Assembly (NCBI GenBank): GCA_951406725.2
Contig: OX597815.1
Coordinates: 43,586,001 to 43,650,000, forward strand
Direction: 5' to 3'
DNA: 64,000 bases
Source of the DNA: Octopus vulgaris
Taxonomy: Eukaryota
A model generated the notes under the pieces. That model was not told the DNA's origin. It ran no database searches and was given only the letters and a program-made list of their open reading frames with translations. The number at the start of each line of letters is the position of its first letter. Position 1 is the first letter of the stretch. The translations under genes were made by a program, and so were the position numbers. Below are positions 1 to 64,000 of the stretch, one piece after another.

Positions 1-270
1 GGGGTCGATTAAATAAGTACCAGTTACGCACTGGAGTCGATATAATCGACTTAATCCGTTTGTCTGTCCTTGTTTGTCCTCTCTGTGTTTAGCCCCTTGT
101 GGGTAGTAAAGAAATAGATATTTCGTCTGCTGCTACGTTCTGAGTTCAAATTCCGCCGAGGTCAACTTAAGGTCAAATTAAGTACCAGTTGCATACTGGG
201 GTCGATCTAATCGATTTCCCTCTTCCCCCAAAATGTCAGGCTTTGTGCTTAGAGTAGAAAGAGTATATGA
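1..270 (+). mobile_element. SINE family A, rearranged tandem partial copies
   Basis: GGGGTCGATTAAATAAGTACCAGTT body, tail ending GTAGTAAAGAAATA, then re-entry at TATTTCGTCTG...GTTCAAATTCC (B box); same family as 40396 and 46350. Confidence 0.85.
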
Positions 271-539
271 ATATTGCGCCTTATTTTGGTAAACTCTATG
301 GATACAAATGTAAAAGTCGCACCAGCTTAATCTGAACACAGATGAAACAAAATTACACACACCAAGAAGTGAGTAGCTCTGTCTGTGATCGTTCGACTTG
401 CTATAAACGGGAAGGAAAATCTCCCTTAAATCATGTACCACCGTTATGAACGGGAATGAACCTCCTATATGAAGTACTAAATATCAATGTAAGAATGCCT
501 TTGTTCATAAATCAATAAAATACCGTACGACATTTTGTC

Positions 540-643
540 CGACTCTCTCTCTCCCTCTCTGACTCTCTCTCCCTCTCTCACTCTCTCTCCCTCACTCTCA
601 CGTTCTGTTTCTTGCTATTTGTGCTTTACACAAACACACACAC

Positions 644-699
<56 letters not shown>

Positions 700-712
700 T
701 TATACATGCATG

Positions 713-761
<49 letters not shown>

Positions 762-1019
762 ATATGCATATATACAAGTACAGCCAGCCCTCAATCGTGT
801 CAAGCATAGCTCGATACCATGCACCGTGTTTCGTAAACTGTTTTAGACGCTTATATAATCAGGGGCAGACATAGAGGCTCCCTCTCGCAACCCCACCCTT
901 AACCCAGCGGCAGATCCAGATTGTGACAGCTGCGGGGAAGGGGGAGATAAAGGGGGGATAGAGAGGGAGCGAAGAGAGGGAAGAGGAAGAGAGGGGATAA
1001 AGAAGGGAGAGAGAAGGGT

Positions 1020-1082
<63 letters not shown>
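540..1082. repeat. (TC)n, (TA)n and purine-rich/(GA)n microsatellites
   Basis: Directly visible; they explain the S/L, Y/I and similar low-complexity ORFs. Confidence 0.95.
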
Positions 1083-1088
<6 letters not shown>

Positions 1089-1232
1089 ACCAACTGTCAA
1101 TTGGCATTCATTTACAGCTAAGCAACCTGGAGCAATATAAAATCTATGTGCCTTACGCAATCCAGATTTGAACCCACAGCTTTCAGATCGTGAATCGAAC
1201 ATTCTTAGCCATTGGGAGAAGCGCCGTCACAC
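1083..1232 (-). mobile_element. Degraded tRNA-derived SINE
   Basis: Minus strand reads GGCGCTTCTCCCAATGGCTAAGAATG...GGGTTCAAATCTGG (A/B-box-like head) followed by a TGTAAATGAATGCC-type body. Confidence 0.55.
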
Positions 1233-1403
1233 ACGAGCACGCACACATAAATAGGTGCACTTATATCCATACTCCTCATTTTTCCATTCTCCTCTTTTTC
1301 ATTCTCTTCATCGAATCGAGGCCAATTGAAGAAACTCGAGCTCCAAAGATGCTTATCCTCCACACGTTCTTGTCCAACGTGCCAGAGCATTTACATGCAC
1401 GCC

Positions 1404-1471
1404 TACATACTTACATACATACATACATACATACATACAAACATACATACCTACATACATACATACATACA

Positions 1472-1502
<31 letters not shown>

Positions 1503-1747
1503 GTACATACATACATACATACGTACATATATACATACATACATACATACATACATACATACATACATACATACACACATGCATACATACATAAACATAC
1601 ATACATACATACGTACATACATACGTACATACATACATGCATGTATACATACATACATGCATACATGCATAAACATACGTACATACATACATACGTACGT
1701 ACATACATACATACATACGTACGTACGTACATACATACATACATACA

Positions 1748-1778
<31 letters not shown>

Positions 1779-2520
1779 GTACATACATACATACGTACAT
1801 ACATACATACATACATACACACATGCATACATAAACATACATACATACATACGTACATACATACGTACATACATACGTACATACATACATACATGTATAC
1901 ATACATGCATACATGCATAAACATACATACGTACGTACATACATACGTACATACGTACATACATACATACATACATACATACGTACATACATACATACAT
2001 ACGTACATACATACATACATACATACATACATACACACACATACATACATGCATACATACATGCATACATACATAAACATACATACATACATACATACAT
2101 ACGTACATACATACGTACATACATACATACATACATACATACATACATACGTACGTAGATACATACGTACATACGTACATACATACATACACACATACAT
2201 ACATACATAAACATACATACATACATACGTACATACATACGTACATACATACATACATACATACATGTATACATACATAAACATACATACATACGTACAT
2301 ACATACATATATACGTACATACATACATACATACATATATACATACATACACACACATACATACATGCATACATACATACATGCATACATACATAAACAT
2401 ACATACATACATACATACATACATACGTACATACATACATACATACATACATACATGCATGCATACATACATACATACATACATACATACATACATACAT
2501 ACATACATACATACATGCAC
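1404..2520. repeat. Compound (TACA)n array, about 1.1 kb
   Basis: TACA units interspersed with TACG, TAAA, TGCA and CACA variants. Confidence 0.97.
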
Positions 2521-2693
2521 ACATTCATGCGAATGTGCACTTCTCTACGTGTTCTTGCCAGAATGATGGGAACTTATTAAACCCCTCTTAGAATTCTGAC
2601 AACTCCTATCTTACACATACCACCCCATTCCTTTTCCATCTGACAGTTTTAACACCCCACCCAATCATACATACATACATACATACACACTTA

Positions 2694-2724
<31 letters not shown>

Positions 2725-3218
2725 GCTCTTTCCCTCCTCTCTCTCTCTCTCTTTCTACTTTTATTTTGCTTTTCGTGTTCCTCTTTCATACCTTCTCTCA
2801 ATTGATGGACTCGGTAGAGACACGCGACGAACGAAGTGCCCCTTTCGTAGCATTAACGATGCTGATGAAGTAAATGTACACATATATTTACGCAGCTATA
2901 TATAGATATAACTGCCAAGAGCAGGGCGTTCAGGCATGTAAGTGCAACTTCTTCACGCATTAGAAGGCACGTCCTCGGGGTATTACTGTACTGTTTTTCT
3001 GCACGCGCGCACACAAACACAAGATTCAGTTTCTCACATAAATACAAAAACACGTCAATAGACAGATACAAGCACTCGTAGAAGATACGTGTGAGCATGC
3101 ATCAGAATGTTTGTGGATGTGCGATTAACTCTGTATGTGTGTGTGTGTGTGTGTGTAAGTATATGTGTCCATATATTCGAATGTTTTTAGTGAATTAGTA
3201 TATCTTTTTATTTTTCTT

Positions 3219-3441
3219 TACTACCGACAAGGGGCTAAACACAGAGGGGACAAACAAGGACAGACAATGGGATTGAGTCGATTACATCGACCCCAGTGCG
3301 TAACTGGTACCTAATTTATCGATCCCGAAAGGATGAAAGGCAAAGTCGACCTCGGCGGAATTTGAACTCGGAACGTAACGACAGACGAAATACGGCTACG
3401 AATTTCGCCCGGCGTGCTAACGTTTCTGCCAGCTCGCCGCA
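3219..3441 (-). mobile_element. SINE family A, full length
   Basis: Minus strand: GCGGCGAGCTGGCAGAAACGTTAGC (A box) ... GTTCAAATTCC (B box), then GTCGACTTTGCCTTTCATCCTTTCGGGATCGATAAATTAGGTACCAG (resembles the Meta/MESC central domain, from memory), then the tail. Confidence 0.9.
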
Positions 3442-3828
3442 TTTTAATGAATTATTATATCTGTCGACTTTTTTACGGTTCTAGTTTTAAAATCCATGAA
3501 TCATTAAAATGCAAAGACTACAAAAGCGAAAAACTCATTGTTATCGAATTCAATTGAATACATACATATATAGGCATAGACACAAACGCATATACATATA
3601 TGCGGGCACACACACACACTCGTACACACACATACAGGGAGGGAAGGAGAGAGAGAGGGTGTGGTATGTCAACACTGCATAGAGGAAGCGAATTGCCTAT
3701 TACATACAAAATCATAAACGTATAAGGTTTCGTGAATACAAAAACGTATGCTTTACCTGTAATTATATCTATATTTAACTCTTTCACTTTCTACCTTGTC
3801 GTATCTGTTTTTCCTACCCTACTTTTCG

Positions 3829-4565
<737 letters not shown>

Positions 4566-4939
4566 ATGCAGAAACAATGCTTTACGTTGCATACATATAG
4601 GTTTAGCCTCAGCATAGTAGTACACGCAAAACTTTACAAATCTGAGTCATATATTAGAAAACACTCCAAAACATGCAGTTAAACAGACAATTATATATAC
4701 AATTATGGTTTAGGGAGGAACAAGAATTGCTTACGGGTATTACCTAATATGGAGAGGTAAAGTAAAGGGGTGGAATAGTTAAGAAGGAGACGAACGTTTT
4801 TGATTCAAAGTAACGAAGGTGAAAATGAGTGGAGGAACATATATATATAGAGAGAGAGAAAGAGAGAAAGAGTGAGTGACTGAGTGAGGTAGAGAGAGAG
4901 ACAGAGAAAAACACATACATATAGGAATACATACAAGCA

Positions 4940-5009
<70 letters not shown>

Positions 5010-5359
5010 CATACACACGAACATGTAAAGACATACACTTATCCAAACGTACAAATGCACACCCACATACACACACACATACACTCTCTCTCTCTCTGTC
5101 TATCTATATATATATAGAGAGAGATAGACAGATATATATATATATATATATAAAACACATTATGTATTATTTATTATATATCATATAATAATATGTATAA
5201 AATGTAGTTTTATCACTGCGTGCCGGGATTCCTAGAGGCAAAATCAGAGACTCAAAACATACATACATACATACATACATACATACATACATACATGCAT
5301 GCATGCATGCATGCATACATACATGCATACATACATACATACATACATACATACATACA

Positions 5360-5394
<35 letters not shown>

Positions 5395-5499
5395 GTATAT
5401 ACAAATATATATGTATGTGTGTGCATCTCTGTATAAATACATATCATTGATATTATGCTAAACTGTCGTATGTGCAAATTTGGCCAAATGCGTTTTTTC

Positions 5500-5642
5500 C
5501 AATATTCAGAGTTCGAATTCCGCAAAGGTTGACTTTGCCTTTCGGCGTCGATAAATTAAGTACCAGTTACGTACTGGGGTCGATCTAATCGGCTGGCCCC
5601 CTCACCAAAATTTCAGGCCTTGTGCCTAGAGTGGAAAAGAAT
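5500..5642 (+). mobile_element. SINE family A, 5'-truncated
   Basis: GTTCGAATTCC B box, GATAAATTAAGTACCAG body and GGCCTTGTGCCTAG tail variant. Confidence 0.8.
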
Positions 5643-6011
5643 ATTTATCTATGCTTTCAATAGCCGTTTGTTTTAGTCAAACTTGCCTCAAATGCAAGAT
5701 TTCAAAAGTTGTCCAAGTGTAGTTCCACTGTTTTGCTATGGAATGGTGAAACTATGTTTTTTTCAAAAAAAAAAAAAAAGCAACGTTTTGGATACAACAC
5801 TTTTGCATATTAGCGACGAATATAAATAAATATATATAAATGTATACACGCGCGCAAGCACACATATGCATATTGTCACATATATGTACATAAATCCGTA
5901 TCTATATATATGTGTGTGTACATGCCTGAATCTGTTTGCGTTTCTGTGTGCTCTTGTATGTATGTGTGTGTGCGTGAGACCGTGTGTGTATAGGCAGAAT
6001 AAAAACGGTCT

Positions 6012-6226
6012 CTTTTACTCTTTTACTCTTTTACTTGTTTCTGTCATTTGACTGCGGAGTACCGCCTTTAGTCAAGCAAATCGACTCAAGGACTTATTCT
6101 TTGTAAGCCTAGTACTTATTTTATCGGCCTATTTCGTCGAACCGCTAAGTTACGGAGACGTAAACACACCAGCATCGGTTGTCAAGCGATGTTGGGGGGA
6201 CAAACTCAGACACACAAACACATACA
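6012..6226 (-). mobile_element. SINE family B, 3' half of the outer copy
   Basis: Reverse complement of the family B 3' region ending AAGTAAAAGAGTAAAAGAG. Confidence 0.85.
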
Positions 6227-6251
6227 GGCACATACATACATATATATATGT

Positions 6252-6282
<31 letters not shown>

Positions 6283-6283
<1 letters not shown>

Positions 6284-6443
6284 GCGTAGGAGTGACTGTG
6301 TGGTAAGTAGCTTGCTTACGAACCACATGGTTCCAGGTTCAGTCCCACTGCGCGGCACCTTGGGCAAGTGTCTTCTTCTATAGGCCTCGTCCCGATCAAA
6401 GCCTTGTGATTGGATTTGGTAGGCGGAAACAGAAAGAAGCCCG

Positions 6444-6477
<34 letters not shown>

Positions 6478-6685
6478 GTTTGTGTGTCTGTCTTTGTCCC
6501 CCCAACATCGCTTGACAAACAATGCTGTTGTACTTACGTCCCCGTAACTTAGCGGTCCGGCAAAAAAGACCGATAGAATAAGTACTAGGCTTACAAAGAA
6601 TAAGTCATTGGGTCAATTTGCCTGACTAAAGGCGGTGCTCCAGCATGGCTACAGTCAAATGACTGAAACAACTAAAAGAGTAGAG
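6283..6685 (+). mobile_element. SINE family B, full length with internal (TA)n
   Basis: GGCGTAGGAGTGACTGTGTGGTAAG head, GGTTCAGTCCC B box, CORE-like ACCTTGGGCAAGTGTCTT, central microsatellite, 3' part ending GACTGAAACAACTAAAAGAG. Confidence 0.9.
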
Positions 6686-6730
6686 AGACAGTGTAGAGTA
6701 TATATATATATATAAAGACGCCCGTCGTAA

Positions 6731-6843
<113 letters not shown>

Positions 6844-6846
6844 TAT

Positions 6847-6985
6847 ACGACGGGCTTCTTTCAATTCCCGTCTACCAAATCCACTCACAAGGCTTTGGTC
6901 GGCCCGAGGCTATAGTTCGGTGGGTCTGAAGCCGGAACCATTTTGGTTAGTAGGCTAGCTACTTACCACACAGCCACACCTACGC
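6847..6985 (-). mobile_element. SINE family B, 5' half of the outer copy
   Basis: Reverse complement of the family B head through GAAGCCCGTCGTA. Confidence 0.85.
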
Positions 6986-7470
6986 TTAACACTCGTAGTA
7001 GTTTTCTTAAACCTTTATCAGAGATCGTATCTCTCTATCTTATCTCAATGAAGTGAACTTAATAATCTACAGCTTTTTGTTGCGCATTTCTAGCATTATA
7101 TATATTTTTTCTCATGCAGGAATGTTTTTGAGGCCATTGTTAATTGATTAGTCACAGTATCTGCACATGCTCTATCATGCAAATTGTATATTATCATTTC
7201 AGCTATGTCTGCTGAGTTAGCATGCCCTACGTCCTGTAAATAGCAAGAAGCTATTAGTCGTTCTAAGAGCTGAAGACGGCATCCTTTTAATCGATGAAGG
7301 TGTAAAACTTGAGAAACTCCGATTGATTCCGTTTTTACTGCTCATGGAAAGATCAAAACCTGTGGTTTAACCTATCACTACGTTTACTGTTCACAATATT
7401 ATCAAAATGAGCGTAAGTCACTTCAAGTTTCAATTATCCATTGACGGTACGTAATGAAATTATTAATAAA

Positions 7471-7790
7471 CTAGCAGTATAGCCCGGCGTTGCTCGGGTT
7501 TGTTTTTTTAGTTGCGCTTAAAACGGCAGACTTTGATGTCGCGTTAACAAAGTTTTGACATAGTTTCAATCTTTTTTGAAAAGTAAAAATTTTAAGTGAA
7601 CATTTTTTCTGGTTGAAATACACCGAAAAATGGCGACACGTAACCCGGGACACTGCAGTGACGTTCGTTTTCTGAAAGCTATTTCCGTTTGCCCTATATA
7701 ATTTTTTGTTCATTATGAAGTCAGTACATGAATTTTTTTCTGGATTCACAGGTAAAATCATTTTTATATTTTGAAACCTTGTTCTTATTT
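7471..7790 (-). mobile_element. Non-autonomous Helitron 3' end
   Basis: Minus strand ends AAACCCGAGCAACGCCGGGCTATACTGCTAG followed by T (hairpin plus CTAG), same terminus as 35163-35462; 5' boundary uncertain. Confidence 0.65.
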
Positions 7791-8034
7791 AAAATGGAAT
7801 TCTGCTGAACCTTTAGGCAAATTGAGACGAATTCGATGGCGAAGTGACTCATACTTGTCATATATATATATATATATATATAAATATATATATACTTGGA
7901 AATGGATGCGTGGCGTCCGATCATATAATGATATACATAATATACATATATATATATATGTATATATATAAATGCAGATATACATATATGTACATACCTA
8001 CATATATATGTATATACACATGCATATAGCTATA

Positions 8035-8640
8035 GGACGTCAAAAAAACGTCAACAACATGAAAACGAGAACAGGAAAATAAAAACATGGAAAACGAACT
8101 TTTTTCGGAAACGAAAGAAACAGATAGAGAAACGAGACAGGCATCATAAAGAATAATCCCTTCATCAGCTGTCCCCTGTTTTATCTACTCCACGTTTCGA
8201 ACGCTTAGGACAAGATGCGTCTTCATTAAAACAGTCGTTTCCGCCAAGCAAATTAAATAAAATTTGGGATTTGCGGAGGGTTAAAGTGGTAACAAAAACA
8301 GGACAGTAAGAACAAATCAGTAAAAACAAACGATAAGGGCTGTCAAGCCATAACGAGGTGAAGTGGTGAACACTGGAGAAACGAGCTCTGACAGGAGACA
8401 GGCAAAAATGTGCGTTATCTCTTGTGAGGCAAGGAGAGGAAAGAAAGATAGCCGCTGGTCACGGGTGAGCAACGAGAGAGTCAAGGAGGAAGTGTGAAGG
8501 AGAGAGAGAGGGAAAGAAAGAGAACGGTGAAGGGGAGGAGAAGAATTAGAGAAAGGGTGGGAGAGAAAAACAGAAAGAAAGAAGAATAAGAGAGGGAGAA
8601 TAGAGATAGTGATAGGATAGTTATAAAGTGTCGCATCAGA
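8035..8640 (-). mobile_element. Non-coding repeat with degenerate hammerhead motifs (PLE pLTR-like)
   Basis: Shares GGACAGCTGATGAAGGG and the downstream T-rich segment with 41574-41715 (+); bracketed by direct repeats at 7898-7924 and 8663-8689. Confidence 0.5.
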
Positions 8641-8904
8641 ATTATTAAGATAACACCTACATGGAAATGGATGCGTGGTGTTCGATCATTTAATTTTATA
8701 TATATATATATTCATACATATATGAACATACCTACAATATACACACACACACACACACGCACTCACACACACATACACACACATACATATGCATGATTTT
8801 ATGTAGATGTGTATGCATATTCAGGCACATTTCCCTGCTATTTCGCTGCATAATGATTTAATTACTTAATAATTATAATAATGGTTACAAAATTGTGCAT
8901 ACGG

Positions 8905-9668
8905 CCAGCAAGTTCGGACCCGAGTGCTTGACTGGTATTTGCTTTATTGAGCCCGAGAAGATGAAAAGCAAAGTCGAGCTCGGTCGAATTTGAACAAATA
9001 CCGCTATGCATTTTGCTCGTCACGCTAACAATTCTGCCAGCTCGCCACCTTCTTCATAATAATAATAAGTATTAGGTTGTCCCAAAAGTTCGTAAACACT
9101 TGCGAAAATTGAATTTTTACTCGCCAAGTACTAACAAAAACAACAAAAATTATTCCTCAAAATAAAGACCATTATTTTCCAAGACTTTCTACGAACTTTT
9201 GGGACAACCTTATAATATTCTTTCTAACCTTGGCACAAAGCCACCAACTTTTAAAGAAGGGAGCAAGTCGATGCCATTGGCCCTAGCACTTGATTAGTAT
9301 TTCATTTTATCGACCTTCGAGAAGGTGAGAGAGAAAGCTGATCTCGGTGACTTTAAAACTCAGTATGTAAAGATCCGGAAAAAATGTAAAAAAGCATTTT
9401 ACGGACGCTCTAATGATTCTGCCAGCTCTCCGCTTTCTTATTAATTCTTTCTTTTATAGGTCTGAAATTTTTTAGTTGTGGGTGGGGTGCTAGTTGACTA
9501 TATTGACACCAGGCTCTACTAGTACTTACTTTATCGACCCCGAAATGATGAAAGGCAAAGTGAACATCGAAAGAATTTGAATTCAGGACATAAAAGCAAG
9601 CAGATTGCCGCTAAGCATTTTCTTTGGCGTGCTATCATTTCTGCCAGTTTGCTGCCTTTCGCCGCCTT
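8905..9668 (-). mobile_element. Cluster of three degraded family A SINEs
   Basis: TTCTGCCAGCTCGCC-type heads near 9030-9050, 9418-9435 and 9640-9668, each with body remnants. Confidence 0.8.
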
Positions 9669-10671
9669 CTTAATAATAAGTGTTACTACTACTACTGTCA
9701 TGAAATTCCCCATAAATACCACCAAAACTTATGGTGTTTTTAATGCTGCTGTCATTCTTATCGTATTTAAAATAATATTCAAACTAGACTTCAGCTGAAC
9801 ATGTTCCAAAGTAATATGAACTGAACCTATCAGCATTTTCTTTCCTTAGTAATGGGAAAGATATTACTTCTAATGAATTTCATTATCAGCGGTGGATAGA
9901 GCACAGGGTTGATGTATGGGAAAAACGAAGAATATCACCGTGACGGAGAGGGCTGTATGGAGAGAGGTATATAGCAAGCTTTGGTTGCGTATACATATGA
10001 TGGAAGACATTTTCTGGGATGTGAATATTTTTAGAGTGGGCGAGTGTTCTACATAAAAAACAAGGAAGGGGGAAGTGTTAGATTTAAAGACTAATGGAAA
10101 TGGGATTTATAAATATATGTAAAGTTTGAATGTGCACTCTTGCATGAAGGTCGACGTTCTTAATACATCCTAATACATCGTACATCAACACGCTATACAT
10201 AGATGTTTCTATATGCGTGTAAATAATTATATATACGTTTCAAATATAAATTTTAAAATTAGCAGAAATCTGTAAAGGTAAGCATCTATATAAATATACA
10301 TATACACATATGGATATGAATGTTTGGGATTCGATTATAAGGAATAGAAAAATATTAAAATAATATTCTACGTTTGTGTCTGAGCGCGAGAGCATACATG
10401 TCTGTAGGACGTGAGATATATTGGATGGATACGAAAATAGAAATGCACACAGACAACAAATTGGCATAAACACACAGACATGCACAAACACACACACACA
10501 CACATACATACATACATACATACATACATACATACGTACATGCATACATACATACATACATACACACACACGCACGTACACGCACGCTCACACACACATA
10601 CATAATAAAAGAACGAAAATGCACACAGTTTACATAGTTTTAAATTATTCTAAATTAAGGAGTATTGTAGT

Positions 10672-10704
10672 TGTCGACCGGTTTCGCTTTCGCTAATCAT
10701 GACA
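10672..10704 (-). ncRNA. Hammerhead remnant (core partly deleted)
   Basis: Minus: TGTC-[CTG missing]ATGA-TTAGCGAAAGC-GAAA-CCG-GTC-GACA; stem I TGTC/GACA; palindromic ACCGGT stem III. Confidence 0.55.
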
Positions 10705-10719
10705 TTGAAATTATTGTAA

Positions 10720-11655
10720 TTTAGTATTTTCAGTTTACAATGGAATATAATAAAGAACAGCTCCCTTTCTTAGATATTCTGAAAAAAAGTCAATAACCAA
10801 ATTGTAACTGACGTTTATCATAAACCAACGGACTCGAAGCAATATCTTCTCTTTAGCTCGTGCCACCCGAAACACACTAAAAGAAATATTTTCTTTAATT
10901 TAGCGAAAAGGATTTCCACAGTAGTGTCTGATGACTCGGAACCTCCGTCTTCAAGACCTCAGAACAACACTAACTGAGAGACACTATCCACCCTCACTTA
11001 TAGGTATTAAAGAAAATAGGTATTAAAACACTACGAGAAGCAAAACGAAGCAACACCCCTCATCTCAAAATACTACCGCATATATCAACTCACAACCCTA
11101 GAAACAATGAGGCATACAACACTATTGTACAAAATTCACCAATGCTTAATGGGGGTTAAAAATGAAAAGCATTCTGAAAACGCATAAATTCATCAAATGT
11201 AAATTGCAACCCAAATTGCTGAAAAGACTTCTGACAAATTCAAAGCTTCACACAACAAGCACGGAACGAATGGTTAAAAAACGTGGATGTCCAAACTGTG
11301 GAACATGCCCTCAACCTACTGGAAGGCTCGGAATTCCTATTCAGACAAGGAGAGAGGTTCACAATTAAGACCAACTTCACTTGTGCATCTAAGAATTTAA
11401 TTTATTATAACTTGTTCAGGTTGTGGACACAGCTATATAGGACAGACAAGTATGTCACTTGGATAATCATGCTACATAAAGAACAGATACCTTTGAGTGC
11501 ACACATAAAGATGTGTAGGGAATCTCCAACCAAATTTCAGTTTTCCCCTTCTACCAGTGCAAAGGAACAATTTCTGTACAAGATCGTTTAAATGAAGAAG
11601 ATATATTATCGAAAAATACAGAACACGCCTAAATATGAACGCACAACCAGCTTTG
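10720..11655 (+). pseudogene. Penelope-like element: RT C-terminus plus GIY-YIG endonuclease, frameshifted
   Basis: Manual translation: IFQFTMEYNKEQLPFLDIL, TDVYHKPTDSKQYLLFSSCHPKHTKRNI, GCPNCGTCP linker, FTIKTNFTCASKNLIYY, TCSGCGHSYIGQT. Confidence 0.9.
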
Positions 11656-11659
11656 GTCT

Positions 11660-11706
<47 letters not shown>

Positions 11707-11743
11707 CATACATACATACATACATATATACATACATACACAT

Positions 11744-11918
11744 TCAAAGAAATTACCTGACAGGCTGGATAGCTACTACACAAGGATGCTACGAATGGTC
11801 CTAAATGTGAAATGGCAGCAACATATATAAGAAACAAATACCTTTATGAGGACCTACCAAAAGTTAGCGAGATCAGACAAAGACGGCAGTGAATATTTGG
11901 TCACAGCGTACACCAACC

Positions 11919-11921
<3 letters not shown>
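11744..11921 (+). pseudogene. RTE-like LINE RT C-terminal fragment
   Basis: Translates (one frameshift) RLDSYYTRMLRMVLNVKWQQHI / NKYLYEDLPKVSEIRQRR..FGH, matching the LDGxYTRMLR...LRFAGH pattern. Confidence 0.75.
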
Positions 11922-11980
<59 letters not shown>

Positions 11981-12374
11981 CATGACATTTACAAGGACAA
12001 CTTGATTGCAGACACTGGCCTGGAATGTATCCAGAACCTCGAGGCTGTCACGTTGGGCCGAGAGGTGTTGTGGGTGGACTTTGTTACTGTGGTCCGGGAT
12101 CCCTACAAACGTACAGAAGCATCGATGATAATTCAAAATCTGCAAAACTTGGAAAAGAAGACCTTACCTCAGGGAAAATTATGCTGACGAAGGATGAGGA
12201 TGAGGAAGAAAAAACGGTTTAAAAATTGCTGGAAGCTGGATACTGGGTCAGGAACTGGGCAGAAAAGAAAAAAAACAGCTCAAAGTCAAAAACAGTGGAG
12301 TCGATACTTCTATGCTTCATAGAGAGCGAAAATATCAAACAGGTAACGTGTGTGTGGTAGGGTCTACAAATATA

Positions 12375-12520
12375 GAGGCATGGCTGTGTGATAAGAAACT
12401 TGCGTCTCAATCATGTAGTCTTGGGTTCAGTCCTACTGCGCAGTATCAATGGCAAGAGTCTTCCATAATAGCCACGGGCTGACTAAAGTCTTGTGAGGGG
12501 GTTTTGTAGACATATACCTG

Positions 12521-12573
<53 letters not shown>

Positions 12574-12713
12574 AAAAATTATATATAAAAAATACAAAAT
12601 GGGACAAGAACGCAAAAAACACAAAGAGACGATACAAAGAACGGACGGGTCATTCGAAGCCACTAATCTTCAGTCAGGAACCGGATCGTCCTAGCAAATT
12701 TATATGTATGTGT

Positions 12714-12761
<48 letters not shown>

Positions 12762-12950
12762 ACATGTGTGTATGTGTGTGTGTGCCATTATCCTTGTGCT
12801 AGTCCCCACCACCGCTTCAGTAAAAAGAGTTCGATAGAATAAATACAAGGCTTAAGTATAGGTACTGGGTTCCATTTTATTCGACTAAATCCTACAAGGT
12901 GGTGTCCCAGCATGGCTGCAGTGTAAAGACTGAAGCAAGTAAAAGATAAA
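12375..12950 (+). mobile_element. Degraded family B SINE split by microsatellites and an insert
   Basis: Head GGCATGGCTGTGTGATAAG at about 12378; 3' part GGTGTCCCAGCATGGCTGCAG...AAGTAAAAG at about 12900-12945. Confidence 0.7.
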
Positions 12951-13025
12951 ACATATTGAGAGTGATAGCAAGTGAGTTCAGCTGAAACTTCGAGGTTACA
13001 ATCAGCAATATTCTTGTATAAGAAT

Positions 13026-13122
<97 letters not shown>

Positions 13123-13551
13123 ATAGATATTAATGTTTGTTTTTATGTTAAGTTATGATAAAAGCTATTTTACAATAATTCGATGGGCCACACTGTATTT
13201 TTGCAGAGTGTAAATTTATCATTCATATACAAGAATAAAATATAGATAGATAGGTAACTAGATAGAAAATAGATAGATAGAAAGACAGACAGACGGATAA
13301 ACGTGTTAGTTCTATTATGTTTTTACTTCAGTGACTTCTTTGTCTGTATTTCTGCTCTATTACTTTCTATTTGACAATCATGGTTTTTTAATCATCTACA
13401 ACGAAAGTCCTAAATGTATAATAAAAATATCGCGACCTACATATTCACTTTGCATTATTTTTTTGTGTGTTTATGCTGTCTTTACACAGAGAAATATATA
13501 CCTATATTCATATATGCGTTTACTTGCGTGAATGTGTATGTATGTGTGTGT

Positions 13552-13601
<50 letters not shown>

Positions 13602-13632
13602 AAATAGGGTATTAATAAATTATTATTACCAG

Positions 13633-13664
<32 letters not shown>

Positions 13665-13950
13665 TGTATGTATGTATGTATGTATGTATGTATGTATGTA
13701 TGTATGTATGTATGTATGTATTTATGTATGTATATAATGTATATCTGGATATGTTAAGGCCATCCCTACATATTTTCCGTAGAAATTATAGCCAGTACTT
13801 CTATGGAAAATCTGTGGAGATGATCTTAACACGTGATTTAAGAGCACTGCTAACACTGTAGTGCGCGCTATTGACTTACAAAAATGTTTAAATATACTTT
13901 GTAGTATATTATAGTAACATAACGAAATAGCGTGTCGCTACCACTTATTA

Positions 13951-13982
<32 letters not shown>

Positions 13983-14053
13983 GGCGTACTGTATGTATGT
14001 ATGTTCCGATGGTAGAAAGATATTCGTAAATAGTTAGGGATGGTATGACAGGG

Positions 14054-14090
14054 TGTTTTACGTTTCGAGCAAAGCTCTTCTTCAGAAACA
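14054..14090 (-). ncRNA. Minimal type I hammerhead ribozyme
   Basis: TGTTT-CTGAAGA-A-GAGC(TTT)GCTC-GAAA-CG-TA^AAACA: intact core, 5-bp stem I, 4-bp stem II, loopless palindromic ACGT stem III. Confidence 0.8.
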
Positions 14091-14849
14091 GGAGACAGAG
14101 GAAAGTCCGAGAGAAAAGGGAGACGGAGAAAAAAAATCGCCAACAATCCACATGTAGTTACATTTTGAATGTATGTATGTATGTATGTATGTATGTATGT
14201 ATTGAGTGGACAAACGGAAGAAAAGTCCATTCAACACATTTAGTAGGGGTTACACATATTTAAAACAATATGATTCGGTTCCAAGCTACTTCAAGTTTCA
14301 CAGGCCACTAACGGGAGCTCGACACTATCAGCAATGTGTGTGTGTGTGCGCACGTATGTATATATATATATACACATATACATACATAGATACACATACG
14401 CACGCACACACATACAATATATACATATAAAATTTACACTCGCATTACTCGCTTTCTATAGCTTTCTCTACTTCAATGTACATGTCAATTTGTTGTCATT
14501 TCCTGCTTAATATTTTATAGGAATTAACTAAGAAGCTTTAGTAGGATGAAATTTGAGCTCTATTTCTAGTCATCAGTGAGTCCCTTTCCTTTTTCAGTAA
14601 ACCGTAAACCTACCTATACCACCCTTCCTAAAAACAACCTAAGACATAAGGTAGACCCGTAGATCAGAGATTTCCCATGACTGTTCGAGCTCTACATTAT
14701 TCAATTTATGCAAGAAATCGTTTACAGAGAGTGCAGATTGTAATTTCTCGAAGGTTTATTGTCCACCTAAAATCTCTTAATTGTTGAGCGTTCGATTGTA
14801 GTTACACATACAATTCTAGTGTGCAGGCTTGTTTATTGCTGCTTTCTTT

Positions 14850-15934
<1,085 letters not shown>

Positions 15935-16049
15935 TGAAACGAACGGTCAATTCATGAACAAATACAAAAACTACATAAGTCAAATGGACGTTCACAGTGT
16001 ACATATGAGTTTGACGCCTAGTTTGCCACTCGGTGAAAGTGTAGACGGA

Positions 16050-16340
16050 AAATTAACGTAAACATTGTACAACAGGAGTATGTTTCCGGAAGCGGATGTC
16101 AGCTAAGTTTTCAGCGAATCTGTCGGCTAGACGGCGGCCGGAGTGTCCAACATACAAAGACTTCCGAAGAGTACATTCTATGCAATATATGACGTTAGTA
16201 GGTGTGCATGAAAAAGCGTCTCGGGTGTGCACAATGCGTTGGTTAGTTTCAGTGAGGGAAGTGCGTTGGTGATGAAATGGCAGGAGTGGCCTGAGAACTG
16301 GAGCAAGAAAAGGACCCACGGTGGGCGGAAATGGGGGAGG
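16050..16340 (-). pseudogene. Penelope-like GIY-YIG endonuclease fragment (second lineage)
   Basis: RDAFSCTPTNVIYCIECTLRKSLYVGHSGRRLADRFAENLADIR, preceded by a Cys/His linker remnant. Confidence 0.85.
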
Positions 16341-17794
16341 GAAGGAGTGGCATAATATCATTGAACGTGGTGGATGGCTGAAATTGTAACGCGCTAAACA
16401 AAATATCCCTTGACGTTCTGAGTTCAAATCCCTCCTACATCTACTTTCCTGTCAGCTTTCCAAGCTCATAAAATATTCTTTTCCAGGCATGTGGTGAATG
16501 TCAGAAATCACGTCAGAAATCTTTATTACATTTATACATAGATCGTGGGTAGGAGAATCGATAGAAAGCGCCTATGAACATTTAAATTTCCCAAATATCT
16601 GCCATATGTACTTCATCCGCATGCATATTTTTCGTCATGGTTTCCCATGGCTTTTCTGTTGCTACTTTCCTTGAACCTATACTTCTTGTTAGTTTGTAAG
16701 GACTTTTATAGATATTCCATAATAAATATCTATTTGTATAACGGCACTGACGTAAATTGAGTAGAAGTTTAATATTCTGCCAATTTCCGATTTAGTTCTC
16801 TCCAAATATTGAGAAAATTCCAATCCATTTGGATAAAAAAAAAAACTTCTTTAATTTGCTTGAACGCTAGTATGAATATCCTGGCCTTTAACAAACGTAG
16901 AGCCTCATTCGATTAATTCTGATGTACCAAATAAGAGCTAAATTACTTTGAATTGATAATTGACTGTACTACTAGACGTGAGTAACCAAGCAGATATTCT
17001 TCAGGAACCTATTCCGCACTCCGTCTCGTATTTTAATCCCACATCCTCTAGTATTGTGCCGATCTCCACCCTCGAAATTTGTAGTCATGTGAGTTGCAAG
17101 GCGACCTCAGTAGTACTGGTCGCATGAAAAAAAAAATTCAAAAAAATAAAAAAGCAAGTAAACTGCTTGAAAGTAAGAAGGGAATAGAGCAGTAGAAATC
17201 ATGCCAAAGCAGATATTGGCGCACAGAGCAATCCTTAGACGCGTCTGATTCCATACCAGCATAAAACGCTAAATGATGATGTGGAGACGTTAAATGATGA
17301 TGTGGAGAAGGAGGAGGAACATGATAATATAAATACATTCTCACGTATATACTTATACATATACATACGTACACTCACAAGCAATAATTCATTTTTAAAA
17401 CTTAAAAAAGGATTTTAATTCATTTATTTTTAACCTACATAATTACCTGAAAGTATACAAGCTCGTCGCTATACAAGCTCGTCGGTCCAGTGTATTAGCA
17501 GAGGCATGAAACTTATAAGAGTTGGCATTTAAATCCCGTGTGTTTTAATATTCATATCTCATTGGATTGAGTTTTGAAACCACTAATAATGGAACAGTAC
17601 ACTATACATACATGGTGGTGGCTGCCCCCTCGTTATCGAGTATGGCCATTGCACGAAATCAACGTTGTTATCGTGCAATGCTTGTGCAAGAAGATATTTT
17701 TTAAAGTGAGGAAAGGCTGTGCACTGAGTCAATCCCACTCACTAAGCAACAGCAGCCATAACCCGAAAAGAAGAACAAGTCAACATCATCGGTA

Positions 17795-18062
17795 ACCACT
17801 GAGCCGCAGGTTTTATGTCGGAGTTATCCCAGTTACCTGAGTTACCTTCTCCTAGAAGGATGCCCTAACAAAGGTTAGGAGTCCTTCACTCCCAGTGGTT
17901 TAACCGAGCGATCGGGTATTCAATCCGATTATTTCTATGTCCCCTTACATGATAGAGCCTTAAGACATTTATTGGATGGCCGTTGACTCTCAAGAGTTCC
18001 TCCGCCCTTTGACGGGTTTTGTTTTTCATCTCGCAGGGTGTCCAATAAACACCCTCCTCAGC
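17795..18062 (-). mobile_element. Structured non-coding segment resembling an RTE-type LINE 5' UTR
   Basis: Minus strand has GGCATCCTTCTAGGAGAAGGTAACTC, resembling the GGCAACC..CTAGGAGAAGG motif I recall from RTE-type 5' UTRs; several hairpins upstream. Confidence 0.4.
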
Positions 18063-18075
18063 ATACATAAATACA

Positions 18076-18109
<34 letters not shown>

Positions 18110-18201
18110 AAGTAACAAACTAAGGAAAAGAAATCCTTCAAAGGGGAGTGTTAAACATCCACTTCACTGGTACCATATAAATATTGGTATAATGCAATTA
18201 A

Positions 18202-18448
18202 AAAGATAAAATAGAGATACTATTGACAATCCAATTATTTATTTATATTATAATATTACATGATATACTATGACTATAATATAACATATTACTATATAGC
18301 ATAAACAATTATTAAACAATGGTTTTTTTAAAATAAATTATTTATGTTATATAATATTATGTTATATTATAGTCATAGTATATCATGTAATATTATAATA
18401 TCAATAAATAATTGGATTGTCAATAGTACCTCTATTTAATTTATCTTT
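18202..18448. repeat. AT-rich inverted repeat
   Basis: Arms of about 88 bp (18202-18289 and 18359-18448) are reverse complements. Confidence 0.9.
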
Positions 18449-18891
18449 GTGATTACATGTATATATATACACACATACACATACATACATGCAAGCGCAC
18501 ACTTGTATATATTCATATTCCATTGGATTGAGTTTTGATCCCACTAATAACTAAAGAGTACACCATACATACATACATACATACATACATACATACATAC
18601 ATACATACATACATACATACATAAATACATACATACATACATATACATATACGTATATATAAAAATATATATATATATATGTATGTACCTACATACATAC
18701 ATATATATATATATACACACATATATTGGGTATGGTAGATGAGTTCAGCAAAAATTTAGATTCAGATGAATATGATACTTAAGTTGAGGCACCAGAATTT
18801 AGTATGGTATTATCCATACAATTTCAAAGTAAGGTGATTAAAATCAAAATAAGCAACGATCGTACTGCATTACTTCTGGATATCCTTGTTG

Positions 18892-18932
<41 letters not shown>

Positions 18933-19115
18933 AAAGGGCTTAGTAAAATAAATTACTTCGCCGCATACTGAACTCATTAGAAATAGCAGCTAAAAAACTT
19001 TTTTAAAGCTATTTCTAATACTTAAAGAAAATCTCTCTCATATATAGCGCCTGCCTAATTCAACTCACAAAAGTTTGGGGGTAAGGACATTAAAAAATCA
19101 AATGCTAAGGTTATT

Positions 19116-19167
19116 TGAGTACGTACGTTTCAAGATTAGTCAAAACAACACTTCTATCTTCAGCTCA
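19116..19167 (-). ncRNA. Type I hammerhead ribozyme
   Basis: TGAG-CTGAAGA-TAGAAGTGTTGTTTTGACTAATCTT-GAAA-C(GTAC)G-TA^CTCA; stem I TGAG/CTCA; palindromic ACGTACGT stem III; imperfect stem II. Confidence 0.7.
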
Positions 19168-19293
19168 GAAATTCCTTGGTTTGGATTTGGAAACACTGAA
19201 AGTAAGAACATACCCTTTCGAAGATTCCCTTTCGAATCTTCGAAAGGGTATGTTCTTACTTTCAGTGTTTCCAAATCCAAACCAAGGAATTTC

Positions 19294-19343
19294 TGAGCTG
19301 AGATAGAAGTGTTGTTTGACTAATCTTGAAACGTACGTACTCA
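19294..19343 (+). ncRNA. Defective hammerhead (mirror copy)
   Basis: Same motif, but the core reads CTGAGA (1-nt deletion at N7). Confidence 0.6.
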
Positions 19344-19633
19344 AATAACCTTAGCATTTGATTTTTTAATGTCCTTACCCCAAACTTTTGTGAGTTGAAT
19401 TAGACATATATGAGAGAGATTTTCTTTAAGTATTAGAAATAGCTTTAAAAAGTTTTTTAGCTATTTCTAATGAGTTCAGTATGCGGCGAAGTAATTTATT
19501 TTACTAAGCCCTTTTATATAATGTAATAATTTGAATTCGCCTTAAATGGTCCCTTTGCATACTGAACACTTGGTGAAATTGATTAATAATTAATTAATTT
19601 TACCCTCAATTGTTGAAATTATATATATATATA

Positions 19634-19870
19634 TATAATATGTGATAATTATTCGGTAGCCATGGTAAAACTCCGAGTTTCGGATGTCGGGGGTGGAAAT
19701 CCACGCCGGTATAGTATAGAAGCATTTTTTTCGATAGCCCGATAACTGAAGAGGTGCCGGCGTGGGTTTACCATGTCTACCGAATAATTGTCACATATTA
19801 TATTTACAGATAAATTCCTCTATTTACATAATATCGAGGTCTCTTTCATTCTTTTGTTGTCTTGCCATTT
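19634..19870. mobile_element. Small fold-back element with hammerhead halves on opposite strands
   Basis: 35-bp outer inverted repeats (19634-19668 / 19767-19801) and inner CCACGCCGG/CCGGCGTGG; CTGAAGA on + at 19746, GAAACTCGGAGTT on - from 19681. Confidence 0.65.
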
Positions 19871-20031
19871 CTATCAATATATATATATACACACACAAAT
19901 ATATATATTTATATATACACAAATATATATATATATATACACACAGATACATACATATATATATATGCATCTATCTGTCTATATATATTTATACACACAC
20001 ACATATATATATATACATGTATGTATGTTTG

Positions 20032-20062
<31 letters not shown>

Positions 20063-21247
20063 ATTTAAAGTGTTTGAGAAAAATGAGTGAGACTGTGTGC
20101 ATGTGTAACTGAGATAAGAGTTGTTGAGTAAAAAGAACAGAGATTCGTTTTTTGATAATATTTTCGTTCATTTGGGCATACGTCGGAATTGAATCGGTAG
20201 GATTCTAGTGGCAATATCTAGACGATATATGATCTAGCATGCAAAATATGTTGTCTTTGCTTGTTTGCTTGTTAGATTCTGTTTGTGCCAGCGCGTGTTT
20301 ATTCTTCGTAATATATAAGCATATGTCCAAAGTAGAAAATTTTTATACCGGCTGAACACTTTAAACTTCAAGATATACTTCTTTCTATTCAACACCATAA
20401 AGTATATCGATTACATTGCCACAGCACGTCAACGAAGAGATCACTGTCTGCCAAAAATAGAAGCTAGATTTCCTTTAAGTTACATCCTGCTGTTTTTACA
20501 AATGAAGGAGAGATTACGAACTGCTTTAAAGACACCGCGTTTGGAAAAGCGACTAAGTGGTCACGGTTGAAATGGTTTTGTTGATAGATATCCTGGTTCA
20601 GCAATAACCTGGGGCTAAACACATCCCCCCCCACACACACACATACAATTATGAGTGTATAATACATACCTATACATGCACACACACACACAACATACAT
20701 ACACACACACACATATATATATACATATATATATATGTACATATATATGTGTATATATATATACACACACACTTATACATAGGCATGGATAATATTATCT
20801 TTTGAATGATTCATTGTTAATTACTTCATTTTGAATAGTTCATTGGTACATTACTTCATTAATTATAAAAATAAAAATTACTAATTAACTAATAAATTAA
20901 AAATATATAAATTTGTGTACTTCATTGCCAGAATGAACCTCTTAAAATTCTGCTATTTCTGTCTCAATACACGGTTTTAGAAGAAAAATCTTGCGAAATA
21001 AATACACTACACAAAAATCTCCCCACACACATACAAATATGCATGCGGGCACACACGCGTAAGCACGTACATACTCGCAAGCACGTACGTACATGTACAC
21101 GCTTATACTTAAACATACACATCCATATATATACCCACATATACATACATAAATTCACATATAACATGCATTTATGTATATTTGAGTATGTGGTATATAA
21201 ATGTGTTTCCATGTATGCGTTTGCGTATATGAAAGAGAAACAGATAC

Positions 21248-21345
<98 letters not shown>

Positions 21346-22109
21346 CGTGTGCGCGCGCACGTTTGGTAAATTGTTTGATGGGGAGGCTGTGAAGTAATTT
21401 GCAAGGTCGATTTATTGGTTAGCAGATAGACAGAAGCTCCCTATATGGCCAATTTTTTTCTTAGTAATTCCGCCCTTTCAGAGACTATTTTATCAACCCC
21501 AATCTTATTCAACAATATTTTTTTTTCGACTTCCCATAATCATTTCTGTTTACCTAACTTTTTGGTTGAAAGCCTCTTTCTCTTCTCTTTCCCTTGATCT
21601 TACTAACCCGAAGTTTCATACCTTCTTAGCACCCCTACAAACTTCCTCCTTCCCCTGAATGCTTCTTATATATGTTCCTTCTCTCTCATCTAACACCGCA
21701 CATATTTCATAGCAGTCTTCTTTCTTTACTTCGTCCCCCCACCACCACTTTTTCTGATTCTGTCTTTAACACTTTTTTTCCATTTCTTTTTCCTCTCTGC
21801 ACGCACTTTCTCTCTATCCATGGCTGTTACATTAAGTTTCAAACTAATCCCTATGGCAGACATATCTGTTGCTTCGACATTGAGGGACTACTCTGGTATT
21901 TAAGGGTTAGAAAAGCTAGCACTTCTTATGGCGGATTTGAACTTAACAATTTAGTCGTTTAGCATTTATTACTCTCTCGGCAGTGTGTATATGTGTGTTT
22001 ATATATATCCCTTGCAGATTAGACTCACACACACACACACACACACATAGACAGATAAATAGATAGGTAACTTAGATAAATATCGATATATTCATATACA
22101 TATACACAT

Positions 22110-22582
<473 letters not shown>

Positions 22583-22583
<1 letters not shown>

Positions 22584-23561
22584 GGATAAAATCTTTATAA
22601 GAAATTATCAAGTAGTTAGCGTGAAAAACCTCGTAAGAGAAAAATCTGTAACTTTTTTCAACTTTGAAAATACTTGTGTGGTACCTATGAATAATAGTAC
22701 CCGCTATATAATATAAATAAGTATTTTCAAAGTTGAAAAAATTTACAGATTTTTTCTCTTACGAGGTTTTTCACACTAACTACTTGATAATTTCTTATAA
22801 AGATTTCATCCTATTTTTTTTTCATTTATATTTTTCACCGGAATAGTTCAATACTGAATTTTTGTTCCGAGTAGGCAAGTTGGTACCGAAATGCATTGCG
22901 AAAAAGCCCGCCATTTTCATAATATATATATATCTTATATAGAGGGTACTATTATTCATAGGTACCGCACGCTAGGAGGGACTTTTGCAGTCAAAACTAC
23001 TAAAATAAACAAATTGTACCGAATGCAAAACTTCAAAGCGAGTCATTTAAAAACAGAATTTAGTTACATATCACCTGTGATTTCGCAATCAATGCAGAAT
23101 ATGCATTCTATGCTCTTCAGTGCAACGAACTCAAGACATGTAAGAAAAAACACAACATCACATACCCGACAACCAACCGTAGAATTCGCCGCGGCATGTA
23201 CAAATTTTTATCTTTACATATCTATGAAAATGGCGGGCTTTTTCGCAATGCATTTCGGTAACCAACTTGCCTACTCGGAACAAAAATTCAGTATTGAACT
23301 ATTCCGGTGAAAAATATAAATTTTAAAAAAATAGGATAAAATCTTTATAAGAAATTATCAAGTAGTTAGTGTGAAAAACCTCGTAAGAGAAAAATCTGTA
23401 ATTTTTTCAACTTTGAAAATACTTATTTATATTATATAGAGGGTACTATTATTCATAGGTACCGCACAAGTATTTTCAAAGTTGAAAAAATTTACAGATT
23501 TTTCTCTTACGAGGTTTTTCACGCTAACTACTTGATAATTTCTTATAAAGATTTTATCCTA
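22583..23561. mobile_element. About 980-bp nested palindrome with a hammerhead-bearing core
   Basis: Arms 22583-22920 and 23223-23561 are reverse complements; each arm holds its own hairpin of about 230 bp; unique core of about 300 bp. Confidence 0.9.
23063..23126 (-). ncRNA. Type I hammerhead ribozyme
   Basis: GTTGCA-CTGAAGA-GCA(23 nt)TGC-GAA-ATCAC(AG)GTGAT-A^TGTAAC: 6-bp stem I, G-C closed stem II, 5-bp stem III, AUA cleavage triplet. Confidence 0.85.
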
Positions 23562-23568
23562 TTTTTAA

Positions 23569-23636
<68 letters not shown>

Positions 23637-23679
23637 GTTTGTGTGTATGTGTATGTCCTCTATAGGAGCAAGGCGTGTT

Positions 23680-23860
23680 ATTCAGAGCGAAAGGGCTAGT
23701 CAATTACATTGACCACCCACCTCACCCCAGAGCTCGACTGGTATTTATTTTAACGACCCTGAGAGGATGAAGGGTAAAGTTGATCGTAAATGATTCAACT
23801 TAGAACGTAAAGTCGGAAGGAAAACTGCTAGCCATTCCGACCGGCGTCAACTCGCCTTGT
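23680..23860 (-). mobile_element. Degraded family A SINE
   Basis: CTCGACTGGTATTTATTT..CGACCCTGAGAGGATGAAGG body; CAACTCGCC head. Confidence 0.7.
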
Positions 23861-24347
23861 GTATGTATGCATTATAACCATGCATGTGTGGATACCTGGC
23901 TGGCTAGCTGGTTTGATGATTGTGTATTTAGGTGTCTCTCTCTCTCTCTCTAGGTATAGTTTTATGCTTATTTCTCTGCTAGTTGTAAAACATTCTATAT
24001 ATACGCCTCTGTGTGTTTGATGTTTGCATGTACGCTACTAGAGCAGAAGGATACAATTACAAATGTAATAATCCTCATCCCGCTGGTTTGGCGATTGTGT
24101 TTATCAAAACTTAGGAGAATAAGTCGATGTGTTTAATAAGGTTAAAATGATTTAAACATTTATAACTTGTCCTGCACTATGGCGAATAAAGGAGAATGAT
24201 ATGGGTATAAATTCTATTTTGTTTTCAGTTACTAAAAAGTAGTGGGGAAAAGTTTAATAGATAATTGGTGCAGTGGCTGGTATTTGTCAGTTTAAAGACC
24301 ATTTGATTACCGGAAAACATTGTGAATCATAAGTATTTGTGATAATA

Positions 24348-24564
24348 CGAGGGGTTGCTGAAAAGTTCCTGCCTTTGGATAAAAGAAAATACAGGAGGAT
24401 CAATTAATTATGATTTTATACAATATGTTTCCCTCTCAGATTCGTACACTTATGCAGCCGTCCTTCTGCTTTTCTAAGTCCTGTAAAAGAATTCGGAAGG
24501 TTGGACTTCCAAACAGGCCTTTCGTGACACCCTTAAATGCCAGGAACTTTTCAGTGCCCTCTCG
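24348..24564. mobile_element. Mariner-type MITE, 217 bp
   Basis: TA-CGAGGGGTTGCTGAAAAGTTCCTG ... CAGGAACTTTTCAGTGCCCTCTCG-TA: TIRs plus TA target duplication. Confidence 0.88.
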
Positions 24565-24689
24565 TATGTAAGGGTAAATATCTTTTTTTACTTGAGCCCT
24601 AGGATTCATAAGGTTGGTTTCTCGGTTTCTGTGGTGTATATGCGACCGAGATCACAAGATTTCTCTGAAGGAAACATCGGTTCGCTCTA

Positions 24690-24875
24690 GGGTTTAAGGT
24701 CAACAATTTTGGGGGAAGGGAACAAATTGATTACACCGACCTCAGTATTTGATCGTTACTTTATTTTATCCATTCTGAAGACACAAAAGACAAATTTGTC
24801 CGCGGAGGGATTCGAACCCAGCAAGTAAAGATCCGGAAGAAATGCTGCTACCGATTCTGCCAATTCACCGCTTAA
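24690..24875 (-). mobile_element. Degraded family A SINE
   Basis: TTCTGCCAATTCACCGC head, GGATTCGAACCC B-box complement, body remnant. Confidence 0.7.
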
Positions 24876-27256
24876 CAGGCAAATATAGATATAGATAAAG
24901 AAAAAAGAAAATAATCATTGCATATGATTCACATAAGTAGCATTAGATGCACAATTGTGTTTGTATCTATACATGTGTATGTATATGCGTGCAGATGAAG
25001 AGGTACGCTTTTTGCCTGCATCTGATATACTCTTGTCCTTTTTTAGCATTATATGTCTATACGAGATGCTTTCTTGGGACGAATATCGCATTTTTATGTG
25101 TTTTTACAGCATGTCCACGTTAAGTACGATATACAGAATGCTTCTTTGAAATAATACCGCTTGTGTCGCTAATAACAAAGTTTTATCTAGAAAAAATAAA
25201 TTATATCTTTAGATTCAATTATATTTTATTTCTAACAAGAATATAAGTTAACCACCTTCCATATTTCCAGTTAATTTCGGTTAGATCTCGTGGATTAAAA
25301 CCAAACAATTTTTTAATGCAATAATTTGAAGAAAGATCGTGGAAGTTAACAACTGTCACCACCGACTAATGAATGTATAAACTCAATAAATTTGATACTA
25401 ATTACAAAGATTGTGGTGGGGATGAAGAAAATTATCATCATAATTTTTATCTTAATAACTCGGCAAAATTGACACCTAGTAAAAGAATTGATGTTAATAT
25501 CCGACTACAGTCCAACTCATAATGCACAAAAAAAAACTTACATAGGAAATGATTTTTAACGATTATTTGTAACATAATCAGTAACCAACATAATATTTTC
25601 TGTAACTAAAAACAACGACGAATATTTTGAAAATGTTATCCCTAGGGTTTAATGCGCACGTCACCTTCAATATCTGTTTAGCTATAGACATACACAGCTA
25701 GTTAATCGGCATGTTTAAGATCCAGTCGATATCAAAGAGATTCAGCTCACAAAAGACTAAGGTAGACTGTGCACCGACCATGACGACCAGCTACTTCTAT
25801 ATTACTATTGAATTCACCAAGTAGCTGCAGCTATATGAAAGAAACCTTTGTTGTTTATGATTAGATATCTTAATGATATGCGATATATTGAAACACTACC
25901 AAAATGAACTCAGGAAATGTTTATATAACAACCAAAAGGAAATAGAAATAATACAGTCCTCGAATAAGTGAAGTACAAGAAATGTTTCCAGGTGCGCACA
26001 TATATTTACCATTTTGAATCTGAGACTTATGAGCAATCTAAGGCTGGTATACAGAAATTTGCAACTATAAATAATGATAATTTAAAAGATGCAGCGAAAG
26101 TTGTGAAAGAAGAATCTCATGGTAATTTTGTAGAGACAGTTTTTGTTAGCTTATCAATACTTCCCTCTAAAGACATTCTCCAATCGTGCAATATCAAACA
26201 AGAGGGAACGAAAATCTGTAGAATACATAAGTTTTAAGTTAAGAGATGACATGATTGCTCCATCGCTGCTCTCACGTTAAAGTGTGCTAATGGCGTTATT
26301 CTTAAATTATGGGTAATTCACACTTTGTATTGTCTCCTTCGATCAGAATAATTTTTGCACTTTTATCCTCATTCGTAAATGTTTGATATCATTTCTTTCA
26401 TCAATTGCAAAATAGATATGCGTGTGCTTTTGTTGTAGATTTTTTTCGTTCTATCGCTTCCTTTCTTTCTTTCTTTACTTGCTTCAGTCATTGGACTACG
26501 ACCACGCTAGAGTATCGCCTTGAAGGCCTTCAGTCGAGTCGAGTAGATCGACTCAATACTTATTTTAATGTCTGGTACATATTCTATCAGTCTATTTTGC
26601 CGTACAGCTAAGTTACAGAGACGTAATCCAACGCCGGCTGTCAAGCTGATTCTGGACAAACACAAGCACAAAGATATACCTACAGATACGACGGGCTTCC
26701 ACATATTTTCCGTGTAGCAAATTCCCGCGTATATTCCACTACATTCCTATATATTTCACAATATTCCACTATTTCTGTTTATATTCAAGTTACTGTGCGA
26801 TATCATGTATTCAGCCTAGGACTATAGTAGAAGACACTTGCCAAAGGTGCCGCACAGTAAGACTGAACCCGACACTACGTAATAGCAAAGCGTTGCATTA
26901 TTTGTTATTGACTGATTTTATAATGTTTTGCTTTTTAGCTGGGTGAACTTGGCACACTTCGTGTGTTCGTGTCTTCCACACGCTTTCCTATTTAGCATCT
27001 CTAGTTTGTTATCACAGCTTTCAAATAGTTTAAAATCATCATACACTGCTACTGACAGAAAGTGTAGAGAATTTGACAGTGGATATTCCTTTTATGTACA
27101 TTTTTACTTTGGATCCTATAAAGTCAATTTAACTTTTTATCTTACTTAAGGGCAATCATCGACATAGCAGATAAATATTGAATTGAACTGGTTATGTCCT
27201 TCGTTGAAAAATATTAGACCAAGGAAGAATTCGTTACAATCGATGAGGAAGATATA

Positions 27257-27424
27257 GAAGAAGAAGAAGAAGAAGAAGAAGAAGAAGAAGAAGAAGAAGA
27301 AGAAGAAGAAGAAGAAGAAGAAGAAGAAGAAGAAGAAGAAGAAGAAGAAGAAGAAGAAGAAGAAGAAGAAGAAGAAGAAGAAGAAGAAGAAGAAGAAGAA
27401 GAAGAAGAAGAAGAAGAAGAAGAA
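27257..27424 (+). repeat. (GAA)56 pure triplet tract
   Basis: 168 uninterrupted nt, followed by (GAC)4. Confidence 0.95.
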
Positions 27425-27663
27425 GACGACGACGACGTGATGGAGGGAGAAGAGGGGAAGAATAACATCGAAAAGAAAAAGAGAAATATTTGGATAAAGA
27501 AGATATAGAACTTTTCGTTTGAGCATCTGTTTCCAGTCACTGATATCGCGTTGTGACTCTGGTCAGGAGGCGTATTTGCTTTATAAATAAGGTTAGAAGC
27601 CACTGCAAATGCAGTGGTTTTATATGGAATGTATTACCCCTATGCCCACAAAATAGCATCTGC

Positions 27664-27764
<101 letters not shown>

Positions 27765-27784
27765 ATAGGCAGGATATATAATAG

Positions 27785-28185
27785 GCAGGAGTGGCTGTGT
27801 GGTAAGTAGCTTGCATACTAACCACATGATTCCGGGTTCAGTCCCACTGCGAGGCACCTTGGGAAAGTTTCTTCTACTATAGCCTCGAGCTGATCAAAGC
27901 CTTGTGAGTGGATTTGGTAGACGGAAACTGAAAGAAGCCCGTCGGGTATATATATATATATATATATATATGTCTGTGTGTCTGTGTTTGTCCCCCCACC
28001 AACATCATCGTTTGACAATCGATGCTGGTGTGTTTACGCCCCCGTCAACTAGCGGTTCGGCAAGATAGACCGATAGAATAAGTACTAGGCTCACAAAAAA
28101 TAAATCATGGGGTCGATTTGCTCGACTAAAACCGGTGTTCCAGCATGATTTCAGTCAAGTGACTGAAACAAATAAAAGAATAAAA
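27785..28185 (+). mobile_element. SINE family B, full length
   Basis: GGCAGGAGTGGCTGTGTGGTAAG head through GACTGAAACAAATAAAAG. Confidence 0.92.
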
Positions 28186-28216
28186 TATTATATATATATC
28201 AATATGTATATATGTA

Positions 28217-28302
<86 letters not shown>

Positions 28303-28411
28303 TTATGAGAGCTAATGGTGTCAAGAAGACAGCAAAGGTGTCAGGTAATGCTGAGTAAGTGCTATGGACAGACTAGATGTGAGCTCTGGATTTTTATCTC
28401 TTCTGTCAATT

Positions 28412-28497
<86 letters not shown>

Positions 28498-28529
28498 AAG
28501 ATATATATATATATATACATATAAAAATA

Positions 28530-28740
28530 CATACATCACATGATCCCGTGATCGTATGACCGACCAGGCTATCAGATGTCGTTACACACCGCTGGTTACA
28601 ATGCGCATTTGCATTCATTTACCTTTCAAATGACGCCACTCCGCTGGCTATATGAGCAAACCAACAACGCGCCGCCCACTCGGGGAATTGAACCCACGTT
28701 CTAGTGATTGTGAGTACAACAGCCAAACCACTAGGCCCCC
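28530..28740 (-). mobile_element. tRNA-derived SINE (C-like head)
   Basis: Minus: GGGGGCCTAGTGGTTTGG...GGGTTCAATTCCCCGAGTGGGCG head with A/B boxes. Confidence 0.65.
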
Positions 28741-29457
28741 CCCACGCGCACGCGCGCACACACACACACACACAAATATATTTGTATGTATATGTATGCA
28801 TATAAGGTTTCCTGCAAGAATCAAAACCAAGTTATTGGACACATAAATACTTATGCATATACTCACTAACGCACGTTAATATGTTTATATAATGTGTGCA
28901 TATGTGTGTATGCGTGAATAGGATTACTGTAGACCGTCCCTCCCATAGTTTAGTACATATTAACAGGTTGAATGACAGCTATACATGGTGACAGGGTGAC
29001 CTGGAAAAAATAATCACAAGTTTAGCTACGAAAAATGTCACAGGAAAAAACATCAGATTCTGTTTAAATACTACAAATAATTAAAGTAATAAAACAAGCT
29101 ATTTTAGATCAGTTATTAACTGACAGAGCATGACTTATACACGTTCTATACATGATGGTATTTCACATGTAAAAAAAAAATCAACTTTTATTCGATTTCT
29201 ACAATAAAGGAAATAAAACAAAATATTTTAGTTTGTCATTTATTGACAATACATGACATGTACAGATTGAAAACGCCTTACATAGTATTGTATATCCAGT
29301 ACTTTTAAAGTTCGATGACTAAGACGAATATTCCAGCCGACGCCACGAAAACACTCTGTCGGTCCTGTAAGTCTCTAGCATTTCCCTGGTGACTATTTTT
29401 TGTGACTTTTTTTGATTTTGGTTCGTTATATAAATCAGTTGTATAAATCGGATAGAG

Positions 29458-29600
29458 CAGTGGTCCCCAACCGGGGTTCATATGGCCCTTGAGAGTCCAT
29501 ATAAGATTTTGTTGTTAAAACTTATGTGCAATAAACTGTTTATATTTCTATAATACACGCAATAACTAAGCATTTTTTAAAAATTCCTAATAAAATTTAG
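29458..29600 (+). mobile_element. hAT-type MITE, one end only
   Basis: CAGTGGTCCCCAACC terminus plus GTCCATATAAGATTTTG, as in 55419-55768. Confidence 0.65.
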
Positions 29601-29719
29601 TAATAATGTAATAGGAATATTGTTGTATTTTGGGACGGTCATTTTTTTGCCAAATAAACACACGCACTGTATGTTAGTTCTTCACTCGTTTATTACTGTT
29701 CTTATTTTAACTCATGTCC

Positions 29720-29764
29720 ATTGTCCGGAAATCTTTCGTTATACATCTGTGACCTCTTCTGCGA
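29720..29764 (-). ncRNA. Decayed hammerhead (core CAGAAGA)
   Basis: CG-CAGAAGA-GGTCACAGATGTATAAC-GAAA-GATTTC^CGGACA; mirror of 29795-29841. Confidence 0.45.
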
Positions 29765-29794
29765 GTGGAGCAAGAGCACACACGAAGACGAAAA

Positions 29795-29841
29795 GTGTCG
29801 CTGAAGAGGTCACAAATGGGTGACGAAAAATTTCCGGACAA
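29795..29841 (+). ncRNA. Type I hammerhead-like motif
   Basis: TGTCG-CTGAAGA-G-GTCAC(AAATGG)GTGAC-GAAA-AATT-TC^CGGACA: 5-bp stem II, AAATTT palindromic stem III, stem I with one bulge. Confidence 0.6.
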
Positions 29842-30463
29842 TGAATATGAGTTAGAATAAGAACAGTAATAATAAACGAGTGAAGAACAAATAAAATAGT
29901 TCGTGTGTTTATTCGACAAAAAAAAATGACCGTCCCGAAATACAACAATATCTGCTTCAACACACGATTTCACATCAGTCAAGAGTCTTGCAACACAAAT
30001 GCATAATGTAATAAGAGTTTTAAACATCGAATGGCTATGGGGGTCTTTCCTCACCCCCGAATAAAATCAAAGCGGTCCATTGCCAAAAATGTTTAAGAGC
30101 TACTGGGATAGAGAACATCTGAGAGGCAGGAGATCATTTATTGACACTGAAAGTGGAGATGTGTTTGAAATGGGTTCAGCGCTAAAATCATCGTTAATGT
30201 ACGTTCGTGCTAGTTAATGTTATTTTTAACTCTTAAAACTTCTGTTGTAATGGATTATTAGGATTGCTACTTATCGTATCCGTCTAAATAGCGTCTCTCA
30301 GTTTCTTGTCTGCCTCGCTTCTCATTCCTCTTCACTCTTTTTAACCTCTTCACCTCTCCCTTTTCTGTCGTCAAGCAAATATCAATTTTCTTAAGCTCAG
30401 TCTACCATCATACTCACTTTTCTGTCAACACGTCTTTTAATCAATATTATTCTTTGCTTTGAG

Positions 30464-30760
30464 GTGGCGAGCTGACAGAATTGTTAGCACGCCGGGCAAA
30501 ATGCCTAGCATTATTTCGTCTGCTGCTACGTTCTGAGTTCAAATTCCACCGAGGTCAACTTTGCCTTTCATCCTTTCGGGGTCGATTAAATAAGTACCAG
30601 TTACGCACTGAGGTCGATATAATCGACTTAATCCGTACGTCTGTCCTTGTTTGTTTCCTCTGTGTGTAGCCCCTTGTGGGCAGTAAAGAAATAGGTATTT
30701 AATATTCTGAGTTCAAATTCCACCATAGTCGACTTTGCCCTTTATCCTTTGGGGCCGAAA
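30464..30760 (+). mobile_element. SINE family A plus partial second unit
   Basis: GGTGGCGAGCTGACAGAA head; tail GCAGTAAAGAAATAGGTATTT runs into a second TTCTGAGTTCAAATTCC. Confidence 0.88.
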
Positions 30761-31232
30761 AAATAAAGGACTTTGCCCTGTTCCTCTTACACCCACCCTT
30801 CGACTTACACTTCCCACTATGTTGTTGTTCTTGTGACAAAATTTGGAACCAATATTATCATTCCCTTTAGAGTCAAAATAACAAAAAGAGAAATCAATTC
30901 TATTCAGTTTCTTCCTTTCTCTCTATTTTTTCCAGTTTCTCTCTCTTTCTCTTTTTCTTTCCTTTTTTGTTTGCTTGCTCGCTCATTCGCTTGCTTACTT
31001 CATAGGTATTTACAGATGCGTGTTGAAGGATCGGTCATGACGTTAACCAAACAGACCGGTTACATTACAACGCAGTGTTTAAAATTCTGAAGTTTAATGC
31101 AATTAATTCTGAAGTTTAATGCAATTAATCTTACTTTAGATTAACTATTTTCCATTGGACTGAAGTTTGCGGATTAGCGATCACGAATTCATAAATATTC
31201 CTATAAAAATATCTACGCATACTTAATGATAA

Positions 31233-31298
<66 letters not shown>

Positions 31299-31299
31299 C

Positions 31300-31344
<45 letters not shown>

Positions 31345-31593
31345 TGTGTGTATAATGAAAAAGTGTTTTCTAAATAACTTTAAACAATACACCTGTTATT
31401 ATAATCTGTTGTGTAATTCATTTAATTACTACTACGTTTCCTTATGAATTTGAATCTCCCGGGCGTTAACTTTACCCTTCATACTTCTAGTTGAATATAA
31501 CCAATTACTCTCGTCGACATCGAAGGATTCTAAATGTTAATAAATTACAATAAATTAACAAGTTATAAATTACTGTATTGAAGTTAATAATTA

Positions 31594-31676
<83 letters not shown>

Positions 31677-31829
31677 CGCATATTTGCCATTTGAATATGG
31701 CTAACCCCTAAGGGTGGATGCTACTGTAGTTTGTAGCCCCAGGAAGATATCTCCTCCAGCTGGCTATAGACACACTATCTGTGTCCTCTCAGTATTTGTG
31801 AAGGGAAGTCATTCTCCCCGTCTTCAATT

Positions 31830-31890
31830 CATGATACACACGTACCCGAGTTTCAAGATGTTTACCTTTCATCAGCGTGTGACAATCATG
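31830..31890 (-). ncRNA. Type I hammerhead ribozyme
   Basis: CATGAT-TGT-CACACG-CTGATGA-AAGGT(AAAC)ATCTT-GAAA-C(TCGG)G-TA^CGTGTG-T-ATCATG. Confidence 0.9.
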
Positions 31891-32154
31891 GTTGTCGACG
31901 AGAAGTCAGCTCCTTTCACAAATACATATACAGCTGGATGAGATATCTTCCTGGGGCTACAAACTACAGTAGCATCCTCCATTAGGGGTTAGCCATATTC
32001 AAATGGCAAATATGCGTCACGATGTGTTACCGCTACTGTTTATAACTCGCTCTGAGATTTATCATTGTTTGATTTCACTTTTTCAATATCAGTGTCAATC
32101 GACACTGGATAAAGTTTATGTATTTGTGAAGGGAGCTGACTTCTCGTCGACAAC

Positions 32155-32215
32155 CATGATTGTCACACGCTGATGATAGGTAAACACCTTGAAACTCGGG
32201 TCCGTGTGTATCATG
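32155..32215 (+). ncRNA. Type I hammerhead ribozyme
   Basis: CATGAT-TGT-CACACG-CTGATGA-T-AGGT(AAAC)ACCT-T-GAAA-C(TCGG)G-TC^CGTGTG-T-ATCATG; predicted cleavage after 32202. Confidence 0.88.
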
Positions 32216-32415
32216 AGTTGAAGACGGGGAGGATGACTTCCCTTCACAAATACTGAGAAGACACAGATAGTGTGTCTATAGCCAGCTGGAGGAGATATCT
32301 TCCTGGGGCTACAAACTACAGTAGCATCCACCCTTAGGGGTTAGCCATATTCAAATAGCAAATATGCGTCACGATGTGTTACCGCTACCGTTTATAACTC
32401 GCTCTGAGATTTATC

Positions 32416-32453
<38 letters not shown>

Positions 32454-32468
32454 CATACATACATACAT

Positions 32469-32571
<103 letters not shown>

Positions 32572-32578
32572 CCAATGC

Positions 32579-33120
32579 ATGAAAGTTGCTGGCATGTTTA
32601 TTCCCAAAGAACAGAACTCACGCACCGTCAATGTCAATCAGTTCAGATCAATGTCACTTCTCAAAGTTGAGGAAAAAAATCTCATTTATTGCAGTAAGGT
32701 AAACTAAATATTTCACAGATAACAAATATCGGTGCTTGCAGTTAATATTGATACCGAAGCTCCTATGTCTTTTGCAGATTATAATATCAGAACTAGTACA
32801 GGGGAAATAGTGGAGGCCAAAATAAAGCACGCAATGCAGTGGTTGCATATTTTACTTGGTCTGGTCTCACTATTTTTGCTCTCTAATATCGCCTGGTAAA
32901 GCTGAATTTACCCCTTAAGTCGACCGTGGAGAAGTACGAGATCGGAAAAGTAAGACTCTTGTATATTTGAGAACTCAAGAGACTGACTTTGTGACAAATA
33001 ACAAGCTGCATGCAAATCAACGAGTGGGGACTAGGTTTGACGGTGTAGTGGACAAAGTCAAAATGGAAAACAAAAGGATATGGTAATACAGGGTAGGATA
33101 CGACCTTCCGTTCTTTAATA
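32579..33120 (+). pseudogene. HERO/R2-superfamily non-LTR RT fragments
   Basis: GMFIPKEQNS..QFRSMSLLKVE and KLNLPLKSTVEKYEIGKVRL, with stops, frameshifts and deletions. Confidence 0.7.
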
Positions 33121-33295
33121 CATAGTGAAATGGGAGGAATCAGGATAACCTTGTATGTCCATTCTGCCAAAGTAAGCAAAAGTTAGATATATCCTGAGCT
33201 CATGCAAAGTAGTTATAGCCATAGTCATATAGATACAATAAAGTGAGTAAGAATAATGTGCATGTAATTTGTATAATTAGAGAAAAGACCATATG

Positions 33296-33676
33296 GAAGC
33301 ACTCCGTCGGTTACGACAACGAGGGTTCCGGTTGATCCGATCAACGGAACAGCCTGCTCGTGAAATTAACGTGTAAGTGGCTGAGCACTCCACAGACACG
33401 TGTACCCTTAACGTAGTTCTCGGGGATATTCAGCGTGACACAGAGAGTGACAAGGCCGGCCCTTTGAAATACAGGTACAACAGAAACAGGAAGTAAGAGT
33501 GAGAGAAAGTTGTGGTGAAAGAGTACAGCAGGGATCACCACCATCCCTGCCGGAGCCTCGTGGAGCTTTAGGTGTTTTCGCTCAATAAACACTCACAACG
33601 CCCGGTCTGGGAATCGAAACCGCGATCCTACGACCGCGAGTCCGCTGCCCTAACCACTGGGCCATTGCGCCTCCAC
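33296..33676 (-). mobile_element. SINE family C, well preserved
   Basis: GTGGAGGCGCAATGGCCCAGTGGTTAGGGCAGCGGACTCGCGGTCGTAGGATCGCGGTTTCGATTCCCAG tRNA-like head; tail GAGAACTACGTTAAGGG...GTAACCGACGGAGTGC. Confidence 0.92.
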
Positions 33677-33789
33677 AGAAACTCAACGAATGTTCTACAC
33701 TAGCAGCAGCAGAATAGTATGAGCGTTAAAAGTTGCGGCGTTCGGGTCATGGAAACGAGGTCTTCTAGAAGGAGCAAAGAGAGAAATGC

Positions 33790-34095
33790 ATAGCAAACCT
33801 TCTAAAATAAAAAGAATACCCCAGATATCATCGACTCCCGTGGCATGTGTTTACATATTGCATAGAAAATCACTTTCATCAAAAGAAGGGATTCTAATTA
33901 AACTCATATATGAAAACAGAGTGGCAGAAGTCCTCATCTACAAGACCAAGAAGTATACCAGTCTAGTCTACAACTTGAAAAAATCCCATTTCCAAGCCAG
34001 AGTCCTCATTATAGCGGTAGAAGCGATAGGTGTTCTGGGTAAATCTGCTTATGATCTCGTAAAACGGCTCTCATCTTCACGGGAAAAGGGGACCA
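33790..34095 (+). pseudogene. Restriction-like endonuclease remnant of the HERO-type element
   Basis: SLSSKEGILIKL..YENRVAEVLIYKTKKYTSLV...ARVLIIAVEAIGVLGKSAYDLVKRL resembles the HERO C-terminus. Confidence 0.55.
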
Positions 34096-34472
34096 CAACT
34101 CAAAAGGTACTGGTAGAATAAGGTGAAAAGAAACCCAAATAGATTTGGTTATGGAGCAATAATGAAAGAGAACTTCTGAAGGAATAAACTAAACTACGAA
34201 CAATTGGTGTTTGATACTGAAGTGACAACAATAACCATGATAACTTGGTAATGAAGCACCTGACCGTCCAGGAAGATGTCGTGTAGAACACAACAGTAGC
34301 AAAATACATAGCGGCAGAGGGTTATCCGGGAGACATCACCTACATACAACCAGGCCTTCTTACACCGTATGGAGTTAATGATCGAAACACTTGAACTAGA
34401 AGTGGTGTGGAAAACCTTCTGGTGTTCTCTGAAAAGTTTCGGGTGTTCAGCTTCTCCACAAAATCATCAATG

Positions 34473-34530
<58 letters not shown>

Positions 34531-34663
34531 AAATAATAAGTGTGAAAAATTGAATATTTAGCGTTTGCTAAATTTTCTTGAGAGCATTTCTTTCTTAGTG
34601 GTAAGACCATAGCGGATATACTAGCATAATGGATGTCCACTTACAAGTCATCCCTCTTATATG

Positions 34664-34767
<104 letters not shown>

Positions 34768-34807
34768 GAGAGTGAGAGATACATACATACATACATACAC
34801 ACTCACA

Positions 34808-34879
<72 letters not shown>

Positions 34880-35162
34880 TACTTACATGCACAACACATT
34901 TATAGAGCGGTTAAAACCATACAAAGCTCAAAAAAGGTATGATGAAATAGAAAAAAATGCGGTTGAACAGCGTAGGAAACGAAAAGGAACGGTATAGGAA
35001 TAAAGTAAAAACGAAACAAGCCAAGATGTGGAGAAAGAAATATTGAGATTAAGGGGTTACAAAAACAAACAGACAAAATCTAAAATTGAAAGGAGTGGTA
35101 GCGAAAAAAAATGAGTAGCGATGATGGTATACACACAACCGCATACATCATATATATATATA

Positions 35163-35462
35163 TCTTTATATATAAAAGTGAAGTTGTGTGTCTGTCTCCT
35201 ACGATTTAGATTCCTAACTACTCCCACATTTTGCGGTGCATTTTAACCAAAAGCAGGTATCTTATAGCCGTGATTCATATCGAGCCCTTCTGGGCATTAG
35301 CGCGCGTCTACGATGAGTCTACTATTTAAAAAAAAATTTACCATCATTTTTTCCCATTTTTAATGCATTTTTTTTGCTATTATATAAGGGAAGTAACTCT
35401 CTAAAAATGCTTATATAGTTATTTCCCTTACAAACCCGAGCAACGCCGGGCGATACTGCTAG
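35163..35462 (+). mobile_element. Non-autonomous Helitron, 300 bp
   Basis: Inserted between A and T; 5' TCTTTATATATAAAAG; 3' hairpin CCCGAGCAACGCCGGG, then CGATACTG-CTAG; no TSD. Confidence 0.88.
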
Positions 35463-35965
35463 TGTATATATATATATATATATATGTTTTTTTTTATATC
35501 CATAAACATGTGTATTGGTCTATAAGTGCTCGTGTGTGAGTATGTTCAATAGAAAATGTGTGCCGGAATGAGTGTCTTTGTCTGGCCAATTAGCCGTTTA
35601 TTGTTGTTTTTCTAGCGTATATTGCAATTTATGAACATAACGTCGTTGGTTATAAATCTTGAATGTGCTTTTGACTCGTTTACTGCATTTTCCATAGCCC
35701 GACTGACAAGAATTCTCTGCGCATCTTATGCGAAATAAACACCGCCATTAAATTTTGTTTGAAGCACTAGCGTATCTGTGATTCCCTCGCCGACATGTGT
35801 GTCTTTCGTTAACACACACACGCACGCACACACACACATACATACATACATACATACATACATACATACATACATACATACATACATACATACATACATA
35901 CATACATACATACATACATACATACATACATACTAACTAACTAACTAAATAAATAAATAAATAAC

Positions 35966-36238
35966 TGGCAATCCGTCGGTTACGACGAAGAGGGTTCCAG
36001 TTGATCCTATTCATAGACACGTGTGCCCTTAACGTAGTTCTCAGGAAGATTCTGCATGACACAAAGCGTGACAAATCCGGCCCTTTAATATACAGATATT
36101 ACGCATTTTTGCCAGCTGAGTGGACTGGAGTAACGTGAAAACAAAAGTCCCTTACACAAAAAAAAAACATCACGTCGATGGGAATTGAACTCACGATCGT
36201 TAGCCGAATTACCTGACAACTAAGCCACGCGCCTTCAC
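35966..36238 (-). mobile_element. SINE family C variant, internally deleted
   Basis: GTGAAGGCGCGTGGCTTAG head, ACTCCAGTCCACTCAGCTGGCAAAAATG domain, shared C tail. Confidence 0.8.
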
Positions 36239-36539
36239 TGCATTCAGAGATACATACAGACGTACAGACGTACGTATGAATATTATATATAAGAACAGTC
36301 AGCATTGGTACTGTATTCAAATTTTCGGCCTGCTTAACCTCTATCGGTCAGTCGAGTGAAGGCTGAAGCAGGCCGAAGCTTTGAACTTACTGTCAACGCT
36401 GCGTTTTAAAAGAATAATAGATATGCATTTCACTGAAAGTATTGAGTAATCTTTCAGTTTAATGTTAATTTGAATTTGGTATAACTTGACATAAAATCAA
36501 ACATATATATACGTCTATTTCTCTCTCTCTCTCTCTCTC

Positions 36540-36743
<204 letters not shown>

Positions 36744-37694
36744 AATATCAAAATAGTTGGAAGCTAATGGTTTCATGTGATAAATAATTGTTTATTATTT
36801 TGTCATCTCATTTTCTTATGCATATATTGGCGTAGCAGGGTGGCTGTGTGATAAGGAGCTCGTTTCTCAACCACACGGTTCCAGGTTCAGGCCCACTGCA
36901 CGAACCTCGGACAAGTGTCTTTTATAGCCTCGGACCGACCAGAGCCACGTGAGTAGATTTGATAGACGATAACTGTAAGAAGTCCGTTGTGTGGTGTGTG
37001 TGTGAGTCTGTATAATGGAGTTTTAGCATGGTCGCCTCCCCAAATGCTGTAGTAGAAAATTCTTATCCAAGGGGCCAAATTTTTGGATCAAAACATTAAT
37101 TTCTTGTGATCTTGTGATTGCGAGCGAATTTCTAAAACAAATAGACATGTCTGTGTGAGTGGCAGATAGCCGTTAGAGAAGGATATCATTTTCCCTAGCA
37201 AAACGATAATGGTTCTATCTTTAATCTTGAAGTCACTCTGTGCACATAATAAAAACAGATTTTTCTACTCTGTCTCACCAAGTTACGTGTACCTGTCTTC
37301 CACATAAGTAATGTGGGACTATTGGTACACAGCGCTAAAAACAAATGCAAAACTTGAGAGACGTGGGTGGCTAAGTTCAACGAATCAATGAGTTTGAGAT
37401 TGATATCTATATATAAAGTATTACTTTTGTGGATTTTGTGTTTATCAATGTTTACGCAGAGAGCTTTAAATGGACTAGATAACTTAAGCACTAAATTCTA
37501 TATGGATTAGTGTGTTGACTTATGTTTCAGAGTTCGAATTGTACGAAGTACGACTGGGTTTTTTTTTATTTCTCATCAGAAGGTAAAATAAATAATACTC
37601 TTTGAATAGTCAATTGATTATTTAGTGTTCTGTAGTGCATATAGTTAGATATGTTGGCTCCAGACTATATGTCATCGTATATAGATATTTATAT

Positions 37695-37935
37695 ACTTAC
37701 TCTTTTACTCTTTTACTTGTTTCAGTTATTTGACTGCGGCCATGCTGGAGCACCGCCTTTAGTCGAGCAAATCGACCCCGGGACTTATTCTTTGTAAGCC
37801 TTATTCTATCGATCTGTTTTGCCGAACCGCTATATTACGGGAACGTAAACACACCAGCATCGGTTGTCAAGCGATATTGGGAGGACAAACACAGACACAC
37901 AAGCACATACATACATACATACATACATACATACA

Positions 37936-38004
<69 letters not shown>

Positions 38005-38165
38005 TTAAACGACGGGCTTCTTTCAGTTTCCGTCCACCAAATCCACTCACAAGGCTTTGGTCGGGCCGAGGCTATAGTAGAAGACACTTACCCAAGGTGT
38101 CACGCAGTGGGACTGAACCCGGAACCATATGATTCGTAAGCAAGCTACTTACCACACAGCCACTG
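37695..38165 (-). mobile_element. SINE family B
   Basis: Complete 3' part, internal (TACA)/(TA), head GTGGCTGTGTGGTAAG at the right end. Confidence 0.9.
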
Positions 38166-38262
38166 TAAGTATATATATATACTTAGGGATGCGTCCTCTA
38201 CTATAACCTTGTAATGTCTTGTGAGTGGATTTAGCAGACGGAAAGTGAAAGAAGTCCGTCGC

Positions 38263-38314
<52 letters not shown>

Positions 38315-38688
38315 TTGCATGTGTATATATTGTATGGTAATATGATTATTTTCAGCATAAAATGTATATATGTATGAAAGTACGAGGGAAGAAATTTGCT
38401 GGAGAAATAGGGATAAGGGTGTGTGTCAGTATGTATGTGTGTGCGTGTGTGTGTGAGAGAGAGTATGTGTGTTTGCGTCTGTTTTTATCGCCTCCACAGC
38501 TTGACAACCGGTGTTGGTGTGATTACGCACTCGTTAACTAGCTGTTCGGCCACGGACCCGATAAAATAAATACCGGGTTTTAAAATGAAAATAGATGCTA
38601 GAGTTGATTCATTCGACAATTCTTGAAAGCGGTGCCTCAGCATGTGTATGTGTGTGTATGTATGTGTTTATGTGTGTGTTTCTGTGTT

Positions 38689-38733
<45 letters not shown>

Positions 38734-39423
38734 TGTGATAATATATCATTATTTTGAGCGTAAAATGTATATATATGTATGAAGGTACGAGGAGAAGAAA
38801 TTTGTTGGAGAAAAATTAAGAAGGGTGAGACATTAAAATTACCGAATTACTGACGTTGCTAGAGAAAAAAGGTGTAATATGCGATTATGCCAACGTCATC
38901 CTCCTTCCCGTTACCACTGCCAACATCATCAACATCAGCATCAGCATCACCATCATCATCAAGATCAGCATTATCACAACCAAACCAGCCGGCGCCGACT
39001 TTCGGCTCTGGGAATGCCATCTTTAACTGGCAGCAGGATAAGGAATCGTGTTAAAACATCTATGCATACACATACACTTTGCATAGAAGCGAACTTCCAG
39101 TTTTTTCCTAAATTTAGCCTCAGCTTCCAGAACTATCATCGTTACCCAGCTTCTGCCTCCTTTCCTCTGTCTCCCTCTCTCTCTTCCCCCTCTCTCTCCC
39201 TCCCCCTATCTCTCCCTCCCCCTATCTCTCCCTCCCCATCTCTCACTCTTTGTTAGTGTATATATATGTATGAATGTATATTGGTATGTATGTATGTATG
39301 TATGTATGTACGTATGTATGTATGTATGTATGTATGTGCGTAAGAGTATATGAGTATATATGTGTAAGTATACATAAATATTTTTCTAACCATCTATCTA
39401 TGTATCTATCTATCTATCTATCT

Positions 39424-39479
<56 letters not shown>

Positions 39480-39483
39480 CCTA

Positions 39484-39558
<75 letters not shown>

Positions 39559-39910
39559 GTTATAACTTGTTTTACACAGCTTTAGCCATTGTTGGCCCAG
39601 GTTATATGGTATGTAAGCAATGGAATATTCTTTTAAGTAATGTTTTAGGATGTTATAGCCAACTCGAGTAGACAGTTGTTGTTTGCCAAAATATATCCGG
39701 GTGTTGGTAATTTGTCTGGCATAATTATATGTGTGTGTGTGTGTGCGTTTGTGTGTGTGTGTGTGCGTTTGTGTGTGTGTGTGTGTCGGTCAATATATAT
39801 ATATATATATATATAATATAGGCTAAACTAGATTTATCAAATGCTACGTACCTCCACTTCCTGACCAAGGCGACATCAAAATACATATATATGCATGTAT
39901 ATATAAACAC

Positions 39911-39969
<59 letters not shown>

Positions 39970-39984
39970 GTATACATATATATT

Positions 39985-40383
39985 CTTTTATTCTTTTGCT
40001 TGTTTCATTCATTTGACTGCGGCCAAGCTGGAGCACCGCCTTTAGTCGAACAAATCGACCCCAGGACTTATTCTTTGTAAGCTTAGTACTTATTATATCG
40101 GTCTTTTTTGCCGAACCTTTAAGTTACGGGGACATAAACACACCAACATCGGGTGTCAAGCGATGGTGGGGGAAATAAAAACAGACACACACACAAATAT
40201 ATTCGTATATATGTATACGACGGGCTTCTTTCAGTTTCCGTCTATTAAATCTACCTACAAGACTTTGGTCGGCTCAAATCTATAGTAGAAGACACTTGCC
40301 CAAGGTGCGAGGCAGTTGGAGTGTACCTGGAACCATGTGTTTGGGAAACTAGCTTCTTACCACACAGCTACTCCTGCACCTAT
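39985..40383 (-). mobile_element. SINE family B
   Basis: Head GGTGCAGGAGTAGCTGTGTGG at about 40360-40380. Confidence 0.9.
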
Positions 40384-40395
40384 ACATATATTTAT

Positions 40396-40625
40396 GCGGC
40401 GAGCTGGCAGAAACGTTAGCACGCCTGGCGAAATGCATAGCCGTATTTCGTCTGTCGTTATGTTCCGAGTTCAAATTCCGCCGAGGTCGACTTTGCCTTT
40501 CATCCTTTCGGAGTCGATAAATTAAGTACCAATTACGCATTGGAATCGATGTAATCGACTTAGTCCGTTTGTCTGTCCTTGTTTGTCCCCTCTGTGTTTA
40601 GCCCCTTGTGGGTAGTAAAGAAATA
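40396..40625 (+). mobile_element. SINE family A, full length
   Basis: GCGGCGAGCTGGCAGAAACG head through GTAGTAAAGAAATA; head-to-head with the family B copy. Confidence 0.92.
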
Positions 40626-40889
40626 TATACATATATTTATATATGTATGTGCAAGTATATATATATATATATATATTCGTTTTTAGATTCGGTTTGCAAG
40701 ATTCTTTATGTGAGTTCGTGTGTTGAAACATATTCTGTTGTGTCTGGTAACTTTCCACTCATTTACTTATTTCTTTTTCTAAATTTTCGTTACGTCTTGC
40801 AACCTTGGGTTAACATGGGTAATTTATACCGGTAGTAAAACGGATAATCTTATCCCTCAGACGGTTATTCTAACCGCTAACTCTACTAA

Positions 40890-40945
<56 letters not shown>

Positions 40946-41030
40946 TGCACATACATTGTTTTATTCTTTTACTAGTTTCAGCTCAAGAACTGCGGGCATG
41001 CTGCGGCTCCGTTATTGGTTTTATATATAA

Positions 41031-41122
<92 letters not shown>

Positions 41123-41124
41123 TA

Positions 41125-41412
41125 GGACATTCCGTCGGTTACAACGTCGAGGTTAGCAGTTGATGGGTTTAATGGTAAAGCCTGCTCATGAAATTTACGT
41201 GCATGTGGCTGAGCACTCCGTAGACTCGTATACCCATAACGTAGTTCTCAGAGAGATTGAGCGTAAAACAGAATGCAGGTACAGCTCGGTTTTGGCAGTT
41301 GAGTGGCCTGGAGCAGCACGAAATAAAGTGTCTTGTTTAAGGACATAGCGCGACGCCAGTAACCGTCTCACGGTCGTGAGCCGAATACTCTAAGCACTAA
41401 GCCACGGGCCTC
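41125..41412 (-). mobile_element. SINE family C variant
   Basis: CATTCCGTCGGTTACAACG tail complement; GAGGCCCGTGGCTTAGTG head. Confidence 0.8.
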
Positions 41413-41413
41413 A

Positions 41414-41568
<155 letters not shown>

Positions 41569-41912
41569 CCATCGAAACACGCTGGAGTTGAACTAAGGAC
41601 AGCTGATGAAGGGGATTTTTCCTTGTGTAGTTGTCTCGTACTCTGTTTTTCGTTGTAAAAAAATGGTCTGTTCCACGCTTGTTTTTCCGTTTTCGTTTCT
41701 CGTTGAGTTCTACGTCTACTTGTGGTGTCCTGTACTCACGTATATATATTTATATATGCATGTATATATACATGTAGATGTAGGTACGTACATATATGTA
41801 TGTATGTATGCATATATTTTATTTATTACACTATTGTATGACTGAGCGCACCCTCGCGTCGATTCGATTCGATTCGTTCGTTTCGTTTCGTTCTTCTTCT
41901 CCAAGTACTGTT

Positions 41913-41973
<61 letters not shown>

Positions 41974-41978
41974 GTACT

Positions 41979-42017
<39 letters not shown>

Positions 42018-43195
42018 GTGTGTGTGTGTATGTGTGTGTACACATATGTGTGTGTGTGTGATGTCTGTCTGTATGTATTTATACATATGTGAGTATGTTT
42101 CCTTTTCCCCTATAAAATATAATTACGTATTCAACACACTTTTCTTATGACTTTACCACTCTTTCTTCCCGATATTTTCCGATTTCTTCTTCGCTCTCTT
42201 TCTGTACGTGGAATTTCCTTCAGTAAATACTATTCGAAACTTACTTCTGCAACCCTAACCGTTTATCAGTAACAACATCACCTCTACCGCCTCTATTTAC
42301 ACAGAAGTAATAGTATATCAACTATCGGTCCAGTCCTGTCAGTCCGACTGCTGCCAAAAGTAAAAACGTGCCAGCATCATCCGTCATTACACCTCTTATC
42401 AGTCAGTTACCACCATCACTACAGTTTGAATCACCTGATGTCAGCTCCTTCCATCCTGCATACCACTCTCTAGTTCACAACATCTATATTCCCTTTCCTT
42501 ATTCTAAACTATTCTACAGCTCCCTTACAGAAAAAGAAAATAATAATAGTAATAATAAGCTCCCATTTTATTATATAAACTCACAATCGTACACACTTAC
42601 ACATATATACTCTGGGGCACACACAGACACATATATATATACAACATACTAACATGTATACACACACATACACACATACGAACACAGGCGCGGTGATATA
42701 TTTTAGTAACTACGATTGTAGCTATTGTAAATATTGATTTGTCCCTTTTGAGGAATTTATTAAGGAATTGAGTCAATAGAATCGACTCCAAATGTTATAG
42801 CAGATTTGGGGCGGGGGATACAAAATTAGAAGGTAATAGAAGTTTTTCAACTCGTATCAGAAACTGCCACGGCTATTTATTCCCACTTTTGAAATTAAAA
42901 TATTGATATTATTTCTCTTGCTTGAAGCCCAATGGAAACATTTTTTAAATATTATTATTTAGCTTCGAAAAACTTTCATTAAAAAGGTTGGACTGATACT
43001 AAGAAAATTCATCGCTTACTGTCAACATAGTTGTACTGGTAGTGATTGTTAAAAAAAAAATAATATTGTAAACAAGAGTAGAACAGTTAATTTTTAAAGA
43101 GGAAGAAATAATCGAGTTATTATATTTTTATTTGGAAAAATAAGAGAACAAAAACGGAAATGGCAATAAAACTAAGATTTGATGCTTATTATTAT

Positions 43196-43850
43196 TAAAG
43201 CGACGATCTGGTAAAATCGTTAACGCGCCGGGCTAAATGCTTAGCGGCATTTCGTTTTTTTTCTTTTCTTTTTTGTTCTGAGTTCAAATTCCGCCGAGGT
43301 CGACTTTGCCCTTCATCATTCCGGGGTCGATAAATTAAGTACCAGTGAAACACTGGGGATCGATGTAATTGACTAGCCCCCTCCCGACCCCTCAAATTTC
43401 AGGCCTTGTGCCTTTAGTAGAAAGTATTATTATTATTAAAGCGACGATATGGTAGAATCGTTACTGCACCGGCCAAAATGTTTAGCGGCATTTCCGTTCG
43501 ACTTTTTGTTCTGAGTTCAAATTCCGTGGAGGTCGACTTTGCTCTTCATTATTTCGGGGTCGCTAAAATAAGTACCAGTTGAACACTGGGTCGATGTAAC
43601 ACACTTACAACCTTCCACGAAACTGCTGGCCTGTGCCAAAATTTGGAGCCAATACATATTATTAAGGAGGCGAGACGCTGAACAAAATAAGCAGTGTTTC
43701 TTCCAACTTTACGTTCTGTGTTTAAATTCAGCTTTGCCTTTCCTCACTTCGGGGTCGATAAAATAAGTACCAGTTGAGTAGTAGGATCGATGCAGTCGAT
43801 TAAACTCCTATCCCAGAATTCCACGCCTTATGCCTATAAATATACAAATG
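43196..43850 (+). mobile_element. Three consecutive family A SINEs
   Basis: Heads at about 43198, 43440 and 43665; the first two are separated by (ATT)n. Confidence 0.85.
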
Positions 43851-43857
43851 CGCAAAT

Positions 43858-44066
43858 GGGCCCGGTTTCCATGGCGTATGTGTTCCCCAGCTGGATGGGA
43901 CGCCAGTCCATCGCAGCGTTACTCATTTTTGCCAGCTGAGTGGACTGGAGCAACGTGAAATGAAGTGTTTTGCTCAAGAACACAACGCATCGCCCGGTCC
44001 AGGAATCGAAACCACAATCTTACGATCATGTTGCTGCCACCCTAACCACTAAGCCACGCGCCCCCA
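43858..44066 (-). mobile_element. SINE with family C head and a different tail
   Basis: GTGGGGGCGCGTGGCTTAGTGGTTAGGG...GGTTTCGATTCCTGG head and GCTCCAGTCCACTCAGCTGGCAAAAATGAGT domain. Confidence 0.8.
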
Positions 44067-45037
44067 CAACCTTATGGCTGTAGTAGAAATAATTAATTTT
44101 GTGGACGAGAGGGCTTTCTTTCAGTGCTCGCTTTTAATTTCATTGTTGCTGAAAATATCATTATCGATGAAACACAACTATAAGAGAAAAATAACGAACT
44201 TAACCAATCTCGTTGTAGAGTGAGTACGCCCTCACACCTGGCGTTCTATTTACTTTGTTTTTGTTTTCTGTTACTACTCTGTCAATATGATCTGAAGAAG
44301 TGGATAGAAGGAAAAAAACAGAGCTCAAGCTGAAAGACAACCTGATGATGTAGGGAAGCTACCCGCTCTTTACAGAGAAATTTGGGTATGTATATGCGAG
44401 CTGATTTATATGTTAGAAGGTATAAAATATTCCCTTAAATTTAAAAATAGATAGAATTAAACCCAATCATTTTAAAATCTTTGAGTTTAAAACACTGACG
44501 AACAGTGAATTATGAGATATTAGATGAGCTAAGTGAGATCCGTCAGAGAGACTAGTAACATCTATTTTGAACAACAAAAACGAATGAGACTATATTAAAT
44601 ATCATACAAGATGAATTCTTAATTTACTGCAACTATCACTGCACCTGAAGAAGATAAAAGTATTTCTTGGTGCCAATTGACGCTAACTTTAAATGAGAAG
44701 ACGAAATAATCTCAAGAATCAAAAACTCCTACAGGTACTTTTTTTCTGAATCCGTACGTTCTGGTCTCAAATTTCGCCGAGGTTCGAATTTGCTTTTCAT
44801 CCTTCTTGGGTCGACAAAATAAATACCAGTTAAGTACTAGAGTCGATGTAATCGACTAGTGCCAACATTTAAAACGTGTATGTTCTGTTCGTTACTTTGA
44901 ATTGCGTATCTTTTCATCATGAAATCCTAAAATAAATAAAGAAAATATATCCGGTAACATTTAGATCGCAAATCTATAATCTCAAGAGTTCGAGAAAGAA
45001 AGAAAGAAAGAAAGAACTCGGACAAGGCATATGAATA

Positions 45038-45425
45038 TATTTATATATAAAAGTGAGGTTGTGTGCTGTCTGTCTCCTCCGATTTAGATTCCTAACTACT
45101 CCCACATTTTGCGGTGCAGTTTAACCAAAACCGGGTATCTTATAGTCGTGATTCATATCGAGCCCTTCTGGGTATTAGCGCACGTCTACGATGAGTCTAC
45201 GATTTAAAAAAAAATTACCATCAATTTTTCCCATTTTTAATGCATTTTTGGCATATATAAGGGAAGTAACTCTCTAAAAATGTATTATTAAATCTCAGAA
45301 CGTAAAAAGCTACAGTAACCCTTGTGGTTAACCATATTGAGATGGCTATTATACTTTACATCTCTAAAAATGCTTATATAGTTATTTCCCTTACAAACCC
45401 GATCAACGCTGGGCGATACTGCTTG
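45038..45425 (+). mobile_element. Non-autonomous Helitron, second copy
   Basis: Colinear with 35163-35462 plus about 85 extra bp; termini decayed (TA..., CTTG). Confidence 0.85.
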
Positions 45426-46349
45426 TTACACATATTAAAGCTTGATTTATCTTCCTTCTTCATTAATAACACTACAGTCTACAGACATAAACATAGATAT
45501 GAAACGACGCGCATATATACAGAGGCAAAACAATACATTAACACGCTTGTACACAAGTGGTGTGTGCTTATATTTGCGTGATATTAGTGTGAGGCCTGAC
45601 AAAGTTGCTGCTTTTGTAATTACATACTTGAATAGTTGAACTAATTAAAATTCCCAGAGGACTTCAAACACGTTTGGTCTCCTGGTTCTAACAAACTGTA
45701 AGCAGAGTGCTGTTTTTATCATCATTATTATTACTTCTTTTTTTTTTGTATTCTGTTTCGAGTTTGCATGTGTATTGTAAGTTGCATTGGAATATTAATA
45801 TGCTTATGACTTAGGGGATTTATTTTTATTACGGTTTTGTGTCTTCCCAGTTAGTTTATATATCAACAGTTATGCACCTCCATGAGCATGGAGCTGTGCA
45901 AATTTTCAACCCGATATATTTGACTGGATATATGAGAATACCTCTGTCAGCACTTTTCAAAGTATTCGAGTAAATAACTATTCGTAGTATATGCTTATTG
46001 CTATCAAACGTACAACTTCGTTTGTGCATCTACATATTCTTATCTGCTGATGGATAACTAACTATAAATAAAAATATGCAGTCACTTTGCCTGAGCTTCA
46101 GTGATTAGAAGCTAACGCGTGTCTAAGTATGCGCGTATTTTAGTGAAGCAGGTTATATTATTATTACAATTCCTAAGTACAGATTATTTTCGAGATAGCT
46201 TTCTTCGTATATGTTTGAATTAAAGTGAGCGTACTTTATATATTTGTGACAACGTAAGTTTCCAAATAAAAGGGCTTTCTCAAATCTGAAGGACGTCAAA
46301 TATTAACTTTTCTACCACATTATGTTATCGTTACTACTCATTGTTATAA

Positions 46350-46920
46350 GGCAGCGAGCTGGCAGAATCGTTTGCGCGCCGGGCGAAATACTTGGCGATA
46401 TTTCATCTGTCTTCGTGTTCTGAGTTCAAATTCCGCCGAGGTCGAATTTGCCTTTTATCCTTTCGGGGTCGATAAAATAAGTACCAGTTACGCACTGGGG
46501 TCGATATAATCGGCTTAATCCCTTTGTTTGTCCCCTCTGTGTTTAGTCCCTTGTGGGTAGTAAAGAAATAAGTATTTCGTCTGCCGTTACGTTCTGAGTT
46601 CAAATTCCGCCGAGGTCGACTTTGCCTTTTATCCTTTCGGGGTCGATTAAATAAGTACCAGTTACGCACTGGGGTCTATATAATCGGCTTAATCCGTTTG
46701 TCTGTCCTTGTTTGTCCCCTTTGTGTTTAGTCCCTTGTGGGTAGTAAAGAAATAGGTATTTTGTCTGCCGTTACGTTCTGAGTTCAAATTCCGCCGAGGT
46801 CAACTTTGCCTTTCATCCTTTCGGGGTCGACAATTTCAGAACCAATCAAGTACTGGGATCGATGTAATCGACCATCCCCATCCCCACAAATTCCAGGCCT
46901 TGTGTCTATAGTAGAATGGA
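46350..46920 (+). mobile_element. Head-to-tail family A SINE trimer
   Basis: Units re-enter at GTATTT(C/T)GTCTG at 46572 and 46756 (184-bp period). Confidence 0.92.
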
Positions 46921-47519
46921 TTATTACTCATTGTTTTTGACCTTAGTAAAGTCGACACAAGAATATGAGCTGGGAACTGAGAGGAATGAAACTAAAACCT
47001 GTAATGTATTTATTTGTAATCTTAACTTAGGCAGAGCAGCTTAGTTAAATTACCGTTTAGCAGACAGATAAAAGTATCATATTTGGCAAGAGATCCCTTG
47101 GGGCCTATTAAAGAATATAAGCCTAAGAGCCCTCTGATAGTTTTCGAATAAATATCTATATTTTAAAAAATACTTTGAAAAATTATGAAGAAAAAAATAA
47201 AAAGTATTAACGAAATTCATACCATACATGCTTTACATCAGTAAAAAAGACTATTGAGTTTTAGGAGTCATACAAAGCCGCTGAAATTGTTCGCATCATC
47301 TACTGCAGTCATTTATATTATTCTTTACCTTTTACTTTTTACATCTTTCAGTCATTGGACTGTCATTCTTCTGTCATTCTTTTTAGACAAAGAAATCGAT
47401 CTCAGTACTTATATTTCTTGAAAATTTGTTACTTATTCTCGCGGTCTTTTATGCCAAAACATTAAGTTGCGGGAATGTAGGGAAACCAACACTAGTGGTC
47501 AAGTCGTGGAGGGACACAC

Positions 47520-47765
47520 ACAAACACTAAGATAAACGCACACACACACACATATATATATATATATACGCATACGCACATCTACACTCACACACATACA
47601 CACACGCACGGGCATACGCACAGACACACACATACATACACGCGCGCGACAGTCTACCAAATTCACTCACAAGGTATACGTCGTCCAAGGTATGACGCAG
47701 TGGAACTGAACCTGAAACCACGAGGTTCCAAATCGAACTTCATAATCACACAGCTATGTCTGCGC
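47520..47765 (-). mobile_element. Degraded family B SINE
   Basis: AAATTCACTCACAAGG and GGAACTGAACCTGAAACC segments. Confidence 0.7.
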
Positions 47766-47984
47766 CTGATATAACATATTTATATATTGTTTATGCCGTT
47801 TGACCCAGATAAACACATGATTGATCAGACCTGTCTATGACAAGGATAACGTGAAATACTACGAATCCATTGTTCCAGATATTCCCCACATCCTCCAAGA
47901 AATGATTAATTCCATGGGGCATTGATGATGTCAGTAGATTCAAATGGACAGAATTGGTCAACAATATTTTTATCAAATTGAAAA

Positions 47985-48185
47985 GGCAGCGAGCTGGCAA
48001 AATCGTTAAACACGCCGAGCAAATATCTTCGCGGTATTCTGCCCATATTTACGTTCAAATTCCGTCAGGGTCGATTTTGCTTTTTATCCTTCCGGTGTTG
48101 ATAAAAGTACCAGTTGAGCACTGGGGTCTATGTAATCGACTTAACCCCTCCCATAAAACTTACTGGCCTTGTGCCAAAATTTAAA
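47985..48185 (+). mobile_element. SINE family A
   Basis: AAGGCAGCGAGCTGGCAAAATCG head; GGCCTTGTGCCAAAATTT tail. Confidence 0.85.
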
Positions 48186-48331
48186 ACCTGTTTTTTAACA
48201 AATGAGATTATTGACGTTCTGCTATTTGTGTGTGTGCATATGTTTTCCGTATATTTGTTGGGATAGTTGTGAAAACAAATGATGCTTGGACGGTCTTTTA
48301 GCATGAAGTTTTGTAGGATGTAGCTCTAATG

Positions 48332-48960
48332 CAAGGGATCTCAACCATTTTTTTTATATATAGACCCCTTTTGTTTACGATTTTATTCTGGTGGATCTTC
48401 ATGACACATTTTATAATGTAGTACTAGTTATATTATATCTAAAAGAAATGAAAGGGGCTCGAAAGATCATAAGATAGCCATAAATCTACTCGATCAAGAA
48501 TGACTAATAGCCAAGGATAGATCATGAAGGATAACTAAAAGCAAGGGACGGATTAAGATCACTGCAGAAAGAAGATTGACTCGATGCAACGGATGAGCTA
48601 ATGGGAGAGACTAAAACAGGGATTCTCAACCATTTTTTAAATCTATTTTTGATCGCTATTTTGGCCATTTGATGTCTAGAATCTAGTTTTATAGAAACTT
48701 CTTTCAAAATATCTGTTTTGTTTTTCACACATTAACCTGTGTAGGTTGAGCAATGTAAAATGTTAGAGAAGAGAATCTAATTGTTTCTTGAAATACATAC
48801 CAAGCATCTATCTAAAGCAAAATGTTTTCAGGATTAGGGTTAGGGTAGGTTAGGGCTAAAATACTTTCGTGGAACTCAAATTTAATATTTTGTTTCTTGG
48901 ATCTTCAAAAATCATATAGGGACCCTCAGGGGTCATATGGACTCCAGTTAAGAACCTCTG
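48332..48960. mobile_element. Composite hAT-type MITE with two like-oriented ends
   Basis: CAAGGGATCTCAACC at 48332, CAGGGATTCTCAACC at 48617, opposite end GTTAAGAACCTCTG at 48960. Confidence 0.75.
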
Positions 48961-49904
48961 ATTTAAACAAATGCGTTGAGTAACAATGTCTGTGGTAGCG
49001 AGCAATCTGAGGATTGCAATTTGCTAAGGTCACAAACAACATTATGCTTATTATTTTAAGTAATTTTTATTACATTACGTGTGTGATTTGTGAGCTGCGG
49101 GTAGTAGGTGTTGATACTAAGCGTGCAGTTTGTGTCCTTTGTAGCCTAGTGTGGTTCCATGTAGAGATTTAGTACCCCACGGGAATATCATAATCTATGA
49201 TGAATAGTTGTGTATTCACTTAGATTGTAATTTCTTTGTATGGGCCAAATGTGGTTTCTTTGGGTTGTTCATGTACATTCACACATCACTTTACTTTCTT
49301 TACAATGTTTTTTCAGTGTTCTGTAAATGTTCTGTATAATTCTTATGTTCGCCTTCTGTGTTGTGTCATGCTTATGCGGTTGAGTGTGATGTTAGTTGTA
49401 TTTGATGTTCTTTGCAGTAGAAAGAAAGAAGACGGGGATTTTGGGTAGATGCCACTGCTAGTCTAATTGTTTGGAGCCAGATATCTAAGTAATTGATGTA
49501 CAGTTGGAGTAATTGTGCAGCTGATGAATTACTATATCAGATGTCTGCAAATTGACGAGAGGAAGTAACAGTGAGGTTATCTGCATGACACTGCGTACAT
49601 GTTTTATGAATGAATGAGTAGCGGTGGGGTTATAAGTTATTAAGAGTGTGTGAAGAAGGATTCATGTAATGCAAAGTTTAAACTCACCAGTAAACTTTCT
49701 TCTGGTAATTCATTCTGTTATAATCAGTAGTCACACCACAGAGTACCTCTAAAATAAAAAAAGACACTTTTGTATTTATTTTTCACTAAATACAAAATAA
49801 CACAAATGTATGCTCTTTTATAATTGCAATGTTGTAAAGCGCTGTGGACTGGCGCAATCGGTAGTGCAGTGGATACTCTATCAAAGCATTATTAGTTCTT
49901 TTCA

Positions 49905-50115
49905 AGGCGGCGAGCTGGCAGAGTCGTTAGCACGCTGAGCTAAATGCTTCGCAGTATTTCGACCGTCTTCACATTCTGAGTTCAAATTCCGCCAAAGTCG
50001 ACTTTGTCTTTCATCATTCCGAGGTCGATAAAATAAGTACCAGTTAAACACTGGGGTCGATGTAATCGACGCATTCCCTAGCCTAAAATTGTTGCCCTTG
50101 TGGCAAAATTTGAAA
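49905..50115 (+). mobile_element. SINE family A
   Basis: AAGGCGGCGAGCTGGCAGAG head, body and tail. Confidence 0.9.
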
Positions 50116-50384
50116 CCATTATTAGTTCTCTTTACTTCTGATTTTCAACTCCTCTGAAAACGATTTATACTTACGTCTTTCGATAGTTGAATTTTTGATA
50201 TTGTACTTCATTTAGGAATCTTCTTGCCAATTTCTGGTCATTCCATGTTTTTAAAATATATAAACGTATTTAATGATTAACTTTATATTTATTATAAGCA
50301 TTTTGGTTCAAATTTTTTCATAAATTCATCCAATCTTCGTTCATATTTTCTTGTAATATTTATTTATATAGATATTGCAGGAAG

Positions 50385-50540
50385 TTTCCACATGGTTTCA
50401 GGTTCAGTTCCACAGCGTGACACCTTGAGCAAGTGTCTTTTACTATAGCCTCGGACCGACCAAAAGACTTGTGAATAAATTTGATAGATGAAAACTGAAA
50501 GAAGCCTATCATATAGGTATGTGTATGTATGCGTTTGTGT

Positions 50541-50592
<52 letters not shown>

Positions 50593-50860
50593 GTGTGTGT
50601 ATGTGTGTGTGTGTGTATGTGTGTGTGTGTGTGTGTGCCTTTGTGTCCATGTATGTCCCCCACCACCGCTTGACAACCAGTGCTGGTGTGTTCACGTCCC
50701 CATAACATAGCAGTTCGGCAAAAATGGCCGATAGAATAAGTATCAGGCTTAATAAATAAATACTGGGGTGGAGTCGTTTGACAAAAAAATTCTCCAAGGC
50801 GGTGTCCCAGTATGGCCACAGTGTAATGACTGAAGCGAGTAACAGATAAAGATAAAAGAT
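50385..50860 (+). mobile_element. SINE family B
   Basis: GGTTCAGTTCC B box, ACCTTGAGCAAGTGTCTT, internal (TG)n, 3' part. Confidence 0.85.
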
Positions 50861-52111
50861 AGTTAATTACCTTGCCCAAAGAAAATATTGTACATGATCC
50901 TAAAAGTGTGTTATTGATGCGCCAAAGGTGACTCGGTATCTAATCATTCTACTCGAAGACTATAGATATATTGATATAAATCTAGGAAATTTCTCCAGAA
51001 ATATTATGATTTACATGAATAATGCTTATAAACAGTTCCTCTAACACTACACAAGTGAGAGATAAATCTGGATTATATCGCAGCTAAACGTTTTAGTATA
51101 GTAATTGTCATTAGCACTGAAACTTCTAAATAATGCCTTTATTAAATTTATAGCAATATCCTTAATTACTGCAGAACAATGCCATCGTGCTTATTATTGT
51201 TATCTACGACAGGAATCATTATCAGAAATAAAATCTGTATACACCTTCATATAGAGATTGGTATCTCTAACGAGTTGAAGAGACTCCTGGTGTGTCCAGA
51301 TATACGTACATCCGGCTATCCGTACTTGTTTTCGTTGCTATACTTACTGTATGTTGATTTTAATACAATGAAATTACTATTCTCCCTGAGACCACGAATA
51401 TCTTTATCAGTAATCGACAGATAATATAATGAAGTGATCGTACTGATGCTCGTATATATGTGTGTTAAACTATATCTGTAACTTTATATATGTGTCTCAA
51501 TTCATTTATAGATATGTGTGCTTATATTAATATATATGTATATATATAGAGAGAGACTTCTAGCATAATGGATGTCCACTTAGTGGTTATCCCCCTTGTA
51601 TGTATGTAATATATAGAGAGATAGATAGATAGGCGCACTGATGTGTGTGTGTTTGTGTAGCTTTGTGTTGGTAGGGTTGTTGTTGGTATTGACTCATTTA
51701 CGTCCCGGTAACTAAGTGATTCGGCAAAAATATACTTATATAATAATTACTAGGTTTAGAAAAAAAAATAGTGAGGTCGATTTGTTCGACTAAATCTTTC
51801 GAGGTGAGGTCCCAGCAGAGACGCAATCTATTGACTGAAAGAAGTAAACTACGAATGAAGATAAAGATCTGCAAGAGTCTACGACATGGCAGACCATAGG
51901 CAGGCAATCAACACGGTACATAACAACACGAATCAGCGATAAGATCTGAAGGCCTGTAAAAACCCCTTAAAGATTAAACAAGGAAAAGTGTGCTACTGAC
52001 GTCAGCACTTGGCTGGAATATTATGCAATGAAGCAAATAGGGTTAGAAATCCTATCATATATATATATACATGCATACATACATACATACATACATACAT
52101 ACAAACATACA

Positions 52112-52169
<58 letters not shown>

Positions 52170-52391
52170 GTATGTATGTATATATATTTGTATGTATGTA
52201 TATATATATATATGTATGTATATATACATATGTATTATATATATGTATGTATATATGAATGTATACACCCACGCAGGCATGGATATGCGTGTGCCCATTT
52301 CTCTTTGTACTTACACATGCATATATATGTATATATGTATATATATACATATGTATGTATATATGTGTATATATGTATATACATATGTATA

Positions 52392-52448
<57 letters not shown>

Positions 52449-52896
52449 CATTCAAACATACTTTACAAAGATAAATAAAACAGACACAAAAATAATAATC
52501 ACGCACATGCTCACAAACACACATACACACACACACACACACAGAGTCTAGTATAAACATATGCATACATACACCTATGCACTAAAATAATCAGCTATAA
52601 GCTTCAACAGGAAATACCAACACTGTACAAAGCATTAGGCCATTTCTTTATTTTTCCTGTTTATATTCTTTGCCTTTTTTCTTTACAACTCGTGTTTGCT
52701 TTCATTCTTACAGATTTCCCGTTCTTTTCTTTGTCAAGAAATTATAAACCTCAAAAGCTTGGAAATGATGTAATTAATTTAGGTTCATGCCGCTCACGAA
52801 CGATGATTGCTTGTATTCCATAGATAACAAGTGAACTTCAAAAGTCGAGGCTTCTACAGAGAGACCTACGAATATAATATACACACATAGATATAT

Positions 52897-52937
<41 letters not shown>

Positions 52938-52938
<1 letters not shown>

Positions 52939-53245
52939 TGAAGGCACGCGGCTTGATGGTTAACGACCGGTTGTGAGTTCGATTCCTAAAGGCTTGTTGT
53001 GTCCTTGAGCAAGACACTTTATTTCACGTTACTCCAGTATACCCAGTTGGCGAAAATGAGTTGTACCTGTAATTCAAAGAGCCCGACCTTATCAAAGTCT
53101 GTGTTACGCTCAATATCTCAGAGAACTACATTAAGGGTACATGTGTCTGTGGAATGCTCGGCCACTTGCACCTTAATTTCACGAGCAGATTATTCAGTTG
53201 ATCGGATCAACTGGAACTCTCGTCGTTCTAACCGACATAGTGCCA
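52938..53245 (+). mobile_element. SINE family C variant
   Basis: GTGAAGGCACGCGGC head, GTGTCCTTGAGCAAGACACTT CORE/V-like domain, shared C tail. Confidence 0.85.
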
Positions 53246-53264
53246 GTTAGTTATGTGTGTGTGA

Positions 53265-53300
<36 letters not shown>

Positions 53301-53352
53301 TCACACACAGACACACACATATATACATTCACACACACATAACGATATACAC

Positions 53353-53473
<121 letters not shown>

Positions 53474-54559
53474 GAACCTTTTAACTATACAAGTAAATAA
53501 AATAAGCGAAAAAATAACTAGGAAAGCTTCTAACAATGCCGAGAGAGAAGTTCAAAAACTTTATAGATTTCAGGCACAAAGGCCCATCTTCAGAAGGATA
53601 CAGTTAAAGAAATGTGTATCTACGTTGATACTGCCATTTGGATAGCCGAATGGGCCGTATCCCGTTTAAGTCCAATGCCATACTGGGGCACACTGTGGTA
53701 GCCTTCTAAATGATGCTACATGTGTGTGTGTGTACATATATATTTGTGTGAAGATGTACCAAATAGTCCCAAATGTCCACAGAGTAGCTACTCTATTCGT
53801 CTACCACTCTCAAAATATGCTTGTTTAAATAACGGTCCCCGCTTCTATTTAGAGACAAGTTACAAAGATAATGTCAATTAACTGTGCTATTGTTTTTGTT
53901 TTTATAACTATTATTGTTGTTTGGCACAAGGTCAGACCTCATAGAGCAGCTCTGTCATCAAATCCTTATAGCGTGATCATCCTGGATCGTTAGGCAGTTT
54001 GAAACAAACTGCCTATATTATTCAATATATCCTTCCTCCTTTTACAGAGAGTAAAATATAATTTTGGATAGATTTGGTAACTATTTCTTGTAGATCGAGT
54101 AACTAAATGAAAGCCCCCTCATTGGCTTGTTTGGATGTTGATTATAAAGCTTTGTAAATTGGTTTATTAATAGGCTTGTGGCATGATTAATAACATACAT
54201 AAACTTCTTAGATTGCTGTAGGAAAAGTGCATGCATGTTCGCAACATGAAGCTTGACCAACAGCTCACTCTGTTTGGGTTGAGAAAAAACACATCTACTG
54301 ATGGCATCTTTGACTTGCTAATATTATTAGTAAAATTTGTATATATATATATAAAAGCAAAGTGTCAGAAACCACTCTCAGCTTTAAACGTTTTAGATAC
54401 TTTGTGCTCGACAGATATGTAATTAAAAAAAAAAAGATCATTCAATGAAAGCAAGCAAGAGGAATTTTATAAGAAGCAGAGGATGTACAATGAGTCTGTA
54501 AATGCGTGGTAGTCCTCTAGTGTTACTTCTTGTAGAACTGCATTAAGATTTTATGAGTG

Positions 54560-54965
54560 GATGTGTGGTAAGTAGCTTGCTTACCAACCACATGGTTTCG
54601 GATTCAGTCCCACTGTGCGGCACCTTGGGCAAGTGTCTTCTACTATAGCCTCGGACCGACCAAAGCCTTGTAAGTGGATTTGGCAGACGGAAACTGAAAG
54701 AAGCCCGTCGTATATATGTATATATATGTATATGTATGTGTGTGTATATGTTTGTGTGTCTGTGTTTGTCCCCCTCACCATCGCTTGACAACCGATGCTG
54801 GTGTGTTTAAGTCACCGTAACTTAGCGGTTTGGCGAAAGAGACCATTAGAATAAGTACTAGACTTACAAAGAATAAGTCTTGGGGTCGATTTGCTCGACT
54901 AAAAGGTGGTGCTCCAGCATGGCCACAGTCAAATGACTGAAACAAGTAAAAGGGTAAAAGAGAGA
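54560..54965 (+). mobile_element. SINE family B
   Basis: Near-consensus copy ending AAGTAAAAGGGTAAAAG. Confidence 0.92.
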
Positions 54966-55418
54966 CAGATTGATGAGTGAACGTGTAGTAGTGTATAGTC
55001 TATTTTATTCTATTCTATTTATTTATTTTTATTCCTTCTTTTCTCTCTCTTCTCTTTCCTTGTTTTTTATTTATTTATTATTATTATCATTTATTATTTA
55101 TTTATTTATTGTTGCTTTCTCTTTTTCTTTCTTTTTTTTTAAAAAAAAGAAGGTCCTGTTCTCTATTTGTTTTATACTAGACTTCACGGTCCTCTGGCCG
55201 TGCTGTCTTAAATTATAACAGGGAAAACCGGAAAAAAAAGTTAATTAAAAAAACAACATACTTCGCCTGCAGACACGTCACTTATTTATCCGTTGTTTAT
55301 AGTATCAGATATTTTAAAATCAGTCACCTTTCGTGCTTTCATGAAATTTCCAATGTAAATACAGTTTCAAGCAAATTACGCTTCTTACTTGTTATTGATT
55401 GTTTTATATTGTCTGGAA

Positions 55419-55768
55419 CAGTGATTCTCACTGGAGTCCATATGGCTCCTGAAGGTCTACATAAGATTTTGGTGGGGACCCACACAATAAAATAGTATTT
55501 TAGAGATCCATAATAGTATTTTAAGGGTCCCTGAAAATTTTTACTTCAAATGTATGTATTAGTATATATTGCAAGAAACCCCTATGTTTCTTTCTCTAAC
55601 ATTCTGCATAGTTCAAACCACACAAGTTAATGTGTGAAAAAATAAAATAAGAATTTTGAAGGAAATTTCTGTAATATTAGTTTTAAAACATCGAAAGACT
55701 ATGGGGGTCTACCTGAATCAAATAGTACTCAAAGGGGTCCATAGATAAAAAATGGTTGAGAGACCCTG
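55419..55768. mobile_element. hAT-type MITE, 350 bp
   Basis: Termini CAGTGATTCTCA / TTGAGAGACCCTG; 8-bp flanks GTCTGGAA / GTCCAGAT resemble the NTCTAGAN target. Confidence 0.8.
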
Positions 55769-56675
55769 GTCCAGATCCGTGTTCCTCAGCTATCTTTCAT
55801 CTATGGAACCCTTTGATTCCCATTTTAATTGGCTGGACCTTTCTACTTATTTGAAGTTTTAAAAAGATCCATTATATTTTTATAATTAAATATTATTAGG
55901 AATTATATGAAAAAAAAATGTTAAAACATATTGTGTATTGTAGAAAAATAACCAATTTTTTGGAGATGAATTTTTAATAACAAAATCCGATATTGATCTC
56001 CAAACGCCATATGGAACCCAGATTGGGAACCACAAGTCAAGATTCTCTTTTACTGAAAAAATAATATATATAAAGAAAGAAGAATTGAAAAAAAAGAAGA
56101 GAAAGAAAGACGGAAGTGAGCTGACTCTGATTTGGATAGTGTTAAACACTTTTCCCGCCGAAACAAATAGATGCGGATATTTACATCTTTCAAAACATCT
56201 GTCTTCTACTATGATATAACTATAACGCAGTTTTACTGCTAAAACAACTACTAGCTATAATAGAGTGCTCGACAAAATCCTGCAATGTTCTGATGAAAAA
56301 TAAGCGATATTAAAGTAATTTGGAGTAAGTATAAAATGAGAGTCAGAGTAGACATCACGGGATAGTAGCAGTTAATGGACAAAATAGTTCTAAAAAGTTC
56401 TGATAATTCTAAATCACTATAAAGAGTGAATCTGATGTGTTCATTGTAGCACTTATAATAAACGGCAGTCTAGGATAAGACTTTTTACAAAATTAGAATC
56501 TCTTCTGAGATTAAATATTTTCTTATCAAAGTTTGTCAGTCTGGGTTTTTAAAAATTCCTTAGTCAGCATGGAAGGGTGGAAATTTGGCGTTTATCCAAT
56601 TTGTAGTGGCATCATATAATTTTATTTTGTTATTGCCATATTTCTGATGGAAGATTCTGTTTGTTTCACTTAATC

Positions 56676-56748
<73 letters not shown>

Positions 56749-56788
56749 AAGAAGAAAGAAAAAGAAGAAGAAGAAGAAGAAGAAGAAG

Positions 56789-56844
<56 letters not shown>

Positions 56845-56846
<2 letters not shown>

Positions 56847-57389
56847 GTTATGCCAACATTATGGAATAACAACAGAAAAAAGATGGTATAGGCACACACC
56901 AGAAAAGGTCACAGAAAACGAGAAAGCAACCATACTCTGGGATATGCCGATACACACAGATAGAGAAATTAAGGCCAACAGACCAGATATAGTTGTCAGA
57001 GATCATGAAGAAAAAAATGCTTTCTAATTGATGTATCAATACCGGCAGATGACAACGTGTCTCTAAAAGAAATGGAGAAACTCTCAAAATACAAAGACCT
57101 GGAAATAGAGGTAACTAGAATGTAGAATCTGAAAACAGAAACAATTCCTATCATTGTAGGTGCATTAGGCATGATAAAAAAAATTCAGACAAATACATAA
57201 CAAAAACACCAGGACTTACAAACACATATAACATACAGAAAATTGCACTACTAGGCACTGCACACATCCTACGCAGAACACTTTCCATACAATAACCATC
57301 AGAGCATCACAACAAATCACAGCACATACCCAAGGCACACAGAGCTGCGCTCGGTAGTGAAGTGAAAGCACGCTATAAAAATAAAACTA

Positions 57390-57392
<3 letters not shown>
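56845..57392 (+). pseudogene. 3' end of a Dong/R4-like non-LTR retrotransposon (RLE domain plus 3' UTR)
   Basis: LCQHYGITTEKRWYRHTPEKVTENEKATILWDMPIHTDREIKANRPDIVV..FLIDVSIP..KYKDLEIEV..IPIIVGALG..QKIALLGTAHILRRTL; one premature TAG and one frameshift; (AAT)n on both sides. Confidence 0.92.
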
Positions 57393-57454
<62 letters not shown>

Positions 57455-57620
57455 TAATAATAATAATAATAATGATAATAATAAATAATAATAATAATGA
57501 TAATAATAATAAATAATAATAATAATGATAATAATGATAATAATGATAATGATAAATAATAGTAATAATAATGATAATAATAAATAATAATAATAATGAT
57601 AATAATAATAATAATAATAA
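57393..57620. repeat. Degenerate (AAT)n
   Basis: Directly visible. Confidence 0.95.
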
Positions 57621-57624
57621 GACA

Positions 57625-58005
57625 GTGACTCTCATGGCTTCTGATCTTAACTGATTGGAAGTGTTATGTACATTGCTTTGTCTTGGTATAAAAGATGAGC
57701 TATAGCAGATATTCTGCTCAATACCACAGATTTGTTTGTCAGTTGTTTGACCTTAACTAGTTGAGTATATCCCTTAGTGGCTGACGATATGTGCATCTCT
57801 GATCACGAGCATAAGTGGTGGGGGAGCATTATCGCCATGTGTTGAGAGTAACTCAAGTTTGAATAATTCACCTCTGGAAACATGGATGTTTTGTTCATCA
57901 TCCTTAAACCTTATTGGGGGAACGTTTTAGCGGGAGGGGCTACTCAACCTGAAGAAAATTCTAACTGGGCCCCGTCTGCAAGGTATTGCACTGTTTAGCT
58001 TGATA
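57625..58005. mobile_element. Unclassified dispersed repeat (second partial copy at about 59915-60055)
   Basis: CCCTTAGTGG..ATATGTGCATCTCT..CCATGTGTTGAGA is shared by both loci. Confidence 0.65.
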
Positions 58006-58029
58006 ACAGAGATAACATCTGGCTAATAA

Positions 58030-58782
58030 TCCCCTTCACGATGTAACTAAAAACCAATATAGTTAAATCTATAATGAAACTTATATGTAAACACTTCAAT
58101 ATGAATACAAAATACCCAGAGATCTTTAGCAATAAAATTAGAGTAGACCACAACATAACTAGCAACGTAGCTACTATTATAGCCTATATCAAAAATAAAT
58201 AGCCAGACGCCTTCTATGAAACTAGAAAGAATAACAATAAAGAGCACAACAACCAATCGATTGATATAATAAATGATCCCCCAAATAACGCGCCCTCTAA
58301 AAATTCGGACAACCACCTTATAAATGATAATCCCCCCCCCCACCATATCATAGGCACAGATAATCTTACTAATCTATGTGGTAGCAGAGATAAAATTCTT
58401 GTGAATTCTTGAATATATGTAAAGCTAAAAACATAATCTATCAATGTGATGTATTCTCGAATAATTACAAGAAAACTTATATAGGAACAACTAAAAATGA
58501 AATGAAACTTAGCTATAATTCCCATCACTCATGTTTCAGAAATAGAAATAAGGCTAACTCTACCAGATTATGTAGTTGCATCTGGGGACTGAAAGACAAT
58601 GACATTAATTATAGATTAGAATGGCGTATCCTAGCCAAAATATCTTCATATAATGTTAAAAATAATCGCTGTAAATTATGCATAAATGAGAAGTTCTTCA
58701 TTTTAATGGCCAAATCAGAATTACTTAATAAACGAGACGGGAAATAAATACGTTTACATAAAGAACAATTCTTATTCTTTAT
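58030..58782 (+). pseudogene. Penelope-like linker plus GIY-YIG fragment (third lineage)
   Basis: KTNIVKSIMKLICKHF, NIIYQCDV, KTYIGTT, STRLCSCIWGLKD, EWRILAK, RCKLCINEKFFIL, LLNKR. Confidence 0.88.
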
Positions 58783-59179
58783 ATACCGCTAATACCTACA
58801 TTACAGCTAACCTGCCTAACATCTGATTACTTTCCCTAACCCTCCCCTTACCATAGAACATAATTTACATCACATCACAATTAAATTAAATTGAATTACC
58901 CCGATTAACTGAATTATCTATCTTAAATCTACCATGTACACCAGGACATATAATTCTTTATAATATATTCATATATGCATATGTGTGTATCTTGTATCTC
59001 AACCGCCACATCGCTTGGCAACTTGTGTTGATTTACGTCCCCATAACTTAGCGGTTCGGTAAATGTTACTCAGTGGAATAAGTACCAGACTTTATAAATA
59101 AGTACTGAAGTCGATTTGTTTTTCTCAAACATTTCAAGGTTCCAAAGACTGAATCTAATAACAAATAGAAGATATTCGT

Positions 59180-59390
59180 TTCTACTCTAGACCTAAGGCC
59201 CGAAATTTTGGGGGAGGGGTCTAGTCGGTTAGATCGACCCCAGTAAGCAGCTGGTACGTAATTTATCGACCCCGAAAGGATGAAAGGCAAAATCGACCTC
59301 GGGGGAACTTGAACTCAGAACATAAAGACAGACAAAATGCCACTAAGTATTTTGCCCGGCGTGCTAACGTTTCTACCAGCTCGCCGCCTT
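59180..59390 (-). mobile_element. SINE family A
   Basis: CCAGCTCGCCGCCTT head complement; body intact. Confidence 0.88.
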
Positions 59391-60889
59391 AACAAATAAA
59401 AGATATTAAGGTAATTTCGTGTTTTTAAGTACGAGATGTGAGTCGGAGCAGCTGTCTCAGGAGACCAGTAGTTGATGGACTGTGTACTTTAATAGAGTAC
59501 AATATACATTTAGAATGTGTGGGTAAACCACTATAATGAGTGAATCTAATGTGTTAACGGTAGCGCTTAAAATAAACAGCAGTCTGGGATAAAACTTTTT
59601 ACCAAATTAGAATCTCCTCAGAGCTGAAATATTTTCTTATCAAAGTTTGTCAGATTTACGATACAATTTGAGTATATAAAAAGTTCTTAGTCACCATGGA
59701 ACGGTGGAAATTTGGCGTTTATCCAGTTTGTAGTGGCATCTTATAGTTTATCTTAATGTTACCATATATCTGTTGGAAGAGTCTGTCTGTGTTAATAAAT
59801 TCTATAATACTAAGAACTTTCTACTATTGGCACAAGTCCCGCCCAAAGTTTTTGGAGAAAGGTTTAGTCAAGATTACAATGACCCCAGTGCTCAACTAGT
59901 ACTTATTTTATAAGATTTGCTTGTCAACTGTTTGACCGTAACCAGTTGAACATGTCCCTTAGTGGTTCACAATATGTGCATCTCTACTCGCGTGCAGGAG
60001 TAGCTGGGGAGCGTCATAACCATGTGTTGAGAATGTTTCTTTAAGGTTTGAATAAAGCAAAGTTTGAAGGAAATATTAGCCATATTTCATACTGTCTACG
60101 AGTAAGCAAACAGGAGATAACATTTGCTACCCAAGGACAAAAATTGTGTTAAACAGTGTACCCGGTGTATATATAATCCTTCCTACTATGGGTACAAGGT
60201 CCGAAATGTTGATGGGAGAGGGAAGTAGTCAATTACATCGACATTAGTACACAGCTGCTACTTATTTCATCGACTCCAACCAACTTGCAGAGTACAATAG
60301 TTAAATACAATAGAAATAAACTTTAGGATTTTTTCCCATGCGGTCTGTTGGTTGGAGACCTCTGCTCTAAAGAAAATCTGGGCAGTGTGTGTGTGTGTAT
60401 GTGTGTGTGCATGTGTGTGCGTGTGTTATTCAAAGGGTTGAAACTATAAGGAAGAGTGAATATCGAAGAATTGTATGTGGTGGGACCAGTTAAAGTAGAA
60501 AGAAAAGTACGACTGTCGAGAGAGTGAGAAACAGAGGAATCTGAGTAAGTGGAGCGTATATAGTATGGAAGCTTGCTAGTTTAAAAGAGCAAAAGCCGTT
60601 ATAACAGCGGTATAAGAAACAGAGTGGAGATATAACATTTTTGTGCGCCTGGAATTGTAACGTGTTTGGGAATGAGTCTTACTTTACCAATCAGCTGATA
60701 ATGATGATGATGATGATGAATATGATGATGATAACGACAACAACGACACCGTTGATGTGGGTGGTAACGATGATGGTAACGACGACGACGACGATGAAGA
60801 GATAGAGGTGTTAGGAATAGATGGCGAGCAGGGAAGGCAAGCGTAGGAAGAATAAGGGGAAGAAAACATGAAGAGAAATCGTTGGAACA

Positions 60890-61590
60890 CCGTTACAGTA
60901 TTGCTTTCAAATTTTGGCACAATGCCAGCAATTTCAGGGAAAGGGCAAGTCCATTACATCGAGTGCTCAGTTGGTATTTATATTATCTACCCCGAAAAGA
61001 TGAACAACAAAGTCGATCTCAGTGGAATTTGAACTCAGAACGTAGCGGCAGTCGAAATACCTATTTTTTTACTACCCACAAGGGGCTAAACACAGAGAGG
61101 AAAAACAAGGGCAGACAAACGGATTAAGCCGATTATATCGACTCCAGTGCGTAACTGGTACTTATTTAATCGATTTCGAAAGGATGAAAAGCAAAGTCGA
61201 CTGCGGTGGAATTTGAACTCAGAACGTAACGGCAGACGAAATACTTATTTCTTTACTACCCACAAGGGGCTAAACACAGAGAGGACAAACAAGTTAAGTT
61301 AATTTTTTGGCTCAAAAAGCAAAAAGCAAGGCCATGTAGGGGGACATGGAGTTATGTACAGGGAGGGTGTTCATGCAAAGAGTTCAGGCCATTTCTGGTC
61401 AAGAGAGACTTTGAACCGAGCGGTCGTCGGCATCTTCACTATCTCGTCCGCAGCAAACGGATTAAGTCGATTATATCGACCTCAGTGCGTAAATGGTACT
61501 TATTTAATCGACCCCGAAAGGAAAGGCAAAGTCGACCTCGGCGGAATTTGAACTCAGAGCGTAGCGGCAGACGAAATACCGCTCAGCACC
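60890..61590 (-). mobile_element. Family A SINE multimer (three units)
   Basis: Junction GAAATAC at 61060 and 61244 (184-bp period). Confidence 0.88.
61291..61453 (-). mobile_element. 3' terminal fragment of a CR1/L2-like LINE inserted in the SINE
   Basis: Minus: DEIVKMPTTARFKVSLDQKWPELFA*, then a short UTR ending TTAACTTAACTT. Confidence 0.6.
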
Positions 61591-61708
61591 TTTATTAGCC
61601 TGTTACATTATTAATAGCTGGTTTGTACGAGTGGAAACTACGAGTGGGCAGTGTTGTTCTTTGAAGAAGATAATGATGGATAAGTAGAGAGGAAACCGCA
61701 AACCTTAA

Positions 61709-61710
<2 letters not shown>

Positions 61711-61743
<33 letters not shown>

Positions 61744-62010
61744 TAGTGATGGTAGTAGTTGTTGTAATCTTAGGGTAGGAGTAGTAGTAGTGATGATGGT
61801 GGTAGTAGTAGTAGTAGTAGTAGTATAGTGATGGTAGTAGTTGTTGTAATCTTAGGGTAGGAGTAGTAGTAGTGATGATGGTGGTAGTAGTAGTATAGTG
61901 ATGGTAGTAGTTGTTGTAATCTTAGGGTAGGAGTAGTAGTAGTGATGATGGTGGTGGTAGTAGTTGTTGTAATCTTGGGGTAGGAGTAGTAGTAGTAGTA
62001 GTAGTGATGA

Positions 62011-62052
<42 letters not shown>

Positions 62053-62075
62053 CAGTGATGGTGATAGTAGTAGCA
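61711..62075. repeat. Minisatellite built on (GTA)n
   Basis: Core TATAGTGATGGTAGTAGTTGTTGTAATCTTAGGGTAGGA at 61742, 61824 and 61894; partial at about 61957. Confidence 0.9.
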
Positions 62076-62687
62076 GTTGTAGGTACTTGCATTGCTGTTG
62101 ATGATGCTTGTTGTGTATAAAGGTGCTGGTCTTGTTACTGGTGAGGGAATAGGAGGAGGTTGTGGGGGAGGCGAAGGAGGGGGGATTGTGGTATAAGGAA
62201 GGGTAACTGATTGTTCTGTTTTGCTCTAGGCTGAGTTTGGTAATAGGATCTATGCCAATTACATACAAGAATTACACAAAAGTCAGTCAGCATTGATGAT
62301 ACGTTCCGTTTTATACCTGGTAGGAAGGAGGGAGGCCTTATTACTAGAGAGAGAGAGAGAGAAAGAAAGAGAGAGACAGAGAGTGAGAGAGAGAGAGGAG
62401 AGAGGTAAAAATACATCTGGACTTTGTCTACGTTTGTATATGTGTATGTATGTATAGTACTGAGTAGGGGTAAATTTGAGAAATACGAAGGAGATAAAAC
62501 GAGAAAGAGAGAGAGGAGGAAGAAACAGAGAGAGTGAGAGGGGGGTGGGAAAGAGAAAGAGAGAAAGAAGGAAAGGAAGATTGATCCAATCCTTACGAGA
62601 AATAAAGAAAAAATAATTTCTTCAACTAGACGGAAAGCTGACAGAAAAATTACCTTCCGAACCAGGTGTGTGTGTGTGTGCGTGTGT

Positions 62688-62728
<41 letters not shown>

Positions 62729-63483
62729 TATGTGTGCGTGTGTTTGCGTGTGTGTGTATATGCATCTGCGTGTAAATGTGTATAATATATATATACTTGT
62801 GTGCTTTGCGTGCATGTGAGTATGTATTAAATATGTGTGTGTGGTGTATGTGTGCGCGCGTGTGTGTGCATGTATGTGTATGTGTCTACGTGTGATTGTG
62901 TGTACTATGTGTTTTGTGTGCATGTGAGTGTGTCTTAAATATGTGTGCGCGCGTGTGGTGTGTGTGCGTGTACATGTGTGTGAGTCTGCGTGTGAGTGTG
63001 TGTGATATATATATATATGTGTGCTTGTGTGTGAGTGTGTATAATGTATGTGTGTGCATGTGTGTGAGTGTGTATAATATGTGTATGTGATGTGTGTATG
63101 TGTGTGTGTGTGTGTGTGTGTACCATTATGTTGTATTAAGCAGATGCGTATACACTCATCTGTGAAATTATGTACACTATTTTTTTTTTTAAAGGAGGTG
63201 TTTACGCGATCGCTCGACCTGATAGCAGCCAGATATCTTTCAAATCACACCCTGCCGTCTTTAAAAATAGTGACACATTTTATAGTGTAGTACTAGTTAT
63301 ATTATATCTAAGAAAATTGAAAGGGGCTCGAAAGATCATAAGATGATCATAAATCTACTCTATCAAGGATGACTAATAGCCATGGACGGATCATCAAAGA
63401 TAATCGAAAGCAAGGGATGGATTGAAATCACTACAGAAAGAAGGCTGACTTGATGCAACATGAGCTGATAGGAGAGGCTAAAA

Positions 63484-63824
63484 CAGGGGTCGTCGACCAT
63501 TTTTTAAAATTTCTGGCCCCCTATGGTTACTATTTTATTCTGGTGGATCCCAATAGCCATTCGATGTTTACAAACTAGTTTTGTAGAAACTTCTTTCAAA
63601 ATACCTATTTTGCTTTTCACACATTGACTTGCATAGGTTAAACTATGTAAAGTGTCATAGAAAGGAATCTAGCTATTTCTTCTAATACAGACAAATACTT
63701 ACTTTTAAACAAAATTTATTCAGCGGCCCTTAAAATACTATTGTGGATACCCAATTTACTATCTTGTTGTATGGGTCCCCAAATGCCCCTTAGAGACCAT
63801 ATGGACTCCAGTTGAAAACCACTG
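63484..63824. mobile_element. hAT-type MITE
   Basis: CAGGGGTCGTCGACC ... GTTGAAAACCACTG flanked by GGCTAAAA / GTCTAAAA (8-bp TSD, one mismatch). Confidence 0.82.
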
Positions 63825-64000
63825 GTCTAAAAGAAATGAGGCGATAATCCCTACCCAGAAGATGCGAAAGGTATGCAGCGATTTATTTACGGAAGATCAA
63901 CGAACTGAAGGCAGCTGTATAGAATCAAATATCCCATCCTAAGCATTTAGAGTAAAGACCCAGTACTATAAGAGCTAACAGCTTAGGTTTCAAGGGTTCA

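Follow-up and report, generated by a model that had tools for sequence, protein, structure and literature searches.

A hammerhead-bearing nested palindrome of Octopus vulgaris as a probable scrambled insertion of a non-coding retroelement

In a stretch of 64,000 nucleotides of the Octopus vulgaris genome (hereafter the window; all coordinates are window positions), a palindrome of about 1 kb carries a hammerhead-like motif at its core. The locus raises the question of whether such a structure has a design of its own or is one product among many of a mobile element. The analysis pointed to the latter: the locus is most probably an old copy of a non-autonomous, non-coding, hammerhead-bearing retroelement, i.e., a non-LTR retrozyme or Penelope-dependent element. 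The copy itself is a scrambled insertion, partly tandem and partly inverted, in a (TA)n microsatellite, and elements of this kind are already known from other invertebrates.

Structure of the locus

An inverted-repeat search of the window delimited a nested palindrome of 979 bp at 22583–23561, with (TA)n at both ends (22540–22582 on the left and 23567–23627 on the right), representing the two halves of the insertion target. Global alignment of the whole arms, of approximately 335 bp each, showed an identity of approximately 97%, with 325 of 335 columns equal and the remainder made up of 7 mismatches and 3 one-base indels. The search returned the large repeat as two segments, 22581–22743 / 23400–23562 (163 nt, 98%) and 22751–22884 / 23261–23394 (134 nt, 97%). 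Additionally, each arm carries its own hairpin with a 90-bp stem, found at 22564–22644 / 22751–22831 in the left arm and at 23327–23407 / 23486–23566 in the right arm. The nested palindrome of about 1 kb described in an earlier note, made from the sequence alone, was thus borne out, and the layout proposed there, X-L-X'-Y-[L' + core]-Y'-X-L'-X', proved correct in the inverted and direct repeat searches. The reappearance of the small-hairpin loop at the edge of the core, also claimed there, is real: the loop sequence is present a third time, as a direct repeat (22915–22970 = 23412–23467, 89%).

Read from left to right, X (22583–22675, minus strand) is an inverted copy of the 3'-terminal module of the repeat family described below (positions U400–497 of its unit, U), with the canonical 3' end towards the left (TA)n. 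The left hairpin loop, L (22676–22718, plus), corresponds to the unit's L segment in sense orientation and contains a small palindrome, GGTAC..GTACC. It is followed by the 3'-terminal module in sense (X', 22719–22810, plus), contiguous with L as in a tandem, and by Y (22811–22914, plus), in which the sense unit continues to approximately U301 and ends tail-to-tail at a short TA run. One complete unit of 497 bp in the order L'-core-Y'-X occupies 22915–23411 on the minus strand, which is the sense strand, and includes the type I hammerhead motif (23063–23126, minus). The first 56 bp of a second tandem unit (L', 23412–23467, minus) form the right hairpin loop, so that the antisense stretch 22915–23467 amounts to 1.1 units. 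The right end consists of another inverted copy of the 3'-terminal module (X', 23468–23561, plus), with its canonical 3' end towards the right (TA)n.

Three variants were common to both arms and absent, or nearly absent, in 28 other family copies, which indicates that the arms arose as sisters rather than by two separate insertions. Inside each small hairpin, X and X' differ by a C/T change that recurs in mirror image in the opposite arm; the small hairpin therefore existed before the large duplication arose.

Immediately to the left of the (TA)n, the window contains a fragment of an ultra-high-copy repeat (22425–22540). Summed over contigs, its depth is 10^7 in DNA runs, vs. 10^5 in runs whose RNA origin is a guess. 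A GGTTC motif resembling a B box is present on the minus strand, and the repeat is probably a tRNA-headed SINE.

The repeat unit and its family

A search of the 2.8-Gb, 227-contig genome with the 979-bp palindrome gave 3,216 first-look candidates, among which only the window locus matched the query over positions 1–979. The typical match covered query positions 333–885 (window 22915–23467) at 92–96% identity and often occurred head to tail. The segment 22915–23411 was taken as the unit U, and the head-to-tail tandem period in the family was 492–497. Arrays were short, with 1.1–2.7 units; in locus L011, Tandem Repeats Finder (TRF) reported a period of 492, 2.7 copies and 97% identity. The core of the palindrome together with its right arm represents one 497-bp unit of an abundant family. 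The third copy of the loop follows from this tandem periodicity, the second unit starting at 23412. Rather than a unique structure designed as such, the palindrome is one among thousands of copies of a retroelement unit.

The unit has a G+C content of 0.33. Folded as a circle, the sense monomer was predicted to be more stable than its shuffles (z = −3.35), with 64% of bases paired, vs. z = −1.0 for the antisense monomer. A 139-aa ATG open reading frame (ORF) antisense to the hammerhead (22891–23310, plus) has 131 of its codons inside the unit, an open length reached in 2 of 2,000 shuffles, and it was open in 13 of 29 copies of the family as represented in the window (family A). As a gene this ORF was rejected: it had no Pfam match, was closed in a second subfamily (B, described below), and showed no codon-position bias, with variants spread evenly over the three codon positions (79/71/74). 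No tRNA-like head was found in 22300–23900 using ARAGORN. Short Logan contigs of two runs guessed to be RNA (X13 and X14) cover the unit. One contig from a run guessed to be RNA spans the predicted cleavage site uncut, which was counted against the retrozyme interpretation.

As anticipated in the earlier note, a read-through RNA of the palindrome was predicted to fold into a double-stranded stem of about 340 bp (MFE −590 kcal/mol). Since the standard 497-bp unit of the family is without the palindrome, long dsRNA is a by-product of the window copy and not the mode of action of the family. It appears improbable that palindromic copies give rise to near-perfect hairpin RNAs of approximately 340 bp with a self-cleaving loop that serve, as sources of silencing small RNAs or as heavily edited ADAR substrates, against the family. 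If this were the case, such hairpin RNAs would constitute a built-in brake of the host, derived from the faulty integration of the element itself.

Ends, target and strand switches

By mapping U on 28 distinct family loci, the ends of 46 same-orientation runs could be scored. Sense 3' ends fell at U1–10 in 23 of the 46 runs and at U400–415 in 21, both tracts being TA-rich, while the 5' ends in the 28 loci were scattered, from U37 to U274 and beyond. Fixed 3' ends combined with scattered 5' ends are the pattern of a retroelement with 5' truncation, and this pattern identified the minus strand of the window as the sense strand, the same strand that carries the hammerhead. The target was recognizable as well: of the 28 loci, 26 had (TA)≥5 on at least one side and 17 on both. 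At least one strand switch was present in 16 of the 28 loci, at points that differed per locus. The proposal of the earlier note that one hammerhead-bearing template was copied with strand changes holds; its observation is confirmed, and its interpretation is partly supported.

A cluster of 5' ends (14 of 46) was located within U37–56, around the small GGTAC..GTACC palindrome in L. Four loci of this cluster were favoured by the query, and the excess is accordingly real but overstated; a transcription start is an alternative reading of it. The 5' ends were not enriched at the predicted cleavage site, with 1 of 46 within 1 nt of it (locus L006).

The long inverted termini of the window copy, its lack of coding capacity and its TA-rich flanks would also suit a DNA transposon of the fold-back or MITE type, targeting TA and bounded by terminal inverted repeats of 335 bp. 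However, termini of 335 bp were seen in no other scored copy, the standard form of the family is a head-to-tail tandem with one end fixed and one variable, and the inversion points vary between loci. Elsewhere the copies form asymmetric tandems whose inner ends vary, and this explanation was rejected and is given almost no chance of being correct.

The strand switches also bear on whether the palindrome could be an assembly artefact originating from a fold-back chimeric long read. Assembly difficulties with structures of the Penelope type have been described (Craig et al., 2021; PMC8557442), and none of the short Logan contigs spans the locus. Against this, the 7 substitutions and 3 indels between the arms are unlike a self-folded read, junctions of a similar kind lie at differing points in 15 other loci, and such junctions were also found in contigs of an independent DNA run. 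In that run, head-to-head joints within the family were present at single-copy depth, which indicates that such junctions exist in real DNA. Run X4 showed two weak joints, one linking 22503 with 23697 and the other 22511 with 23738, with sides of 20–25 nt; they may represent an empty allele or noise from repeats. On the basis of the arm differences and of the junctions at the 15 other loci and in the independent run, an artefact was rejected as highly improbable.

A more serious alternative retains the same retroelement but has the large palindrome arise later, when the X-L'-X' hairpin of an already inserted copy seeded an inverted duplication at the DNA level, through fold-back or template switching at a replication fork or break. 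The layout of 22915–23561 alone is the same as that of a complete insertion, L004, and L002, L003 and L018 carry terminal X-loop-X' hairpins whose junctions differ slightly. Y meets L' tail-to-tail at a short TA run (22914/22915), a junction unusual for the family; the 3' end at U301 that this junction creates is one of only 2 non-canonical 3' ends among the 46. The first of these features and the junction favour a later duplication, as does the mirrored C/T difference, by which the small hairpin predates the large duplication. However, the outer end of the left arm lies at most approximately 15 nt from a canonical 3' end and abuts (TA)n. Such a position is what priming of the other target strand on the RNA would give; under a random DNA duplication it would be a coincidence. 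Inverted pieces are, moreover, frequent in the family (16 of 28 loci). A DNA-level origin is therefore considered unlikely, though with a chance that is far from negligible.

In the preferred interpretation, i.e., an insertion of the retroelement scrambled during its integration, a nick in a (TA)n microsatellite would be the site of reverse transcription of a multimeric or circular RNA of the unit, primed when the TA repeat anneals to either of the two TA-rich tracts in that RNA. Each of the two target strands would be able to prime and the polymerase to change strand, and this combination would yield partial tandems joined head-to-head to inverted, 5'-truncated pieces. The window copy would then consist of 1.1 tandem units capped on the right by the X-L'-X' hairpin, and repetition of the right 335 bp in inverted orientation on the left would have produced the nested palindrome.

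The hammerhead motif

The hammerhead motif, on the minus strand from 23126 to 23063, consists of stem I (6 bp), CUGAAGA, stem II, GAAA, stem III and UA. The conserved core CUGANGA...GAAA...UH with A15.1-U16.1 is present at 23120–23069 (minus). Stem II comprises 3 bp (GCA/UGC), a 3 × 3 internal loop, 6 bp (AAUGCA/UGCAUU) and a 5-nt loop; stem III has 4 bp including 15.1-16.1 (A15.1-U16.1 plus 3 bp) and a tetraloop, and helix I is open. Cleavage was predicted between 23069 and 23068, after UA, the cleavage triplet in family A being AUA. The intact core bases, three stems and cut position given in the earlier note were recovered here.

A strict type I descriptor matched this single site in the 64-kb window and none of 300 dinucleotide shuffles. 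Its thresholds were set after seeing the candidate, and a loose descriptor, with 0.04 matches expected per window, gives the fairer figure; it matched the 23063–23126 site and 31837–31881. At the latter (minus), a compact hammerhead-like motif, CUGAUGA...GAAAC...GUA, forms part of another element. The Rfam hammerhead models gave no match for the window copy, either at the gathering thresholds or at E ≤ 10 on 1.3 kb and on 101 nt, and the same scans returned only chance miRNA-like hairpin matches. Genome-wide, Rfam Hammerhead_1 gave 263,217 first-look candidates, and 8 of 73 that were scored were above the cut-off; the genome is very rich in hammerhead motifs.

If the motif resembled a hammerhead by chance and the family were an ordinary satellite or SINE-like repeat, the missing Rfam match for family A would be expected. 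Furthermore, the MFE fold is a different one, lying 1 kcal/mol below the hammerhead fold (−13.5 kcal/mol), and some copies have core mutations: the 41 copies of family A showed scattered changes, including three with CGGA for CUGA. Family A copies alone are too similar to inform on the ribozyme.

A more distant relative came from a locus of a Penelope-like element (PLE), L048, which holds a sequence approximately 79% identical to the unit, as an insertion unrelated to that PLE. A search with this relative gave at least 1,645 candidates of a subfamily B, approximately 79% identical to A, and 28 loci were taken from the genome. Subfamily B retained the hammerhead, with CUGAUGA, CUGAGGA or CUGACGA followed by GAAA and the same helix III, and with AUC, AUU or AUA as the cleavage triplet; H17 was A, C or U but never G in 6 B copies and the A consensus. 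In an alignment of 53 copies (34 A and 19 B), 91.6% of structure cells were paired vs. 19–42% with slid partners. Two pairs of helix II showed compensatory changes, one C-G (22 copies) or U-A (19) and the other A-U (24) or G-C (16), and one-sided changes in helix I kept pairing (G-U to G-C, U-A to U-G). Free variation in the core (A/U/G/C) was confined, across the 53 copies of the two subfamilies, to N7 in CUGANGA.

This covariation amounts to few independent events, essentially one A/B split; still, the few pair changes together with a core that varies freely only at N7 make a chance motif unlikely. In the A vs. B profile, the primary sequence of the hammerhead was not more conserved than the rest of the unit, which means that the support for it is structural. 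One B copy aligned end to end and in the same register with Rfam Hammerhead_HH9, with a score of 15.8 bits (E 0.11), well below the gathering cut-off of 52 bits. Considering the compensatory changes between the subfamilies, the restriction of free core variation to N7 and H17, the absence of matches in the 300 shuffles and the position of the motif on the independently inferred sense strand, a chance look-alike was judged very improbable. The ribozyme motif is conserved between the subfamilies.

Elsewhere in the window, a stretch at 18907–18953 matches the L/X' part of a subfamily B unit over 48 nt (81%) and lies at the edge of a 600-bp palindrome (18925–19522); that element may be a distant relative.

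Penelope-like elements as a putative helper

The genome contains more than 6,000 GIY-YIG candidates and many open frames of 781 aa. One such frame has RVT_1 as well as a C-terminal GIY-YIG domain, and the GIY-YIG domain was C-terminal in all 30 loci sampled. In a PLE family represented by L047, L052, L054, L060, L066 and L069, the elements end at (TA)n approximately 1 kb after the stop codon, their 3' ends consisting of a T-rich stretch followed by (TA)n. As these are canonical PLEs with a C-terminal endonuclease, (TA)n targeting is not limited to Naiads in this genome. A minimal hammerhead-like motif, GAUAAGG...GAAAC, was observed in the same six loci, approximately 100 nt upstream of the 3' end.

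This canonical PLE family (RVT_1 plus C-terminal GIY-YIG), with its (TA)n target, is a plausible helper of the unit, which would depend on a Penelope-like reverse transcriptase/endonuclease and whose RNA may self-cleave and circularize. A comparison of the unit with 30 of the more than 6,000 GIY-YIG loci, including 1.5-kb flanks, revealed no shared sequence apart from the insertion in L048.

A third family, at L035:1061–1145, has only an X-like module of 70 nt at 1073–1142, 78% identical to X and located next to (TA)n. This hints that the X module is the part recognized by the enzyme, and the module may be a recognition end common to several non-autonomous families. In the same locus, L035, an unrelated, Rfam-positive Hammerhead_1 was found on the opposite strand at approximately 1501–1551.

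Implications

These results add a family with two subfamilies and thousands of copies to the hammerhead-bearing, non-autonomous retroelements of the Penelope type; in the literature searched, no description of a retrozyme was found for the host lineage. The ribozyme variant escapes the Rfam models, yet it is backed by covariation, a warning that censuses relying on models undercount ribozymes of this type. The catalogue of junctions may help to define the integration of PLEs; it records two probable sites of priming, both TA-rich, a scatter of 5' ends and strand switches clustered around GGTAC..GTACC. For genome annotation, palindromes such as the one described here are to be regarded as insertion scars and not as designed structures.

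Comparison with known systems

The motif shares its core and three-helix layout with Rfam Hammerhead_HH9 (RF02275) and Hammerhead_1 (RF00163). Unlike matches to these models, the B copy scored far below the gathering threshold and family A was without any match.

In the twin priming of L1, reportedly described by Ostertag and Kazazian (2001), a second target strand primes inside the same RNA, so that the 5' part comes out inverted and is joined to a 3' part in direct orientation. Internal second-strand priming on the same RNA would likewise invert the 5' part in the family described here. The enzyme family differs from that of L1, however, several switches are possible per insertion, and both outer ends of the window copy are canonical TA-rich priming sites.

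Insertions of PLEs are described as highly 5'-truncated partial tandems, frequently accompanied by an inverted 5'-truncated copy, which leads to inverted repeats (Craig et al., 2021; PMC8557442). PLEs show a bias towards microsatellites, (TA)n in the case of Naiads, by an integration mechanism that these authors called undefined; canonical PLEs carry hammerheads in pseudo-LTRs, whereas Naiads, of which cephalopods have only remnants, are without hammerheads (PMC8557442). The family resembles PLE insertions in its 5' truncation, partial tandems and adjacent inverted copy, and also in its microsatellite target bias and in a hammerhead that lies within the repeated sequence (Craig et al., 2021; PMC8557442). 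In contrast to PLEs (PMC8557442), it has no ORF for a reverse transcriptase or endonuclease, and the unit shares no sequence with the PLE 3' ends sampled (30 loci).

Non-LTR retrozymes have type I hammerheads in low-GC tandem repeats of 150–450 bp and give circular RNAs that are self-paired (Cervera and de la Pena, 2020; PMC7229834); they derive from PLEs according to a recent preprint (bioRxiv 10.64898/2026.07.22.740005). Compared with the published range, the unit of the family, at 497 bp, is slightly longer, its arrays are short (1.1–2.7 units), and stem II is long with a 3 × 3 internal loop, combined in A with the triplet AUA (PMC7229834). Retrozymes were reported to be expressed as circular RNA (PMC7229834), while for the family circular RNA and cleavage are predictions. 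Inverted pieces are not mentioned for retrozymes in that paper, in which the word "inverted" does not occur (PMC7229834). In common with animal non-LTR retrozymes, on the other hand, the family carries in its sense strand a type I hammerhead whose helices are stable (Cervera and de la Pena, 2020; PMC7229834). It shares with them, too, a non-coding, low-GC unit arranged head to tail, a structured sense monomer and a host genome with many PLEs (PMC7229834).

What the first reader, a model, noticed from the sequence alone, without database searches (positions are those of the whole stretch)
32120..32253. Hammerhead mounted on a 134-nt strand-specific RNA rod
Stem I continues outward: CACACG/CGTGTG, a UGU/U internal loop, CATGAT/ATCATG, CAAC/GTTG, CTTCTCGTC/GACGGGGAG and a perfect 15-bp GTATTTGTGAAGGGA/TCCCTTCACAAATAC. 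The middle helix needs three G.U pairs, which work only on the ribozyme-sense strand, arguing for selected RNA structure rather than DNA inversion. Both genomic copies start at the base of this rod. The stem I internal loop and AAAC loop II are placed as expected for the tertiary contact of fast natural HHRs.
Basis: partly seen in the sequence, partly recalled or inferred. Interest (0 to 1): 0.8.

Follow-up and report, generated by a model that had tools for sequence, protein, structure and literature searches.

The report
Hammerhead ribozyme in a short retroelement
The hairpin is real and carries a complete self-cleaving hammerhead ribozyme, but it is one decaying copy of an already known kind of small animal mobile element (a Penelope-type "retrozyme"), so it is a sound catch rather than a new kind of thing.

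Summary
It encloses a complete type I hammerhead at 32164-32208, with predicted cleavage after 32202. A second copy lies inverted at 31792-31925.

Three corrections:
- The middle helix has two G.U pairs, not three.
- The antisense strand also folds well (z -5.8). The strand bias is 11.4 kcal/mol in one copy but 2.9 in the other.
- The six differences between the two rods include no compensatory pair.

The rod is one domain of a roughly 352-nt non-coding unit. The locus is arranged as inverted 5'-truncated copy, then partial upstream copy, then full unit, with (TA)n on both outer flanks. That is the published insertion signature of Penelope-like elements. The unit size, low GC and canonical 6-bp/4-bp hammerhead match metazoan non-LTR retrozymes.

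The two inverted arms would pair into a 262-bp duplex in any read-through transcript. I found no relatives outside the window, so covariation could not be tested.

Verdict: a new member of a known kind, of modest interest.

The parts
31598..31671 (.). (TA)n microsatellite on the left outer flank of the composite insertion
31670..31931 (-). Inverted, 5'-truncated copy of the unit (rod, short hairpin and the first 98 nt of segment X). It is 96% identical to 32114-32375.
   Evidence: (I1)
31792..31925 (-). Rod of the inverted copy (134 nt). Sense fold -49.0 kcal/mol, antisense -46.1.
31837..31881 (-). Type I hammerhead of the inverted copy. The core is intact, the cleavage triplet is GUA, and helix II has 5 bp.
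   Evidence: no Rfam hit at E<=10
31926..32066 (+). Segment X, upstream partial copy (pseudo-LTR-like direct repeat of 32278-32418, 95-96% identical)
   Evidence: (D4)
32067..32113 (+). 47-nt segment between X and the rod, with a small 7-bp hairpin. It is either the 5' part of the 352-nt unit or a junction 'tail'.
   Evidence: interpretation inferred
32120..32253 (+). The 134-nt rod: extended helix I carrying the hammerhead at its tip
32164..32208 (+). Type I hammerhead. Helix I is 6 bp. Helix II is 4 bp plus a U.U at its base, with loop AAAC. Helix III is 2 bp with loop UCGG. Cleavage is predicted between 32202 and 32203.
   Evidence: (Rfam RF00163, 17.3 bits, E 0.043, full-length match)
32254..32277 (+). 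Linker holding a 7-bp hairpin directly after the rod
32278..32418 (+). Segment X of the full unit, a branched, moderately structured domain
32418..32449 (.). (TA)n microsatellite on the right outer flank, followed by further microsatellites up to about 32570

Best explanation
The rod is the hammerhead arm of a short (about 352 nt), non-coding, hammerhead-bearing retroelement of the metazoan 'non-LTR retrozyme' kind. Such elements are thought to be copied by the machinery of Penelope-like elements (PLEs).

Shown:
- A complete type I hammerhead sits at the tip of a roughly 50-bp interrupted helix I.
- The unit has no ORF, 42-43% GC and a highly self-paired fold.
- The locus consists of an inverted 5'-truncated copy, a partial upstream copy and a full unit. 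It is bounded by (TA)n on both sides.

Inferred from the published life cycle of such elements:
- In an active array, multimeric transcripts cut themselves after the GUC. They may do so as hammerhead dimers, because helix III is only 2 bp and its sequence can pair with itself over 8 bp.
[quoted passage not shown] This favours closure into a circle of about 352 nt by a host tRNA ligase.
- The alternative pairing of part of the core (6.3 kcal/mol more stable) keeps the closed circle from recutting.
- Reverse transcription of a circular or uncut template gives copies longer than one unit. This fits the 1.4-unit + strand segment, which carries an uncut hammerhead.

This particular locus is an old copy, with about 4% divergence between its parts and one hammerhead per strand. 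It cannot release a monomer by itself. Any transcript spanning both arms would fold into a 262-bp duplex.
For: Hammerhead:
- Core, helices and cleavage site are present.
- None was found in 300 simulated windows.

Rod and whole-unit folds:
- (352 nt, -120.1 kcal/mol, z -7.0).

Architecture:
- One search gives I1 (262-nt arms, 96%) and D4 (141-nt direct repeat with 352-nt spacing). Searches support these.
- (TA)n lies on both flanks.
- No ORF with a Pfam match lies within about 4 kb.
- GC is 0.42-0.43.

Literature:
- Metazoan retrozymes are 170-400 nt tandem repeats with type I hammerheads, under 50% GC, highly self-paired, and circularised by RtcB. Mussel units are 350-390 bp. The axolotl HHR_Amex2 has a 2-bp helix III plus tetraloop and a U.U at the base of helix II (PMC7229834).
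- PLE insertions form partial tandems plus an adjacent inverted 5'-truncated copy, and are biased to microsatellites including (TA)n (PMC8557442).
- Canonical metazoan hammerhead geometry, dimer action, and paired motifs on opposite strands 100-700 bp apart are described in PMC4209133.
- Retrozymes are related to PLE pseudo-LTRs, and solo monomers are common (bioRxiv 10.64898/2026.07.22.740005).

Other:
- Helix III self-pairing gives -9.5 kcal/mol.
- The three X copies are mutually about 96% identical, which is consistent with a single insertion event.
Against: - Only 1.4 units and one hammerhead per strand are present. The defining tandem array is not seen here.
- No other family member could be retrieved, so copy number, unit boundaries and covariation are unknown.
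- The Rfam score is below threshold for the + copy, and the - copy gives no hit.
- The usual G10.1-C11.1 pair is absent.
- No intact PLE is in the window. There is only a sub-threshold GIY-YIG fragment 16 kb away.
- Self-cleavage, circles and ligation are inferred from relatives, not observed.
Confidence: 0.62

Rival explanations
1. The copies are heavily 5'-truncated ends of an autonomous Penelope-like element (solo pseudo-LTR pieces), not a separate non-autonomous family. The hammerhead is the element's own pseudo-LTR ribozyme.
For: - PLE insertions are often strongly 5'-truncated.
- They form partial tandems with an inverted truncated copy.
- They carry hammerheads in their pseudo-LTRs and favour microsatellites.
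- This architecture is exactly what is seen here.
Against: - PLE hammerheads are described as 'minimal' variants with a long helix II, a short helix I and a poorly defined loop 1. This motif has the canonical 6-bp/4-bp geometry reported for retrozymes.
- The direct-repeat spacing is 352 nt, not kilobases.
- No reverse-transcriptase or endonuclease piece adjoins it.
Confidence: 0.2
2. A SINE-like, polymerase-III-type short retroposon that carries a hammerhead, as described for the Sm-alpha repeat of Schistosoma. It would be dispersed as single copies by a LINE.
For: - The element is short and non-coding.
- It occurs here as isolated copies, not in an array.
- Hammerhead-bearing SINE-like repeats are known (PMC6155905).
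Against: - No tRNA-like part was detected in the window.
- There is no A-rich tail. Both copies end in (TA)n.
- The inverted-plus-partial-tandem layout is the PLE signature, not the LINE/SINE one.
Confidence: 0.05
3. A DNA-level palindrome (a foldback or MITE-like hairpin, or a local inverted duplication). The hammerhead match would be coincidental, and the G.U pairs would be ordinary decay.
For: - Both strands fold well as RNA and almost equally as DNA.
- There are no compensatory changes.
- A second long palindrome exists in the window.
Against: - All invariant core positions, three helices and an allowed cleavage triplet are present in both copies.
- The descriptor gave 0 hits in 300 simulated windows.
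- The Rfam type I model aligns end to end.
- All three differences between the copies that fall inside the hammerhead sit at tolerated positions.
Confidence: 0.04
4. At this locus the biologically relevant RNA is not the rod. It is the 262-bp duplex formed by the two inverted arms in a read-through transcript, which would be a hairpin-RNA source of small RNAs or an RNA-editing substrate directed against the family.
For: The 706-nt span 31670-32375 folds into one near-perfect duplex that absorbs both rods and both hammerheads (-539.7 kcal/mol, z -33.9).
Against: - There is no evidence that the locus is transcribed.
- Such inverted copies are a routine by-product of PLE-type insertion.
- This reading explains the locus but not the origin of the rod or the ribozyme.
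Confidence: 0.1

Closest known systems
Metazoan non-LTR retrozymes (Cervera & de la Pena 2020, PMC7229834), for example the 350-390-bp mussel repeats and the axolotl Rtz_353 with HHR_Amex2
   Same: - A type I hammerhead sits inside a non-coding unit of about 350 nt, with low GC and a highly self-paired predicted RNA.
- Helix III is 2 bp capped by a tetraloop.
- There is a U.U at the base of helix II, as described for HHR_Amex2.
- Some mussel circles also have the core blocked by self-pairing.
   Different: - Only 1.4 units with a single same-strand hammerhead are present, not an array.
- No sequence comparison with published families was possible.
- Expression and circularity are unknown.
Newt/salamander satellite 2 'extended hammerhead'
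   Same: The hammerhead's activity as a single motif depends on an internally looped extension of helix I that is compatible with a particular loop on helix II (review PMC6155905). Here too, helix I continues past an internal loop.
   Different: The extension here is much longer, with about 50 bp paired over 134 nt. Its role in catalysis is untested.
Penelope-like element pseudo-LTRs with minimal hammerheads (Cervera & de la Pena 2014, PMC4209133; Craig et al. 2021, PMC8557442)
   Same: - The insertion architecture matches: a partial tandem, an adjacent inverted 5'-truncated copy and microsatellite flanks.
- The hammerheads lie on opposite strands a few hundred bp apart.
   Different: - There is no RT/GIY-YIG ORF.
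- The hammerhead is canonical, not of the minimal PLE type.
Plant LTR retrozymes and hammerhead viroids (Avsunviroidae)
   Same: The ribozyme is embedded in a stable self-paired structure, and the catalytic core is masked in the ground-state fold.
   Different: - Those carry type III hammerheads.
- Plant retrozymes have LTR/PBS/PPT features and are 600-1000 nt long.
- Viroids have no DNA copy.

Membership tests
Hammerhead ribozyme, type I | Conserved core: CUGANGA before helix II and GAAA after it | tested here: met
   Both copies carry it.
Hammerhead ribozyme, type I | A15.1-U16.1 pair and a non-G nucleotide at the cleavage site | tested here: met
   GUC in the + copy and GUA in the - copy.
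Hammerhead ribozyme, type I | Three helices around the core, with helix I open-ended | tested here: met
   Helix I is 6 bp, helix II is 4-5 bp, and helix III is 2 bp plus a 4-nt loop. None was found in 300 simulated windows.
Hammerhead ribozyme, type I | Reaches the Rfam RF00163 gathering score (34 bits) | tested here: not met
   The + copy scores 17.3 bits with E 0.043 in a 76-nt search. The whole window gives nothing at gathering threshold. The - copy gives nothing at E<=10.
Hammerhead ribozyme, type I | G10.1-C11.1 pair at the base of helix II (typical, not absolute) | tested here: not met
   The + copy has U.U and the - copy has A-U. The same U.U is reported for the axolotl HHR_Amex2.
Hammerhead ribozyme, type I | Canonical metazoan geometry: 6-bp helix I up to loop 1, 4-bp helix II, and a short helix III with a self-complementary loop region | tested here: met
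   One search gives the geometry and the definition. The helix III region pairs with itself over 8 bp if G.U pairs are allowed.
Hammerhead ribozyme, type I | Loop 1-loop 2 tertiary contact and actual self-cleavage | not testable with these tools
   No 3D or kinetic tool was available. Only the placement of the loops could be checked.
Metazoan non-LTR retrozyme | Type I hammerhead inside a non-coding repeat unit of about 170-400 nt with GC below 50% | tested here: met
   The direct-repeat spacing is 352 nt (D4). GC is 0.42-0.43. No ORF gave a family match.
Metazoan non-LTR retrozyme | Head-to-tail arrays with at least two hammerheads on one strand | tested here: not met
   There is one hammerhead per strand and 1.4 units on the + strand. 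Solo or partial copies are reported as common derivatives.
Metazoan non-LTR retrozyme | Highly self-paired predicted RNA | tested here: met
   The 352-nt unit folds at -120.1 kcal/mol with z -7.0.
Metazoan non-LTR retrozyme | Expressed as linear and circular unit-length RNAs | not testable with these tools
   No transcriptome of the source organism was available.
Metazoan non-LTR retrozyme | Coexistence with Penelope-like elements in the genome | tested here: inconclusive
   An ORF at 16053-16427 (-) matches Pfam GIY-YIG at E 0.007, with 17.0 bits against a cut-off of 22.6. No RT piece was found.
Penelope-like element insertion (architecture) | Partial tandem (pseudo-LTR) plus an adjacent inverted 5'-truncated copy | tested here: met
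   (D4, I1, I4).
Penelope-like element insertion (architecture) | Insertion into or next to microsatellites | tested here: met
   (TA)n lies at 31598-31671 and at 32418-32449.
Penelope-like element (autonomous) | ORF with reverse transcriptase and GIY-YIG endonuclease between the repeats | tested here: not met
   No such ORF piece lies within about 4 kb on either side.

The most novel reading that the evidence does not exclude
The unusually long (about 50 bp) helix I may be a selected two-state device, not a by-product. During transcription of arrays the hammerhead would cut, probably as a dimer through the self-complementary helix III. Afterwards the rod would clamp the two ends as a nick for ligation. 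It would also re-pair part of the core so that the circle is locked against recutting. This would be a built-in cleavage/ligation switch in an animal retrozyme family that has not been catalogued. [quoted passage not shown]
Probability: 0.12. Interest if true: 0.5.

Novelty: new member of a known kind. Interest (0 to 1): 0.28.

Why it matters
If the family is active in the source species, it would add one more lineage in which small ribozyme-made circular RNAs are produced. It would also give an example in which self-pairing masks the hammerhead core, as in plant retrozymes and viroids. Published metazoan retrozymes mostly leave the core free. For genome annotation, the result shows three things:
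- The region is a retroelement insertion, not a gene or a regulatory RNA.
- Rfam's gathering threshold misses this kind of hammerhead.
- The locus can form a 262-bp duplex RNA that could feed small-RNA or editing pathways.

None of this changes current understanding of hammerheads.

Tried and rejected
- **Rfam at gathering threshold over the window:** no match. A 2.5-kb permissive search returned only microsatellite-driven microRNA look-alikes at 32400-32600, which I reject as artefacts of (CT)n(TA)n(GA)n.
- **Search for family members:**
  - blastn of the unit against the window found only the copies described.
  - The 71-aa spurious ORF across the rod had no homologues in the protein collection.
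  - Two metagenome scans and two viral scans with hammerhead patterns gave 0 hits.
  - One scan of the bacterial/archaeal genome collection gave a single hit, in a 58%-GC coding region of a Verrucomicrobiota MAG with no helix II. I reject it as chance.
- **Literature full-text search** for sequence strings taken from the window: nothing. The supplement of PMC7229834 also gave nothing.
- **Host identification:** exact look-ups of two window ORFs and protein searches with the two endonuclease-like ORFs all failed. The host remains unidentified. It is evidently a eukaryote rich in microsatellites.
- **Failed script:** I replaced it with the tool's shuffles and a Markov simulation.
- **Rejected readings:** I considered a tRNA-derived SINE, an autonomous PLE, and a chance hammerhead in a DNA palindrome. 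See the rival explanations.

Full report
**1. The observation**

- a perfect 15-bp basal helix
- a 9-bp helix
- 4-bp and 6-bp helices separated by a bulged A
- a UGU/U internal loop
- the 6-bp helix I of a hammerhead

The energy is -62.4 kcal/mol. Dinucleotide shuffles give -33.5 +/- 3.7 (z -7.8).

The tip carries CUGAUGA, a 4-bp helix II with loop AAAC, GAAA, a 2-bp helix III with loop UCGG, and GUC. Cleavage is therefore predicted after 32202.

Rfam's type I model aligns end to end, but at only 17.3 bits against a gathering score of 34 (E 0.043 in a 76-nt search). The whole-window search at gathering threshold found nothing.

A helix-aware descriptor finds exactly two hammerheads in the window, this one and an inverted twin at 31837-31881 (-). 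It finds none in 300 simulated windows. The motif is not a chance match.

**2.

- The 9-bp helix has two G.U pairs, not three.
- The antisense RNA also folds far better than chance, at -51.0 kcal/mol (z -5.8).
- As DNA the two strands are almost equal, at -28.2 and -25.6.
- In the second copy (rod at 31792-31925, minus strand) the sense advantage shrinks to 2.9 kcal/mol.

The two rods differ at six positions:
- two lie in helix II
- one lies at the cleavage nucleotide, and both states are allowed
- one lies in an internal loop
- two weaken rod helices in the minus copy

None is compensatory.

The rod has diverged at least as much as the rest of the arm, with 6 differences in 134 nt against 4 in 128 nt. 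This locus therefore shows no purifying selection on the rod.

The strand-specific argument rests on two G.U pairs. No opposing A.C juxtapositions were seen on inspecting the rod's internal loops in the fold; this was not computed.

In the minimum-energy fold, four bases of the core pair with the helix III region. The cleavage-competent fold is 6.3 kcal/mol higher.

**3. Context**

The rod is not free-standing. The layout is as follows:

| Segment | Coordinates | Strand |
|---|---|---|
| (TA)n flank | 31598-31671 | . |
| Inverted copy of rod, hairpin and part of X | 31670-31931 | - |
| X, upstream partial copy | 31926-32066 | + |
| 47-nt segment | 32067-32113 | + |
| Rod | 32120-32253 | + |
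| Small hairpin | 32254-32277 | + |
| X | 32278-32418 | + |
| (TA)n flank | 32418-32449 | . |

- The X-to-X spacing is 352 nt.
- The three X copies are mutually about 96% identical. This fits one composite insertion event followed by neutral decay.
- The 352-nt unit has 42-43% GC.
- It has no ORF with any family match.
- It folds into separate domains, the rod being one of them (-120.1 kcal/mol, z -7.0).
- There are no further copies in the window.

**4. What it is**

The published description of PLE insertions matches the architecture point by point (PMC8557442). It lists strong 5' truncation, a partial upstream copy forming a pseudo-LTR, an inverted 5'-truncated copy immediately adjacent, and a bias for microsatellites including (TA)n.

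The published description of metazoan non-LTR retrozymes matches the unit (PMC7229834). It lists type I hammerheads inside non-coding repeats of 170-400 nt with GC below 50%. It also describes highly self-paired RNAs that are cut by the ribozyme and closed into circles by a tRNA ligase.

Further matches from the literature:
- The hammerhead geometry (6-bp helix I, 4-bp helix II, 1-2-bp helix III with a small self-complementary loop) is what PMC4209133 calls the canonical metazoan type.
- The combination of a 2-bp helix III plus tetraloop with a U.U at the base of helix II is described for the axolotl HHR_Amex2, in a 350-bp unit.
- A 2026 preprint links animal retrozymes to PLE pseudo-LTRs and reports many solo derivatives.

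I therefore read the finding as one old copy of such an element.

The main rival is that it is merely the truncated end of a coding PLE. It cannot be excluded without the rest of the genome. It is disfavoured by the canonical hammerhead, which is not of the 'minimal' PLE type, and by the 352-nt period.

**5. How it most likely works**

These steps are inferred from relatives.
- In an active array, multimeric transcripts self-cleave. They may do so as dimers, because the helix III region can pair with itself over 8 bp (-9.5 kcal/mol).
- In the released monomer, the two halves of the rod re-pair. The 5'-OH and cyclic-phosphate ends are then held as a nick in a roughly 50-bp helix. This arrangement should favour ligation.
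- The alternative core pairing would then disfavour recutting.
- Both genomic copies contain an uncut hammerhead, and the + segment is 1.4 units long. This is what reverse transcription of a circular or uncut multimeric template would give.
- The need for an internally looped extension of helix I, matched to the loop on helix II, for single-motif activity is known from newt hammerheads (PMC6155905).

**6. This locus**

With one hammerhead per strand, the locus cannot release a unit. A transcript spanning both arms folds into a 262-bp near-perfect duplex that absorbs both rods (-539.7 kcal/mol). If the locus is transcribed at all, it is more likely a source of duplex RNA than of ribozyme-made circles.

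**7. Limits**

- No relative was found in any collection available.
- The host could not be identified.
- Cleavage, circularity and tertiary contacts are untested.

**8. Slip**

Nothing was passed to a tool, saved or used, and nothing was deleted (note).

**9. Verdict**

This is a genuine hammerhead on a genuine extended helix I, belonging to a known class (PLE-type or retrozyme short retroelement). It is a new member of a known kind, of modest interest.

Noticed in passing
window 18922-19525: A roughly 600-bp near-perfect palindrome (arms 96-100% complementary) with (TA)n runs nearby at 18894-18925 and 19620-19637. Its minus strand carries a hammerhead-like motif at 19116-19167. The motif has the features described for PLE 'minimal' hammerheads: a 4-bp helix I, an unpaired base before helix II, and a 1-bp helix III with a palindromic tetraloop. 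The twin on the + arm (about 19295-19344) has a damaged core (one change). The motif is thermodynamically weak (z +1.7) and gets no Rfam hit, so it is only a motif-level resemblance.
   Followed up: partly
window 16053-16427 (-): A 124-aa ORF whose C-terminal part matches Pfam GIY-YIG below threshold (E 0.007; 17.0 bits against a cut-off of 22.6). It may be a remnant of a Penelope-like endonuclease, about 2.7 kb from the palindrome above. No reverse-transcriptase piece was found among neighbouring ORFs, and no homologues or exact matches exist in the protein collections. The breaks were not counted.
   Followed up: partly
window 58409-58747 (+): A 112-aa ORF that looked endonuclease-like by eye. 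It has no Pfam match and no homologues, so the impression is unsupported.
   Followed up: yes
window 30470-30640, 30705-30754, 31442-31491: Three copies (64-100% identical over 50 nt) of a short interspersed repeat just upstream of the finding. It is probably a SINE of the host. ARAGORN finds no tRNA gene in the window.
   Followed up: no
whole window, e.g. 1404-2528 (TACA)n, 3829-4259 (CTAT)n, 27256-27426 (AGA)n, 53266-53469 (TA)n: About 10% of the window is perfect microsatellite. These tracts produce most of the long 'ORFs', which have no Pfam matches. The window has 36% GC and no evident protein-coding gene.
   Followed up: partly
window 32449-32593: A compound microsatellite, (CT)n(TA)n(GA)n, is self-complementary. 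It draws sub-threshold matches to a dozen microRNA families in Rfam. These are artefacts of low complexity.
   Followed up: yes
window 33299-33329 and 35968-35998: A 31-nt direct repeat (90% identical) 2.7 kb apart, downstream of the finding. It may belong to another interspersed repeat (D6).
   Followed up: no
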